From Spirochaetia bacterium (GTDB lineage: Bacteria > Spirochaetota > Spirochaetia > SP-2023), in contig CBDDCK010000005.1 of the NCBI GenBank assembly GCA_965225855.1, positions 352,001 to 416,000 on the forward strand: a stretch of 64,000 nt of DNA, read 5' to 3'. This document shows positions 1 through 64,000 of the stretch, piece by piece. Numbering within the stretch: position 1 is the first letter of the stretch; each line of letters starts with the position of its first letter. Made by a program: the position numbers and the translations under genes. The notes under the pieces are model-generated. The model was not told where the DNA came from, ran no database searches, and worked only from the letters and a program-made list of their open reading frames with translations.

Positions 1-1529
1 GATAGTTGGGAGAGAGCAACATATACCAGTTGGCCATTGGATTCTATAAAACTCTGTTGTGCTGGCGCTTGTGCTAACATTTGGAATTGCTCACTTCGTT
101 CGCGGCGTTCTTGGTTTAGCTGAATCAATTGTTGGGCCTTCTCGCGGCGCTCATCGGAGCTTTTAGCCATTAGCAGATCGGTAACGACTTCGGTATGCCC
201 CATGCGTCCCGCAGAATTGAGTATGGGTATCACCTTCCAAGAAAGTTCCTTCACGTTGAGGTCTTGGCCGAGCATTCCCAATTCTAGCAGCAATTCCCGC
301 AGGCCAGGGCGGGGGTTAGCCATTAGTTTGGCTAACCCTAGCTGGACAATAATTCGGTTTTCATTTTGTAGGGGCATCATATCGGCAATGCTGGCGATAG
401 CCATTAGGTCTAGGCTTTGATTTAAGATTTTGCGGGGAATTTCCATTTTGTGCAGCAAGATTGAGATAAGCAATTCCACTTGGCTTTCAAAAGTATCTAG
501 TTTGCGGTAAAGAGCTTGGCGGCTCAAGCGCAGTAATTCTTGACGCAGGATTACGGCATTTTGCAAAGCTCCCGACTTTCGTAGCTTCTCGGCCAAGCTA
601 GGGAATTGGCGCAGTAGTTCTTGGCAAAAATCTAGCAAATAAATATCGCAAGAATTCCCGTAGATGTTTGAGAGAGCTTGGCGTGTGGCTTTTACTGTAA
701 AGCTTACCAATACTTCATTTTGGATATATTGATATAAACGCTGGTGATCTTCTGGTACTTTTAATTCTAGTTCTAGTTGGCTGTGCAGGCAGAGGTTTTG
801 CAGTTTGGCAGCGCGGACTAGGGTTTTACCATCTTCGGTTGTGGCAATGTCCAGCAGGCAAAAGCGTTGGCTATTGCCTTCGGATTCTTTCATATACGCT
901 AATGCCCATAAGAATTTCCCTACCACACTGGCGGCACAAATATTTTTAAAAGGGTAGGGGCTTTGTTCTGTTGTGCTGCTGTGAGGGTTTACCAATGCAT
1001 AGGCTTCTGGCCGTTGTTCTTTGGGAGTGTGGTGGTCTAATACTACCACATCAATGTAGAGCTTTTGGGCTGCAATAATTTCTTTGTGGTTCGCACAACC
1101 ACAGTCTACCGTTACAATTAGGGTAATTCCCTGCTCGGCTGCTTCGTTTACCACATCGGTACTTAGGCCGTAAATATCTTCTGCCGTAGAGTTGCGGTAT
1201 TGCATGTTGCTTTGCTGTATGCCTAGGGCTAAAAGCCCGTGATATAGAATGGCGGTAGAGCTAATGCCATCTACATCGCGGTCTCCAAAGATGAGTATTT
1301 GTTCGCCTTCTTCAATGGCCATCAATACGCGTTCGGCTGCATCGGCCATTTCACTAAGTAAAAAGGGGTTGTGTAGATATCGTTCGCTACTTTCTAAGAA
1401 ATATAATAGGTCTGTGCTTTCGCTTAGGCCTCTACGCATGAGGATCGAACTAAGCAAAACGTCAATTCCTAATTTTTTGCTTAATTTGCGTATGCTGTCT
1501 TGTTCTAAATTTTGTTTATGCCAAATCAT
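1..1529 (-). CDS. recJ: Single-stranded-DNA-specific exonuclease RecJ (5' part; runs off the left edge of the window)
   Basis: Not in the ORF track because it is open at the edge. Manual translation of the minus strand from ATG at 1529 gives MIWHKQNLEQDSIRKLSKK...LHNPFLLSEMADAAERVLMAIEEGEQILIFGDRDVDGISSTA..., with later VDCG and LDHH motifs of the DHH family. Confidence 0.92.
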   Translation of the reverse strand, partial: MIWHKQNLEQDSIRKLSKKLGIDVLLSSILMRRGLSESTDLLYFLESSERYLHNPFLLSEMADAAERVLMAIEEGEQILIFGDRDVDGISSTAILYHGLLALGIQQSNMQYRNSTAEDIYGLSTDVVNEAAEQGITLIVTVDCGCANHKEIIAAQKLYIDVVVLDHHTPKEQRPEAYALVNPHSSTTEQSPYPFKNICAASVVGKFLWALAYMKESEGNSQRFCLLDIATTEDGKTLVRAAKLQNLCLHSQLELELKVPEDHQRLYQYIQNEVLVSFTVKATRQALSNIYGNSCDIYLLDFCQELLRQFPSLAEKLRKSGALQNAVILRQELLRLSRQALYRKLDTFESQVELLISILLHKMEIPRKILNQSLDLMAIASIADMMPLQNENRIIVQLGLAKLMANPRPGLRELLLELGMLGQDLNVKELSWKVIPILNSAGRMGHTEVVTDLLMAKSSDERREKAQQLIQLNQERRERSEQFQMLAQAPAQQSFIESNGQLVYVALSQL

Positions 1530-1666
1530 GGGCAAAGTCTAGCGAAAGTTGAGGGCCTTTTATAGAGCTTTTACGCCATTGCTTTGAAAGCTTTGCATTA
1601 ATGTGCTAAATAAGCAGAGATAGGCAAGGCCCAGATTGACAAGTAACTATAAAATTGCAAAAGTCC

Positions 1667-1695
1667 TTGACAAATTTTGCCCCCATTCATAAATT
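1667..1695 (+). promoter_or_regulatory. Putative sigma70 promoter of lipoprotein gene 1
   Basis: TTGACA (1667-1672), 17-bp spacer, TAAATT (1690-1695); GGAGG RBS at about 1750. Confidence 0.55.
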
Positions 1696-1762
1696 GATAT
1701 GTGATGGCAAAGCTTTTGAATTTGCTAACTTTAATTTTTCTCTTTTTTTGGAGGTATTACTT

Positions 1763-4700
1763 ATGAATAAGCATAGATTATTTTTATGGCCTATAGCTTT
1801 GCTATTGGGCTTGGGTATGGCGTTTTCCTGCGCCCCGCCCGATGATGATGATGGGCCATCGAAGCCGTCTAAGCCGGATATTAGTAGGGTTATGTACGAT
1901 TTTCATACGGGTGAACTAACTTTAAATGGTAGCAACCTGCCTACCACAGATTTGAAGTTGGATAAGATTTACGTTGGTCTTAAAGGCACTGAAATTGCTT
2001 TGAAAGATAGTTCTGGAGCAAAAGCTGAACAAGTGTCTATCACAACGAGTAAGCATATCTATAAAATTACGGATGATGCTGTTCATGATATTTTTGAAAA
2101 AGATGGTAAATTGAATAAGGCTGGTACGGCCTATAACCTAAAGCTGGACGCAAATTGGGTAATGGCTGACACAGGTTCACAGCAGGATACAATTGAAATT
2201 TCGGTTATACATGTTACCGATGAACCAGGTCTTACAAAAGTGCTTATGGAAAAATCAGGTAGCAATTATGATTTAACGCTAGAGGGATATAATCTAGGTA
2301 CAGCAGAATTGCAGTTGGGTAAGATTTCCGTTTCTGTAGGTGAAGACCAAAGTTCCGCTTTGTATAACAAAGTATCTAGGATCCGTTACGAAGATAGAAT
2401 GCACAGCTATAGAATTACGGATCCTACTATTAAAGGCTACTTTGACAAAGATGGTCCAATGGCTAAAGATGGTGATCAATACGAATTGAAACTAGCGGCA
2501 AATTGGGCAACGACTACCACAGGTGGAGTTATAGAAAGTATCCAAATTGAGGTTAGTGGCTTTAGTACTAAAGTAAACGAGGCAAGCTACGATGTTAGCA
2601 CTAATATCTTAACCTTAGAGGGTACTAACTTAACTAGTGCGACTGCGACCCAAGAGCAAATCCGAACTATCAGGGTAGATGGCGTAGTCTTAACTTCCTA
2701 TACTGCCGATAACACACCCAGTGGGTCGAATAGTGATAGTCTTGCAGCAGGTAGCTACCGCATTAAAGACGATGGTACAAAGATTTGGATTAAACTTACC
2801 AGTGGAAATGCAGCTACGCTTGAGGACAAGCCAGGTATGGATTCTGATGGTAGCAAAGCCGGTAAGCTTGATGTTAGCACTGGTACTTGGGCTGGTTTAG
2901 ATACAGCTAAAGACTTAATGGTTACTGGAAACTCACCACCATCTAGCCCTGCAATCACCAGTGCAGGCTACAATGTTGGTACAGGCGTGTTAGTGATTAC
3001 AGGTACTAATTTACCATCAACAGTTGGAGGCTGGGACTTCACTAAATTGAAGTTTGTCGCAGGTAATGGTACTAAGAGTACCGCATTAAAAGGGCACGCA
3101 GCCAAATCTGCTCACACAGCTACAGGTTCTGAAGCAAGTACAACAAGCTTAACGATTACTTTAACGGGTACTGAAAAAACCAAAGCCGATGGTATACTGG
3201 TTAAGAATGGTCTTCGTGATGATGGTGGTAAATACAACCTTGAAGCATTAGCAGGATTTGCAGGTGGTAGCGCTGAAGACCCAACAGGTAATGATATTTA
3301 CGTTGTTGGAAACCCAGCTAAAGTAAACGAGGCAAGATACAATGTTAGCACTAATATCTTAACCTTAAAAGGTATTAACTTACATAGTGCGACCCAAGAG
3401 CAAATCCGAACCATCAGGGTAGATGGCGTAGCCTTAACTTCCTATACTCCAGATGACACAGCCACTGGGGCAGATAGTGATGGTATTGCAGCAGGTCGCT
3501 ACCGCTTTAAATTCAACGATAACACAGAGATTTGGATTAAACTTACCAGTGGAGATGCAACTATGCTTGAGGACAAGCCAGGTATGGATTCTGATGGTAG
3601 CAAAGCCGGTAAGCTTACTAGCACTGGTGCTTGGGCTGGTTTAGATACAGCGAAAGACTTAATCGTTAGTGGAAACGCAGGAGCTAGCTCCCCTGCAATC
3701 ACCAGTGCAAGCTACGATATTATGACTGATATCTTAACCTTATTAGGTACTAACTTAACTAGTGCGACTGCGACCCGAGATCAAATCCGAACCGTCAGGG
3801 TAGATGAAGTAGCTTTAGATTCCTATGCTCCAGATGACACAGCCACTGGGACAAATAGTAACAGTCTTCTAAGAGATCACTACCGCATTAAAAACGATGG
3901 CACAAAGATTTGGGTTAAACTTACATCTGCAGATGCAACTGAGCTTGAGGACAAGCCAGGTATGGATTCTGATGGTAACAAAGCCGGTAAGCTTGATGTT
4001 AGCACTGGTTCTTGGGCTGGTTTAAATATAGCTAAAGGCTTAACCGTTAGTGGAAACACACCTCCATCTAGCCCTACCCCTGCAATCACCAGTGCAACCT
4101 ACGATGTTGTTACAGGCGCGTTAGTGATTACAGGTAATAATTTACCGTCAGCAGTGAATGGCTGGGACTTCTCTAAATTGAAGCTTGGCTTAAGTGGTTC
4201 TGAGACTGCCTTAAGTGTGCACGCACCTTCAGGTATGCACACAGCTACAGGTTCTAATCCAGGTGCAACAACCTTAACGATTATTTTAACGGGTACTGAA
4301 AAAGCCAAAGCCGATGTACTGGATACGAATGGTATTCATGGTTCTACTGGTGTTCTATACAACCTTAAAGCAGAAGCAGGATTTGCAACTGCTAGTTTAA
4401 GAGTAGAAGACACAACCAATAGTATTACGGTTAGTGGACACCCAGCTAAAGTAACCAGTGCAAGCTACGATGTTAGGACTGATATCTTAACCTTAGAAGG
4501 TACTAACTTACATAGTGCGACCGAAGAGCAAATCCAAACTATTGAGGTAGATGGCGTAGCCTTAAATTCCTATACTCCAGATAACAGTGCCACTGGGCCA
4601 GATAGTGGCGGTCTTGCACTAGATAAGTACCGCATTAAAACCGATGGCACAAAGATTTGGATTAAACTTACCAATTCAGATGCAACTGCGCTTGAGAACA

Positions 4701-5602
4701 AGCCAGGTATGGCTTCTAATAGTATAAAAGCCGGTAAGCTTAGTGTTGGCGCTGGTACTTGGGCTGGTTTAGATACAGCTAAAGCCTTAACCGTTATTGG
4801 AAACAAACCACCCCCTACAATCACCAGTGCAAACTACAATGCTCATACAGGCGTGTTAGTGATTACAGGTACTGATTTACCAACAACAGAGAATGGCTGG
4901 GACTTCACTAAATTGAAGTTTGTCGCAGGTAATGGTATTACTAGGAGTGCTGCATTAAGTGGGCACGCAATCAAAGCTGCAAACACAGCTACAGGTTCTT
5001 CAGCAAGTGCAATAGGCTTAACGATTACTTTAACGGGTACTGAAAAAACCAAAGCCGATGATATACTGGTTAAGAATGGTCCTCGTGATGGTGATGGTCT
5101 ATACAACCTTGAAGCATCAGCAGGATTTGTAACTGGTAGTCTAGATGTAGAAGACCTAACAGGTAATGCTATTGTAGTTACTGGTAACCCTGCAATCTCC
5201 GTAGTAGCCTATACTGCAGATACAGGCAAGTTATTGATTACAGGTACTAATTTACCAACAACAGTTGGAGGCTGGGACTTCACTAAATTGAAGGTTGGCG
5301 CAAGTGGTTCTGAGATTGCCTTAAGTGGGCACGCAGCCGCAAGTACGGACACAGCTACAGGTTCTGAAGCAAGTTTAACAACCTTAACGATTACTTTAAA
5401 GGGTGCTGAAAAAACCAAAGTCGATAATGTACTGAATAAGAATGGTAATAGTGATGCTGGTAATATTCCATACAACTTTAAAGCAGAAGCAGGATTTGCA
5501 ACTGCTAGTTTAAGAGTAGAAGACCCAATCACTCCTATTTACGTTACTAAACAAGCAGGTGGTCCAGCAGGTAACGTAGGTGTCATCGGCAATACACCAT
5601 AA
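1763..5602 (+). CDS. Large modular surface lipoprotein, paralog 1 (architecture C-C-A-B-A-A-B-A-B-B; probable adhesin or surface antigen)
   Basis: ORF 1655..5602; likely start is ATG 1763 after GGAGG. Signal peptide with lipobox LGMAFS-C followed by APPDDDD. Ten ~120-aa T/G/A-rich repeats starting with ITSA(S/T)Y-like motifs. Confidence 0.85.
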   Translation: MNKHRLFLWPIALLLGLGMAFSCAPPDDDDGPSKPSKPDISRVMYDFHTGELTLNGSNLPTTDLKLDKIYVGLKGTEIALKDSSGAKAEQVSITTSKHIYKITDDAVHDIFEKDGKLNKAGTAYNLKLDANWVMADTGSQQDTIEISVIHVTDEPGLTKVLMEKSGSNYDLTLEGYNLGTAELQLGKISVSVGEDQSSALYNKVSRIRYEDRMHSYRITDPTIKGYFDKDGPMAKDGDQYELKLAANWATTTTGGVIESIQIEVSGFSTKVNEASYDVSTNILTLEGTNLTSATATQEQIRTIRVDGVVLTSYTADNTPSGSNSDSLAAGSYRIKDDGTKIWIKLTSGNAATLEDKPGMDSDGSKAGKLDVSTGTWAGLDTAKDLMVTGNSPPSSPAITSAGYNVGTGVLVITGTNLPSTVGGWDFTKLKFVAGNGTKSTALKGHAAKSAHTATGSEASTTSLTITLTGTEKTKADGILVKNGLRDDGGKYNLEALAGFAGGSAEDPTGNDIYVVGNPAKVNEARYNVSTNILTLKGINLHSATQEQIRTIRVDGVALTSYTPDDTATGADSDGIAAGRYRFKFNDNTEIWIKLTSGDATMLEDKPGMDSDGSKAGKLTSTGAWAGLDTAKDLIVSGNAGASSPAITSASYDIMTDILTLLGTNLTSATATRDQIRTVRVDEVALDSYAPDDTATGTNSNSLLRDHYRIKNDGTKIWVKLTSADATELEDKPGMDSDGNKAGKLDVSTGSWAGLNIAKGLTVSGNTPPSSPTPAITSATYDVVTGALVITGNNLPSAVNGWDFSKLKLGLSGSETALSVHAPSGMHTATGSNPGATTLTIILTGTEKAKADVLDTNGIHGSTGVLYNLKAEAGFATASLRVEDTTNSITVSGHPAKVTSASYDVRTDILTLEGTNLHSATEEQIQTIEVDGVALNSYTPDNSATGPDSGGLALDKYRIKTDGTKIWIKLTNSDATALENKPGMASNSIKAGKLSVGAGTWAGLDTAKALTVIGNKPPPTITSANYNAHTGVLVITGTDLPTTENGWDFTKLKFVAGNGITRSAALSGHAIKAANTATGSSASAIGLTITLTGTEKTKADDILVKNGPRDGDGLYNLEASAGFVTGSLDVEDLTGNAIVVTGNPAISVVAYTADTGKLLITGTNLPTTVGGWDFTKLKVGASGSEIALSGHAAASTDTATGSEASLTTLTITLKGAEKTKVDNVLNKNGNSDAGNIPYNFKAEAGFATASLRVEDPITPIYVTKQAGGPAGNVGVIGNTP

Positions 5603-5695
5603 CCCTAATTCTTTTAGGTAACGAAGCAGGATAATTATTGCTATAATCAATGATTGTCTGGCTTATTTTTAGCTTTTAGAGCATTATGCTTATTC

Positions 5696-5753
5696 AGCAA
5701 GCAAGGTTTTGGGTTTAAGCCCAAGGCCTTGCTTGCTTTTTTTGGGTGTAAAT
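5696..5753 (+). terminator. Rho-independent terminator after lipoprotein 1
   Basis: AGCAAGCAAGGTTTTGGG / CCCAAGGCCTTGCTTGCT stem followed by a T run. Confidence 0.7.
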
Positions 5754-5940
5754 ATGGCTAGTAACAACAAACCAAGTTAGTAGTGGGTTGCGACTAGCTT
5801 GGTAGTGGAGTAATCGCTATCCGAGTCTAGCTTTTAGAATGGACTGCCTTATTTGTGGGGTGCTAGTTAAAACCAAACTCTTGCTTTGTAGGTTATATTG
5901 GGGTAAATCGTATTTACAATCGTTATAAAGGGCCAATACA

Positions 5941-6558
5941 ATGACTGATCAAGAATTAAAAGACTTAGTAGCAAGCTTAGCCATTGCCCAAGCCAAGACC
6001 GATAAGCAATTGGCCAAAACCGATAAGCAATTGGCCGAAACCGATAAGCAAATTCGCACTTCCCAAGCCAAGACCGATAAGCAATTGGCTGAATTTACTA
6101 AAGGGCTCAATGATTTGAAAAAGCTGTTTGGCAGTGCCCAGAACAACCAAGGGCAAATCAATGAAGAATTTATATGCAACAGTATTATTGCCCAAGACCA
6201 AGCAACCAACGGCAAGGTGCTCTGGGGTGTTTGTTACGATTATATAGAGCGCAATGTCAAAAGCCGTTTTGGCCAGACCCAAGGTGAGTACGACTGCGTT
6301 GCCTACAATGGTGATAGCATTGCGATTGTCGAAGTCAAGAGCAAGGCCCATATCAACGATATAGCCAAATTCCCCACGATGATAAGGACATTCCGCATTC
6401 TATATCCGATGTACAAAGACTTTAAGATTTACATAGGCATTGCCTCTTTGCATATCAATAATGATGTAGTAAAGGAATGCCAAGACAAAGGCTATGGTAT
6501 TTTGCGTTTGTCGGGCAACACACTGGAAGAACTGGCTAGCAAGCTTATCGCTCAATAA
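5941..6558 (+). CDS. Coiled-coil plus PD-(D/E)XK nuclease-like protein (DUF3782-like architecture)
   Basis: N-terminal heptad repeats (KTDKQLA), then GEYDCVAYNGDSIAIVEVKSK, which matches the D...ExK nuclease motif. Confidence 0.65.
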   Translation: MTDQELKDLVASLAIAQAKTDKQLAKTDKQLAETDKQIRTSQAKTDKQLAEFTKGLNDLKKLFGSAQNNQGQINEEFICNSIIAQDQATNGKVLWGVCYDYIERNVKSRFGQTQGEYDCVAYNGDSIAIVEVKSKAHINDIAKFPTMIRTFRILYPMYKDFKIYIGIASLHINNDVVKECQDKGYGILRLSGNTLEELASKLIAQ

Positions 6559-6679
6559 GGCTCTACTATCATTATAAGAGCAGGGTGCTGGGGGCAATTT
6601 GATCGATTTGTTTAGAGCAAAGACTGTTAGGCATTTACTATTTTTGCTACAATGCTTCAAATTCCTTTAGGATTCCGAA

Positions 6680-9157
6680 TTGGCAAAACATCGCAGCTTT
6701 CAATGCTATTCTGCTTATTATACTTCCTGTTATTCTGCGTGGTTAAGGCGCAGCTACTTTGTTTTGTGGTTGGGGCTAGGGTTGCTACTTACGATAGCGG
6801 CTAGTAATGTGCATTACCTACAGCTCAACGTCAATACCGATAAATTCTTTTTGCAAAGTGATGTCAACGCTCTAGCCAACCAAAAGTTTAAACAAACATA
6901 CCAAATCGGTGAGAGCATAGGTATTTATGTAGAAAGCCAAACAGGGACTTTACAGCCAGAACAACTAGAACATCTCAGTAAGTTAAGCCGAGAGCTAGAG
7001 CAATTGCCCTATGTGCGTTCCGTACAAAGTTTAGCTAATTTGTGGCAGCGCAGCCCAGGCGCAACAGCAGCAGAAAAGCAACAAAACCTTCGCAACTTTG
7101 TGGCCAAACATCCCGAACTACAAACCCTACATTCTGCAGATTGGCAAAAATTATGGTTGCTAGTAGAATTTTATCCCTATGAGCATTACCCGCTTAGCAA
7201 AAAGGCAGGCCCTTTACTGGACGCCTTATCGGAACTAGATGCACCGCACGGAGCATGGCAATTACCCCTAATACTGGAGGAGGCCAGCATATCTACATGG
7301 GAAGACTTACAGGCTCTATCACAACAAACAGGCCAACCCAGCCAACTCCTAGCCCAGCTTGTGGAACAATTATTACAGCGTTATCAGCAAAATTTACGTT
7401 TTATCCCCGTAGGAATTTTAACAAACACTTATCGCTTAGAAAGGGAACTAAGCGTAGATTTAATCAAAGTACTAATTATTGCTGGCTTAACTTGCATGTT
7501 CTTTATTTTTACATTGATGCAAAGCTCTATAACAGCTATAGCGGTTCTGCTCTGTGTGTTAGCCAATGTAGTGCTCGTTTTTGGTTTTAGCGGCTGGCTA
7601 GGACTTGCCATTGATAAAACATTGGTAATGATACCTGTTTTACTGGGTTTTGGCAGTAGTGTTAGCTATTGCATTCACATTGAAAAATCTTGGGAGAAAA
7701 TTTGGGGAGCTTTGAAAAAAAATCAGCACCATAATCAGCAAACTATATTGGGGCAGGCCATATTCCAAAATATACGCCCCCTAAGTTTTGCGGCTCTAAC
7801 AACCGTATTATCACTATTGAGCTTTATTGCCGTTCCAATCCCGATGATTCGCAACGCTGGTTTCCAATCCGCTTTAGCTGTATCTTTATCATATTTTTTG
7901 TCTCTTGGTTTGTTTTGTAGCCTGTTACAATTTTGCCGACCAAAAAATAAGAATAAAACAAGGTCAGCGATACACAAACCGGTAATTGCATTGGCCCTGT
8001 ATTTTTACCGCCATCGTGTGTGGAGTATCTCGGTTGCCGTAATCTTGCTGATTGCCAGTTTATTACTGCTAGCCCAAATAACAGTAGACCTTTCTACCGA
8101 ATCCATGCTAGGGCGCAAATTTACTTATGTGCGCGAATTACTGGAAGTTTCTGAATCTGAAATTGGTGCAGGGGGCTTTTATAATATTGACGTGGTATTT
8201 CCCAAAGAAAACAAAAAGACCAAGGAAAAGAAAAAGACTAAGCAGCTTTCTAATGATCTCCTCAAAAAATCACAATTACAACAGATTGCTGAATTTGAGC
8301 AGTTGTTGCGCAAAACAACCATGGTCAAAAATGTCTCTTCGGTAGTAACCTTTATCCAAAGTGTGCAGCGCATTTATCGTGGAAGTAAAGATTTACCAGA
8401 AACGGGCAAACAGGCAGAGCAAGCTTTACTCACTTGGGAGCGACTTTTTAGAGGGCAGCGCAGCCAGTGGTACTCAAAAGAAGCTAACAGCCTGCGTATG
8501 TTAGTACAAGTCAAGCAAGCTAGCTCGCAAGAAAATATTGCCCACATGCAGGAAATTCGCCAGTTGGCAGCCCAGATTTTTCCGGCAAGAATTACAGTCG
8601 AACCCTTGGGTGGGGTTTTTCAACTGGCCATTATGAACCAATATATAACCAAAGGTTTGCTGCGCTCTTTTAGCCTTTCATTGCTTTTTGTCGCTGTATT
8701 GTTGTTTATTTTATTGCGAAGCTTGCGCATCGGTTTGATTGCTTTGGTGCCCAACTTGTTCCCCGTTTTACTCACAGGGGCTACGGTTGTATTACTGGGG
8801 CGCAGTTTGGAATTTGTTTCGATGACGGTTGCACCCATGATAATAGGCTTAGCCGTTGATGATACCATTTATTTTCTCGGCCACGTACAAACCCTATTGC
8901 GTCAAAAAATTTATAACCAGTTTGATTTGGTGATAAAACATTCACTCGAGCAAATAGCTCCGGCCTTGATTACCACGACCTTGATACTTTGCGCTTTGTT
9001 TGCTTCCTTGCTTTTTTCACGTGCGAGCAATATTGGCTCTATGGGGCTTTATACTATTGTTGCCATGTTAGCTGCCCTATTTTCCGATTTATTTTTAACC
9101 CCAATACTGTTGCGTTGGGCTTTTGCTTATAAGTTCAAAAATTGTGATGGTAGCTGA
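6680..9157 (+). CDS. MMPL/RND-family membrane transporter
   Basis: 825 aa with two sets of TM helices and two large loops; IGLAVDDTIYFL motif. Confidence 0.8.
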   Translation: MAKHRSFQCYSAYYTSCYSAWLRRSYFVLWLGLGLLLTIAASNVHYLQLNVNTDKFFLQSDVNALANQKFKQTYQIGESIGIYVESQTGTLQPEQLEHLSKLSRELEQLPYVRSVQSLANLWQRSPGATAAEKQQNLRNFVAKHPELQTLHSADWQKLWLLVEFYPYEHYPLSKKAGPLLDALSELDAPHGAWQLPLILEEASISTWEDLQALSQQTGQPSQLLAQLVEQLLQRYQQNLRFIPVGILTNTYRLERELSVDLIKVLIIAGLTCMFFIFTLMQSSITAIAVLLCVLANVVLVFGFSGWLGLAIDKTLVMIPVLLGFGSSVSYCIHIEKSWEKIWGALKKNQHHNQQTILGQAIFQNIRPLSFAALTTVLSLLSFIAVPIPMIRNAGFQSALAVSLSYFLSLGLFCSLLQFCRPKNKNKTRSAIHKPVIALALYFYRHRVWSISVAVILLIASLLLLAQITVDLSTESMLGRKFTYVRELLEVSESEIGAGGFYNIDVVFPKENKKTKEKKKTKQLSNDLLKKSQLQQIAEFEQLLRKTTMVKNVSSVVTFIQSVQRIYRGSKDLPETGKQAEQALLTWERLFRGQRSQWYSKEANSLRMLVQVKQASSQENIAHMQEIRQLAAQIFPARITVEPLGGVFQLAIMNQYITKGLLRSFSLSLLFVAVLLFILLRSLRIGLIALVPNLFPVLLTGATVVLLGRSLEFVSMTVAPMIIGLAVDDTIYFLGHVQTLLRQKIYNQFDLVIKHSLEQIAPALITTTLILCALFASLLFSRASNIGSMGLYTIVAMLAALFSDLFLTPILLRWAFAYKFKNCDGS

Positions 9158-9229
9158 AAATAACTGTAAGACAATTGTTTGAAATTTTTTAAAGTTGTGT
9201 GGAATAATTTATGAAAAATCAAAAGGTAC

Positions 9230-9258
9230 TTGACCTAATATCTATTACATGGTAAATT
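9230..9258 (+). promoter_or_regulatory. Putative sigma70 promoter of the yajC-secDF operon
   Basis: TTGACC, 17-bp spacer ending in TGG (extended -10), TAAATT. Confidence 0.5.
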
Positions 9259-9455
9259 CCGCACGCTAATAATGGCCGTAGTGATTTTACTATTTTTCTA
9301 TGGTCGTTCTGGCCCAGTATATTTTTTCAGGGCTTTTTATTAGGCACTTCAGTACTTGTTCACAGTAGCCATACTTACTTGAGAATAAAGCAATGGGTTT
9401 TGTTGTTTTATTTTTCGTGTAGCTCAATAGTATTGTAAGTTGTAGGAGTAGTTTT

Positions 9456-9902
9456 ATGTTTTCTGTTATCCAAGATGCAGGTTTGTTTTTGCTTGCAGCC
9501 CCTCCCGCAGGAGGTGAAGGTGGGGCTGCGAATATGACCCAAACTTTTATTTTTATGGGGCTTATTTTTGTTGTCTTTTGGTTTTTTATGATTCGGCCTC
9601 AAAGGCAAAAACAAAAGCGACGCGAGGCCATGCTCAAAGCTTTGGACAAAGGGAATAAAGTGGTAACGATTGGCGGTATCCGAGGGGTAGTGACAAAAGT
9701 TACCGAAGATGTCGTTGCAGTGAAGATTGATAGTAATTGTAAGGTTGAATTTAGTCGTTCGGCAATTGCTGAAATTATCCAGCAAGAAGCGAATGCAAAA
9801 GAAAGTGTAGCTCCGTCACTGAATAAAGAGAAAGAAATTGCAGATCAAAAAAATTCTGAGAAAAATAAGAAGCAAGATAAGGGAGAAGAAGGGGCTCAAT
9901 AG
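9456..9902 (+). CDS. yajC: Preprotein translocase subunit YajC
   Basis: FWFFMIRPQRQKQK and GNKVVTIGGIRGVV motifs; directly upstream of secD. Confidence 0.95.
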   Translation: MFSVIQDAGLFLLAAPPAGGEGGAANMTQTFIFMGLIFVVFWFFMIRPQRQKQKRREAMLKALDKGNKVVTIGGIRGVVTKVTEDVVAVKIDSNCKVEFSRSAIAEIIQQEANAKESVAPSLNKEKEIADQKNSEKNKKQDKGEEGAQ

Positions 9903-9917
9903 CCTTGCGAAAAATTT

Positions 9918-11753
9918 ATGGGGAAAATATCTCGCTTAATTATTGTCCTGTTGAGCCTTGCTTTAGCTTTATGGGGTTTGTATCCAAGTATTTGGTGGTA
10001 TCTTATTTCCACAGAAGAGCAGCAGCAGTTTGCGAATATGACAAGCACAACGTTAGCAGAAGAGTTGCGCTTGCAATCTGAAAAAGACATGTTTGAGTTT
10101 CAAAAACTCTCATCAAAAGATCAAGATGCTCTAGCTGAAAATATTTTACCGCCAGAATTGGGTTATATCTTAACTGTAGCCAAGCGGTATCAAAAAAAAT
10201 ATCGCGATGTTGAAAAGCCTGATACTTGGTCTTTAGCTGCCATCGGTTTGCTTTTTGGCGGCGATAAAGACGGTAAAGAGTTGATGCGCAGTAGTTTAGA
10301 AGATTATCTTTTGGAGCAAATATTGGTTTACCGCAGTCGCAAAAATCGTTCACTGCGCTTAGGTTTAGATTTGAATGGTGGCCAAAGTGTTACGGTTCGT
10401 CCAAATTCAGCTGAATTTGAGGCAGAAATTGCCCAGATGCAAGCAGAAAGTATTGGTCAAAGTCGGCAAAATATTGAGCAATATTTGAGGGAACGTATTA
10501 TTACTTCGCTACAAAATCGCGTTGACCAGTTTGGCTTGACAGAGCCGGATATTTTTCTGTATCAAGATGGGCGCATTGAAATTGTTATCCCCAGTCAAAA
10601 TAAAAATAAAAATAGCACCGATACAGGCGTTATTGATAGTTTATTGCAAGTAAAGGGTAGTTTGGAATTCCACTTGGTCAATGAGCCGGATACGGATAAA
10701 TTGAGTAGCCATTTAAATGCCAATCCTTCTGAATCCCGTGAGCTTTCGGAAACGGGAGAGCTGAAAAATTACAATTTGGCAGCAGGTCAAGTGATTCGTG
10801 GTTTTTATGAGAAAGATAAATTTGGCATGGATCGTTTGCGCGGTTATTTGGTTTTGGAATCCGATGTTTTGCTTGATGGAGAAAATATTACCAATGCTCA
10901 AATGACCAAAAATCGTGTGGGTCAATGGGAAATCAATTATAACTTGAATCAAGATGGTGCGGCCAAGCAGCAAAAAATCTTTACCAATAATAGTGGTCGC
11001 TTGATGGCCATAGTTTTGGATAAACGCGTATTTTCTTATGCTCGGATTAGCGAAAATGTGGGAAGTGGTTCCTACAGTGGTGGCCGCATTAAGGGGCGTT
11101 TTAGTGATCAAGAAGCAAAAAATTTGGTCAATGTTTTAAATTCAGGTAATTTGCCCGTGTCTTTAGATATTGACTCCCAACGAGTGGTTGGTGCCTCTTT
11201 GGGCGAACAAAGTATTCGTTCCGGTTTGATTGGGATTGCCGTTGGGCTTTTGGTTGTCATTTTATTTATGGCAATTTACTATCGTTCTGCAGGCCTTGTG
11301 GCAGACCTTGCTCTAATTTTGAATTTATTATTTCTGGTGGCAATTTTAGCTACGATGAATAGTACTCTTACATTGACGGGCATAGCGGGTATTATTTTGA
11401 CTATCGGTATGTCTGTTGATGCAAATGTGATTATTTATGAACGAATAAAAGAAGAGCTGCTTTCGGTGAAAAGTCGCCGTGCTGCAATTGAAGTTGGTTT
11501 TTCCAGAGCGTTCTGGACTATTATAGACTCGAATTTAACCACTGGTATTGCAGCAATTTGTTTGGCCTTATTTGGAAATGGTGGAGTTCAAGGGTTTGCC
11601 ATCACCTTAGCTTGGGGTATTGTTTGTTCTTTGTTTACTGCTTTATTTGTGGCTCGTTTGATTTTTGATTTTAATACCGATGTACTGAAAATAAGTAAGC
11701 TGGCAATTATGTGGCGTAAAGTTGATTCCCAGCGAGAGCTTAGAGGGTTCTAA
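9918..11753 (+). CDS. secD: Protein translocase subunit SecD
   Basis: LRLGLDLNGG, NRVDQFGLTEP and TIGMSVDANVIIYERIKEE motifs. Confidence 0.97.
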   Translation: MGKISRLIIVLLSLALALWGLYPSIWWYLISTEEQQQFANMTSTTLAEELRLQSEKDMFEFQKLSSKDQDALAENILPPELGYILTVAKRYQKKYRDVEKPDTWSLAAIGLLFGGDKDGKELMRSSLEDYLLEQILVYRSRKNRSLRLGLDLNGGQSVTVRPNSAEFEAEIAQMQAESIGQSRQNIEQYLRERIITSLQNRVDQFGLTEPDIFLYQDGRIEIVIPSQNKNKNSTDTGVIDSLLQVKGSLEFHLVNEPDTDKLSSHLNANPSESRELSETGELKNYNLAAGQVIRGFYEKDKFGMDRLRGYLVLESDVLLDGENITNAQMTKNRVGQWEINYNLNQDGAAKQQKIFTNNSGRLMAIVLDKRVFSYARISENVGSGSYSGGRIKGRFSDQEAKNLVNVLNSGNLPVSLDIDSQRVVGASLGEQSIRSGLIGIAVGLLVVILFMAIYYRSAGLVADLALILNLLFLVAILATMNSTLTLTGIAGIILTIGMSVDANVIIYERIKEELLSVKSRRAAIEVGFSRAFWTIIDSNLTTGIAAICLALFGNGGVQGFAITLAWGIVCSLFTALFVARLIFDFNTDVLKISKLAIMWRKVDSQRELRGF

Positions 11754-11756
11754 GGT

Positions 11757-12818
11757 ATGCTCATTCGTTTTACTAAGTATAACAAATTGTTTTTTGCTCT
11801 TTCTGCAAGCTTAATTTTATTGTTATCTGTATTAACTTTTGTCCGTGGTGGTTTTAATTTTAGTATCGATTTTCGTTCTGGCATGATTTTTACGGTTCTC
11901 TCTGATTTTGAAGAGCGTGAATTAGAAGAAAAAATTTCACCATTATTTGGTAAGTCATTTCATTTGCAGAGTTTAGTTGATAAGGCTTTGTATGGGGACA
12001 AGCGTTATTCATTAAAGCTTGTTGGTGAATCCGATAATATTACTTTTTTTGAAAAAGAAGCGCGCAACAAAATAGCGGGTTTAAGTGGTGTTACCATTGA
12101 AGGTTCTGATTTGGTGAGTCCCACGCAATCGGCTTATTTGCGCTGGCAAACTTGGGTTTTAACTTTTTTTGTTTTGGTTTTGATTTTGCTGTATATTTGG
12201 TATCGTTTCCAATTGCGCTATGCCGTTGCTGCTATTATTGCTTTGCTTCATGATTCGCTGATTTTGGTTGGGGTTATCGGGGTATTCGAGTTGGATTTTT
12301 CTAGCACGACAATTGCTGCGATTTTGACGGTAATCGGTTATTCGCTAAATGATACAATTGTTGTTTTCGACCGCATTCGGGAAAACCGTGAAACTATGCA
12401 CACAAGTAATTTAGAGGATATTATTGATTATTCGGTAACTGCAACCCTTAGCCGTACTTTGATAACCAGTTTAACTACGCTATTAGCGGTTGTGGCTATT
12501 TACTTTTTTGCTTATGGTTCTGTGCAATTATTTGCTTTAAAGCTTATTATTGGTGTGGTGGTCGGAACGTATTCTTCGATTTATATCGCTTCGTCTTTGG
12601 TTTTGTTTTTTGATTTGCGGCATCGCAGAGTGATTGAAAATAGTAATATTGGTAATAATAAAGCTAAAGTTGCTGTAAATAACGGCTATATGTCTTTAAA
12701 TGTGGTTAAAAAAATCGAATCTGGGCCCGCAGTGAGACAACAGAGTGCTGAAGAGATTCGTTTGGCTACAGAAGCCAAAAAACGCAAAAAAGAAGCAAAA
12801 CGCAAGAAAAAGAAATAG
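11757..12818 (+). CDS. secF: Protein translocase subunit SecF
   Basis: NFSIDFRSG and IGYSLNDTIVVFDRIREN motifs. Confidence 0.97.
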   Translation: MLIRFTKYNKLFFALSASLILLLSVLTFVRGGFNFSIDFRSGMIFTVLSDFEERELEEKISPLFGKSFHLQSLVDKALYGDKRYSLKLVGESDNITFFEKEARNKIAGLSGVTIEGSDLVSPTQSAYLRWQTWVLTFFVLVLILLYIWYRFQLRYAVAAIIALLHDSLILVGVIGVFELDFSSTTIAAILTVIGYSLNDTIVVFDRIRENRETMHTSNLEDIIDYSVTATLSRTLITSLTTLLAVVAIYFFAYGSVQLFALKLIIGVVVGTYSSIYIASSLVLFFDLRHRRVIENSNIGNNKAKVAVNNGYMSLNVVKKIESGPAVRQQSAEEIRLATEAKKRKKEAKRKKKK

Positions 12819-12833
12819 GGCGGAGTTGAATTG

Positions 12834-13706
12834 ATGGAAATTGTCCGGGCTGAAGTTCTTGGTTTTTGTGGTGGCGTGAAGCGTGCAATTATTCTTGCAG
12901 AGCAAGAGCTTCGTAAGAATGCGAGCAAATCTAAATTTCGGCTTGAAACGGTTGGGGATTTGATTCACAATAAACGTGAAATTGAGCGTTTGGAAGATTT
13001 GGGCCTGCATTCGGTAGATGATGTGTCTGAAGTTCGTGATGGTTCTATGGTTTTGATTCGGGCTCATGGTGCATTGAAAAGTGATTATGATGCTTTGAAA
13101 AATCGCAAAGTCGGTATTTTGGAAGGGATATGTCCTCTGGTGCGTGATATTCGCAATAAGATTGTTAGCTACTCGCAGCAAGGTTATTTTGTTTTACTAA
13201 CAGGAAACGCCGATCATTCAGAAGTGCGTGGTTTGATTAGTTTTGCCAAGGAAGGCAAAGTGATTGAATCTTTGGAGGAAGCGCATTCCTATACGATCCC
13301 TGCTGAGAAAGAAAAGGTTGTGGTTTTATCCCAAAGTACTTGGAAGCAAGAGACGTTTTTGCAAGTAGCTGAAATTTTAGCAGCAAAGCGTAGCGATATT
13401 TTGATTGAAGATACTGTATGTCAAGCTACATTGGATAGACAAGATGCGCTGCGTAAATTGATTGATGAAGTTGATGCGGTGATTGTTATTGGGGGAAAGC
13501 ACAGTGCAAATACTCAAGAGTTGTATTTGATTGCTGAAGAATCTGGTTTGCCTGTATGGCATTGTGCTGATGAAAATGATTTACCAGAAGAAAACTGGAG
13601 CCAATATCCAAAGATTGGCATATCCGCTGGAGCTTCATCGCCAGAATGGTTAATTAAAAAAATTGAACAAAAGATATTGCTACAGGCAAATTCTGTAGCA
13701 TCTTAG
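12834..13706 (+). CDS. ispH: 4-hydroxy-3-methylbut-2-enyl diphosphate reductase
   Basis: GFCGGVKRAI, IRAHG, ICPLV, TVCQAT, GGKHSANT and AGASSP motifs with the three Fe-S cysteines. Confidence 0.95.
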   Translation: MEIVRAEVLGFCGGVKRAIILAEQELRKNASKSKFRLETVGDLIHNKREIERLEDLGLHSVDDVSEVRDGSMVLIRAHGALKSDYDALKNRKVGILEGICPLVRDIRNKIVSYSQQGYFVLLTGNADHSEVRGLISFAKEGKVIESLEEAHSYTIPAEKEKVVVLSQSTWKQETFLQVAEILAAKRSDILIEDTVCQATLDRQDALRKLIDEVDAVIVIGGKHSANTQELYLIAEESGLPVWHCADENDLPEENWSQYPKIGISAGASSPEWLIKKIEQKILLQANSVAS

Positions 13707-13716
13707 GGAGTTTATT

Positions 13717-14457
13717 ATGTATATTATTGCTGGAAATTGGAAACTGAATAAGACGCATGCTGAAGCAAAAGTTTTGGCAGAGGCGTTGGTTGAAGGAACC
13801 GCAAATGCGGAATGTGAAGTGGTTATCGCTCCTTCCTTTGTTGCGTTGGCTGGGGTTGCGCAAGTCATCCGTGGAAGCCATATTAAATTGGCAGCACAAA
13901 ATGTTTCTCAACATTTAGAAGGAGCTTATACTGGAGAAACTTCAGTATTAATGCTTAAAGAATTGGGTGTAGAATACGTTATTCTGGGGCATTCTGAGCG
14001 TCGCCAGTACTATGGTGAGACCAATCAAATTATCAATGCAAAAGTGAAAACTGTGTTAGCTCAAAGTTTAAAGCCGATTTTGTGTATAGGTGAATTATTG
14101 GAAGAGCGTGAAACTGGCAAGGCTATTTCTGTTTGCCATAAACAATTAGAAGAATCATTAAAGGATGTTTCTATGCAAGACATGGCTCATGTTGTGATTG
14201 CCTATGAGCCAGTTTGGGCAATTGGTACAGGGAAAACGGCTAGTCCCGAAAATGCCAATGAAATTCATATGGCTTGTCGTAAAAAATTAGCAGAGCTATA
14301 TTCTATCGAATTTGCTGCTAAGATTGTTATCCAATATGGCGGTTCGGTCAAACCGGATAATGTTAAAGCTTTAATGGCACAAAGTGATATTGACGGTGCA
14401 TTAGTAGGTAGCGCATCTTTGCAAGCAAATTCTTTTGCTGCTTTGACTAAATTTTAG
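13717..14457 (+). CDS. tpiA: Triosephosphate isomerase
   Basis: AGNWK, GHSERR, AYEPVWAIGTG and YGGSVKP motifs. Confidence 0.98.
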   Translation: MYIIAGNWKLNKTHAEAKVLAEALVEGTANAECEVVIAPSFVALAGVAQVIRGSHIKLAAQNVSQHLEGAYTGETSVLMLKELGVEYVILGHSERRQYYGETNQIINAKVKTVLAQSLKPILCIGELLEERETGKAISVCHKQLEESLKDVSMQDMAHVVIAYEPVWAIGTGKTASPENANEIHMACRKKLAELYSIEFAAKIVIQYGGSVKPDNVKALMAQSDIDGALVGSASLQANSFAALTKF

Positions 14458-14479
14458 CTTCCATTTACATGGAAGTTTT
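14458..14479 (+). terminator. Short hairpin plus T run after tpiA
   Basis: CTTCCAT-TTAC-ATGGAAG-TTTT. Confidence 0.45.
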
Positions 14480-14531
14480 GTAGGCTTGGCTTGCAGAATT
14501 TGATTTTTAATAATTGCCAGGAAATGTAGAT

Positions 14532-14975
14532 ATGGGAACTTTATTGACAATTTTGATTACTTTGCTGGTTATTGCGGCTATAATAAGCATTTTGCTTATT
14601 TTGTTGCAAGATGAACAGGGTAGCGGAATGGGTTTATTTGGTAGTAATGGTCAAAGCTCGTTTAGCACGGGTGATAGTTTTTTGGATAAACTAACAAGAA
14701 TTTTTGGGATTTCATTTCTGGTATTATGCCTAGCTGTAGCCTTTGTTATTAGTCGTTTTGGTGTGAATTATGAAGCATTGCAAGATGCTCAAAATGAATT
14801 TAACCAACAAAATCAGAGCAAAGAAGAATCTTGGTTTCTCAAAGAGCCGGAAACGGAGATTCGTAAAACAGATTTTGAAACTAGTACTACCAAAGTTGAA
14901 AATGAAGAACATACTGCAGAGTTATCTGCTTTTGATTCTCAAGAATCTGAACAGAAGGAATTGGAAAAAAACTGA
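14532..14975 (+). CDS. secG: Preprotein translocase subunit SecG with an acidic C-terminal tail
   Basis: Two TM helices around LLQDEQGSGMGLFG; follows tpiA; ATG 14532 is preferred over TTG 14514. Confidence 0.88.
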   Translation: MGTLLTILITLLVIAAIISILLILLQDEQGSGMGLFGSNGQSSFSTGDSFLDKLTRIFGISFLVLCLAVAFVISRFGVNYEALQDAQNEFNQQNQSKEESWFLKEPETEIRKTDFETSTTKVENEEHTAELSAFDSQESEQKELEKN

Positions 14976-15179
14976 TTTAGCTGTAGCCTCAGAAACAATA
15001 TAGAAACTGCAAAGCCTGTGCAATAAGTTATTGATGTTCCAGCTCCAGAAGAACCTGTGGAAGTAGAGGCAACTGCTGTTGATGATACTGCGAATGTCAA
15101 AAAAATAATGTATTATATTTGAAATTTATAAAAATAGGTTTCGCTTTTTTATAGAGATTTTTATCTGTTTGGGGTTTAT

Positions 15180-15587
15180 ATGCGCGTAGTTGTAGTGTAC
15201 TTTGGTAGCAGTAACAAATTTATTGGCATAGCGAAAGCGTATGTTGAAGGTGTTTCCCGTCAGGGGCATGATGTTACATTGATTAATGGTTTGAAAGATA
15301 GTGCAAATTTGTTTGTTTATGATTATCTAATCTTAGGCACAGAGCCATTACAACGACTTTCAGGGAGAATAAATATAGCAGCGCAACACAGCTTAAAAAA
15401 TTTGGGCAACCTTCAAGCAAAACCAGCATATGCATTTTTGTTAAAAAAAGGCTTCTTCGCTAATAAAAGTTTGCAATTATGGATGAAATGGCTAGAATCT
15501 TGTGGTTTAGTGCTAATGCTCTCTGATATTGTTGTCAAAGAAAATGAGGCTAGATTGATCGGGGAGCGAATTAATATTTGTAAATAA
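15180..15587 (+). CDS. Flavodoxin-fold-like hypothetical protein
   Basis: 135 aa with an alternating beta/alpha pattern (MRVVVVYFGS...GHDVTLIN...YDYLILGTE). Confidence 0.5.
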   Translation: MRVVVVYFGSSNKFIGIAKAYVEGVSRQGHDVTLINGLKDSANLFVYDYLILGTEPLQRLSGRINIAAQHSLKNLGNLQAKPAYAFLLKKGFFANKSLQLWMKWLESCGLVLMLSDIVVKENEARLIGERINICK

Positions 15588-15624
15588 AACCTTGTTCTAA
15601 TTTTTTGTTTTTATAGGATTTAAT

Positions 15625-16713
15625 ATGATTTTAATTAAATTGAATAGCATCGTTAATCATTTTAGATTTTGCAACTTATTTTTTATATGCTCCTTTTTAT
15701 TATTTTTGGGGCAGCTACAGAGCTTATTTGGCCAAAAGGATACTGATATTTTGGCTACGGTTCGGCTAACCAAGACACAAGTAATTTTGGGTAAAGAATT
15801 TAATAATGTAGTTCAGCGATTGCAAGAATTGCGCAGAGCACAGCCTTTGAGCAATGATGATAAAAAAGAAATCCTTGAGTCTTTAATTAATAATCATTTG
15901 GTTTTACAAGCTGCAGAGCGAGATAATATATCGGTGAGCGATAGTGAAGTGGATAATTTTGCCTTGCAAATGGTTTCGCAGCAGGCAGGTAAGCAGCTCA
16001 ATAAAGCAGAGATGCGCAAACTACTGGAAGAAGAAGGGGTTGTCTACCAAGATTTTCTCAATAATGCCCGTAATAGCATTATCATTCGTCGTTTCGTACA
16101 AAAGAAATATGGCTCTAAATTAAAATCTATTGCTAGACCTTCGGATAAAGATATAGAGGAGGCTTATAATGAGAATCTACAACAATTTGTTCATAAAGAC
16201 ATGATTCGTTTTAGACAAATTTTGGTACAATTCAAACAAAACGATCAGATTACTAAAGCAGAAAGCAGGAATAAAGCAAGAGATTTGTTGCAACGTGTTC
16301 AGACCAAAGGGGATACAATTTCAGAATTGGCACCGCTATATTCCGATGATCCACAATCGAAAGCTCGTGGTGGAGATGTGAGTTATATTCCTAAAGGTTT
16401 GGAACAATTAGAAAATGTTTTTGGTAAGGCTTTTTTTGATAATTTATTTGCTTTAAAGGAAGGCCAAATTACTATGTTAGAATCGAATGTCGGTTATCAT
16501 ATAGTAGAAATTATTGATATTAGGGAGGCAGGGCTTTATAAACTCGATTCGGAAATTCTCGGTAAGAAAGGTATTACGGTAAAAAGCTATGTGCGCAATA
16601 TGTTAGTACAGCAGAGGCAAGCCAAGCGGTTAGAAGAATTGGTTAGCCAATACATGAAAGAATTGCGCAATCAAGCTTCCATAAAAATATTATATAAAGC
16701 TTTACGGAAATAA
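15625..16713 (+). CDS. SurA-like peptidylprolyl isomerase (parvulin type)
   Basis: Signal peptide, SurA N-domain (LESLINNHLVLQAAERDNI) and rotamase motif (YSDDPQSKARGGDV...GYHIV); upstream of nusB. Confidence 0.85.
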   Translation: MILIKLNSIVNHFRFCNLFFICSFLLFLGQLQSLFGQKDTDILATVRLTKTQVILGKEFNNVVQRLQELRRAQPLSNDDKKEILESLINNHLVLQAAERDNISVSDSEVDNFALQMVSQQAGKQLNKAEMRKLLEEEGVVYQDFLNNARNSIIIRRFVQKKYGSKLKSIARPSDKDIEEAYNENLQQFVHKDMIRFRQILVQFKQNDQITKAESRNKARDLLQRVQTKGDTISELAPLYSDDPQSKARGGDVSYIPKGLEQLENVFGKAFFDNLFALKEGQITMLESNVGYHIVEIIDIREAGLYKLDSEILGKKGITVKSYVRNMLVQQRQAKRLEELVSQYMKELRNQASIKILYKALRK

Positions 16714-16753
16714 TGAAAACATCAGCGGGGAATAAAAGGCCGTCTGAAAAAAT

Positions 16754-17224
16754 ATGAATAATCGAAAGTTGCAACGACGTGCAAGAATATTGGCCTTACA
16801 AGCTTTGTATGCAGAAGAACAGCAAATTCTCTCTCAAAGAAATAATTCGCAACATGAACAACGATCGTTGAATGATGTTTTAAAATTTTCTTGGTTGGAT
16901 CGAGAGGCTAGCCAAGAAGAATTATTTATGGCTAGGGCTCTTGTGCAAGGTATTCGCCAAAATTTAGAAAAAATCGATCATCTGATTGCCGAATATCTAG
17001 AAAATTGGACAATTGACCGATTGTTGATTATCGATCGATTAATTTTACTACTAGGTATTTACATGTTAGAATACTTGCTCGATACGCCGAGTAGAGTTAT
17101 TATTGATGAATGTATTGAACTGTGCCATTGTTTCTCCAGCAAAGATTCTTATCGCCTAATAAATGGTATTTTGCATAAGGTAGCAAAGGAACTTCGGCAA
17201 ATCAATTCTTGCGATGAAAATTAG
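16754..17224 (+). CDS. nusB: Transcription antitermination factor NusB
   Basis: RRARILALQALY, NWTIDRL, IIDECIEL and INGILHK motifs. Confidence 0.93.
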   Translation: MNNRKLQRRARILALQALYAEEQQILSQRNNSQHEQRSLNDVLKFSWLDREASQEELFMARALVQGIRQNLEKIDHLIAEYLENWTIDRLLIIDRLILLLGIYMLEYLLDTPSRVIIDECIELCHCFSSKDSYRLINGILHKVAKELRQINSCDEN

Positions 17225-17300
17225 GGATAACGATTATTTTTCTTAGGCTACGATGAAAAAGATCAAAAAATCGTAAGATGATGATCGAATATAATAAAAA

Positions 17301-19418
17301 GTGCCCATCGTGCCAGATATTTTTGGGCACTTTAAAAAATATGTTGCTATGAACATTGACAAGGGGGTATGTGATTTGGCAAGCAAAAGGCAAAAAAATA
17401 CAGCCTCGCGGATGAGAAAAGAAATCGTTAAGGATAAAAGAGAGGGCTTGCAAGAACGTATATATAAAAGTAAAACAGTTATGGCATCTACAGCTTTTGT
17501 TGTCTTTTTATTGCTTGTCAGCTTTTTACTGGTATTTTTGGTTTTTCGTGATAACCGGAGTTTTGAAGTTATGCTGCAAGAACTTGACCAACTCCAAAAA
17601 ATAAATACCCCTACATTGAGGCAATATCAAAATATTGTCAATAAAGCCAAAAATGAGCGCGATTATTTGCGTATCCTCAAGCGTGTCTATCAAATCAAAG
17701 ATCAAGAACTGCAAAACCAATATTTGATTGATGTTACACAGAGGGCTCTCAAAAAAATACCAGATAGTGAAAATATTTTAGCACATCAGGTCTCTGCTTT
17801 ACTTGAAAATGATATGTTTAACAAAGCTTTTTTGGCTGCTGCAAATCTGCAAAGCAGCCGTTATTTGTCGATAAAAGGTGAAATTCTCGTACGTAGTTTG
17901 GTGCGGGCACGTCAAGAAAATGGTGCTCCAATTCCTGAATCGGAATCAGAATTGGAAATAGAGAAAATGAGTATTTCGGAAGTATTAGATTCTTCGCCTT
18001 ATAGTGCTGCTATGTATATCAATTTAGCGCGGTTATTAAATCAACCGCGTTTTGCTTGGAATGCAGCTTTAATTTATATGTTCAGTGGAGAAAAAAATAA
18101 GGCTTTAAATCTGATTAGAGAATTAAAATCTTTCTTTTGGTTGAATACATTTGCAGCCGGTTTAATAGCCTATGATAACCAAGATTGGGAATTGGTTGCA
18201 TCTTTGTTGGAGCGAGAAGTTGAACAGGCGGGCAATAATCTAAATGTAAAAACGCTGCAATACCTCGGAGATGCCTATGCTTTTTTGGGAAACTATGAAA
18301 AAGTCATAGAAGTATTGAGTTTAGCTAGTGGTTTGAATTCTGATCCGCAAGAAAATTTGTTGTTGCCTAAAGAGCAAGACACAGAATTGCAGCGCATGAT
18401 GAAGAGTCTTGGAACTTGGGAATTGTATTATAACTTAGCTTCGGCCTACCGAATTACAGGAAAAAATGCTCGAGCCTTTGAAGTGTTGCGTTTAGGTCGT
18501 AGTGTTTTTCCGTCTACGAGTGAACTTTTATTGTTGTTAAATATGGTTGCTCCGCCTGATGAAAAACAATATGCCAAAAGTGTGTTGACTGAATTTATTG
18601 CTAAAAACCAAAATGGGCAGCCCTATTTATTGCTTGCTTCATTGATTTTTGAGGAAGATAGGAGCAATCAGCAAAAATTTGGAAGTCGGCTTTGGCAATT
18701 ATTTAGTAAATATCCTGATTATGAACAAATTTTACGCTATCTGTTGTGGTATTACATTGGTTTAAGTCGGATAGAAGATGTTGATTTGGGATTAGAACGC
18801 TACAAGAATTTGGTGTTAGCCCCCCAAAATCAAGACTATACTAATTGGATGAAAGAATATATGGCCATCAATGCTGCATTGGAGAGAGATTTCGATCAGT
18901 CTCAAAAACTGTTTGGTGATTTGATTGCTCAAGAGCCTAGCTGGTTCCGCTATTATAACATGGCCAATGTATATGTTTACCGGAACAATATACCGGAAGC
19001 TGTGCGCCATTTGCAGAAAGCTTTGGAATTTAGCAATAGAGCAAATAAAATTGAGATATACTACCGCATTGCCATGCTTGGAGAAATTGAGAACAAAGAA
19101 TATTTATTGCCAGAACAAATACAGCAGCTTGATAGAATTTTACAAGTTTACGTGGATAATAACTATCGTCTTGATGTAAAAGCCCACAAGCCCCAAAATG
19201 AAATTTTGTCCATGAAGCTGGATAGCCTACTTTTATGGCGAAAATCCCAAGGTAGTGATTTGTTAGATAGCCTATCAGAGAAAAGAAAATCAGACAAGCA
19301 ACAACGAATTAGAGCAGAAGAAGAAACGAAAGCTAGTGAAAACGATTTTTCTCTGTTTAATGCTAGATTTCTGGAAGCTATTCCGCAGCCGATAAATCAA
19401 GGCTTGATCATTCAATAG
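17301..19418 (+). CDS. Membrane-anchored tetratricopeptide-repeat protein
   Basis: One N-terminal TM helix and TPR-like helices (LQYLGDAYAFLGNYEK, YYNLASAY, YYNMANVY); start codon uncertain. Confidence 0.7.
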   Translation: MPIVPDIFGHFKKYVAMNIDKGVCDLASKRQKNTASRMRKEIVKDKREGLQERIYKSKTVMASTAFVVFLLLVSFLLVFLVFRDNRSFEVMLQELDQLQKINTPTLRQYQNIVNKAKNERDYLRILKRVYQIKDQELQNQYLIDVTQRALKKIPDSENILAHQVSALLENDMFNKAFLAAANLQSSRYLSIKGEILVRSLVRARQENGAPIPESESELEIEKMSISEVLDSSPYSAAMYINLARLLNQPRFAWNAALIYMFSGEKNKALNLIRELKSFFWLNTFAAGLIAYDNQDWELVASLLEREVEQAGNNLNVKTLQYLGDAYAFLGNYEKVIEVLSLASGLNSDPQENLLLPKEQDTELQRMMKSLGTWELYYNLASAYRITGKNARAFEVLRLGRSVFPSTSELLLLLNMVAPPDEKQYAKSVLTEFIAKNQNGQPYLLLASLIFEEDRSNQQKFGSRLWQLFSKYPDYEQILRYLLWYYIGLSRIEDVDLGLERYKNLVLAPQNQDYTNWMKEYMAINAALERDFDQSQKLFGDLIAQEPSWFRYYNMANVYVYRNNIPEAVRHLQKALEFSNRANKIEIYYRIAMLGEIENKEYLLPEQIQQLDRILQVYVDNNYRLDVKAHKPQNEILSMKLDSLLLWRKSQGSDLLDSLSEKRKSDKQQRIRAEEETKASENDFSLFNARFLEAIPQPINQGLIIQ

Positions 19419-19467
19419 AAAAAACCAAAAGGTTTTTTACGAATTAAGATAAATACAGCGAAATACA

Positions 19468-21771
19468 ATGAATCAAGTTTCATTATTGCAAAAATATTTT
19501 GGTTTTAGTAGTTTCCGCAGGGGCCAAAAAGAAGCGGTTCAGCACATTTTGCAAGGATCGAATACCTTGGTTATTATGCCTACTGGGGCAGGGAAATCAT
19601 TGATTTATCAGTATTCGGCCTTGGCTTTAGCCGAGCGATCGAAAGATATTGTGGCTGTTACATTAGTCATTTCGCCGTTAATCGCCTTAATGAAAGATCA
19701 AGTGGATAACCTACGAAGGCATGAAATCTCTGCAACTTATATCAATAGCACCTTGTCTGTTGCCGAACAACGTCAGCGCAGCAATCAGATGTTGCAAGGT
19801 TTATATTCGCTTGTATATGTTGCTCCCGAACGGTTGAGGCAAAGCTCTTTTATTGAAGCCCTTAAAAATATTGTTCTGCATTTGTTTGTCATAGATGAAG
19901 CACATTGTATTTCTAGCTGGGGGCATGATTTCCGCCCAGATTATCGACGTATTGCAGGAGTCCGCAAGGAGCTAGGCCAGCCTTTGACCATAGCTTTAAC
20001 CGCTACAGCTACAAGTTTGGTTCAAAATGACATAGTGGAGCTTTTGGGTATACAAGAGGCTCCAAGAGTTGTTACAGGTTTTAACCGACCCAATTTGAGT
20101 TTTGAAGTTTTTCATACATCTGGGACTCATTCTAAATTACAAGAAATTGCATTTTTATTGCAAGAACAATCCGAAAAAGAAAAATCCCAATTGGTGGGAG
20201 GAGCTTGTATTATTTATGTGGCAACACGTAAAGAAGCCGAAGAAGTAGCTTCTTTTATTGGGCAAAAACTATCTTTACCTTGTGCCTATTATCATGCAGG
20301 TTTAGCTGGCCAACGGCGTGAACAAATTCAAAATGCCTTTAGCAACGGCAATTTACCCATTGTCATTGCTACCAATGCTTTTGGAATGGGTATCGATCGC
20401 AAAGATGTACGCTTAGTCATACATTATAATATTCCTGGTACTCTTGAAGCTTATTATCAAGAAGCCGGCCGGGCTGGCCGTGATGGTTTGCCATCGCGGG
20501 CGATATTGTTGTATTCAGTACAAGATCGCTCCTTGCAAGAATTTTTCATTCGGCAGAACAGCTTTACTTTGCAGCAATTACATCAATTGTACCAATGTTT
20601 ACAAAATTTGCCACAAACCGAAGGTAGCCGAATTGTTGGTTTGCTAAATTTGGGTAAGCTGCTCGGTTGGGAACAACAAAAATTGCGTTTAGGCTTATCT
20701 TATTTGGAGAAAGCTGGCATATTGGAAAATACGGGATTTGCTATTACAGAAGAGATTGCTTTGCGTTTGACTCCTTTGGCGTTGGGAAATTGGGACGAAA
20801 AAGCTGCCCGAGTTAGTACCCGTCAGATAGAAGAATATAGCCAGCATCGAAAGAATCAATTGGAACAGATGGGCTATTATGCTCAAGCTGAATCTTGCCG
20901 CCGCCAAATCCTGCTTTCGTATTTTAGTGATCCTAGTGATATGGTCGATTTGAGTGCGAATCGTTGTTGTGATTATTGTTATCGCAAGGTATTACAACAA
21001 AAAAAAAATCTCGGAGAAGTCAATTCGCTAGCTGAATTGAGTCGCATTCAGCGTGCAGCTTTGATAGTTTTAGATAGCGTGCGTCTTTTGTCTAAGAAAG
21101 GTTTCAATGCTGGCCGCCAACGTATTGCACAAATGCTTTCGGGATCCCAGTCGCAAAAGATGACCGAAAATTTTCAAAATCAGCGTTATTATGGCCGCTT
21201 AAAAGAGATAGGCCAAAAGCAGATAGAAATGGCGATTGACGAACTTTTACAAAAAGGTTACTTACGGCAACGATTTTTAAAAAGTTCTTTTAATGCTGTG
21301 ATCTCGGCATCTACGGGCTTTGTTATAGAACTAGGTGAGCAGGGCAATCAAGCTTTGCAATTGCGTGAAGCAATCTGTTTACGATCTTTTGAAAAATTAT
21401 CGAATGGTAAGTTATCTAAATCGCTATCAAAAATTGGAGCAAATAAAAAAGAGGTTAGGCTTTCGACAACTTCAGAAACATTGGATTTTCTGCAACAAGG
21501 AATGACTTTGGAAAAAATTGCTGAAGTTAGAGGACTTAGCCCTAGGACAATAAGTACGCATATTAGTAGCCTGATTGAGCAAGGGTTTTTACAATTGGAA
21601 GATTATGTCAACCCCGATGTGCGCCAAACAGTGGAAAAATGCCTAAAACAATTGGTGGATAGTGGTGAGGCTATCGATCATCTCCGCCCCATAAAAGATC
21701 AATTGCCACCTGAAATTAGTTATGATGAACTCAAATTTGTATTAGGTGCGTGGAAGCGAAATGCATCGTAG
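19468..21771 (+). CDS. recQ: RecQ-family ATP-dependent DNA helicase
   Basis: MPTGAGKS, DEAHCIS.WGHDFRP, ATNAFGMGID and YYQEAGRAGRDG motifs; Zn-binding CRR...CCDYC; C-terminal HTH. Confidence 0.95.
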   Translation: MNQVSLLQKYFGFSSFRRGQKEAVQHILQGSNTLVIMPTGAGKSLIYQYSALALAERSKDIVAVTLVISPLIALMKDQVDNLRRHEISATYINSTLSVAEQRQRSNQMLQGLYSLVYVAPERLRQSSFIEALKNIVLHLFVIDEAHCISSWGHDFRPDYRRIAGVRKELGQPLTIALTATATSLVQNDIVELLGIQEAPRVVTGFNRPNLSFEVFHTSGTHSKLQEIAFLLQEQSEKEKSQLVGGACIIYVATRKEAEEVASFIGQKLSLPCAYYHAGLAGQRREQIQNAFSNGNLPIVIATNAFGMGIDRKDVRLVIHYNIPGTLEAYYQEAGRAGRDGLPSRAILLYSVQDRSLQEFFIRQNSFTLQQLHQLYQCLQNLPQTEGSRIVGLLNLGKLLGWEQQKLRLGLSYLEKAGILENTGFAITEEIALRLTPLALGNWDEKAARVSTRQIEEYSQHRKNQLEQMGYYAQAESCRRQILLSYFSDPSDMVDLSANRCCDYCYRKVLQQKKNLGEVNSLAELSRIQRAALIVLDSVRLLSKKGFNAGRQRIAQMLSGSQSQKMTENFQNQRYYGRLKEIGQKQIEMAIDELLQKGYLRQRFLKSSFNAVISASTGFVIELGEQGNQALQLREAICLRSFEKLSNGKLSKSLSKIGANKKEVRLSTTSETLDFLQQGMTLEKIAEVRGLSPRTISTHISSLIEQGFLQLEDYVNPDVRQTVEKCLKQLVDSGEAIDHLRPIKDQLPPEISYDELKFVLGAWKRNAS

Positions 21772-21919
21772 AATTGTTTTGCGAATTGTAGATTATAGCT
21801 ATATACAAGTTTTATAAAGGTTGTTAAAATGTGTGTGTTTTTAGGCAATGTTATTTGAAATTTACATATCTTAAAACTTTTGTATGTTCCTTTAATTTGG
21901 GGAGGGGAAATGAATCAGG

Positions 21920-23902
21920 ATGAGAAAATCTAAATGGTTAAGCCATATGTACAAACAGCCTTTATCTTGCAAGATTTGTCATCGTGTCTTGAGCTATATT
22001 GGTCCATTAATCTATATAATTATAGCAGTTGGACCGTGGGTTAGTCGGCATGATTTTCAATTGCCACAGTGGAGCTTGCCGGAATTACCTAGTTTGGTCA
22101 AAATACCTAAGTTATTCTTTAAAGAAAAAACTTATCAAGTAGGGTCTTTAAAATTGCGTGTCAACCCTCATATGGTAAAAGTAGGTAATATAGATGGTTT
22201 TCAATCTACAGTGATTGAATATGATGATTTTAGTTTAAGTTGGATTAGAGAAAGACCATTAGTACTAATCATAGCTGATGGAAGCCGACAAGAGCTATTG
22301 CCCATTGGTTATGAAAAAATAAAGAATGGATTTTCTCTTCAATTTTCCAAAGAATTGGAGTTACATTTTTACAATGAGGTGGACACTAACGATGTTTCGG
22401 CTGATGTTCAAAATCAGTTGGGGCAATTGTATGTAGAAATGGTTTCTATAGGAAAATTTTTATCAAAGATTAGTCAAGTGGATTTGCCTTGGAATTTAAA
22501 AAGCCTGAATCGTGCTGCAAAAGTTGGTAAATACCAAATCCAAATAGCCGAGAATAATTATTTTTCTGCGATTGATGAGCCGAAAATTTCTGAAACGAAT
22601 TATATACACATACCTTTGGCGTATTATGAATTTCTCGATCGTTTCCCTATTCGTTCTCAAGAAATTAGTCAGAATGATGAGTCAAATAATATTGTAGCCG
22701 AAAATTCTATAATTGATGATAAACAGAAAGAAATGCAGTCGGTGATTTTGCTTTGGCAGGGAAAACAAGAAATTTCTTCTGTTGAAAGTAAAGATCAAAA
22801 AGAAAGAAAATATCAGCGACTTTATCAACTTTACATGGAACGTCAATTTGAATTAATGGAATTAGCAGTTCAAACTCAAAAAATACCGGGCCCAGATTGG
22901 ATTGCGTTATATTTGGAGCTACTGCGTACTCAAAAAGATGGCAAGGAATATGAACAAATTCGCCAGCAAATGCAAGAAATTGTTCGTGAAAAAGGTTGGA
23001 GCAGTATAAATCTGGCTCCATATTTGGGGATTGCGCAACAAAATTTAAGCTCGATTATCAATATGGATTATAATCGTATTAAACAAGTTCGCAATGATTA
23101 CAGTAGAGATTCTTGGAGCTTTAACGGTGAGGCCGATTTAGCAGAATTATTGTTTCATTACGGTGATCTTCAATTATTGTTGAAGATGATCAAACGTGCT
23201 GTTACGATTGCGCAAGAAAAAGAATTAAGCGAAAAAGAACATTTTTATTTATGGGCGTTTTTGTGGCGTGCAACTAGTATTTATCGGCGTAATGGTATTA
23301 TATTAAAACAGCAAGCTAAGCGTGAATTTTATGCCTCTTTGGAGCGGATTAGTGTGTCTTGGCAGCAAGGTTTAAGCGAAGGGCTAGCACTATCTTATGT
23401 TCTCGATGTTTTGGATTTTTTGCGTAGTGAAGAATTAGACTTGGAAAAATTCAGTTATCCTATTATTACAGAGTTATTTTCTTTAATGGATAATAACGGT
23501 AACTTACCAGAAAAAATAGGGCAAAATACAGGTGAAAGAATTCCCTTTTATCGTTTTTGGCCTGTTATTGGAAAACTTTTACAAACACCTCGTAGCACTA
23601 CTATAGTTCCAGGTTTTTGGATGTGGACAGCAGGAACTGGTGATGGCTATTATAAGCTAGGAGAACCCATTGAACTGAATGTGGAAAATTTCCACCAAAG
23701 TAATAAATTAGTGTTGTTGTATGGTATTTACTTTTATCCAGAAGAAATTACTGTCGATGGTCTGAGTGTTGGCAATAATAGCAGTATTCCATTGCCTCAA
23801 CTTGGGCAACAAGCTAGCTGGTTTTACGAACCAGAAAATCGTTTACTGGCTATTGAAATGCCTGCAAATCAACAAGATATGAGTAAAATTATTATTCGTT
23901 AG
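21920..23902 (+). CDS. Hypothetical protein (N-terminal membrane anchor)
   Basis: 660-aa ORF, co-oriented with and 8 bp upstream of apt; no motif recognised. Confidence 0.7.
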   Translation: MRKSKWLSHMYKQPLSCKICHRVLSYIGPLIYIIIAVGPWVSRHDFQLPQWSLPELPSLVKIPKLFFKEKTYQVGSLKLRVNPHMVKVGNIDGFQSTVIEYDDFSLSWIRERPLVLIIADGSRQELLPIGYEKIKNGFSLQFSKELELHFYNEVDTNDVSADVQNQLGQLYVEMVSIGKFLSKISQVDLPWNLKSLNRAAKVGKYQIQIAENNYFSAIDEPKISETNYIHIPLAYYEFLDRFPIRSQEISQNDESNNIVAENSIIDDKQKEMQSVILLWQGKQEISSVESKDQKERKYQRLYQLYMERQFELMELAVQTQKIPGPDWIALYLELLRTQKDGKEYEQIRQQMQEIVREKGWSSINLAPYLGIAQQNLSSIINMDYNRIKQVRNDYSRDSWSFNGEADLAELLFHYGDLQLLLKMIKRAVTIAQEKELSEKEHFYLWAFLWRATSIYRRNGIILKQQAKREFYASLERISVSWQQGLSEGLALSYVLDVLDFLRSEELDLEKFSYPIITELFSLMDNNGNLPEKIGQNTGERIPFYRFWPVIGKLLQTPRSTTIVPGFWMWTAGTGDGYYKLGEPIELNVENFHQSNKLVLLYGIYFYPEEITVDGLSVGNNSSIPLPQLGQQASWFYEPENRLLAIEMPANQQDMSKIIIR

Positions 23903-23910
23903 GAGTTTTT

Positions 23911-24432
23911 GTGAATTTAGATGAGCATATCCGTAAAGTACCTGATTTTCCCAAAAAAGGTATTCTATACTACGATATTACAAGTGTTTTAACTAAGCCT
24001 GAAATATTGAATTGGGTTATAAAGCAAATGTCAAAATTGTATAAGGATATTCAATTCGATGCTGTTGCAGCGATTGAATCGCGTGGTTTTATTTTTGCTG
24101 CAGCTTTTGCTTTACAGGAAAAGTTGCCAATTATTTTGATTCGTAAAGCTGGTAAATTACCGGGCAGTACATTGAAGAAAGCATATGATCTTGAATATGG
24201 CAGTGCGGAAATAGAAATCCATGTTGAAGATGTCAAACAAGGAGCAGACATTTTGCTGGTAGATGACTTAATTGCTACAGGTGGAACGCTGAAAGCTGCT
24301 TATGAATTATTGAACGAAGCTGGAGCTTCGGTTTTACATGCTTTTGGTATGATAGGTCTACCATTCCTAAATTTTTCCCAGGCAGTGCCGGGCTTGCAGT
24401 TAAAGACTTTAATTGATTATAATAGTGAATAA
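23911..24432 (+). CDS. apt: Adenine phosphoribosyltransferase
   Basis: [25 protein letters not shown] and [10 protein letters not shown] motifs. Confidence 0.97.
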
Positions 24433-24491
24433 CTTTTGTTAGGTTTATTATTGCCGAATATTTATCCGTAAAGATATTTAGAATACCCGCT

Positions 24492-25430
24492 ATGATTTTT
24501 GTAGGAGGCTTGCGCATGAATGAATTGAATGGGTTGCAGAGTCGGCACAGCCGATTGAATACTTGGAAACAAAATGTTGGTTTAGCTGAAATGCTTAAAG
24601 GCGGGGTGATTATGGATGTCGTTACCGCAGAACATGCCAAGATTGCCGAAGAGGCTGGTGCTGTTGCTGTGATGGCTTTGGAGCGTGTGCCTGCTGATAT
24701 TCGCAGTGCTGGTGGGGTTGCGCGAATGTCGGATCCAAAATTGATTCAAGAAATTCAGAATGCTGTATCTATTCCTGTGATGGCGAAATGTCGTATTGGG
24801 CATTTTGTTGAGGCGCAGATATTGGAAACCTTAGAGGTGGATTTTATTGATGAGAGTGAAGTTTTGACTCCGGCAGATGACATGTTTCATATTGAAAAGC
24901 ATAGTTTTGCCGTTCCTTTTGTCTGTGGCTGCCGCAATTTGGGGGAAGCTTTGCGCCGTATTGGTGAAGGTGCTGTGATGATCCGTACCAAAGGAGAGGC
25001 AGGGACTGGTGATGTGGTTGAAGCTGTTCGGCATATGCGGACTTTGCAAGGAGAAATTAGTAGAGTCTGTTATGTGCGCCAAGATGAATTGACGAGCCTT
25101 GCTCGCGATTGGGGTGTTTCTTATGAATTATTGCTTGAAGTTCGAGAATTAGGCCGCCTGCCAGTGCCAAACTTTTCAGCGGGGGGAATAGCAACGCCTG
25201 CTGATGCAGCGTTGATGATGAGTTTAGGAGCAGAATCTGTATTTGTTGGTTCGGGGATTTTCAAATCTGGGGACCCTGCAAAACGCGCCAAAGCGATTGT
25301 TGAGGCCGTAACTCATTATAAAGATTCCAAAAAATTAGTGGAACTGTCTTATGATTTAGGCGAACCGATGACGGGTATTGGTTTGGATCAATTGACTGAA
25401 AATGCTCGTCTGGCACGCAGGGGCTGGTGA
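24492..25430 (+). CDS. pdxS: Pyridoxal 5'-phosphate synthase lyase subunit PdxS
   Basis: [30 protein letters not shown] and [10 protein letters not shown] motifs; true start is probably the downstream ATG. Confidence 0.97.
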
Positions 25431-25464
25431 AATTTATTGAACAACTAATTATTTTGCTAGAAAT

Positions 25465-25508
25465 ATCCACTTTGATTGCGATTTTGTCGTGTTAAAGTGG
25501 ATTTTTTT
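25465..25508 (+). terminator. Putative terminator after pdxS
   Basis: ATCCACTTT...AAAGTGGAT stem followed by a T run. Confidence 0.55.
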
Positions 25509-25565
25509 ATGGCTCTTTAAGTTTTTTAGCCTCTTGTTTATAATGGTCTGCTTTTACTTTGGGGA

Positions 25566-26321
25566 ATGATTAGAGGAAGGAACATGAAAAAAAGTACGTC
25601 TTATTATATTAATTTTGCATTGTTACTTTGTGTTGGTTTAGCGTTTCTCTTTGATAGTGAAGCTTTACTTCATCAAATATTATTTAGTGTTGGGCTGTTT
25701 GGTTTATCTGGCTCGCTTACCAATTCGTTGGCGATTCATATGTTGTTTGAAAGAATCCCTTTGGTTTATGGTTCTGGTATTATTGCTTTGAATTTTGAAG
25801 AGATTAAACATGATTTAGAAGAATTGATGATTATCCAGTTTTTTAACCGAGAACAGATTGAGCGGTTTTTAGCTGAAGAACTGGGAGCGGGGGAGATAGA
25901 CTTAGCGAAACTAGGCGAGCTGATTGATTTAAATTTGTTATTTGATAAATTTAAACGAGCACTGGCAAAGAATTTTGAGGGCAACCCTTTAGCATTGATG
26001 GCTTTACCTTTGCTAGATGCGAATCGCATGAAAATCATAGAGGCTATGGCTAAGGCGATAACGGAAGAGTTGGCTAATCCTTTATTGCAAGATAAGCTAA
26101 AAGGCTTGTTGGGGCAGAGCTTGCCCCCTCATGAAACATTTGAACAACGTGTGCGCTCTTTAATTCAAGGGCGTTTAGCGGAGTTAAGTCCTTATATGGT
26201 TAAGGAAATTATCCAACATATGATGGAAAGCAAGCTAATTTGGTTGGTCATTTGGGGCGCACTAATGGGGGCTCTATTGGGGCTTTTCAGTTCAGTTCTC
26301 CGTTTTTATCTTGGTTTATAA
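25566..26321 (+). CDS. DUF445-family membrane protein
   Basis: GSLTNSLAIHMLFERIPLVYGSGII at the N-terminus and WLVIWGALMGALLG at the C-terminus. Confidence 0.8.
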   Translation: MIRGRNMKKSTSYYINFALLLCVGLAFLFDSEALLHQILFSVGLFGLSGSLTNSLAIHMLFERIPLVYGSGIIALNFEEIKHDLEELMIIQFFNREQIERFLAEELGAGEIDLAKLGELIDLNLLFDKFKRALAKNFEGNPLALMALPLLDANRMKIIEAMAKAITEELANPLLQDKLKGLLGQSLPPHETFEQRVRSLIQGRLAELSPYMVKEIIQHMMESKLIWLVIWGALMGALLGLFSSVLRFYLGL

Positions 26322-26407
26322 AAGCCTAAAGTAAGAATAGCCCCCTTTTTATAAGGCCAATGGCTGACTAGACGCCCAAAGCTTATGCTCAAACCTTGGC
26401 AGACACT

Positions 26408-26446
26408 AACAAACCCGATCGACACTGTATGGCCAAAGTTGTTTGC
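26408..26446 (+). repeat. Conserved upstream box of the lipoprotein cassettes (identical copy at 50487-50525, variant at 34650-34686)
   Basis: AACAAACCCGATCGACACTGTATGGCCAAAGTTGTTTGC read directly at the loci. Confidence 0.9.
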
Positions 26447-26582
26447 TTGAAGAGCCGCAACTATATAGTGATAAGAAACCCGACTAAATAGTGAGAAGAG
26501 ACCTAGCTAAATACCCAGAAGCCCATATAGCCCAAGCTAAAGTACCCTAACACAAAAAAAGTACCCCAAACATAAAAAAAGC

Positions 26583-26715
26583 ACAAAAAAACTTATAAAA
26601 AGCTTACAAAAAGCTTGTATGGGCCTTGACGCAACACCCCCCCTAGCAAAATGGGGCACTGTACACTAGCCCGTATGGGTTGGCTAATCTTTATCCATTT
26701 TTGGAGGTATTGCTT
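26583..26715 (+). promoter_or_regulatory. Shared promoter/leader block of lipoprotein paralogs 2-4 (copies at 34858-34980 and 51157-51278)
   Basis: AAAAAGCTT..GGCCTTGACGCAACA(C6-7)TAGCAAAATGGGG...CTAGCCCGTATGGGTTGG...GGAGGTATTGCTT-ATG is near-identical at all three loci. Confidence 0.75.
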
Positions 26716-28461
26716 ATGTATAAGCACAAACTACTTTTATTACCTGTAGCCTGGCTACTGGCCTTTATGGCCTTTGCCTGCGCCCCACCCGATGACGATG
26801 ATGCGCCATCTTCTGGGCCGACTATCAATAAGGCCATCTACGATGTTGGCACGGCTCTGTTAACCGTACAAGGTTCTAACTTAAGCCCTACAGAAGCCCA
26901 AATCCAAACCATCGTAGTAGATGGCGTAGCTTTAGATTCCTATACTGCAGATGACCCAGCCACTGGGCCAGATAGTAGCGGTCTGGCAGAAGGTAAGTAC
27001 CGTATTGCAACCGATGGCACAAAGCTTTGGCTGAAACTTAAAGATGAACATAAAGCTGCTCTTGAGGCCAAGGTGGGTAGCGATGGTCTAAAAAAAGGGT
27101 TGCTTACTAGCTCTGGTGCTTGGGCGGGTTTAAATACAGCCAAAGACTTGGTCGTTCAGAATGTACCCGGTAAGCAGTCTAAGACCGAAACCGAAGAAGA
27201 GTCGCGTAAGTTACCCGAAGCCGAACAAACCGAAGAAGTCGATGATGAATCGCCTAAGCAACCTAAAGACAAACAAGTCGAACAAGCTGAAGAAGAGTCG
27301 CCTAAGCAACCTAAAGACAAACAAGTCGAACAAGTCGAAGAGGAGTCGCCTAAAGCTGCAATTACCCATGCAACCTACCATGTTGGCACGGCGCTGTTAA
27401 CCGTACAAGGTACTTACTTAAGTGCTACAACTGCGACCCAAGCGCAAATCCAAACCATTACGGTAGATGGCTTAGCCTTAAGTTCCTATACTGCAGATGG
27501 CACAGCTACTGGGGCAGATAGTCGCAGTCTTGCAAAAGGTAAGTACCGTATTAAAAGCGATGGCACAGCACTTTGGCTTTACCTTACCGATCAACATAAA
27601 GCTACTCTGAATGGCAAGACAGGTATGGATAGCAATGGTCTAAAAAAAGGATTGCTTAGCGTTGGCACTGGTACTTGGGCGGGTTTAGATACAGCCAAAG
27701 ACTTGGACGTTAGTGGAAACCCACCCACAATTACCCGTGCAACCTACAATGCTGCTACAGGCGTGTTAGTGATTACAGGTGTCAATTTACCAAAAACAGT
27801 TGCAGGCTGGGACTTCACCAAATTGAGGTTTGTCGCAGGTGATGGTCGTACTAAGAGTCAACCATTATTACCGCACTCCGTATATGGAATTGTAAGCAAA
27901 GCCACAGGTTCTGCAGCAAGTGCAACAAGCTTAACGATTACTTTAAAGGGTAGTGAACAAACGAAAGCCAGTGATATACTGGTTAAGAATGGTGATAGTG
28001 ATGATGCTGGTGCATACAACCTGGAAGCAGCAGCAGGATTTGTAATTGGTAGTAGCGCTGAAGACACAAGCAATAACCCGATTACCGTTAGTGGGTATGT
28101 AGGTTATATAGATGAAGTATACTACTATCCTAACACAGGCGTGTTACAGATTTATGGTACCAGTTTACCGGAAACAGTTGAAGAGTGGGACTTTAGCAAA
28201 TTGACGCTTGTATCCGGTGATGGTAATAAGAGATACACATTACCCCAGCACGCAACCGCAGGTGAAAACACAGCCACAGGTTCTGCAGCAAGTACAAAAA
28301 AATTAAGGATTACTTTAAGCGGTAGTGTAAAAGCGGAAGCCGAGAAGATACTGGTTAAGGCTGGTTATAGTGATAATAATGGTGAATACAACCTGGAAGC
28401 AGCAGCAGGATTTGTAACTGGTAGTCCAGAAGACCCAACCACTAGTATATACAAGTATTAA
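26716..28461 (+). CDS. Modular surface lipoprotein, paralog 2 (A-linker-A-B-B)
   Basis: ATG 26716 after GGAGG; lipobox LAFMAFA-C-APPDDDD; modules homologous to paralog 1; charged linker with a 16-aa repeat (SPKQPKDKQVEQ.EEE). Confidence 0.88.
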   Translation: MYKHKLLLLPVAWLLAFMAFACAPPDDDDAPSSGPTINKAIYDVGTALLTVQGSNLSPTEAQIQTIVVDGVALDSYTADDPATGPDSSGLAEGKYRIATDGTKLWLKLKDEHKAALEAKVGSDGLKKGLLTSSGAWAGLNTAKDLVVQNVPGKQSKTETEEESRKLPEAEQTEEVDDESPKQPKDKQVEQAEEESPKQPKDKQVEQVEEESPKAAITHATYHVGTALLTVQGTYLSATTATQAQIQTITVDGLALSSYTADGTATGADSRSLAKGKYRIKSDGTALWLYLTDQHKATLNGKTGMDSNGLKKGLLSVGTGTWAGLDTAKDLDVSGNPPTITRATYNAATGVLVITGVNLPKTVAGWDFTKLRFVAGDGRTKSQPLLPHSVYGIVSKATGSAASATSLTITLKGSEQTKASDILVKNGDSDDAGAYNLEAAAGFVIGSSAEDTSNNPITVSGYVGYIDEVYYYPNTGVLQIYGTSLPETVEEWDFSKLTLVSGDGNKRYTLPQHATAGENTATGSAASTKKLRITLSGSVKAEAEKILVKAGYSDNNGEYNLEAAAGFVTGSPEDPTTSIYKY

Positions 28462-28514
28462 ATTGGTAAGTAGGTTTTGGTTGTTGCTGTAAGCAACACT
28501 TACATTTGAAAATT

Positions 28515-28549
28515 GCAACCTTGGTAAGTTTTTTAGCAAGGTTGCTTTT
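28515..28549 (+). terminator. Rho-independent terminator in the shared 3' block (copies at about 36778-36813 and 53438-53472)
   Basis: GCAACCTTG / CAAGGTTGC stem plus TTTT; a second hairpin GCCTTGGTAT / ATACCAAGGC follows at 28560-28586. Confidence 0.7.
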
Positions 28550-28618
28550 ACCAATTATAGCCTTGGTATGGAGAAAATACCAAGGCCAAAACCACCAAGC
28601 TAAAACGTTGGCATAAAA

Positions 28619-29061
28619 ATTAAGAGAGTCTCTTAATGCCCAACAACAGAATTTCTTAATGCATAAAAAGAGAGTTTCTTAATACCCAATAAGAGAGTTT
28701 CTTAATGCATAACAACAGAGTTTCTTAATACACAACAACAGAGTTTCTTAATACACAACAACAGAGTTTCTTAATACACAACAACAGAGTTTCTTAATAC
28801 ACAACAACAGAGTTTCTTAATACACAACAACAGAGTTTCTTAATACACAACAACAGAGTTTCTTAATACACAACAACAGAGTTTCTTAATACACAATAAG
28901 AGAGTTTCTTAATACACAATAAGAGAGTTTCTTAATACACAACAACAGAGTTTCTTAATACACAACAACAGAGTTTCTTAATACACAACAACAGAGTTTC
29001 TTAATACACAACAACAGAGTTTCTTAATACCCAATAAGAGAGTTTCTTAATACACAACAAG
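28619..29061. repeat. 23-bp tandem array, 19 units, consensus AGAGTTTCTTAATACACAACAAC
   Basis: TCTTAAT recurs every 23 bp from 28631 to 29045; the array opens with the palindrome ATTAAGAGA-G-TCTCTTAAT. Confidence 0.97.
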
Positions 29062-29272
29062 AATTTTTTGTAACAAGATAAACTTTGGCCAAGCCTTGCT
29101 TTCCTTGCTTTCCTTTTTGGTTGTTTGGTTTTGCAATGTCAACAACGCACTTTAACGAATACTGTTTACAGCGGTGCGAGTTAGATAGGACGCAGAATTT
29201 TTAACAAAATTTGATAGCAATGTTAGAATTCTATACTTGAATATTTACAGTCAAACTATACAATCCAGCACC

Positions 29273-29476
29273 ATGAAAGAAAAATCAATGCCCATAAAAA
29301 AAATCTTGGATTACCAAGAAAATATATACGAGTTGACAAATGCTGTAATCAAGCGTTCTAAACAAGTAACCCAAGCTGGTTGTGAAGAATTAGAAATGTA
29401 TCAAAACAAACCTATTTCTTTATCTATGGACGAAATATTGAGCAATAAAGTTTTGTTTTTCAATAAATTGAACTAG
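29273..29476 (+). CDS. rpoZ: Probable RNA polymerase omega subunit (short spirochete type)
   Basis: MPIKKILDYQENIYELTNAVIKRSKQV...KPISLSMDEIL pattern; directly upstream of miaA. Confidence 0.7.
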   Translation: MKEKSMPIKKILDYQENIYELTNAVIKRSKQVTQAGCEELEMYQNKPISLSMDEILSNKVLFFNKLN

Positions 29477-29517
29477 AGAGCATATCATTTGTGCAGATTA
29501 TCCATTAAACAGCAGAG

Positions 29518-30504
29518 ATGGCTTGTGAATTGACCCCTCAAAAAGTGGTTATTGTAACAGGCCCCACCGCCATAGGTAAAACAGCCACTCTACAAAAAAT
29601 ACAGCAATATATCCAAAACCAGTTTGCCCAACATAACAGCAATATACATGGGATTGAAATTATTAATTGTGATTCGATTCAAGTATATCAATATTTAGAC
29701 ATTGGTAGTGCAAAGCCTTCACCTCAATTGCGTTCAGAATTACCTCACCATCTAATTGATATTCTGAATCCTAAAGAAAAATTTACCGCTGGGGACTTTG
29801 TGCGCCAATGCAACAAGATAATTCCCCAAATTGCTGCACGCCAGAATATCCCCATTATTTCCGGTGGCAATGTCTTTTATCTAAAAAACTTTCTCTACGG
29901 GCTATCCAATATTCCAGCTATTTCAAACGTATTCCGCGCCGGGTTGGAACAAATGAGCCTAAAAGAGCTAGGCGAGAAACTAAAAGAATTGGATTTCCAA
30001 AGTTGGCAGCGTATAGCTCCAAATGATAGGCAACGATTGATTCGTGCTTGTGAAGTTAGTTTGGAAACTGGAAGGTCATTTTCCAGCTACAAAACGAATA
30101 ATGAAATTCGCAAGGAATATCAGCCGTTAATCATCAATCTATCTTTGCAAAATAATCTACAATGGGAAGACCTTTATCAGCACATTAATTTGCGTGTAGA
30201 AAATATGTTTTTAGCGGGCCTTGAGCAAGAAATTGAAATGCTAAAACAGATGGGCTTTAATGGACAAGAACATGGGCTACAAGGAATTGGCTACCGAGAA
30301 TTCTTTGAGAAAAACAACCAAGAAAAACAGCCAGACACCCCAGAAGAAAGCAAAAAGCAATTGATAGAGAAAATCCAGCAAAACAGCAGAAACTACGCAA
30401 AAAGGCAAAAAACATTCCTCAAACAATTGCCTAATTGCGAATATTTTAATACCAGTGCTGCAATATTGATAAGTAAAAGGATATTAGAATTCTATATGAT
30501 GTAA
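29518..30504 (+). CDS. miaA: tRNA dimethylallyltransferase
   Basis: GPTAIGKT, DSIQVY..LDIGSAKP, PHHLID, GIGYREF and RNYAKRQKT motifs. Confidence 0.96.
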   Translation: MACELTPQKVVIVTGPTAIGKTATLQKIQQYIQNQFAQHNSNIHGIEIINCDSIQVYQYLDIGSAKPSPQLRSELPHHLIDILNPKEKFTAGDFVRQCNKIIPQIAARQNIPIISGGNVFYLKNFLYGLSNIPAISNVFRAGLEQMSLKELGEKLKELDFQSWQRIAPNDRQRLIRACEVSLETGRSFSSYKTNNEIRKEYQPLIINLSLQNNLQWEDLYQHINLRVENMFLAGLEQEIEMLKQMGFNGQEHGLQGIGYREFFEKNNQEKQPDTPEESKKQLIEKIQQNSRNYAKRQKTFLKQLPNCEYFNTSAAILISKRILEFYMM

Positions 30505-30536
30505 ACAGAAGCTAACTTCATAAAATACAAAATACA

Positions 30537-30617
30537 TGGGGAGAGAGGGATTCGAACCCACGAAGCTCACGCAACAGATTTACAGTCTGCCCCCTTTGAC
30601 CGCTCGGGAACCTCCCC
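30537..30617 (-). tRNA. tRNA-Tyr (GTA)
   Basis: Reverse complement GGGGAGGTTCCCGAGCGGTCAAAGGGGGCAGACTGTAAATCTGTTGCGTGAGCTTCGTGGGTTCGAATCCCTCTCTCCCCA; long variable arm; CCA not encoded. Confidence 0.96.
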
Positions 30618-30633
30618 TAATAAACGCCTTTAT

Positions 30634-30707
30634 AGCCGTCTGTCAGATTCGAACTGACGACCCCGAGATTACAAATCACGTGCTCTAACCAGCTGAGCTA
30701 AGACGGC
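30634..30707 (-). tRNA. tRNA-Thr (TGT)
   Basis: Reverse complement GCCGTCTTAGCTCAGCTGGTTAGAGCACGTGATTTGTAATCTCGGGGTCGTCAGTTCGAATCTGACAGACGGCT. Confidence 0.95.
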
Positions 30708-30796
30708 ATATCTATAGCGTTCACTAAGAATGGGCGGCATTATAAATATTGGTTTGATCGTGTCAAGTCTATTTATAAAAATTTCCTGCTAAATAT

Positions 30797-31663
30797 CTAT
30801 TGAGTTTCGACGCGATAATTATTTCCTTGCAAAACCTGACTTTTCAGTTGCTCAGCACGCTTGCGGACTTCACTAGAAATTGCAGCGGAAGCAGCCCAGT
30901 CATAAAAACTCGCAGCCTCATTCAATTGACCCAAACCATAAGCAGCTTGGGCCCGTATGAATAATGCGCTTATATCTTTGTTTTTTGGACTTTGCCCGTA
31001 GTTATTGGCTATACGTTGGGCCTCTCGCAAAGTCTTAGCGCGTGGTCTTGGGCTTGCTTTTTTGCTAATATTGCGCTTAGCTATATAGCGGTCTAGTAAC
31101 TGTGCTGTCTCTGTATAATCCTGCTGTTCAAACAGTTTCAATACTGCTAAGCCATATAAAGAATCTGTATAGTCAGACTTAATTTCTAAAGAGCGTTGGT
31201 AATCCCATATAGCCTGTTGCAAATAGTTACTACGCTTTTCTCCTTCAATACTGTTCTTCATCAACCAAGCAGAACACAAGGCTCGGTAATAAAATAAAGT
31301 AGCATTATTTCCTTCGTAATCAATAGCTGCGTTAAAATAAAGCCGTGCTTCATGATACATGCCGTAATCCATAAAAATTAAAGCAATTGCTTGCCTGCGG
31401 TTCGCATAACGAGAACGCTGCAACAGCGGCTCCTGTATATCTTTGCTTAAAGAAAGCAATTCTTTATTTAAATCTTTTAAACGCAATTCTTGGGCTTTAC
31501 TCAAACCTTTACTGCGAAGGGTGTCTAGTGGTATTTGCTCTTCAATACTTAGCAATTTTTCACTCAAGTTTATCCCATTTTTTGCTGAACAAGAAAATAC
31601 CAAAAGCATGAAAGTCAGCCACCGTTTACATCTATATATATTTTTTAAATACTTCCATGCCAT
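30797..31663 (-). CDS. TPR-containing putative lipoprotein
   Basis: LLVFS-C lipobox-like signal; TPR helices (LFYYRALC, SLYGLAVL, LFIRAQAAYGLG); downstream of xerD. Confidence 0.7.
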   Translation of the reverse strand: MAWKYLKNIYRCKRWLTFMLLVFSCSAKNGINLSEKLLSIEEQIPLDTLRSKGLSKAQELRLKDLNKELLSLSKDIQEPLLQRSRYANRRQAIALIFMDYGMYHEARLYFNAAIDYEGNNATLFYYRALCSAWLMKNSIEGEKRSNYLQQAIWDYQRSLEIKSDYTDSLYGLAVLKLFEQQDYTETAQLLDRYIAKRNISKKASPRPRAKTLREAQRIANNYGQSPKNKDISALFIRAQAAYGLGQLNEAASFYDWAASAAISSEVRKRAEQLKSQVLQGNNYRVETQ

Positions 31664-31686
31664 AATTTGTCCCTTTTATTTCTATA

Positions 31687-32622
31687 TTAATCGCCCAGTT
31701 TTTCATGCTCTTTGGCTAGATTTTCGGTTGTCAAATGGGTATAGATTTGAGTAGTAACCAAATTACTATGCCCGAGCATCTCTTGAACAGAACGCAAATC
31801 GGCACTACCCTGCAATAAATGGGTGGCAAATGAATGCCTTAGGGTATGCAGCTTACATTCCAGCCCAGCGAAACTCGCATATTCTTTAAAGCGTTTCCAC
31901 AAACCTTTACGGCTCAGAGTTTGCCCGTGCTGATTGACAAATAGCAAATTTGGTGTTTTAGGGCTCAACGCAGGTAATCCTTCTTGTAAATATTTTTTCA
32001 GCCAATAAATTGCCACTTCTCCAAGTGGAACCAATCGCTCTTTATTTCGTTTGCCAATTACTCGCAATAGCCCTTCTTTAAAATAAACGCTGCTATTTCG
32101 CAGGGCCAATAATTCAGAAACACGTAAGCCACAGCTATATATTAATTCTAAAATTGCGCGGTCTCGCAAGCGTGCTGCGGCTTGAAGTTGAGCCCGCTTC
32201 CCTTGGCCTGAACCTCTTTCAGGCCGCTGCTCAACTACTTCCAATAAAATTTCAACTTCTTCGATACTTAAAACTTCTGGTAAAAAGTGTTGGCAATGGG
32301 GCCGCTGGAACAATTTAAAAGGTTGATCTTCACGCAAGCCAGAAAATTGTAAGTAGCAAAACAATGAATTTAGGCAACTATTTACTTTCAGTAAGCTACG
32401 TGGACATAAGTTTGCTGCTCGTATTTGTAAATATTGTTCTAGCTGCTGATAACCTACAGAGCAAAGTTCTTGTTGTTCTAAAAATATGGATAAACTTCTT
32501 GCTTCAAAGTAATAAACTTCGATGCTTGCATTGCTCAAGCTTTTTTCAAGTGCCAAATAATTACAATAAAGCAATAAAATTTGGCGGTTTTTTGGAGACA
32601 ATCCTACGGTAGATTCAATCAC
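31687..32622 (-). CDS. xerD: XerD-family tyrosine recombinase
   Basis: RDRAILELIYSCGLRVSEL, GKRNKERLVP and HTLRHSFATHLLQGSADLRSVQEMLGH...TTQIYTH motifs. Confidence 0.9.
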   Translation of the reverse strand: MIESTVGLSPKNRQILLLYCNYLALEKSLSNASIEVYYFEARSLSIFLEQQELCSVGYQQLEQYLQIRAANLCPRSLLKVNSCLNSLFCYLQFSGLREDQPFKLFQRPHCQHFLPEVLSIEEVEILLEVVEQRPERGSGQGKRAQLQAAARLRDRAILELIYSCGLRVSELLALRNSSVYFKEGLLRVIGKRNKERLVPLGEVAIYWLKKYLQEGLPALSPKTPNLLFVNQHGQTLSRKGLWKRFKEYASFAGLECKLHTLRHSFATHLLQGSADLRSVQEMLGHSNLVTTQIYTHLTTENLAKEHEKLGD

Positions 32623-32680
32623 ATTTTATTGCCATTTTGGGCAAATTACTATATAAGCCTGCCTTTCATTTTTTACAGGA

Positions 32681-34369
32681 CTAGCGTTGTTTGAGTGATT
32701 TACGGCGCAGCAATGTAGGAATATAAAGGTCTTCACTTTGGCCTGGCGGCAACTGGGGTTCTGCTCGTTTCTGGCCAAAAGAATTTTGATTGGCGTGAGC
32801 ATTTTTTTTTGCATGATTACTGGGGTTTGCTTCGGAAAACAGTAATTGCAGCTCTGTGTTGCTGACTTGCTGCTCTTCTACAAAACGGTTATCTTCTTGC
32901 GTCATTTGGTAGACACGATCAGGAGCTTGCGCCAATTGAGTGCCTTTGCCCAAATCGAAATTGGGCTGCACTTCTGGTTGTAATGCTTGGCGCATTTGGG
33001 AGGCTTGGCCAGCTTCTCCATAATCATTTTCTCTTATCGGCATACGCTCGTGAGCATAGCTAGCATACGTTTCATCTATGTAAGCACCCCTATTGTGCTG
33101 TTGCCGAGCCATTGTCTGACTGGGATGACTGGGATTTACCGGCGAATGACCCGAATATCTTGAATGTGCTCGGGTCGGGTGCTGTGGTTGCATCGGAGTA
33201 GACAGAGGTTTTTGCAAAGGGCTTTCTAAAGGGCTCTGCATGGCCACTTGTAAATTTTTCGGCTCTTGTACTTTTTCTTGTGCTTTAAAATGGGGGCGAG
33301 GCGCGTATCCACGAGATTTATTTGCGGGAACATTGGTATGAAAATTTTGCGTTTTATACTTAATTTCCTTTTGTTCTTCTTCATGAAAACCGGTAGCAAT
33401 TACTGTAACTTTTATTTCATCTTTTTTCTGGCTATCTATGGCAATACCTGAAATAACATTAGCACTCATAGTATCTACATAATCATTGATCTTGTCCATA
33501 ATAACACTGTATTCATCTAAGCTAAATGATTCATCAGCAGTAATTTGCACTAACAACCCTGTTGCGCCTTGCATTGCGGCCCCGCTCAATAAAGGGTTTT
33601 CCAACGCTTGCCGAGTTGCTTGTTCGGCACGGTCTTCACCACTGCAAATACCGATACCCATCAAGGCTTTGCCACCGTTGCGCATTACAGTACAAACATC
33701 GTTAAAGTCTACATTTATATCACCGGGCTGGATAATTAAATCGGCAATCCCCTTTACTCCCATGCGTAGTACTTCATCGGCATTCATAAATGCTTCACGA
33801 ACGGAAGTCCCTGCATCGAGAACTTGCAGTAATAATTGGTTGGGTATGACAATTAGAGTATCCACTACTTTGCGTAGTTCTTCCAAACCTTGCAAAGCTA
33901 ATTGGTATTTGCGCTGACCTTCAAAATGAAATGGCGTAGTTACCACACCAACACAGAGCTTTCCCATTTCTTTAGCTGTTTGTGCGATAACGGGTGCACC
34001 ACCAGTACCGGTACCGCCACCCATACCCGCAGTAACAAAAACCATATTGGCACTATCTAATAAAGTACGGATTTTATCTAAATCTTCTTCGGCAGCTTCG
34101 CGTCCAATTTCGGGCTTGCCGCCGGCACCAAGCCCTCCGGTAACTTTTTCTCCCAATGGTAATGTCAAGGTTTTAGGAGACTGGAACCGTTCTAAGGCCT
34201 GTAAGTCTGTATTGGCCATGATGAATTCTACACCTTCTAGGCCATATTCAATCATTCGCTGAACGGCATTACTACCGCCCCCACCAACTCCAATCACTTG
34301 TATTACCGTGTGATGAGTAGCTGATTTTGGTTTTACTTCCTCTGGTTCTATTACTTCTAAATCCATCAT
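32681..34369 (-). CDS. ftsZ: Cell division protein FtsZ with a long Q/P-rich C-terminal linker
   Basis: [27 protein letters not shown] and C-terminal [10 protein letters not shown]; start re-assigned to ATG near 34369 after GGAGG. Confidence 0.97.
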
Positions 34370-34980
34370 TCCTCCAAAAAATGAGACGCACCATAAACGC
34401 CTATAAAAATTCCTTATGGCAATGAAACTCGTTCTTAGTTCCCCATCGAGCAGCAATCAAATTAAGGTTGTATAGGATAAATAATTAGGCCAATCTTGTA
34501 AAGCTTAATAGAAAATATCATTAATAAATTTTAAAAATTACTATAAAAAGCCTAGCTTTCCTGCTGCAGCTTCCCTACTTCTTCTTGGGTTCAGCCGGTA
34601 ACCCACATGATTTGAGTGATACCAAACCAATAACTGCCCACTCCAAAACAACAAACCCAAAACACTGTATGGCCAAAGTTATTTGCTAAAAGCGCTTTCG
34701 GTATATACCCAGAAGAGCCCCGACTAAATAGGGAGAAGCCAATATAGCCAAAACTATTGATCATTGCATTGAAACAACCAAAGGCCAAACCAAGCCCCTT
34801 AAGCCTTTTGATTGGCATTGATTTTTAACCACCTTACAACACAAAACAACACTAAGACACAAAAAAACTTACAAAAAGCTTGTATAGGCCTTGACGCAAC
34901 ACCCCCCCTAGCAAAATGGGGATTTACACACTAGCCCGTATGGGTTGGTTAATCTTTATCCCTTGTTGGAGGTATTGCTT

Positions 34981-36741
34981 ATGTATAAGCACAAACTATT
35001 TTTATTGCCATTAGCATTGCTACTGGCCTTTATGGCCTTGGCCTGCGCACCACCCGATGACGATGCGCCGTCTTCTGGGCCGTCTAAGCCGACTATCAAT
35101 AACGCCATCTACAATGTTGGCACGGCTATCTTAACCGTACAAGGCACTAACTTAAGTCCTACAGAAGCCCAAATCCAAACCATCGTAGTAGATGGCATAG
35201 CTTTAGATTCCTATACTGCAGATGACCCAGCCACTGGGCCAGATAGTAACGGTCTTGCAAAAGGTAAGTACCGTATTAAAAGCGATGGCACAGCGCTTTG
35301 GCTTAGACTTACCGATCGACATAAAGCTACTCTGAATGGCAAGAAAGGTATGGATAGCAATGGTCTAAAAAAAGGGTTGCTTACTAGCTCTGGTGCTTGG
35401 GCGGGTTTAAATACAGCCAAAGACTTAACCGTTAGTAATGTACCCGGTAAGCAGTCGCCTAAGCAAGCCAAACAAGCTGAACAAGCCGAACAAGTCGAAC
35501 AAGCCAAACAAGCCGAACAAGTCGAACAAGCCAAACAAGCCAAACAAGCCAAACAAGCCAAACAAGCCAAACAAGCCAAACAAACCGAAGAAGTCGAAGA
35601 TAAGCAGTCTAAGACCGAAACTGAAGATCAGTCGCCTAAGCAAACCGAAGCTGCAATTACCGGTGCAAGCTACCATGTTGGCACGGCGCTGTTAACCTTG
35701 CAAGGTACTGACTTAGCTAGTGCGACCCAAGCCCAAATCCAAACTATCAGGGTAGGAAGCCGAACAAATGGTGTAGCCTTAAGTTCCTATACTGCAGATG
35801 GCACAGCCACTGGGCCAGATAGTCGTGGTCTGGCAAAAGGTAAGTACCGCCTGCATAGCGATGGCACAGCGCTTTGGCTGAAACTTACCGATCAACATAA
35901 AGCTACTCTGAATGGCAAGACAGGTATGGATAGCAATGGTCTAAAAGATGGGTTGCTTAGCGTTGGCTCTGGTGCTTGGGCGGGTTTAAATACAGCCAAA
36001 GACTTAACCGTTAGTGGAAACCCCATAATTACCCGTGCAACCTATGATGTTACTTTAGGCTTGTTAGAGCTTACAGGTACTAATTTACCAAAAGCAGTTG
36101 CAGGCTGGGAATTGAGAAAATTGACGCTTGTATCCGGTGATGGTAGTAAGAAATACACATTACCCCAGCACTCAACTGTAGGCGCAAACAAAGCCACAGG
36201 TAGAATAGCAACTGCAACAAAATTATCTATTATTTTAGAGGGTAGTGTAAAAGCCAAAGCCGATGCTATATTGGTTAACGATGGTGTTCGTGATGCTAAT
36301 GGTGCATACAACCTGGAAGCAGCAGCAGGATTTGCAGGTGGTAGGGCAGCAGACACAACCAACCCTATTACCGTTAGTGGGTATACCATCGCCACAGCAA
36401 CCTACAATGCTAATACAGGCGAGTTAATTATTTATGGTAGCGGTTTACCGACAACAATTGCAGAGTGGGACTTTAGCAAATTGACGATTGTATCCAGTGA
36501 TGGTACTAAGAAATACACATTACCCCAGCACTCAACTGTAGGCGCAAACAAAGCCACAGGTACTATAGCAGCTATAAAAGGCTTAAAGATTATTTTAAGC
36601 GGTAGTGTAAAACAGAAAGCCGAAGCTATAATGCAGGAGAGTTTTATTTCATCATACAAACTTGAAGCAGCAGCAGGATTTATACCTAGTAGTCCAGAAG
36701 AAGTTATTCTTACTATTTTTATTAGTAGGGATTCTAAGTAA
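34981..36741 (+). CDS. Modular surface lipoprotein, paralog 3 (A-linker-A-B-B)
   Basis: ATG 34981 after GGAGG; lipobox LAFMALA-C-APPDDD; same A and B modules. Confidence 0.88.
   Translation: MYKHKLFLLPLALLLAFMALACAPPDDDAPSSGPSKPTINNAIYNVGTAILTVQGTNLSPTEAQIQTIVVDGIALDSYTADDPATGPDSNGLAKGKYRIKSDGTALWLRLTDRHKATLNGKKGMDSNGLKKGLLTSSGAWAGLNTAKDLTVSNVPGKQSPKQAKQAEQAEQVEQAKQAEQVEQAKQAKQAKQAKQAKQAKQTEEVEDKQSKTETEDQSPKQTEAAITGASYHVGTALLTLQGTDLASATQAQIQTIRVGSRTNGVALSSYTADGTATGPDSRGLAKGKYRLHSDGTALWLKLTDQHKATLNGKTGMDSNGLKDGLLSVGSGAWAGLNTAKDLTVSGNPIITRATYDVTLGLLELTGTNLPKAVAGWELRKLTLVSGDGSKKYTLPQHSTVGANKATGRIATATKLSIILEGSVKAKADAILVNDGVRDANGAYNLEAAAGFAGGRAADTTNPITVSGYTIATATYNANTGELIIYGSGLPTTIAEWDFSKLTIVSSDGTKKYTLPQHSTVGANKATGTIAAIKGLKIILSGSVKQKAEAIMQESFISSYKLEAAAGFIPSSPEEVILTIFISRDSK
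35464..35589 (+). repeat. In-frame 9-bp coding tandem repeat (QAK/QAE/QVE, about 14 units)
   Basis: Six perfect CAAGCCAAA units at 35527-35580 plus degenerate units. Confidence 0.95.
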
Positions 36742-36857
36742 GTAAGGTTTGGTTGTTGCAACGCTTGCATTGGCAATTGCAACCTTGGTAAGTTTTTTAT
36801 CAAGGCTGCTTTTGCCAATTATAGCCTTGGTATAAAGTATTGTTCCGCATTGGTGCA

Positions 36858-36909
36858 ATACATCTTTCCGCCTTGGATCAAGGCCTTGATCCAAGGCGGA
36901 AAGATGTAT
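36858..36909. repeat. Perfect 52-bp palindrome
   Basis: ATACATCTTTCCGCCTTGGATCAAGG|CCTTGATCCAAGGCGGAAAGATGTAT; the two 26-bp halves are exact reverse complements. Confidence 0.97.
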
Positions 36910-37023
36910 CATAGCAAGGCACTAAAAAATTTATTAAGCCTACAAACTTTTTTTAGTAATAGCTTTGAACAAAAGCTTTGAACAAACCCCTTACAATAAT
37001 TATTACCAGAACGTTGCCATAAC

Positions 37024-37143
37024 CATTAAGAGAGTCTCTTAATGCCTAACAAGAGAATTTCTTAATAACTAACAACAGAGTTTCTTAATGCCCAACAACA
37101 GAGTTTCTTAATGCCCAACAACAGAATTTCTTAATGCCTAACA
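37024..37143. repeat. Second 23-bp tandem array (5 units), same family as 28619-29061
   Basis: Opens with CATTAAGAGA-G-TCTCTTAATG, followed by AGA(G/A)TTTCTTAATGCCCAACAAC-type units. Confidence 0.93.
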
Positions 37144-37150
37144 TGGGTAT

Positions 37151-37690
37151 TTATTCATTGGTTTTTTGCTGTTGCAATTGACTGTGCTTTAAGGGGCTAC
37201 CATCTAGTAATGTAACACGCTGCCCAATATCGACGTTGTGCCGCTCAAACCAACCTTGATTGAGCTCTAAAGCAAAGCGCATCGGCCAGCGCGAAGCTAT
37301 GGTAGTAGTGTCCAAAGGTTGCATATGGTAGATTTCACAGATTATGCCATCTTTATCTAAATAGGCTATGCTAAGGGGTATCAGCGTATTCTTCATATAA
37401 AAACGCAAGACTTTATCTTGTGGGAAGCTAAATAGCATGCCGTGCATTTCTGCCATAGATTGCCGGTGCATTAGGCCTTGGGCTTGTTGTTCGGGGCTAA
37501 GGGCTAGCTCGGCCTCTATGGTTTGCTTGCCCACTTTGAGCTCAATACTTACTAATGGCTCTTTTTTGCAGGCCCATAGAACCAACAGCAAACTAATGGC
37601 CCATAGGGCGTCTATTAGGGGCTTTATTGGCAGTGGCCTTTGGGCCAGTGTGCAGCTAGCAGAATAGCACAATAGATGGTTGTGATTCAT
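37151..37690 (-). CDS. DUF192-family protein (probable lipoprotein)
   Basis: QGLMHR..GMLF, FYMKNTLIPLSIAY and ALELNQGWF motifs; LWA-C lipobox-like. Confidence 0.9.
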   Translation of the reverse strand: MNHNHLLCYSASCTLAQRPLPIKPLIDALWAISLLLVLWACKKEPLVSIELKVGKQTIEAELALSPEQQAQGLMHRQSMAEMHGMLFSFPQDKVLRFYMKNTLIPLSIAYLDKDGIICEIYHMQPLDTTTIASRWPMRFALELNQGWFERHNVDIGQRVTLLDGSPLKHSQLQQQKTNE

Positions 37691-37714
37691 AGGGATTCAA
37701 TACCTCAACAGGAT

Positions 37715-38980
37715 TTAATTCTTCTCTTGATAGAAGCTATGCGAAGAGCTACCATTGGCTAAGAAGTAGCTTAGGGTTTTAAGGCGCGGTGTATTCTCGC
37801 AAATGATCTTGATGATGGAGAGGATGGGAACCGAGAGTAACATACCGGTAATGCCCCAGATATAGCTCCAAATGTATAGCGATAGCAATATAAATACGGT
37901 GCTCAAGCGCAAATGGTCGCCTAGTATCTTGGGCTCTAAATAGTTGCCGATGCAAAACTGGACTAATAGCAAATATATGACGGTTATCATTGATAGGTAA
38001 AGGTTATGGCTAAATTGCAATACAGAAAATAAGCCAACCAATAATGTATGAATAATAGAGCCAATACTCGGTATGAAATTCAGACCGAAAGCCAAAATGC
38101 CCCAAACTATGGGGAAGTCTACCCCGATAGCCCATAAACCTATGCCAATCAATAAGCCCGTGAGCAAGCTAATAAAAGACTTTAATAACAAGTAGTAGCT
38201 AATTTGCTCTACCGAACGTCGATAGATTCGCTGAATCGCTTCGCTTTGTTTAGAGCTAAACCTGCGCTCTATGGTATTGAAAAAAGCCTTCCCCTCCAAC
38301 AACATAAATAGTAGCACTAAAAACATGGTAAATGAGGCTGAAATTGAAGCTGAAATATTATTGTAAAGATTAGCTAAAATGCTCCTAGCATAAGTAATGC
38401 TTTGGCTCATCAAATCCCAGCCGGACAATTGAGAAATATCCATGCCTAAGCGTGCTGCCATTTGTACCATATTTTGTATGAAACTTTGTAGTTTCGCTTG
38501 GTAAATGGTTGGCATGATATTGAGTAATGAGCTAAAGCTAGCCATAGAAGACAATAGCAACAGCAAAAAAACTAAGGCATAAAATACTACTAACACAATA
38601 AGGCAGCTCAAGGTATAGGGCAAGTGCCACTTTTGGTATATCCTTTCTACTTGTGGGAATAATATAGTAAACAGTAAGAGGCCGATAAAAATAGGGATAC
38701 TAAAATACGATGTTAGTTTCAGTACCCCCAAGGATATAATGATTACGATAAAGCCTAGCAGGGAGTTGTTCCATCTTACTTGTTTTATCAATTGGCTTCG
38801 GTGGAGTTGTTGTTTTTGCATTTGCGCCTGTACTTCTTGTATTTGGCTTTCCTGTGTTGGCTCGGCTATTAGAATTGGCCGTTTTACTTCTTTTTGCATG
38901 GCCTTTTTCAAGTGTTTAATAAACCCCCATTTAGGCAGTTTATCCATTTTTATGGTGGAAAAATTAAAGAGTAATTTCAA
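37715..38980 (-). CDS. AI-2E family transporter
   Basis: Multi-TM protein; WGILAFGLNFIPSIGS, GNYLEPKILG and WGITGMLLSVP motifs. Confidence 0.9.
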   Translation of the reverse strand: MKLLFNFSTIKMDKLPKWGFIKHLKKAMQKEVKRPILIAEPTQESQIQEVQAQMQKQQLHRSQLIKQVRWNNSLLGFIVIIISLGVLKLTSYFSIPIFIGLLLFTILFPQVERIYQKWHLPYTLSCLIVLVVFYALVFLLLLLSSMASFSSLLNIMPTIYQAKLQSFIQNMVQMAARLGMDISQLSGWDLMSQSITYARSILANLYNNISASISASFTMFLVLLFMLLEGKAFFNTIERRFSSKQSEAIQRIYRRSVEQISYYLLLKSFISLLTGLLIGIGLWAIGVDFPIVWGILAFGLNFIPSIGSIIHTLLVGLFSVLQFSHNLYLSMITVIYLLLVQFCIGNYLEPKILGDHLRLSTVFILLSLYIWSYIWGITGMLLSVPILSIIKIICENTPRLKTLSYFLANGSSSHSFYQEKN

Positions 38981-39006
38981 AGCTCTATCCTGTTGTTTTG
39001 ATTGTA

Positions 39007-40920
39007 CTAACGGTTTGGTGTTAGTGCTTGTTGCATAAATTTCCGACTAAACTGTTTTAGCAATCTTCGTTGCTGGCTAGCACTCAATTGTTGTGCTTGG
39101 CGCATGGTTATCAGCTCTTGTAGTTTGCTGCTGTCAATATTGCTTAGCACAATGCCTTTTTCAGAAAGTAGGTAGGCCCGAACTTGGTCTTTGCTCCATT
39201 GAATTTGCAAGCGTAATACCGGCATAGTGGTATCCGATACAATTTCTGCTCCAGCATGACTTAAATAGCGTTGCAATTGGCGTTTTATGTATTGTTGTTC
39301 GGGGCGGTAGACCACACTGCCACTCAATTGCAATTGTATGGGTAGGGCGATACCATGTAGCTTTAAGGCAGCGCGGTTTATGTGATAGGCCTGCAATAAT
39401 TCTTGATAACGTTGGCTCAATTGCTTGTATTTACGCAGCTGGCTCAATTCTATATAGGCTTTTTCACGAGCATCTGCATCCCATTTAGGGTCCAGCATTG
39501 TGAGGCTTTGCTCTATCTTTTCGCTATTGCGTTCTAAAATACCTTCTTCTAGTAGCAATGTATCTTTTGATTCGGGAATGAAAGATAAGTTTTCGCTTTT
39601 GAGTTGCTGAAAAAAACGCCGCTTCAATAGGGAATGCGAGTCGCTAGCATCATAGAGGTTTTTATTCGAGTCTAGTTCATTGCCTTGCTGGTAGTGTTCT
39701 TTGCCCACTTGGTAGGCGAGTAACTTTTGCTGGGTTAGGGAATACCAATAAAGCCAGCTATATTTGAGCAACGCTCCAAAGCGTTGCATACTTTCGCTAA
39801 ATGTGATGGGCAACAACCATTTTTGTTCTTGCAATAGACCTTTGTACAATGCTGTACGCAACTCCATCAGCTCTAGTTCAAATTTGATAGAGTCGATTCC
39901 ATAGGAAGTCATCCATTCGGTTTGCTTGCGGAAACGCAGGTCGAGCTCACGCATAAAGACCATGCCTTCTGTATTTTGGCCCTGATCGATAGAAAGTTGT
40001 ACTAAGTCTAATAAAGCTAGGGGGCTGGGATGTTTGCTTTGCTCTTCAAGGCGTTGCGATTTGATGAAAGCTTCTCTAGCTTGATGGAAATGGCGTTGTT
40101 GTAGGTATAGCTCCCCACGTAGCAGCTCGTTAGAAGGGAACGATATATTTTGAATGCTTTGGTCGTTTAACTCCATGGCCCTATCAAAGTGATGGAAATC
40201 CGTCTCCAACAGCGCATAGTTATAGTAAATCAAAGCCCGCTGGTTGATGCTAGTTTGCAAGTTATATAGTGTTTGGCTCTCATCATCATGGCTGCTATTG
40301 GTTGTTTCATCTAATTGGGGGTAAGTCAAGGCTATGCTTTGCTCGTAAGCGTTGCGTGATTTTTCATAATCATAAGCTGCCGAATGTATAATTGCCAAAG
40401 TCATCATAGTGGAGCTACTGCGTTGCTGGGGCGGTATAGCCAATATTTTGGCTTCCGCTTCGCTGTAGCGGTGTAGCTTGTAGAGCAGCCAGCCGTTATT
40501 GTGGCGGGCTTGATTGCGTTCATACGAATTGCCCCATTGCTCTAATAAACTAAAGCTTTTGACCGCATCGCTGTATTTGCCCAGCCTGTTTTGCGAGTTG
40601 GCAACTCGGTAAAGATAGCGCGTGTTCTGCGGTTCTAGCTTTAAGGCCTGTAGGTAAGATTCAAGCCCTAGGTGCAGTAGATTTTGCTGTTCATAGAGTT
40701 CTCCGTTGATAAATAATAGCAGACTATTCTTAGGATATTGCTTTTGTGCTTCTTGCAATAGCCTCAAAGCTAGATTGTAGTTGCGCATCTGCTGGGCTGT
40801 CTCGATACGCTCGAGATAACTATCCAGTAGGGCCGTATCTTGTCTCGCATAGGCACGTGCTTGCAAACTAAATAAAAGCGCAAGCCAGACTAAATACCGA
40901 AAGTATGGTATCTTAGTCAT
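39007..40920 (-). CDS. Secreted TPR-repeat protein
   Basis: Signal peptide and TPR helices; overlaps the pheT stop. Confidence 0.7.
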   Translation of the reverse strand: MTKIPYFRYLVWLALLFSLQARAYARQDTALLDSYLERIETAQQMRNYNLALRLLQEAQKQYPKNSLLLFINGELYEQQNLLHLGLESYLQALKLEPQNTRYLYRVANSQNRLGKYSDAVKSFSLLEQWGNSYERNQARHNNGWLLYKLHRYSEAEAKILAIPPQQRSSSTMMTLAIIHSAAYDYEKSRNAYEQSIALTYPQLDETTNSSHDDESQTLYNLQTSINQRALIYYNYALLETDFHHFDRAMELNDQSIQNISFPSNELLRGELYLQQRHFHQAREAFIKSQRLEEQSKHPSPLALLDLVQLSIDQGQNTEGMVFMRELDLRFRKQTEWMTSYGIDSIKFELELMELRTALYKGLLQEQKWLLPITFSESMQRFGALLKYSWLYWYSLTQQKLLAYQVGKEHYQQGNELDSNKNLYDASDSHSLLKRRFFQQLKSENLSFIPESKDTLLLEEGILERNSEKIEQSLTMLDPKWDADAREKAYIELSQLRKYKQLSQRYQELLQAYHINRAALKLHGIALPIQLQLSGSVVYRPEQQYIKRQLQRYLSHAGAEIVSDTTMPVLRLQIQWSKDQVRAYLLSEKGIVLSNIDSSKLQELITMRQAQQLSASQQRRLLKQFSRKFMQQALTPNR

Positions 40921-43681
40921 TTGCCATTTTCAGTGGGAATCCAGCCTTTTGCAAAATACAAACAGTCTGATCTTCCAATAGTTTAATTTCTTCACCGTCT
41001 AAGGTGCCGTTGTTATTGGCAAATACAACTTGCAGTGTCAGCCAACGCTTTGCTTGGGGAGCTGGGTAAATAGAACGCACGAGGATTTGCTGTAATAAGG
41101 TTGCCATGCGAGGGTAATGTTCTGTCCCTTTTTCTAGGGCTTCAACCGCTTCTGCTGCAAAAACTTGGGGCGGTATAACTACCGTACAGTCGAATTCTAC
41201 ACTAGGGAAGCGCTGTAGCGGTCGGAATTGGGTAGCTGTGCGCTTGGGTGCTGCTCCCTTATCATCTTTGGGTGATAGTACTGTCCCAAGTGGAATACAA
41301 GCCATAGCCAATTTGCCGTTGAGCTTTAATTGGTGGAGCAAGGTGGGGTGAATGCTGAAAAGCCAAGCTTCTGTTAAGGCCGTGTAGCGTTCATTGTGGG
41401 TAACAGACCAATACAAGCGTTCGTAAGGGTGCAAGCCCTTCCAGTCTGGTGGGATAAACTGCGGCCAGACTGCTTGTTGCAATTTATTTGTCCAAGTATT
41501 ACTCCAGCTACTGTGTTGCCTCTGGCTCGCTTCTGGTCCTGCTATCGTTTGGGGTACACCTAGATAGCGTAGCAAGCGGCCGCACAAGTTTCGCAGCTCT
41601 AAGATTGAGTTAGTATTGTTGCTGTAGCTACTGATAAGTAAGTGCTGCTGTTCAGATACGCCTTGTTTAGATGAATGATAGCTGCGTCCTAGTTCAAAAA
41701 TACAAAACTGCCGCATGCGTTGATTGCGTGCGTTGCGTTCAACTATTTCTAAGTGATTGGGAATCAAGCTAGAACGCAGGAATTGTTGTTCAGGGTTTAG
41801 GGCGTTGGCCAATAGTAAGGGCTGTGTGCTTGGTTGCCACTGTACTTGTTCTAGTAATTTGGGTCCAACAAGAGGATAGCTTAGGACTTCTTGAGCCCTG
41901 CCGTTGAGCACCAAAAAGTTGCGAATCTCACGAGCTAGTTGCTGGCTACTGTTCAGTGCTACAGGCCGGATAGCTGCCATGGGTGCTTGGGGTACAATGT
42001 TATCATAACCAATGATACGCCCAATTTCTTCAATTAGGTCTTCTTCAATCGATATGTCTTTACTGGTACGGTAGCTAGGCAAATGAACTTTGATATGGCC
42101 TTCTTGGCTTTGCTGTTCTGTTTGGAAGCCAAGGTTTTGGAAAATCTGGCAGACAAGCTTGTTGCCTTCTTCCGAGGGAGTCATAGCAGTTGTTTTCCCT
42201 GTATTATTATTTGAGCCGTCTAATAATGAGGGGTAACCTAGCACTTGAGCTATTCGGCTGACTGAAGTTTCAATGGCAAGAGGCGTGGCTGGCTTTTTGT
42301 AATAGCTTTCTAAGTGACCACAAATCTGGGCTTTTGGGTGGATTTGCTGAATAAGCTGAGCTAGGCGCCACAAGCTGTATTCAATAGAGTAGGGGTCTAG
42401 CGATTTTTCATAGCGCAGCGAAGAATCGGTGCGCAGGCCCAAGCGCACTGAGCTTTTGTGTATATCGTGTGCATTCCAAACGGCGACTTCCAGCAAAATA
42501 CGTTGGGTATTGTTACTGACACTACTGTCTTGGCCTCCCATAATTCCAGCAATGACTTGGGGCTTGTCGGTATCGGCCACAACGGTATCGCCTGCTTGGA
42601 GTTGGCGTTGCTGCCCATCTAGTGTTTGAAATTCCCTTTGGTTTTGTTTTAGGCGGTAGACGCAAATTTTATTGCCACTCAATTGGTCTCGATCAAAAAT
42701 ATGGTTGGGGATACCTAGCTCCAGCATCACGTAATTGGAAATATCAACCACGCTATTGATGATATTAAATCCTGCTAGTAGCAATCGTTGCTGGAGCCAT
42801 GGGGGGCTTTCCGTAATTTGGATGTTATCCATGGAGAGGGCACAGTAGGCTTGGCAACTGCTATCTGCTGCAATATCGAGAGTAATGGGTGAAGTAGAGC
42901 AGGATAGCCCGTTGTGTTTTTTCACTTGTTGTTGGGTTTGTTCTAGCCAAGTATGGTTATATGGTGAGAGAAAATTACTTAGGCCATGTTCCTTGCTTTC
43001 CATAGATGAGAAAACTGCACCAAATTCCCTAGCGATACCGTAAATCCCCCACATATCCGGCCGATGGGTTAAAGATTTATTGTCTATGTCAAAAATAAAT
43101 TCAATCGCCTCAATGGTTTTACCATTGAGCAACAAAGGCTGATTGGGTTTTAAACAACGGGATAGAATTTGCGCAAAACTGATTCCCAATATGTTGCTTT
43201 GCTTATTCGCTGATTTAGCAATAAACTCGCTCAAGTCAATGATGCCATCATGCTCATCGCTAATACTTAATTCGCGTTCACTACAGAGCATACCATAAGA
43301 TAGCACGCCCATAATTTCTTTGTTTTTGAGAATAAAATTTTCGCCTGTAGTGTGCTGATGCATTTGTGTCCCTTCGGGAGCCCATAGCGTTTTTAAACCG
43401 GGGTAGAGATTATTGGCACTACAAACCAATTGGATTTGGTGGTTTGTGGTCGGACCAGTCGCAATGGTAGGTAGCCAAAGCTTTTCGGCATTTGGGTGCT
43501 TTTTTAGATGGAGTACTTCTACCAGCTGCACTTGACTCCAAAGCTCTATTGTTTTGGGCTCAATACAAGCTAGGATTGCTTCTACTTCACATGAGCTTCG
43601 GGTAAAAAAGAGAGCGATGTCTTCGATGTTGAGGTTTGGCAGTGGGCTAAACTGATTAACCCAGCTCAATGGTATGCGCAT
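40913..43681 (-). CDS. pheT: Phenylalanine--tRNA ligase beta subunit
   Basis: HPNAEKL, SYGMLCSEREL, NKSLTHRPD, VDISNYVMLELG, RTDSSLRYEK and EEDLIEEIGRIIGYDNI motifs. Confidence 0.95.
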   Translation of the reverse strand: MRIPLSWVNQFSPLPNLNIEDIALFFTRSSCEVEAILACIEPKTIELWSQVQLVEVLHLKKHPNAEKLWLPTIATGPTTNHQIQLVCSANNLYPGLKTLWAPEGTQMHQHTTGENFILKNKEIMGVLSYGMLCSERELSISDEHDGIIDLSEFIAKSANKQSNILGISFAQILSRCLKPNQPLLLNGKTIEAIEFIFDIDNKSLTHRPDMWGIYGIAREFGAVFSSMESKEHGLSNFLSPYNHTWLEQTQQQVKKHNGLSCSTSPITLDIAADSSCQAYCALSMDNIQITESPPWLQQRLLLAGFNIINSVVDISNYVMLELGIPNHIFDRDQLSGNKICVYRLKQNQREFQTLDGQQRQLQAGDTVVADTDKPQVIAGIMGGQDSSVSNNTQRILLEVAVWNAHDIHKSSVRLGLRTDSSLRYEKSLDPYSIEYSLWRLAQLIQQIHPKAQICGHLESYYKKPATPLAIETSVSRIAQVLGYPSLLDGSNNNTGKTTAMTPSEEGNKLVCQIFQNLGFQTEQQSQEGHIKVHLPSYRTSKDISIEEDLIEEIGRIIGYDNIVPQAPMAAIRPVALNSSQQLAREIRNFLVLNGRAQEVLSYPLVGPKLLEQVQWQPSTQPLLLANALNPEQQFLRSSLIPNHLEIVERNARNQRMRQFCIFELGRSYHSSKQGVSEQQHLLISSYSNNTNSILELRNLCGRLLRYLGVPQTIAGPEASQRQHSSWSNTWTNKLQQAVWPQFIPPDWKGLHPYERLYWSVTHNERYTALTEAWLFSIHPTLLHQLKLNGKLAMACIPLGTVLSPKDDKGAAPKRTATQFRPLQRFPSVEFDCTVVIPPQVFAAEAVEALEKGTEHYPRMATLLQQILVRSIYPAPQAKRWLTLQVVFANNNGTLDGEEIKLLEDQTVCILQKAGFPLKMAND

Positions 43682-43775
43682 GGGATAACTCCTGATCTTT
43701 AAATTGACAATGGCTCACAAACTATAAGTAAACAAAAATCGAGAAAGCAAAGTTTACTTTTTTGATTTTGTGGAC

Positions 43776-45017
43776 TTAACTTTGTTGCTGCTGTTTTGCT
43801 ATACGCATTTTTCGTGCGCGGATTTCAATTTTATGGGCTAATTCTACTGTTTTCTTAAGCTCTTCTAAGTCGTTACAAACAAGCTTTCCCTCATCATTAA
43901 GTGACATGTAGCGGTTGGTCATAAGGCTTTTAAAAGCTTTCTCGCCAACTTCAGAAGAAAAGCTACACATATTCAATAATTCTGTTTTACCAAAAGAAAA
44001 TTCATATTTGGCTTTGCGTTCGCATTGGACATGTTGCTTTAGAAGTTGGGTCAAAAGTGTGTCCCATAGCCGATTGAGGGGGTCTTCGATCAATAGATTG
44101 GCCAATTGCTTATAAATTGTCCACAGTCTGTCTGCAAGAACGATCAATAATTTAGTAGCTAGATTTTTATTCTGTAGTATAATTCTATCAAAATTATCTT
44201 TACTTACGGCCATAATTTTTGTTTCGCCGTAGGCGATAATATTGGCCGTGCGCTCTTTATGGTTGAGCAAACTCATCTCCCCAACAATTTCACCAGCATC
44301 GAGAATCGCTAAAAGCCTTTCCTGATTGTTGAGAATTTTTGTGATTTTCACTTTGCCATTTTGGATAATGTAAAGCTCTGAACCAGGCATATGTTCGGCG
44401 CAAATCATTTCACCATCTTGATAAGTGCGGTTAAAATTGTTATGGCTTGGAACGGTAATACCCATTTCATCAATGTAATTTTGCGCTTCTGATTTTTGCG
44501 CACCATTGGGATAATGCTCAAGATATGATGTAAAAATCATATTGGCATGATTTAATTCTTTCGCTTTGTAGTAAAATTCTCCCATGAGGAATAAATTTTT
44601 TGAATTGTCCTTGGTATGGTTTGCATCGACTATGCGAGCAGCCAATTCATTGTCGTAATGACGCAGACTATTGGAAAGTGAGCGGATAATTTTTAAAGCA
44701 ATAGAGGGAGCCTCTACCACCAGATCGCTAAACTTGGTAGATTTTACCATGATCATAGAGCAGTCTGTAAGCGTTACCACTGTCTGGTTTGACTCTTGTC
44801 CACTCATGGCACTGACAACGCCAAAAAATCCCCCGGGGCCCAGAATTTGGTCTTTTTGTCCTAGCATTTGATCTACTAAATTCTCTACCTGGACTTTCCC
44901 CGAGCGAATAATAAAAAATGTGTCTTGTTTTTTTTTATCGTTAGACCGGTCCTCCACCATTACATAAGAACCGGCTTGATAATTGGTAATAGATAGCGTA
45001 CCTTTGTCAGGTCTCAT
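43776..45017 (-). CDS. Crp/Fnr-like protein with two cyclic-nucleotide-binding domains
   Basis: Two cNMP-type beta-rolls (FFIIRSGKVQV...GGFFG and LYIIQNGKVKI...GEIVGEMSLL..RTA); start probably ATG 45017. Confidence 0.82.
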   Translation of the reverse strand: MRPDKGTLSITNYQAGSYVMVEDRSNDKKKQDTFFIIRSGKVQVENLVDQMLGQKDQILGPGGFFGVVSAMSGQESNQTVVTLTDCSMIMVKSTKFSDLVVEAPSIALKIIRSLSNSLRHYDNELAARIVDANHTKDNSKNLFLMGEFYYKAKELNHANMIFTSYLEHYPNGAQKSEAQNYIDEMGITVPSHNNFNRTYQDGEMICAEHMPGSELYIIQNGKVKITKILNNQERLLAILDAGEIVGEMSLLNHKERTANIIAYGETKIMAVSKDNFDRIILQNKNLATKLLIVLADRLWTIYKQLANLLIEDPLNRLWDTLLTQLLKQHVQCERKAKYEFSFGKTELLNMCSFSSEVGEKAFKSLMTNRYMSLNDEGKLVCNDLEELKKTVELAHKIEIRARKMRIAKQQQQS

Positions 45018-45320
45018 AAGTACAGCCTCATTGATGATTGTGATAAGTGAAGTGCAAAATATATTCCACTTTAGTTCACATCCCAGAATATTAGAAATTT
45101 GAAAAGGCCATAATACATTTAGCATAAAGATATACTTTGCATTATGTCATATGATAGGCAAGGCTTGAAGGCCTCAACTATTGTGAAGGTATTATAGCTA
45201 TAAAAAAGATTGGGTTGCAAGTATACTATTGATATTTGTTATATTTACCTTTCATTACTATTTTTGTATTTTTACCAGCCTTTATTGATTTGAACTTACT
45301 TTTTATTTTTTGAGAGGAGC

Positions 45321-46298
45321 TTGATGACTCAAATAAAAGTGCCGGAATTTTTACTTCGGTTGGGGGATATGAACAAAGCTCCCATGCTGATGGGTATCCT
45401 CAATCTTAGTCCAGATTCGTTTAGTCATGACGGGAAATCGGGGGCAATAGCAATTGAGCATGCCAAGCAGATGGTGGAGCAAGGTGCCAGTATTATTGAT
45501 ATTGGCGCAGAAAGTACGCGCCCTGGTGCGGCTTTTGTTGATCTAGAAACAGAATGGCAGCGGCTCTACCCTGTATTAGAGCCGCTTGGTTTGTGGTTGA
45601 AAACAGAAAATGCGAAACGGCTGGCAAAGGGCCTGCACAAAGTTTGGCTTTCGGTGGATACCTATAAGGCCGAAATAGCCTGCCGTAGTTTAAAATTAGG
45701 GGCGGATATCATCAATGATGTTAGCGGTGGCCAAAATGAAACAGAAATTTGGGCTGTAATGGCTGAAGCTAGAGATTCGATTTATATTTTGATGCATAAC
45801 CCTTTTGCTCTAAAAGGAATGATGCCACATAGCCACAAAGAAAGCATCACATATACCAATCCTGTGCAAGATATTGCCTTTGAATTAGGCTTACTGTATA
45901 ACGAGGCTGTGGCTGTTGGTTGTCGCAATATTATTATCGATCCCGGTTTGGGTTTTGGTAAAGATGTAGTTTGTAATTGGCAGGTCTTAGCAAATCTGGA
46001 AAATTTTTGCCGCGCTGTTGCTTATCATATTGGGCAAGATTTTAAGAATTTCTGCCCGCCCATTTTAGTGGGCGCTTCTAATAAAAGGTTTGTGAGGCAT
46101 TGGCAGGAACAAGAAGAATCAATGGAAATTCAATCCAGTCGTTCTGGTTATGCTCGTTTTCTCAGTGCCAATCTTGCGGTTTGTGCTTTAGCTATCCAAG
46201 GTGGGGCTCGGATTATTCGTAGTCATGAGGTACTTGAACATTACCGTTGTATACGCAGTGTATGGGAATTTTTAAAGTACAGAGCGAAATTTGCTTGA
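45321..46298 (+). CDS. folP: Dihydropteroate synthase
   Basis: MGILNLSPDSFS, IDIGAESTRPGA, SVDTYK, INDVSG and DPGLGFGK motifs. Confidence 0.95.
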   Translation: MMTQIKVPEFLLRLGDMNKAPMLMGILNLSPDSFSHDGKSGAIAIEHAKQMVEQGASIIDIGAESTRPGAAFVDLETEWQRLYPVLEPLGLWLKTENAKRLAKGLHKVWLSVDTYKAEIACRSLKLGADIINDVSGGQNETEIWAVMAEARDSIYILMHNPFALKGMMPHSHKESITYTNPVQDIAFELGLLYNEAVAVGCRNIIIDPGLGFGKDVVCNWQVLANLENFCRAVAYHIGQDFKNFCPPILVGASNKRFVRHWQEQEESMEIQSSRSGYARFLSANLAVCALAIQGGARIIRSHEVLEHYRCIRSVWEFLKYRAKFA

Positions 46299-46300
46299 AG

Positions 46301-46744
46301 ATGGACAAAATATTTTTTCAGAATTTGCGTTTTTATGGCTATCACGGTGTTTTTCAACATGAAAAGTTGCGTGGACAATATTTTGAATTGGATATAGAAT
46401 TAAGCTGCGAGTTAGAATCTGCAGGCCGTAGTGGCCAAATTGAGAGTAGTATTGATTACTGTGCTCTTTATCAATTCGTTAAGATGATTGTTACCGAGCG
46501 GAATTTTAATTTACTAGAAGAATTGGGTAACTATATTTGTGAGAAAATTTTAGAGCGGTTTACCAAAGTGGAAAATATCATATTGCGCTTGCGCAAGCCA
46601 GAAGCACCACTGGAGAACGGTATTATTTCCGATCAAATTTTGGCAGAAACAATGTTTTGTTGTTTACCTCCTTGGAAATTGGGCTATTTTGGGTCAGGGG
46701 GGAGCGTTGGTATTGAACTACATCGCAGCCGGCAGGCTCAATAA
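46301..46744 (+). CDS. folB: Dihydroneopterin aldolase
   Basis: MDKIFFQNLRFYGYHGVFQHEKLRGQYF, SIDY, FNLLE and RKPEAP motifs. Confidence 0.93.
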   Translation: MDKIFFQNLRFYGYHGVFQHEKLRGQYFELDIELSCELESAGRSGQIESSIDYCALYQFVKMIVTERNFNLLEELGNYICEKILERFTKVENIILRLRKPEAPLENGIISDQILAETMFCCLPPWKLGYFGSGGSVGIELHRSRQAQ

Positions 46745-46747
46745 GCT

Positions 46748-47347
46748 GTGAAAAATATGGTAAAATCTAGTACTACACTACTACCGTTTCAACCTACCGC
46801 TTATCTTTCTTTGGGAAGTAATTTAGGCCAGCGCAAAGAGCAATTGCAGCAAGCGGTTGAATTGTTGCGCTGCCACCCAGCGATCGAAATTATGCAGTGT
46901 TCTTCGGTATATGAAACAAAACCTTGGGGCCCAGTCGAGCAAGCTCCTTTTTGGAATCTTTGCCTTAAATTGAATATCGATGAGCATAAGTTGTTTATGG
47001 CAGAAAATATTGCTGACTGCGCTATACAAGGTTATGCGCAGCTTTTATTGGAATATTGTCTGTACTGTGAACAGCAATTGGGGCGGGAGCGAGGCGTGGA
47101 TAGTTTGCGCTGGGGGCCCCGTAGTATTGATATTGATATTATTGATTACGAGCGTTTACAATTTTGTAGCGAAACCTTAGTGTTACCGCATCCACAATTT
47201 TCCCAACGACTTTTTGTTTTGGTGCCTCTGGCTGAAATTGCCGATCGAGAATTTATTGGGATTTACTCTTTGCAGCAATCTATCCAACGGCTAAAAATGA
47301 ACAACCCGAACTGGGGCCATAAAATTGGCGAATTGATTGTTTTATAA
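46748..47347 (+). CDS. folK: 2-amino-4-hydroxy-6-hydroxymethyldihydropteridine diphosphokinase
   Basis: AYLSLGSNLG, SSVYETKPWG, RWGPRSIDIDI and LPHP...RLFVLVPLAEI motifs. Confidence 0.95.
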   Translation: MKNMVKSSTTLLPFQPTAYLSLGSNLGQRKEQLQQAVELLRCHPAIEIMQCSSVYETKPWGPVEQAPFWNLCLKLNIDEHKLFMAENIADCAIQGYAQLLLEYCLYCEQQLGRERGVDSLRWGPRSIDIDIIDYERLQFCSETLVLPHPQFSQRLFVLVPLAEIADREFIGIYSLQQSIQRLKMNNPNWGHKIGELIVL

Positions 47348-47352
47348 AAAAA

Positions 47353-48987
47353 TTAATAGGCACCGCCAATATTATTCTTACCACTAATATCTTTATTTTT
47401 TACTAGATTGATTGGGGCATTAATATTTTGCAATTCGGGAAGTAGTGTCTTAAAACGGGATTGCAAGGCATGAATATTATTTTCAAATAACTGTTTATCA
47501 AGCCCCGTTAAATCTCTACTAGACTGCAAATGCAGAGACTTTAGCCCTACCGGTTTATTGTAACGCCGCACTTCATAATGCACATGAGGTCCTGTTGATT
47601 TTCCCGTGCTACCGACATAGCCAATAATGTCTCCTTGGCGCACTTTTGAGCCAATTTTATAACCAGAACGGAAGCGACTCATATGCCCGTATAAAGTATC
47701 ATAACCGTTGATGTGGCGTATAATAATATGATAACCGTAGCCAATACGGCTCCAGCCACGGCGGATAATTCTGCCATTGCCACCTGCTTTGATGGGGGTT
47801 CCCGTAGGAGCTGCATAGTCTGTACCACGATGCAAACGCCAAGTTCCAAAGATTGGGTCGCGACGATAACCAAAATTGGAGGAAACGTATGCGCCATTGA
47901 CTGGCATCAATAATAAAAGTTTGTTAACGCTATGACCTTCCGGATTAAAAAATTCAGATTTGCCAGAAAGGTCTGTATATCGAAAAATGGGGAGAGCTTT
48001 GCCATTGGTTAGAATAATATTCGCATAGAGGATTTCACCAGAGCCAACGCGCACATCTTTCTCATTGTAAATCATCGTATAGATAATTTCGTAGCGAGTT
48101 CCGCGCTGAATATCACTTTGGAAGTTGATATCAAAACTATAGCGGTTAAACATTTCCAGCAATATGCCACCGGGAATCCCTTGATCAATACCATCTTGGT
48201 ACAATGAACGTTTTACGGTTACAATTGAATGGAAACTTTTTGACCTCAATTCGTGATATTCAATTTCATTTTTTGCTTCACCATTATACAAATACGCATG
48301 GACCGTTTTATCTTTATTGCCGATTTGAAAACCCACTAATTCTTTGCGATTGCTATCGTTAAAAAATAATTGGATAGGGTCTTCGGCGCGTAGTCTTGTA
48401 AGGTCTAGATCATCTTCTACGCTTAAAACTAAATTCGAACTATGCTTTTGGCTTAAACCATAGCGTTTGAGCAATAATACCAGTGCTTCATTGTGTTCTA
48501 AATAACCCACTTCGGTTGTCAATCCGTTCTTCCAATTTTGCCAAAGCTCTTCAGGACTAAGCTTTTTTTGGGAGCGTAAATACTCATCGAGTGTTGGAGT
48601 ATCCTTCAAATGTTTTTTAGAAAAAAATGACGAATACGGATTCAATTTTGAAAACCAAGCAATAGAAAATAATGCGAATAAAATAGCCATTATTCCTAAC
48701 AGCGTGCGATTCAATGGGTGAGAGATTTTCTCATTGTCAGAATTTTTAGGTTCCAGCTTTTTACTGGTAAAAATATTTGCATTTGGGGAAGGCTCATTTG
48801 ATATAATCTGAGGAATACTCCCCATCACATTTTGGGCTTGCCTTTGTGAGCAGTAAGTGCGCCATGGCAATACTTTATTTACATTATTCTGCGAGATAAG
48901 AACCTCGTCATCGTCCTTCCAAATATTTTTTGAGTAATTCATTTTGTCCATTACAACATATTCCTTTTTTGAAGTACCAGCCTTCAA
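47353..48987 (-). CDS. M23-family metallopeptidase (peptidoglycan DD-endopeptidase)
   Basis: HRGTDYAAPTGTPI, YGHMS and VGSTGKSTGPHVHYEV motifs; one TM anchor. Confidence 0.92.
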   Translation of the reverse strand: MKAGTSKKEYVVMDKMNYSKNIWKDDDEVLISQNNVNKVLPWRTYCSQRQAQNVMGSIPQIISNEPSPNANIFTSKKLEPKNSDNEKISHPLNRTLLGIMAILFALFSIAWFSKLNPYSSFFSKKHLKDTPTLDEYLRSQKKLSPEELWQNWKNGLTTEVGYLEHNEALVLLLKRYGLSQKHSSNLVLSVEDDLDLTRLRAEDPIQLFFNDSNRKELVGFQIGNKDKTVHAYLYNGEAKNEIEYHELRSKSFHSIVTVKRSLYQDGIDQGIPGGILLEMFNRYSFDINFQSDIQRGTRYEIIYTMIYNEKDVRVGSGEILYANIILTNGKALPIFRYTDLSGKSEFFNPEGHSVNKLLLLMPVNGAYVSSNFGYRRDPIFGTWRLHRGTDYAAPTGTPIKAGGNGRIIRRGWSRIGYGYHIIIRHINGYDTLYGHMSRFRSGYKIGSKVRQGDIIGYVGSTGKSTGPHVHYEVRRYNKPVGLKSLHLQSSRDLTGLDKQLFENNIHALQSRFKTLLPELQNINAPINLVKNKDISGKNNIGGAY

Positions 48988-49155
48988 AAAGCCTCCCTAA
49001 ATATAGCTGCTTTAGCCATCAAGCTAAAAATCCCGCTAGTCTACTTATTTTCAAACATAAATCAAGACTTTTTAAAAATATTTAGGGGGGTGCTCGGTTT
49101 ATAAATTTCTAACAAAAGCAAAATTTTGCTTGTTGGTCAAATTGCTGATTGCTGA

Positions 49156-49800
49156 ATGTATTGCTCTTTTTTGTTATATGTTTACAATTCAGCAGAGTTT
49201 TGTACTAAAATTTTATTTTTCATATTAGAAGCAATTTCAATGACTATGATATTTACAATACTGAACCGAATGTTGCCTGATCGCAATTGGTTATTGGCCA
49301 TATTATTTTTATTTGTGTTTTTCGGCATTATTTTACCCCCAAAAATTTATCCTGAGAGTTTCGGCTACACAATGAATCGCATTGTTGAAGTCGATGTCTA
49401 TATCGATCCTACAGATTATTTTTATTACTATTATAGTTTTAACTATTTAAATAGAGCTTTAAAGTTAGATGGCCTTGAACGCAAGATACAGTCTCTTAGT
49501 ATGTTAGAAGTAGAACCTAACATCGATAATTACTATCATGATCAAAAGCCAAAAATATATCTGGTCATTATTTACCAGCACAATTTGGATAAATATCAGG
49601 AAATGTTGGAATTAATCAACTTTCGAGAGCATTTAGTTTTGTGGATTATTTCCCCTGAAGGGGAAAAATTGGTTAATCCTACGGATTTTAATTTAGATGG
49701 AATGAGTTCGGCATCGATTGTCGATAGCTTCCATCAAGAGTTTCGTTCCTATATTTTGCCTAGGATTTTTACTTTGTATACAAATAGAGATAGGGTCTAA
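49156..49800 (+). CDS. Hypothetical membrane or secreted protein
   Basis: 214-aa ORF with one hydrophobic segment; true start is probably a downstream ATG. Confidence 0.55.
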   Translation: MYCSFLLYVYNSAEFCTKILFFILEAISMTMIFTILNRMLPDRNWLLAILFLFVFFGIILPPKIYPESFGYTMNRIVEVDVYIDPTDYFYYYYSFNYLNRALKLDGLERKIQSLSMLEVEPNIDNYYHDQKPKIYLVIIYQHNLDKYQEMLELINFREHLVLWIISPEGEKLVNPTDFNLDGMSSASIVDSFHQEFRSYILPRIFTLYTNRDRV

Positions 49801-50009
49801 CTTTTTGAGTCTGCTTCCTAGCTTTTTCGAAATTTTTTATGGCAATAATATCTTGAAATTTTATGCTTACTTTTTTATATCGCAGCCGCCATATTTCTGG
49901 CCTAGCCGATGGAAATGGTTATTTGGAAAGTAGTCATTTGTTTTCCCATTTATTGGAGCATTGGCTGCGAGGTACAGCACAAAAATTCGGTTGTAGCATC
50001 AAAAGTTGC

Positions 50010-50241
50010 AGATATTGATGGTTTTGGCCTTATGCCGTACAGAAATGAGTTATATAGGTCTGGCTTTTGTTCCAGCGTGATTCCCCAATTGCCGTTGTGT
50101 GAATATGCTTTGGCTGAATTACAGTGGCTAATGACGCAGGCCAATAATAAAGCCAGTGCGGAGGATGATTTCTACGGTCAGCCACATCAAAGTTGGCAGG
50201 AAATTTATTCTGCTTGAATAAAGAAGATATTTACCGTAAGG
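50010..50241 (+). repeat. 232-bp direct repeat, left copy (putative target duplication)
   Basis: AGATATTGATGG...TTTACCGTAAGG; matches 53703-53934 with 2 substitutions. Confidence 0.97.
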
Positions 50242-50418
50242 TGAAAGAGGACATGATAACTTAACGGGATAAGACGTGATAACTCGGGATTTTTTGGAAC
50301 AAATGGGAAGGTAAAAATTGGCTTACTTTCCAAAATAAAAAGGTAAAAAAATTTTTGTTTTTCGGCATATGGGTTGTCGGCAACAATATGCTTTATATCA
50401 TGGTAACGGGCCACGGTC

Positions 50419-50465
50419 TCAAAAAGCTAGTAAGGTTTTGACTGAAAACCTTACTAGCTTTTTGA
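50419..50465. terminator. Bidirectional terminator-like hairpin inside the left end of the element
   Basis: TCAAAAAGCTAGTAAGGTTTT-GACTG-AAAACCTTACTAGCTTTTTGA; perfect 21-bp stem. Confidence 0.75.
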
Positions 50466-50701
50466 TTGGCAACCTAGGGATTTTCCAACAAACCCGATCG
50501 ACACTGTATGGCCAAAGTTGTTTGCAACGAGCGCTTTCGCTATATACCCACAAGAGCCGCAAGGTAAAGGCCAAAGGGCTTCAGATAAAAAAAGACTAAA
50601 ACATAGCCAAACGATTATTAATGATAGGCTGGTAAAAGAAATTTTAGCTAAGGCTAAAGCAGAACAATACCGATAAATAAATACCCCAGCCCCCTCTAAC
50701 T

Positions 50702-50820
50702 ATAGAATTACCTCCCACCTATTTAATAGAATCGACCTAAATCTATCAATAGAATTACCTCCCACCTATTGATAGAATTGACCCAAATCTATCAATAGAT
50801 TTACCTCCCACCTATTAATA
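50702..50820. repeat. About 2.5 copies of a 46-bp repeat made of two alternating 23-bp subunits
   Basis: ATAGAATTACCTCCCACCTATTG alternating with ATAGAATTGACCCAAATCTATCA. Confidence 0.9.
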
Positions 50821-50849
50821 CCCTAGTCTTTAATGAAATTTTCTACATC

Positions 50850-50995
50850 GGCACATAATCCAGGACCTATACAACAATCATCGGAAATCGTTGGCCAAAT
50901 TCTGAACGCCCCTGAAAGAATAATATCCCGTTTTCATTTTCATTAAATGTTTCACCTTTTGGAGATTGCCCCATAGTGTAATTGAGGTGTAATCA
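50850..50995 (-). pseudogene. hsdS: Fragment of a type I restriction-modification specificity subunit (HsdS target-recognition domain), internally deleted
   Basis: Minus strand reads MGQSPKGETFNENENGILFFQGRSEFGQRFP, then in a shifted frame DCCIGPGLCA. These are the start and end motifs of a common HsdS TRD type, with the middle missing. Confidence 0.8.
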
Positions 50996-51278
50996 AGTAT
51001 TTTATTCAATTCTACACTTTGCCACCCCCCAAAGGCCAAACAAAGGCCAAACAAAGGCCAACACCCTTAAGCCTTTTGATTGGCATGGATTTTGAACCAC
51101 CTTACAACACTAAACAACACTAACACACAAAAAAAGTGCCCAAAACATAAAAAAGCACAAAAAAACTTACAAAAAGCTTATATAGGCCTTGACGCAACAC
51201 CCCCCTAGCAAAATGGGGCGCTGTACACTAGCCCGTATGGGTTGGCTAATCTTTATCCATTTGTTGGAGGTATTGCTT

Positions 51279-53399
51279 ATGTATAAGCACAAACTATTTT
51301 TATTGCCTGTAGCCTGGCTACTGGCCTTTATGGCCTTGGCCTGCGCCCCACCCGATGACGATGATGCGCCATCTTCTGGGCCGTCTGGGCCTGCAATCAC
51401 CAGTGCAAGCTACGATGTTGGCACGGCTCTGTTAACCGTACAAGGTACTGACTTAAGTCCTACAGAAGCCCAAATCCAAACTATCACGGTAGCTGGCGTA
51501 GCCTTAAGTTCCTATACTGCAGATGACGATGCCACTGGGGTAAATAGTAACGGTCTTGAACAAGGTAAGTACCGTATTAAAAGCGATGGCACAGCGCTTT
51601 GGCTTAGACTTACCGATCGACATAAAGCTACTCTGAATGGCAAGGTGGATAGCAATGGTCTAAAAAAAGGCTTGCTTACTAGCTCTGGTGCTTGGGCGGG
51701 TTTAGATACAGCCAAAGACTTAACCGTTAGGAATATACCCGCAGCCGAACAAGTCGATGATCAATCGCCTAAGCAAACTGAAGATAAGCAGTCGCCTAAG
51801 TTACCCGAAGCCGAACAAACCGAAGAAGTCGATGATGAATCGCCTAAGCAACCTAAAGACAAACAAGTCGAACAAGCTGAAGAAGAGTCGCCTAAGCAAC
51901 CTAAAGCTGAAGATCAGTCGCCTGAAGCTGCAATTACCGGTGCAACCTACAATGTTGGCACGGCGCTGTTAACCGTACAAGGTTCTAACTTAAGTGCTAC
52001 AACTGCGACCCAAGCCCAAATCCAAACCATCACGGTAGATGGGGTAGACTTAAATTCCTATATTGCAGATGGCACAGCCACTGGACCAGATAGTCGCGGT
52101 CTTGCAAAAGGTAAGTACCGCATTAAAAACGATGGCACAGCGCTTTGGCTTTACCTTACCGATACCGATAAAGCTACTCTGAATGGCAAGGACGGTATGA
52201 ATACCAATGGTCTAAAAGATGGGTTGCTTAGCGTTGGCACTGGTACTTGGGCGGGTTTAGATACAGCCAAAGCCTTGGCCGTTAGTGGTAACCCCGCACC
52301 CGCAATTACCAGTGCAACCTATGATGTTGGTACAGGCGAGTTATATATTAGAGGTGTCAAGTTACCGAAATTATTTGCAAGATGGGACTTTAGCAAATTG
52401 ACGCTTGTATCCGGTGATGGTAGTAATAGATACACATTACCAAGGCACGCAACTGCAGGTGAAAACACAGCCTCAGGTTCTCGTGTAGGTACAACCTACT
52501 TAAGTATTACTTTAAGCGGTAGTGTAAAAGCGGAAGCCGAGAAGATACTGGTTAACGATGGTGTTCGTGATAATAATGGTGCATACAACCTGGAAGCAGC
52601 AGCAGGATTTGCAGGTGGTAGCGCAGAAGACACAAGTAACCCTATTACCGTTAGTGGGTATAATATCATCAGCAAAGCAACCTACGATGCTAATACAGGC
52701 GAGTTAATTATTTTCGGTATCGGTAAACGTTTACCGGAAACAGTTGCAGAATGGGACTTTAGCAAATTGACGCTTGTATCCGGTGATGGTAGTAAGAGAT
52801 ACACATTACCAAGGCACGCAACTGCAGGTGAAAACACAGCCTCAGGTTCTCGTGTAAGTGCAACATTCTTAGCGATTACTTTAAGCGGTAGTGTAAAAGC
52901 GGAAGCCGAGAAGATACTGGTTAACGATGGTGTTCGTGATGCTAATGGTGCATACAACCTGGAAGCAGCAGCAGAATTTGTATCTGGTAGGGTAGCAGAA
53001 ACCAGCAACCCTATTACCGTTAGTGGCTACGTAAGCCAGATCGAATACGTATTATACACAACTATTAATGGCCAGTTAACTATTAGAGGTACGAGGTTAC
53101 CGACAGCAGTTGCAGATTGGGACTTTAGCAAATTGACGCTTGTATCCGGTGATGGTAGTAATAGATACACATTACCCCGGCACTCAACTGTAGGTGAAAA
53201 CAAAGCCACAGGTTCTAGTGCAAGTGGAACAAACTTAGTGATTACTTTAAGCGGTAGTGTAAAAGCGGAAGTCGAGAAGATACTGGTTAAGGCTGGTTTT
53301 CGTGATAATGCTGGTGCATACAACCTGGAAGCAGCAGCAGAATTTATATCTGGTAGTCGAGAAGACCTAAAAAATGCTATTAAAGTTATAGATTGGTAA
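51279..53399 (+). CDS. Modular surface lipoprotein, paralog 4 (A-linker-A-B-B-B)
   Basis: ATG 51279 after GGAGG; lipobox LAFMALA-C-APPDDDD; same A and B modules. Confidence 0.88.
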   Translation: MYKHKLFLLPVAWLLAFMALACAPPDDDDAPSSGPSGPAITSASYDVGTALLTVQGTDLSPTEAQIQTITVAGVALSSYTADDDATGVNSNGLEQGKYRIKSDGTALWLRLTDRHKATLNGKVDSNGLKKGLLTSSGAWAGLDTAKDLTVRNIPAAEQVDDQSPKQTEDKQSPKLPEAEQTEEVDDESPKQPKDKQVEQAEEESPKQPKAEDQSPEAAITGATYNVGTALLTVQGSNLSATTATQAQIQTITVDGVDLNSYIADGTATGPDSRGLAKGKYRIKNDGTALWLYLTDTDKATLNGKDGMNTNGLKDGLLSVGTGTWAGLDTAKALAVSGNPAPAITSATYDVGTGELYIRGVKLPKLFARWDFSKLTLVSGDGSNRYTLPRHATAGENTASGSRVGTTYLSITLSGSVKAEAEKILVNDGVRDNNGAYNLEAAAGFAGGSAEDTSNPITVSGYNIISKATYDANTGELIIFGIGKRLPETVAEWDFSKLTLVSGDGSKRYTLPRHATAGENTASGSRVSATFLAITLSGSVKAEAEKILVNDGVRDANGAYNLEAAAEFVSGRVAETSNPITVSGYVSQIEYVLYTTINGQLTIRGTRLPTAVADWDFSKLTLVSGDGSNRYTLPRHSTVGENKATGSSASGTNLVITLSGSVKAEVEKILVKAGFRDNAGAYNLEAAAEFISGSREDLKNAIKVIDW

Positions 53400-53702
53400 G
53401 TAGGGTTTGGTTGTTGCAACGTTTGCATTTGAAAATTGCAACCTTGGTAAGTTTTTTAGCAAGGTTGCTTTTGCCAATTATAGCCTTGGTATGGAGAAAA
53501 TACCAAGGCTGTAAAAAAATTTATTAAGGCTACAAATTTTTTTGTCAAGGCTGTAAATTTTTTTATTAAGGCTGCTTTTGCCAATTCCAGCCTTGGTAAA
53601 TTTTTTTATCAAGGTTGCTTTTGCCAATTATAGCCATTCTGGAAAGTAGAAAAAAATCGAGTTATCACGTCCGATGGCACAAAGTTATCACGTCCTGCAT
53701 CA

Positions 53703-53934
53703 AGATATTGATGGTTTTGGCCTTATGCCGTACAGAAATGAGTTATATGGGTCTGGCTTTTGTTCCAGCGTGATTCCCCAATTGCCGTTGTGTGAATATG
53801 CTTTGGCTGAATTACAGTGGCTAATGACGCAGGCCAATAATAAAGCCAGTGCGGAGGATGATTTCTACGGTCAGCCACATCAAAGTTGGCAGGAAATTCA
53901 TTCTGCTTGAATAAAGAAGATATTTACCGTAAGG
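53703..53934 (+). repeat. 232-bp direct repeat, right copy
   Basis: Matches 50010-50241 except TATAGG/TATGGG and ATTTAT/ATTCAT. Confidence 0.97.
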
Positions 53935-54035
53935 ATTGGCAGCAGGCTCAACGCTATTTGCGCAAACATCCTATCTTCGGTATTAAACTTTTATTACAGC
54001 CCAAGAAGAGGGAGTCTAAGCCCATTCCCTTTTAA
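53703..54035 (+). pseudogene. Possible remnant of the gene interrupted by the element (5' part at about 49860-50241)
   Basis: Short frames DIDGFGLMPY...QEIHSA* and LNKEDIYRKDWQQAQRYLRKHPIFGIKLL...PF*; the second crosses the end of the duplication without a break. No family recognised. Confidence 0.3.
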
Positions 54036-54037
54036 AC

Positions 54038-54724
54038 TTACCGACCCAAATATTGTAAAATTTTTGATTGGATTGTATCTCGGTTTTGGTCAGCATTTAA
54101 GCAGTGGATTTGCATATCTGGGGCAATTTGGCGAAAGTGTTGGATAACATCTAAGTAGGCTTGATGTACACGAGTGAGAAAACCGATAGTTTCAAAAATC
54201 TCTGTTGGGCAATGCTCTTTGGCTTCGCGCTGGGCAATGCGTTGGGCTGCTTTCTCGGCGGGTATATCCATATAAATAAAATACTGCGGTATAGGAAAAT
54301 GGCGATTTAATTGCCAAATTTGGGCCAGCGGTGTGCTTTGGCCTTGATAGACTAAAGAAGAAAATAAATAGCGTTCTGAAATACAAATATAGCCGTTTTG
54401 AATTTGTTTGGAAATCACCTGTATATGTTGGGCACGATCATCTGCAAAATACTGGGGGAGATTATGCCTTTCTGTCATAAGTTCGGGACTATCTGCTTGC
54501 TTTTGCAACAAAAAACGAATCTGCTGGCCAATTGGCCCTGAACTGGGCTCTGTGCTACGCTCACAAGCAATATTTTGCTTTACGAAATATTGTTCGAGCA
54601 AACGAGCTTGGGTTGAGCTGCCCGAGCCATCAATTCCTTCTATTACGATAAAATTTTTTATTATGGTAGGGTGCTCATAGCCATAGTTTAGCTGGGAAAG
54701 TTGTTGAGTAAAACTTTGAATCAT
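54038..54724 (-). CDS. tmk: Thymidylate kinase
   Basis: FIVIEGIDGSGSSTQ, TEPSSGPIG, FADDRAQH and ERYLFSSLVYQ motifs. Confidence 0.9.
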   Translation of the reverse strand: MIQSFTQQLSQLNYGYEHPTIIKNFIVIEGIDGSGSSTQARLLEQYFVKQNIACERSTEPSSGPIGQQIRFLLQKQADSPELMTERHNLPQYFADDRAQHIQVISKQIQNGYICISERYLFSSLVYQGQSTPLAQIWQLNRHFPIPQYFIYMDIPAEKAAQRIAQREAKEHCPTEIFETIGFLTRVHQAYLDVIQHFRQIAPDMQIHCLNADQNRDTIQSKILQYLGR

Positions 54725-54729
54725 CTGCG

Positions 54730-55623
54730 TTATTTATGTTTTTGCAACAGGCTGCGAAAACCGTTATAAGGTTTATCTGCCTGCGAAAATAGTTGGAGTA
54801 AAACATCATGAAGCTCTGGCGCGCTAGCTAATACCGAGTAGGGAAAATCTTTTTGTGTGCCGTATAAATCCGTATATTTGCCGCCAGCCTCTTCTAAAAT
54901 TAAGCAAGCTGCAGCTACGTCATAAAGGTTTAAGCCAATTTCCCAAAAACCATCATAAACTCCGGCTGCCACCAAACAAATATCCAAAGCGGCTGAACCC
55001 AAACGCCGAATATCGCTGACATGCGGCAGTATATAACCTAAATATAAATAGTTATTTGGCTGGATTCCCGCGCGCAAACAACCAAAACCGGTAATTAGTA
55101 CAGAACTAGCCAGTTGATTTTGCGGGCTTTCTTTGGGCTTTTCTTCCTGCAAACGCTTGGGCTCTATCAATTGGTAGCTTGAATCATTGCTAGTTTGCAC
55201 CCCATAATGCCAAGCTCCGCAACCGCGTTCGGCCATGTATAATTCAGCTAAAGCTGGCCCATAAACGGCTGCCAAAATAGTTTGGCCATTATGTTGCAGA
55301 GTAATGCTCACGCTGTAGTAAGTAAAGCCTTTGACAAAGTTTACAGTACCATCAATGGGGTCTATCAACCAACAATACTCTTCTTGTAACTGCGTTTTGT
55401 CCAGCTTCTCACCAAACTCCTCGCCTATGATTTTGTGCTGGGGAAATTGCGTTTGAATTTGCTGCCGAATAAAATGCTCTACATTTTCATCGGCTTCCGA
55501 AACCAAATCCCGCACGGTATGGTTTTTAGAGCGGACAGCTAGCCCAGCTAAATCCTTGCGGAATTGCAGGCTAAGCTGTCCAGCAGAAATAATCAATTGT
55601 TCTAAGAAAATGCGAAATTCCAT
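54730..55623 (-). CDS. Inositol monophosphatase family protein (SuhB-like)
   Basis: DLVSEAD, GEE, WLIDPIDGTVNF, RRLGSAALD and YDVAAA..ILEEAGG motifs. Confidence 0.92.
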   Translation of the reverse strand: MEFRIFLEQLIISAGQLSLQFRKDLAGLAVRSKNHTVRDLVSEADENVEHFIRQQIQTQFPQHKIIGEEFGEKLDKTQLQEEYCWLIDPIDGTVNFVKGFTYYSVSITLQHNGQTILAAVYGPALAELYMAERGCGAWHYGVQTSNDSSYQLIEPKRLQEEKPKESPQNQLASSVLITGFGCLRAGIQPNNYLYLGYILPHVSDIRRLGSAALDICLVAAGVYDGFWEIGLNLYDVAAACLILEEAGGKYTDLYGTQKDFPYSVLASAPELHDVLLQLFSQADKPYNGFRSLLQKHK

Positions 55624-55664
55624 TGCTTATTCGTGCGCAACTGTCAATGAGCAATCGTCAATAA

Positions 55665-57254
55665 TCAATTTGCTTCACCAGCTGGCGCATTATCATCTTC
55701 GGTCGCCCCCCGTTCTTGAGCCAATTGGTCATATGTTTTATAAGGCGTGCGCTTGTTAAAACCATTGTGCGGCGAACGGAATCGCAGAGCCAATTCTGCT
55801 CCCCAAAAATCTTTAGCCACTGTATTTAAATGGATAGCAGCCTGGAATTGAAACGACCCTAAATTGAGCATAAGCCCAGGCGAGAAATTGCTGTTGTAAT
55901 ACTGCAAAGTAACACGCAAAGCGTTGTTAAATAGCCCTACACCGGCGAGCAAGCGCAGGTGGTCGATAGGGTCAAACAAGGCCGAGTAGGGGCTTTGGCC
56001 ACCTTTGAATAAGCCACGCAGTTGGATAATTTCCAAACCGCCAAACACTTGCAAAATTTTGGGGAATTGATGTTCGGCATAAACGCCCCAGTCAAAATCT
56101 ATAGCGTAGCGCACTTTATCGCCCTTGCTGCTAAAAGGTATGTTAAAACCGAGCAAGTCGGAAATTTTTAAGCCTGCGTGGAGAAATTTCAACTGGGGCA
56201 TGATTGCGCCAAAATGGTATTGCACGCCAAAGTCTAAGCCTAAGTTCACACCCACTAGTGAAGTTAGGGCATCGCTAAGTACCTTATTGGCATCAACCCC
56301 GCTGTCATTAGCCGAGTTAGAGATTAAATTCCCCAGCGAGTTTTGATTCATACCGATGTAAGGGGCAAATTTAAGGCCCAAACCAAAGGTAAAGCCGGGC
56401 AGCGCTTCATTAAAATCGTGGGCAAACGCTAAACGCAGCGGCGTTGTAAAATACACTTGTAGCCCTAGCGGAACGTTTGCTTTTAGCTTAATTCCTTTGA
56501 TTGTCATGGATAAGGGCATGGAAACCGATTTTACGTTGTTGCGGAAAACGGCTTTTTCTTCAATGCCAAAGTAAAAACCCCAGGCTAATGGCTTGTAGTC
56601 ATTGACATGGCTTAGTGAAAGAGTACGGGCATACAACTCAAGACCCAAGTCCCCCACGCTTTTACTGATTTTATCTATCATTACATCGGTAAGTTCGCTT
56701 ACAACGTCTGCTGCGTCTTTTAGGTTATCTACCAATTTCTCCTTATCATCACGTGATAAATCCTTGATTTTTTGAATAGTTAAATTGTCTTTACCCTGTA
56801 GAGAGTCAATATCATTTACCAGTCGATCATAAGCCTTATCGGTTAGCGATTTTATTAGCTCTACGGTTTTATCATCACCTGTAGGGTCTTCACTGAGTAA
56901 CTTGGTTAAATTCGTTACAAATTTAAATTCATCGATAATTCTGTCGCTAATTTTGCTGGGGTCTTGCAATAGCTCCCAAGTATCGGCCGTTAAAAATGCA
57001 TCTGCAGATACGACTTCGGTGATCCATTCATGTTTTTTGCCTGCTTTATTTTTATCTTGCAAAAGGCTATGCCGTTCTTCTTTGTTTTTAATACCCGCAG
57101 GGTTGGACAAAATTGAGCTAGCTTGGCCGGGTTCGGCCACCATGGCGTCCATGCCCCCACGCCGCCATTCATCGGTAGGGGCTTGGGCAAACAAATGGCC
57201 TCCAGTAAACCAAACTGAAAACAGTATTGCTAATAGTTTATTTTTGTTGTTCAT
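55665..57254 (-). CDS. Putative outer-membrane beta-barrel protein
   Basis: Signal peptide, N-terminal GGMDA...SNPAG motif, a helical insert, then many amphipathic beta-strand-like segments (LGLDFGVQYHF, FDWGVYAE). Confidence 0.55.
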   Translation of the reverse strand: MNNKNKLLAILFSVWFTGGHLFAQAPTDEWRRGGMDAMVAEPGQASSILSNPAGIKNKEERHSLLQDKNKAGKKHEWITEVVSADAFLTADTWELLQDPSKISDRIIDEFKFVTNLTKLLSEDPTGDDKTVELIKSLTDKAYDRLVNDIDSLQGKDNLTIQKIKDLSRDDKEKLVDNLKDAADVVSELTDVMIDKISKSVGDLGLELYARTLSLSHVNDYKPLAWGFYFGIEEKAVFRNNVKSVSMPLSMTIKGIKLKANVPLGLQVYFTTPLRLAFAHDFNEALPGFTFGLGLKFAPYIGMNQNSLGNLISNSANDSGVDANKVLSDALTSLVGVNLGLDFGVQYHFGAIMPQLKFLHAGLKISDLLGFNIPFSSKGDKVRYAIDFDWGVYAEHQFPKILQVFGGLEIIQLRGLFKGGQSPYSALFDPIDHLRLLAGVGLFNNALRVTLQYYNSNFSPGLMLNLGSFQFQAAIHLNTVAKDFWGAELALRFRSPHNGFNKRTPYKTYDQLAQERGATEDDNAPAGEAN

Positions 57255-57536
57255 TATATCTCCTAGAAAATTCAACGAGCCAATTTACGGTGGGAATAAA
57301 GTAAAAATACTTTACCATTATTGCAAGAGAAATCGTTGAGAATTTTAAAAAACCCAATAACTATTTTTGTTCAAGTTTCATTCAAAGAATAGCTCACTTG
57401 GTAAAAAATTAGTAAAAAAATTTGGTAGTGAGTTTATGGAGCTCTACTATCATAGGAAAAATGCTGTTGGAAAAATTTCGTTCCAGTACTGGAAAAATCC
57501 TTTGTTTGCGTTACAGTATGCTGTGAAAATTTCTTT

Positions 57537-60500
57537 GTGATAGTGGAAAACAGAACAATGCACAATTACAATATCGTTTTAATTTTGTATTTACTTGCTG
57601 GGGGGATTGCTACTCCTTTTCATCTCTTGGCTCAAGACCTGAATCATGAGCTGCAAGACCCAGTATCCGCCCCAGATAATAACCGTGCGGTCTACTCGCT
57701 GCCTTCAGAAGGTTTGCAAAGTGCGGCTGCTTTGCTGGAGCTAACGGTAGAGCGTTTGCAGCAAGGGCAATATCAAGCGGCGTTTCAAGCTGCCGGCAAT
57801 TACTTGTTGCTCTATCCACAACACTATCGTATTGCTGAAGGCAATTTTTACCGTGCGGTTGCCCACTACCATTTAGGCCAACTAGAGCAAGCGCGCGTTG
57901 GTTTTAATGCTTTACTGACAGCCAGCTCACAGAAAGCGCGCCGTTTTGGGGTTTTCTACTGGTTGGGGTTATGCTCTTATCGCTTGGGTGAGCTAGACAC
58001 GGCTTATGATATTTGGTTACGGCAACTGCTCGTGCGCGAAGCGGGTGCAGCCGATTATTTGCAGCAAACGTATTTGGGCTTGGCCCAAGTATTGGCCCAG
58101 CGTGGGCAAGATGACCAAGCATTACAGTATTACCGCATGTTAGAAGGCAAGGCCAAACGCAAAGCTGGTTTTGTCTATGGTGGCTTGGCTTTGCGTTTGG
58201 GTTTGTATCATGAAGCCTACAATGCCTTTGGTTCTTATTTAATTCAAAAAAATATTGGGGCGGGCCCTTTGCGCTCTCAAGCCCTGTTCTACCAAGGGCA
58301 AGCAGCATTTTTTGCGGGTTTGCTTGTGCCGGCTAAGCAAAGTTTGGATACAGTTTTGCGCTTGTATAATAGCCGCGAGCGCTTGTTTTTAGCCGCTTTA
58401 CTGATGCGTTTGTGTATCGCACTGGGAGAACAAGATAACCAAACCGCCCAGCGTTTTTATGATCAAGCGGTGTTGTTAGAGCAACGCTACCGCCACGGCA
58501 TGAAGGATTGGTTGAATGCGGTGGAACTGCCGTTATTTATGTTGCAAGGCTATTACCCTTTGGCTTTAAAGCACATGAAGGCAAAACTGGCACGTAGCCA
58601 AGGCAGCACTGAAAAGGAAATAGCCCGCTTTAATGTCGCTTTAGTGCAAGCCTTTGTCGATGTGCGCTATGCCACACGGCAACTACAAAAGCTAAAGCAG
58701 TCCTTTGTTTTGGATATTCGCGAACGAGCTTGGTTTCATTCAGCGCGTTTGCAAATTTCTTTCCCTTTGACGCGCTCTGTTGGCCTAGCCGAAATGGAGT
58801 CTTATTTGGCTGAATATCCCGAAGGGGTTTATGCCAAAGATGCTGTGCGCATTTTGTTGAGGATTTACCGCAGTGATCCCCAGCGTTTTTGGCTGCAAAC
58901 TTCGGTTTTGCTTGCTGGATTGGTGGAAGGCCATACCGGCCTTTGGAGTGTGGGCGAACGAGCCCGCTTGCATTTGTATTGGGCAGAAATGGCGCGCCAG
59001 TTAAACAACACGCGCGCAGCCCTAAAATATTTGCACCAAAGTTGGCAGTTGACCCCGCAACAGTTGGTGGGTTTGCAAGCTTATTACCGCACTGGTGCTA
59101 TTTATTTTGACCAAAGGCAATATAGCCGGGCTTTAGGGTATTTTCGAGAGGTACAGTTAAAATTGGCTACTTTGCCATCGGATTCTGCTAGTGTACAGGA
59201 AAACTTGCAGGGAGAGGCCCAAGAATTGTCTTTTTATACTGAATTGGCCATGGCCCAATCCTATGCTGGTGCGGGGGATTCCCACAAAGCATTGGCCCAG
59301 TTTCAACAGCTTATCCAAAAAAGCCGTGATGCTCGGCACAATGTGCAGCAAACCCAGTTGCAATTGGGCTTGGTCTATTTTTACCAAAAAGCCTACGGCC
59401 AAGCTGTAGATACTTTTGACGTAATTATTTCTCAAGGTACTTATCCCAGTAACCAGCCTGATATCTCCCCCGATCAATATCCGCCTGCGTTGATGGCTTT
59501 GTATTGGAAGGGTGAGGCTTTATTTCGCCAAGGTTTGTTTACTGCAGCAAGGCAAAGTTTCCGTCAGGCCAACGAAATTTATCCAGAAGCATTGGGGGCC
59601 AACGCCTATTTGCGTGCGGCCTTAGCGGCGAAAGCCGCCGAGGACTACCTTAGTGTCATTGAGGATTTACAGCAGGCTCAAAGATTTGTGGCAAAGGATA
59701 ACCTGTTGCAATTGCTCGATATTGATTTTAACTTGGTCAAATATAATTTATTGCTGCGCCGAGACGATGCGGCTATTGAGGCTGCAGAGCATTTATTGGA
59801 AAACATACCGCCAGCGTATGATTTTTTGGGGGAAGCTTTCTTAGAAATTGCAGAGCTACATTTTAACCAAGGGGACTTAAACCGCAGCAAAGCGGTTTTA
59901 AAGCTGTTAGAACAAAAATTTATCCGCAAGCTGCCCCCGCGCGAGAATCACAAACAAAAACGGTTAGAGGCCTACTTACAAGAGCAAAGTAGCTCTAGTA
60001 CTCCCCATTTTGGCAATATTTTGCTCGATAGTGATTTGAGTGCAAACCTCAAAGATGGTTTGTTTGATTTTGATACCAAAGATTTTATCCGCTTTTATAG
60101 TATGCACCCCATATCTTCAGAGAAAAGTATGGGGAGTAATAATGCGACTGTGCTGGAGGATAATATAAACTTTTATGTGCAGAGTAATGCCAATCAAGAT
60201 GGTGAGGTGATGCGTTCTTCCATATTTTCGGGCCTGTATTTATTGGGCATTATCCATGCGGAAGAACAAGATATTTTTGAGGCTACACAATATTTTTTGC
60301 AATATCTAAAAAAGGAACCTTTAGGCCCTTATGCCTTTTCTGCTATAAATAGCGTACTGCGTTTGCTGCCAGAATTAAATACCCGATATACTCGCAAGCT
60401 ATATACGCAGCTAAGAAATGCCCGCTTGGGCGATGCTTTGAGTTCTCTGTTGTTTGTGCGTTATTGGTCTTTGCAAGATGAGACGCCAAAGAAAAAACGC

Positions 60501-60923
60501 GCCTTGGAAAAAATAATCAAGCAAACACTTTCTATCAATGCACGCAAAGAAGCCATGTATCATCTAGCTGTGTATTACCGCAAGCAAGGGAATTTAGAAC
60601 GCTCTGGTCAGCTTTTGTTAAATTTGCGCAATATTCGTGGCGGCAATTTGGCTTTGGACCCAGAGAATCATTGGGCTGGGCTTGCCAATTTGGAGCTGGG
60701 CCGCAGTGCTTACCGTGAAGGCAATATCAATGATGCTAAACTATTTTTTAAAGCTATAACCCAGCAAGCCCAAGGCATTGAGGCCCAGCCAGAAACTTTA
60801 GCCGAGGCCTTGTATTGGTTAGCCAGTATTGCCCATTTTGAGGGCAATCCAAATGAAGTGCAACACTACCGCCAAAGTTTGCAAGAGCTTGCCCCCGGAA
60901 GTGAGTGGCTACGCAAACTTTAG
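57537..60923 (+). CDS. Large secreted TPR-repeat protein
   Basis: 1128 aa; signal peptide; repeated TPR motifs (FYWLGLCSY, ALFYQGQAAF, ALYWKGEALF, ALYWLASIA). Confidence 0.8.
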   Translation: MIVENRTMHNYNIVLILYLLAGGIATPFHLLAQDLNHELQDPVSAPDNNRAVYSLPSEGLQSAAALLELTVERLQQGQYQAAFQAAGNYLLLYPQHYRIAEGNFYRAVAHYHLGQLEQARVGFNALLTASSQKARRFGVFYWLGLCSYRLGELDTAYDIWLRQLLVREAGAADYLQQTYLGLAQVLAQRGQDDQALQYYRMLEGKAKRKAGFVYGGLALRLGLYHEAYNAFGSYLIQKNIGAGPLRSQALFYQGQAAFFAGLLVPAKQSLDTVLRLYNSRERLFLAALLMRLCIALGEQDNQTAQRFYDQAVLLEQRYRHGMKDWLNAVELPLFMLQGYYPLALKHMKAKLARSQGSTEKEIARFNVALVQAFVDVRYATRQLQKLKQSFVLDIRERAWFHSARLQISFPLTRSVGLAEMESYLAEYPEGVYAKDAVRILLRIYRSDPQRFWLQTSVLLAGLVEGHTGLWSVGERARLHLYWAEMARQLNNTRAALKYLHQSWQLTPQQLVGLQAYYRTGAIYFDQRQYSRALGYFREVQLKLATLPSDSASVQENLQGEAQELSFYTELAMAQSYAGAGDSHKALAQFQQLIQKSRDARHNVQQTQLQLGLVYFYQKAYGQAVDTFDVIISQGTYPSNQPDISPDQYPPALMALYWKGEALFRQGLFTAARQSFRQANEIYPEALGANAYLRAALAAKAAEDYLSVIEDLQQAQRFVAKDNLLQLLDIDFNLVKYNLLLRRDDAAIEAAEHLLENIPPAYDFLGEAFLEIAELHFNQGDLNRSKAVLKLLEQKFIRKLPPRENHKQKRLEAYLQEQSSSSTPHFGNILLDSDLSANLKDGLFDFDTKDFIRFYSMHPISSEKSMGSNNATVLEDNINFYVQSNANQDGEVMRSSIFSGLYLLGIIHAEEQDIFEATQYFLQYLKKEPLGPYAFSAINSVLRLLPELNTRYTRKLYTQLRNARLGDALSSLLFVRYWSLQDETPKKKRALEKIIKQTLSINARKEAMYHLAVYYRKQGNLERSGQLLLNLRNIRGGNLALDPENHWAGLANLELGRSAYREGNINDAKLFFKAITQQAQGIEAQPETLAEALYWLASIAHFEGNPNEVQHYRQSLQELAPGSEWLRKL

Positions 60924-60966
60924 GGAATCCTTAATATTCTGTTTTCATTGTAAAATTTAGGAAAAT

Positions 60967-61790
60967 ATGTCAATAAAAGAACAGTTTGAACAACATTTCA
61001 AGGGCTTTGTTCTTGGATTGCAAGAGCACATTAGTACAGAAGACGGTCAATGGGCTGTAAAAGGATTTATTGATGTATTAAAAAATGTCTATACGATTTC
61101 TTCTGACACCAAAATTGTATCAAAAATTCTTGAAATCCATCTGTTTCCCAAAATTATGGAGTTTGCCAAATTATATGGATACAAAATAGTTTTAGCAGAA
61201 CATCAAAATTACTACCCAGATATTTCTTTTGTCAAAATTGAAGATGAGACAATAAAATTTGCTGTTGATTTCAAGACCACATACAGATGCCCTCAAAAGC
61301 CATTTTTATGCAATGGTTTTACGCTGGGCTCTCATGGAAAATATTTTGAAGACAGAACTAGCACACAAAAAACATCCAGTTTCCATATGCTACATATGCG
61401 GGGCATTTTTGTTTAGGAATTATCTACAACCGTGTTGAGGGAGCTTCAATTGATGAAACAAGAAGCTATGAAATTGGGCAGCTTCAGTCTATAACATCAG
61501 TGGTAAGAGATTTTCAGTTCTTTGTCGCTGAAAAATGGAAAATTGCTAGTGATAAAAGTGGGAGTGGCAATACTGCAAACATTGGCAGTATCAACAATAT
61601 TAAAGATATTATCAATGGAAATGGCATGTTCTCTAAGTTAGGTGAGACATGGTTTGATGATTATTGGATGAATTACAAAAAAATCACAGTTTCCGATAGC
61701 AAAGGTGGTACGAAAAAGATCGCCTCACTAAAAGATTTTGTAACATACCGCCAAGGCGATGTATCGTTAATCGTAACCAAGTACAATTGA
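60967..61790 (+). pseudogene. EcoRV-family type II restriction endonuclease, split by one frameshift
   Basis: ORFs 60967-61416 and 61500-61790 join into one protein with SDTKIVSKILE, QNYYPD, VDFKTTY, FTLG and KWKIASDKSGSGNTANIGS, resembling R.EcoRV. Frameshift at about 61362-61372. Confidence 0.88.
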
Positions 61791-61808
61791 GCACCGAAAG
61801 AGTAAGAA

Positions 61809-62711
61809 ATGAAAGTACATGTTCCCCCCATTAAATCGCAAGGAATAAAAACCAAGCTCGTCCCTTGGATCAACAGCATTATTCCTCATGACTTTGATGG
61901 CCGTTGGATTGAGCCATTTATGGGGACTGGAGTTGTTGCCTTTAATCTGGCTCTTGAACATGCCTTTTTATGTGATACAAACCCACATTTGGTCCATTTT
62001 TATCAGTCCATTGCCGATGGTAAAATAACACCAGAAATAGTAAAAATATTTTTAGAAAAGGAAGGGGCAATATTATTAGAAAAAGGTGAATCTTACTATT
62101 ACGAAATAAGGGATAGATTCAATAATAATCACGCTTCATTGGATTTTCTATTTCTTAATAGAGCCGGCTTTAATGGTATGATTCGCTTTAATCGCAAAGG
62201 CGGTTTAAATATTCCATTTTGTAAAAAACCACAACGCTTTGTCCAAGCCTATATCACAAAAATTGTCAATCAAGTTGCCTATGTAAGCCGATTATTCAAG
62301 GCTAAAGATTTTGTTTTCCAATGCCAGTCATTTGAAGAAACAATTGCCTCTAGCGATTCCGAAGATATTATTTATTGTGATCCACCTTACATTGGCCGAC
62401 ATGTTGATTATTACAATGGCTGGAATGGAGAGCATGAAAAAGCACTTTATACAGCATTGTCAAAAACACCGAGCAAGTTCATTTTATCAACATGGCACCA
62501 CAATGATTTTAGAGAAAATGAATATATAGAATTATTTTGGAAAGATTTCTATATATTGACAAGGCAACATTTTTATCATGTCGGAGGCAGGGAAAAGTTT
62601 CGCAATTCTATGATGGAGGCAATTGTTGCCAATTATGAAACTGCTACATATTGTTGCCAAGAACTCAAACAACCAGAGCAAATGATGCTGTTTTTAAAAG
62701 CGCAGGTATAA
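61809..62711 (+). CDS. DNA adenine methyltransferase, M.EcoRV/Dam family
   Basis: N-terminus VPPIKSQGIKTKLVP resembles M.EcoRV; WIEPFMGTG, FLFLNRAGFNG and CDPPY motifs; intact. Confidence 0.92.
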   Translation: MKVHVPPIKSQGIKTKLVPWINSIIPHDFDGRWIEPFMGTGVVAFNLALEHAFLCDTNPHLVHFYQSIADGKITPEIVKIFLEKEGAILLEKGESYYYEIRDRFNNNHASLDFLFLNRAGFNGMIRFNRKGGLNIPFCKKPQRFVQAYITKIVNQVAYVSRLFKAKDFVFQCQSFEETIASSDSEDIIYCDPPYIGRHVDYYNGWNGEHEKALYTALSKTPSKFILSTWHHNDFRENEYIELFWKDFYILTRQHFYHVGGREKFRNSMMEAIVANYETATYCCQELKQPEQMMLFLKAQV

Positions 62712-62897
62712 ACACATATCATAAACAATATTCCCCAAGTTATTCGCGTATATTTCTCGAGCTTTGTGCCTATATATTTTCATTGTTAAAAAATCATCAG
62801 CTATAGACGAAACATAACAAAATCATTATAAATACTTTCTAATTTTGGCCAGACTCTCAAGCTATGGACAAAAATATCAATAACGAAAAAGATTCCT

Positions 62898-63851
62898 ATG
62901 AAAATTTTTGTTAAACTATATAATCCCCTGCTGCTTATATTTATGGTACTGTTTTCGTGCCAAAAATCCCCAGTATCGCAAAATTTCCAAAAAGATTCCC
63001 AAGAAAGTTTGAAAAAGCCGATTGTTGTTACGACTATTGCCCCATATGAATTTTTGCTACAACAGTTAGCAGGAGATTTCATTGAAATCCTGAACACCAG
63101 CGAACAATCGAATAACCCCCATGTACTAGACTTGCGACCCCAACAAGCAATTCAATTGCAAGCAGCCTATTTATTTTTAAGTTTGAATCCGCTGGAAGAA
63201 GAATCCATTTTAAAAAATCTGGGCCAACAAACCAAAGTGCTGGAAATGTGGTATGGCTTTCCGCTGCTAGATACAAAAGGAGCGCATGAACATCAAGAAG
63301 AAGAACATGGGGAAACACATGCAGAGCATGACGAAGAAGGCACAGACTCCCGTGCCCAAAATGCTTGGGACCCACATTTTTGGCTTAGCCCAAAATTCCT
63401 GCCCATACAAATTAACGCTATGGCCAATGAATTAGAATCGCTACTTACTCCATCCCAAAAGGAAATTTTGCAACGCAATAAAGAAGCACTTTTGCAGCGC
63501 AATCGCGATTTAGTAGTTTATTTGCGCAGTAAATTATCCCAATTGCAAAACGGCAAAATTATTAGTTTCCATTCGTCCCTAGCCTACTTTGCTGATTTTT
63601 TTGGTGCGCAACAAATTTTTGTTGAATCCCAAAATACCAAACTTGGGCCTGAAGAAATGCTCCACCTATTTACAGAAGCTCAAGAATTGACTTTCCCCGT
63701 TTTGTTGAGTGCGCCCCAGTTTGAACAAGAAAGTGCCAAGATTTTAGCTAAGCAATTAAAACTAACCCTGTTAGAATTTAACCCTCTGCAGCCAGATATT
63801 TTTGCATCGCTTTCTAATCTCGCCGATCAGCTAACACAGTTTGCCAAATAA
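62898..63851 (+). CDS. znuA: Zinc/metal ABC transporter substrate-binding lipoprotein
   Basis: LFS-C lipobox, NPH, His/Glu-rich loop, DPHFWLSP and FHSSLAYF motifs. Confidence 0.88.
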   Translation: MKIFVKLYNPLLLIFMVLFSCQKSPVSQNFQKDSQESLKKPIVVTTIAPYEFLLQQLAGDFIEILNTSEQSNNPHVLDLRPQQAIQLQAAYLFLSLNPLEEESILKNLGQQTKVLEMWYGFPLLDTKGAHEHQEEEHGETHAEHDEEGTDSRAQNAWDPHFWLSPKFLPIQINAMANELESLLTPSQKEILQRNKEALLQRNRDLVVYLRSKLSQLQNGKIISFHSSLAYFADFFGAQQIFVESQNTKLGPEEMLHLFTEAQELTFPVLLSAPQFEQESAKILAKQLKLTLLEFNPLQPDIFASLSNLADQLTQFAK

Positions 63852-63937
63852 AAACTAGCATTCTGGAATTCTTGATTGTAGTATAACCTTTTATATATCC
63901 AGACCGTTTTGTATATTCAGTTTGTCAAGGTAAAAGC

Positions 63938-64000
63938 ATGCCCCATGCCATTGAAATTGAAAATCTATCCTTTCAGTATCCCAGCCATCGACGTATTATT
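63938..64000 (+). CDS. Probable metal ABC transporter ATP-binding protein, 5' end (truncated by the window)
   Basis: MPHAIEIENLSFQYPSHRRII is a typical ABC ATPase N-terminus and lies directly after znuA. Confidence 0.6.
   Translation, partial: MPHAIEIENLSFQYPSHRRII

Follow-up and report, generated by a model that had tools for sequence, protein, structure and literature searches.

We propose that the element at positions 50242-53702 of the window (the whole 64-kb stretch of DNA analysed here) is a natural mini-Mu, with a probability of about 0.85. According to this reading it was moved in trans by a resident prophage, with a 6-bp target duplication, and the 232-bp repeat that now flanks it was produced later by a second junction followed by recombination. 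The element has the features of a mini-Mu: both ends match those of a phage, no transposase is present inside, and the target duplication, as seen around five of 17 two-ended copies and at this site in run X4, has the length made by the parent phage. The features of the locus are as follows.

50010..50241, plus strand: left copy of the flanking repeat D (what is left of the 3' portion of a large host gene), likely the one added secondarily
50010..50015, plus strand: AGATAT, likely the original 6-bp target duplication (from the joint in run X4), with a second copy at 53703-53708
50236..50241, plus strand: GTAAGG, target hexamer of the second left junction, fitting NYWWRN at 4/4 positions
50242..50348, plus strand: phage-derived left end, with TGA tip and boxes at 50250-50261 and 50273-50284
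50349..51278, plus strand: upstream modules, a non-phage patchwork common to lipoprotein paralogues, finishing with a putative GGAGG ribosome-binding site
51279..53399, plus strand: cargo lipoprotein gene, 706 aa, ATG start, signal peptide and Cys22, one of 107 paralogues
53400..53629, plus strand: downstream short repeats of family D18, common to many paralogues with or without ends
53630..53702, minus strand: phage-derived right end, with boxes at 53660-53671 and 53683-53694 and TCA tip
53703..53934, plus strand: right copy of D, starting with AGATAT and holding the original right junction

The element starts with TGA and finishes with TCA, and its two ends align without gaps, with 34 of 45 positions identical. 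Each end contains two GAC(A/G)TGATAACT boxes, at 50250 and 50273 on the left and at 53694 and 53671 on the right, the latter two on the minus strand; they lie at positions 9 and 32 from each tip, with a 23-bp period. The original prediction had described this organization correctly, together with the 232-bp direct repeat abutting both ends, whose copies differ at two positions (A/G at position 47 and T/C at position 197). It had also reported the absence of a transposase inside the element. Indeed, the lipoprotein ORF is the sole long one, and a tblastn comparison of the genome's transposase and B-ATPase with the element gave nothing meaningful (best E 0.33). The phage DNA kept amounts to only about 107 + 73 bp. 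The predicted "promoter" and "terminator" blocks hold only as sequence common to the paralogues, since promoter-like sites (6, vs 6.9 in shuffles) and terminator-like sites (2, vs 3.7) are no commoner than in shuffled sequence. No end boxes were found near the other three lipoprotein paralogues of the window.

The search for an autonomous copy with a DDE transposase, recommended in the original prediction, led to a cognate transposase in a B3/BcepMu-type prophage of about 36.1 kb in the same genome, bounded by the same ends. The left end of the element (50253-50348) is 94.8% identical over 96 bp to the prophage left end (G000:C5:1257688), and the right ends are 97.3% identical over 73 bp (G000:C5:1293766). 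The proposal of an undescribed transposon class is thus not supported. The ORF of the prophage transposase is intact, matches PHROG 310 (E 2e-70), and shares the conserved residues D144/D238/E274 with BcepMu gp09. No other rve match was found in the genome, and the nearest phage relatives of this transposase are those of the B3/BcepMu group (28-38%). Besides it, the prophage carries a B-ATPase and a Mor-like activator as well as genes for terminase, portal, head and tail, with matches to PHROG 296 and 532 and to terminase, portal, head and sheath. The identity of the ends and the intact transposase ORF suggest that the element is likely mobilised in trans by this helper.

The transposable prophages B3, BcepMu, phiE255 and those of Leptospira, as described in PMC8705779, resemble this prophage in their TG...CA ends, 6-bp duplication, size of about 36 kb, Tn552-related DDE transposase, B-ATPase and Mor-like activator. 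The same source gives 6-bp target duplications for the B3/BcepMu group. The B3-type order of two opposed arms was not found in a comparison with BcepMu: almost every gene of the helper prophage lies on the same strand, terminase and portal being to the left of the repressor, whereas B3 has two divergent arms. As assembled, the prophage shows no flanking 6-bp duplication; it also lacks its left tip (the first 11 bp) and its structural genes are split, two observations that count against the mini-Mu model.

A genome-wide search for the ends, also suggested at the outset, revealed 31 left and 32 right ends, after a spurious right end at C5:1875763 had been excluded and C5:1027022 reassigned to the left ends. 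At least one end accompanies 40 of the 107 paralogues (both ends in 17, one in 23), and every two-ended short element (17/17) carries a lipoprotein gene. The original prediction was right in seeing a DDE element that is non-autonomous, has ends of the Tn552/Mu type and disperses the genes of surface lipoproteins. Among the 17 two-ended copies, an exact 6-bp duplication surrounds five (0.02 expected) and a 232-bp one surrounds a single copy; no flanking duplication of intermediate length occurs, and 11 copies have none, an observation that also speaks against the mini-Mu model. A target consensus, NYWWRN, is matched at three or more of its four positions by 40 of 48 distinct junction hexamers, compared with 40% of the background. 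The exact two-box pattern was not found in collections of genomes, viruses and metagenomes, which possibly did not include the source genome. A DNA match to the ends was detected in one of 30 relatives (76-78%), and the congener G002 contains the same end architecture exactly twice, once at either extremity of a prophage of its own.

The origin of the 232-bp repeat was approached from its sequence and from other strains. In G002, tblastx revealed D as a single copy within an intact host gene, collinear across both junctions; to judge from the sequence, D is a host pseudogene remnant in the present genome. At mismatch position 47 the right copy still has the Met codon of the congener, and the 2/232 mismatches between copies are close to the strain divergence of 0.6-0.9%. 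In a contig of run X4, from a different study, position 50015 is joined to 50242, so that 226 bases are skipped and the left end directly follows AGATAT. This is the configuration expected of a simple 6-bp insertion. The joint is carried by one contig, with 28 letters on its short side (caution threshold 30) and 3 ambiguous letters; the corresponding right junction of X4 was not among the matches listed, in which X4 differs from this strain at 12 of 1,948 flanking bases.

These data are consistent with a three-step history. The cassette would first have inserted at AGATAT in a defunct host gene to form a-AGATAT-[E]-D-b, the state supported by the X4 contig. A left end would then have come to be linked to GTAAGG, which lies 226 bp beyond AGATAT. 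This second junction, which has no microhomology between GTAAGG and the left end, was likely made by the transposase, either through local replicative transposition freeing an [E+D] circle or through an independent insertion into another chromosome copy or strain, two routes to which we give equal weight, each a little short of an even chance. Mu-type target immunity should disfavour attack 226 bp away, but is leaky according to PMC5977238. Finally, RecA-mediated crossing over with a chromosome whose AGATAT site was intact would have produced a-D-[E]-D-b. The predicted RecA-dependent excision of the antigen gene via the repeats is possible, recA being present in the genome.

The original prediction had attributed the 232 bp to very long target duplications. 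This is not supported: five of the other two-ended copies have 6-bp duplications and none has a long one, an outcome that the prediction itself had named as refuting it, and X4 shows the 6-bp form at this very site. A qualification in its favour is an older 308-bp flanking duplication at another locus, so that long repeats do recur, as by-products. One could still imagine that the transposase at times makes long variable duplications in one step, the X4 form having come about afterwards by deletion from the 232-bp form. In favour of this, both junctions agree with the target consensus, the 308-bp case provides a second long repeat, a 3-base TGA overlap could have guided the deletion, and IS1549/IS1634 offer a precedent, with repeats of 8-514 bp whose mechanism is given as unknown in PMC2266710. 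However, five exact 6-bp cases without intermediate lengths among 17 argue against it, and a deletion would need to leave precisely the family's 6-bp scar. Moreover, one junction of the 308-bp repeat is a microhomology inside the left end rather than at its tip, and the transposase is of the B3/Tn552 type, with no DDE_Tnp_1 match in the 94%-complete genome (IS4-like transposases being sought by PF01609 alone). We regard this one-step origin as improbable.

Just as improbable is the idea that the ends are phage scars stranded beside lipoprotein genes and copied by gene conversion, the cassette having rarely or never transposed as a unit. It accommodates the 67 of 107 paralogues without ends, the scattered, unclustered distribution of end status on the paralogue trees, an outer flank from a lipoprotein upstream region common to five left ends, and 52 bp of flank common to two right ends. 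Yet the five exact 6-bp duplications enclosing left end, gene and right end require movement of the whole cassette, and the consensus common to 48 distinct hexamers and the invariable presence of the gene between paired ends point the same way; such scars probably explain some copies, not the family. Least credible of all is the idea that the assembly fused two strains, each bearing one simple insertion, at sites 226 bp from each other: the runs are represented by contigs, and no piece among those listed spans the locus, but in X1 and X3, likely from the source sample, the left-flank contig continues beyond AGATAT and stops precisely at 50241, the X4-type joint is not covered (depth zero), both D allele sets are present, and the flank depths are similar (11.9 vs 9.4).

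The natural mini-Mu so delineated can be compared with known systems. Laboratory mini-Mu(LR) likewise consists of phage L and R ends around a non-phage gene, without transposase; as described in PMC3145075 and PMC5847225, it is amplified in the chromosome by a helper transposase and leaves behind inversions, deletions and recombination-rejoined circles. The element differs in being natural, in its B3/Tn552-type phage ends and 6-bp rather than 5-bp duplications, and in its cargo, a host family of 107 mosaic paralogues. The TnXax1 MICs of Xanthomonas and the Pseudomonas TIMEs (as presented in PMC4337579 and PMC4133298) are also non-autonomous; in them a repeat-rich passenger gene family is enclosed by the ends of an autonomous element, with short duplications as borders. 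These, however, have Tn3-family 38-bp inverted repeats instead of phage ends and a phage helper, and the copy number within one genome is high here (17 two-ended, 23 one-ended); the element works like a MIC, yet is not a Tn3 MIC. IS1549/IS1634 share a long direct repeat abutting both ends, but are autonomous, with variable long repeats at copy after copy according to PMC2266710, whereas 6 bp is typical here and the 232-bp repeat looks secondary.

A literature search found no description of such a natural surface-protein-carrying mini-Mu. In the laboratory, mini-Mu serves to amplify genes; here a natural version bears a host surface-protein gene, which offers a testable route for phage-driven inflation of a surface-protein family. 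The locus also illustrates how a 6-bp duplication may grow in two steps into a long "target duplication", its initial form being seen in another strain. This calls for caution in interpreting long flanking repeats and provides a hypothesis for the unexplained ones of the IS1634 type.

The 706-aa lipoprotein is predicted to fold into five beta-sandwich (Ig-like) domains and an acidic linker (pLDDT 76.7). Tandem Ig arrays were the best fold matches of the model, with low TM, and no Pfam or NCBIfam family scored above cut-off. The 107 paralogues represent 8% of the genome, whose three FlaA matches mark the host as a spirochaete. Among 92 matches to the cargo, 86 were apparently paralogues from its own assembly, five came from other ENA assemblies and one was distant; this query gave no match in G001-G005 or in metagenome contigs, and the cargo was not found in three congeners. 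Nearest neighbours of the 5' and 3' parts were concordant in only 8 of 105 genes. Ends and flanks are likely exchanged as well when paralogues recombine; this would account for the mosaicism of the genes, for the 23 copies with a single end and for the lack of a duplication around 11 two-ended copies. Left-end remnants were detected in only four of the paralogues without ends, so that phage transposition is at most a candidate for the dispersal of most members. Around 55 paralogues without ends, short duplications showed no clear excess over shuffles. In a broader scenario, a crippled prophage maintained for its transposase would have distributed the entire 107-member Ig-like surface-lipoprotein repertoire in the form of mini-phage cassettes, and recombination would shuffle the dispersed copies into a variable adhesin or antigen library. 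Such a host-beneficial capture of phage transposition is tentative and on balance doubtful.

Other candidate roles were rejected. A 102-aa ORF (49909-50217), a candidate for a gene that the duplication had rescued, proved to be a chimera of reading frames from a pseudogene. Hexamer matches across elements, sought as proof of inversions, were not significant (3, vs 0.9 expected), and tests of ORF continuity were uninformative since the junctions lie outside long ORFs. Gene order relative to G003 is kept in 0/95 lipoprotein-containing intervals, compared with 6/82 control intervals with gaps above 2 kb and 530/998 overall. Cassettes as the cause of this scrambling were nevertheless dismissed: cassettes and broken neighbours show no pairing (odds ratio 1.05, p 0.88), and copies with clean 6-bp scars likewise lie at breakpoints.

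The element studied here and the direct repeat around it occupy the following positions of the window (contig C5 of the host genome G000, 352001-416000):

50242-53702, element with TGA...TCA tips
50010-50241 and 53703-53934, the two copies of a 232-bp segment (D)

As described in the original prediction, the element has paired boxes inside its tips and is abutted at both ends by the repeat, whose copies differ at two mismatches. Each end carries two 12-bp boxes 23 bp apart, left and right ends are identical at 34 of 45 bases, and the sole long ORF inside encodes a 706-aa lipoprotein. Three FlaA matches in the host genome (G000), against none in 14 control genomes, indicate a spirochaete host. 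The element is a real feature, a phage-ended cassette with a surface-lipoprotein cargo, and a variant of the known mini-Mu kind. It works in the manner of laboratory mini-Mu (available part of PMC3145075) and of the Tn3-element cassettes that carry passenger genes (available parts of PMC4337579 and PMC4133298), and it is not one of the IS1634-type elements as the available part of PMC2266710 presents them. A full-text literature search covering few subscription papers, screened at the level of hit lists and abstract openings, yielded no account of a natural mini-Mu with a host gene family as its cargo.

The sole rve-domain protein found in G000 is encoded in a 36-kb prophage (contig C5, ~1,257,688-1,293,766). 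Identity between this prophage and the element is 97% over 73 bp at the right end and 95% over 96 bp at the left end; up to ~270 bp of left-end sequence is shared by other copies. The prophage transposase (PHROG 310, E 2e-70) keeps D144, D238 and E274 in an alignment with BcepMu gp09, and its nearest phage relatives belong to the B3/BcepMu/phiE255 group (28-38%). The prophage also encodes a B-type ATPase (PHROG 296), a Mor-like activator, terminase, portal, protease, major head, sheath, tape measure and baseplate. Both the transposase ORF and the ATPase ORF are complete. Several structural genes are split, for part of which assembly error may account, and the assembled prophage lacks the outermost 11 bp of its left end. 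Contigs C3 and C4 have further right-arm copies at their ends. At C3:1-928, a prophage right end continues into 154 bp (94%) of repressor-region DNA from inside the prophage, possibly a phage inserted into itself. An independent check on the phage origin of the ends came from the congener G002, whose related prophage (transposase 55% identical) has the same layout at its two ends; the end pattern occurs exactly twice in G002 and was absent from the congeners G001 and G003. A lone phage left end in G001 (C4:1944545, L008) adjoins a tail-fibre-like fragment, far from both transposases found in that genome.

The G000 assembly (2.71 Mb, 5 contigs, 94% complete) contains 31 left-type and 32 right-type ends, counted after removal of one spurious call and reclassification of another. 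It encodes 107 full-length lipoprotein paralogues (386-1279 aa); each has a Cys within positions 21-24, and jointly they make up 8.1% of the genome. Both ends are present at 17 of the 107 (elements of 2.35-3.70 kb), the left end alone at 13, the right end alone at 10, and no end at 67. All 17 short two-ended elements contain a lipoprotein gene. Left-end remnants are kept by 4 of the 67 end-less paralogues, around which no duplications were detected. One 23-bp box is missing from eight of the 32 right ends (e.g. C5:48292, C5:1452721), and exact 6-bp duplications persist at two of these.

B3/Tn552-family transposases leave 6-bp duplications at the target (available part of PMC8705779). An exact 6-bp duplication was found at 5 of the 17 two-ended copies, with 0.02 expected from junction base preferences; the element at 50242-53702 has 232 bp and the other 11 copies have none. 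The earlier proposal that transposition itself makes very long target duplications was therefore not borne out. The junction hexamers share a palindromic preference, NYWWRN: of 48 distinct hexamers, 40 match it at 3 or more of the 4 positions, versus 40% of random hexamers. At the element, GTAAGG (50236-50241, before the left end) scores 4 and AGATAT, the likely original target, scores 3. C5:1441001-1441075, with a single GTTAGG, is a paralogous empty site for the element C5:1449578-1452721. At C5:1590138-1616622, ATTAGG is the hexamer both at a right end and at a left end separated from it by 26.5 kb; this pair, not significant alone, may reflect composite transposition of host DNA.

D is host DNA and represents the decayed 3' portion of a large gene. 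G002 has this gene intact, and the empty order (outer flank a, D, outer flank b) is collinear with it across both junctions. Contigs of four of the seven sequencing runs listed were aligned to the locus. In X1 and X3 (one sample, probably the source of the G000 assembly), a contig passes the start of D and stops exactly at 50241, and the following contig begins 30 bases before 53935, the pattern predicted for a D that leads into the left end as well as into downstream DNA. X4, another strain from a different study, shows 12 differences across the 1,948 flanking bases listed. Its contig spans 49808-50015, then jumps to 50242, giving a-AGATAT-left end, the exact partner of the G000 right junction (right end-AGATAT). 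This joint was read in one contig with 28 letters on the short side and 3 ambiguous letters; the matching right junction was not among the X4 pieces listed.

The simplest history of the 232-bp repeat is an ordinary 6-bp insertion, with a second junction and recombination later. The cassette would first have inserted at AGATAT, a new left junction would then have arisen at GTAAGG, and recombination with a chromosome intact at AGATAT would have followed. Replicative attack at GTAAGG would free a circle of exactly element plus D; an about equally likely route would be a cross-over between two neighbouring insertions on different chromosomes. Both routes would require that an intact allele be available within the cell, supplied by a second chromosome copy or by transfer. 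Polyploidy occurs in Borrelia, mini-Mu transduction occurs, and recA is present in G000. Intramolecular replicative transposition gives an inversion, or two circles with one mini-Mu each, and such circles can rejoin by general recombination (available part of PMC5847225).

A second long repeat was found elsewhere on the same contig:

G000:C5:1598896-1599203 and 1628792-1629100, 308-bp duplication linking a right end to a truncated left end at a distance of 30 kb

The 308 bp that follow the right end at C5:1,598,895 are repeated (94.8%) directly before the truncated left end at C5:1,628,797, to which the repeat is joined at a 6-base microhomology. The segment carries codons 1-39 of a gene whose left-side copy is whole; the right-hand one is frameshifted, and its differences are mostly conservative and resemble those of another allele. 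This suggests that an incoming intact allele repaired the site in a comparable way and that an inversion between paralogues later split it. Long repeats thus arise more than once, though probably as secondary products.

The predicted lipoprotein structure, built from a 67-sequence alignment (mean pLDDT 76.7), comprises a signal helix, five beta-rich domains and a disordered acidic linker. Tandem Ig arrays gave the best fold matches, with low whole-chain TM scores. A role as adhesin or antigen may be envisaged. The paralogues are mosaic: the nearest neighbour is the same for the 5' and the 3' part in 8 of 105 genes. One outer flank, from a lipoprotein upstream region, is common to five left ends, showing that recombination also copies ends from one paralogue to another. 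End status did not cluster on either paralogue tree (24-26 changes, equal to shuffles), a result that weak tree signal would also give. G4 motifs are known at antigenic-variation loci; 33 C-run motifs (G-quadruplex potential on the other strand) lie within 1.3 kb upstream of 31 of the 107 paralogues, and 44 in the rest of the genome. A 23-bp tandem array lies downstream of other paralogues (window 28521-29141 and 36927-37179), and a separate 46-bp repeat occurs upstream of paralogues and within prophage genes.

Synteny with G003 did not identify the cassettes as a cause of rearrangements. Between G000 and G003, scrambling of gene order extends to operon level, with only 530 of 998 neighbour pairs retained. 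At C5:1296066-1303325 and 1620029-1628797, single host genes outside the G003 order lie between two inverted lipoprotein cassettes, possibly through composite moves. At 60967-62711 of the window, a 149-aa fragment of an EcoRV-like endonuclease, covering about half of the Pfam model, adjoins a D12 adenine methyltransferase, likely a broken restriction-modification system.
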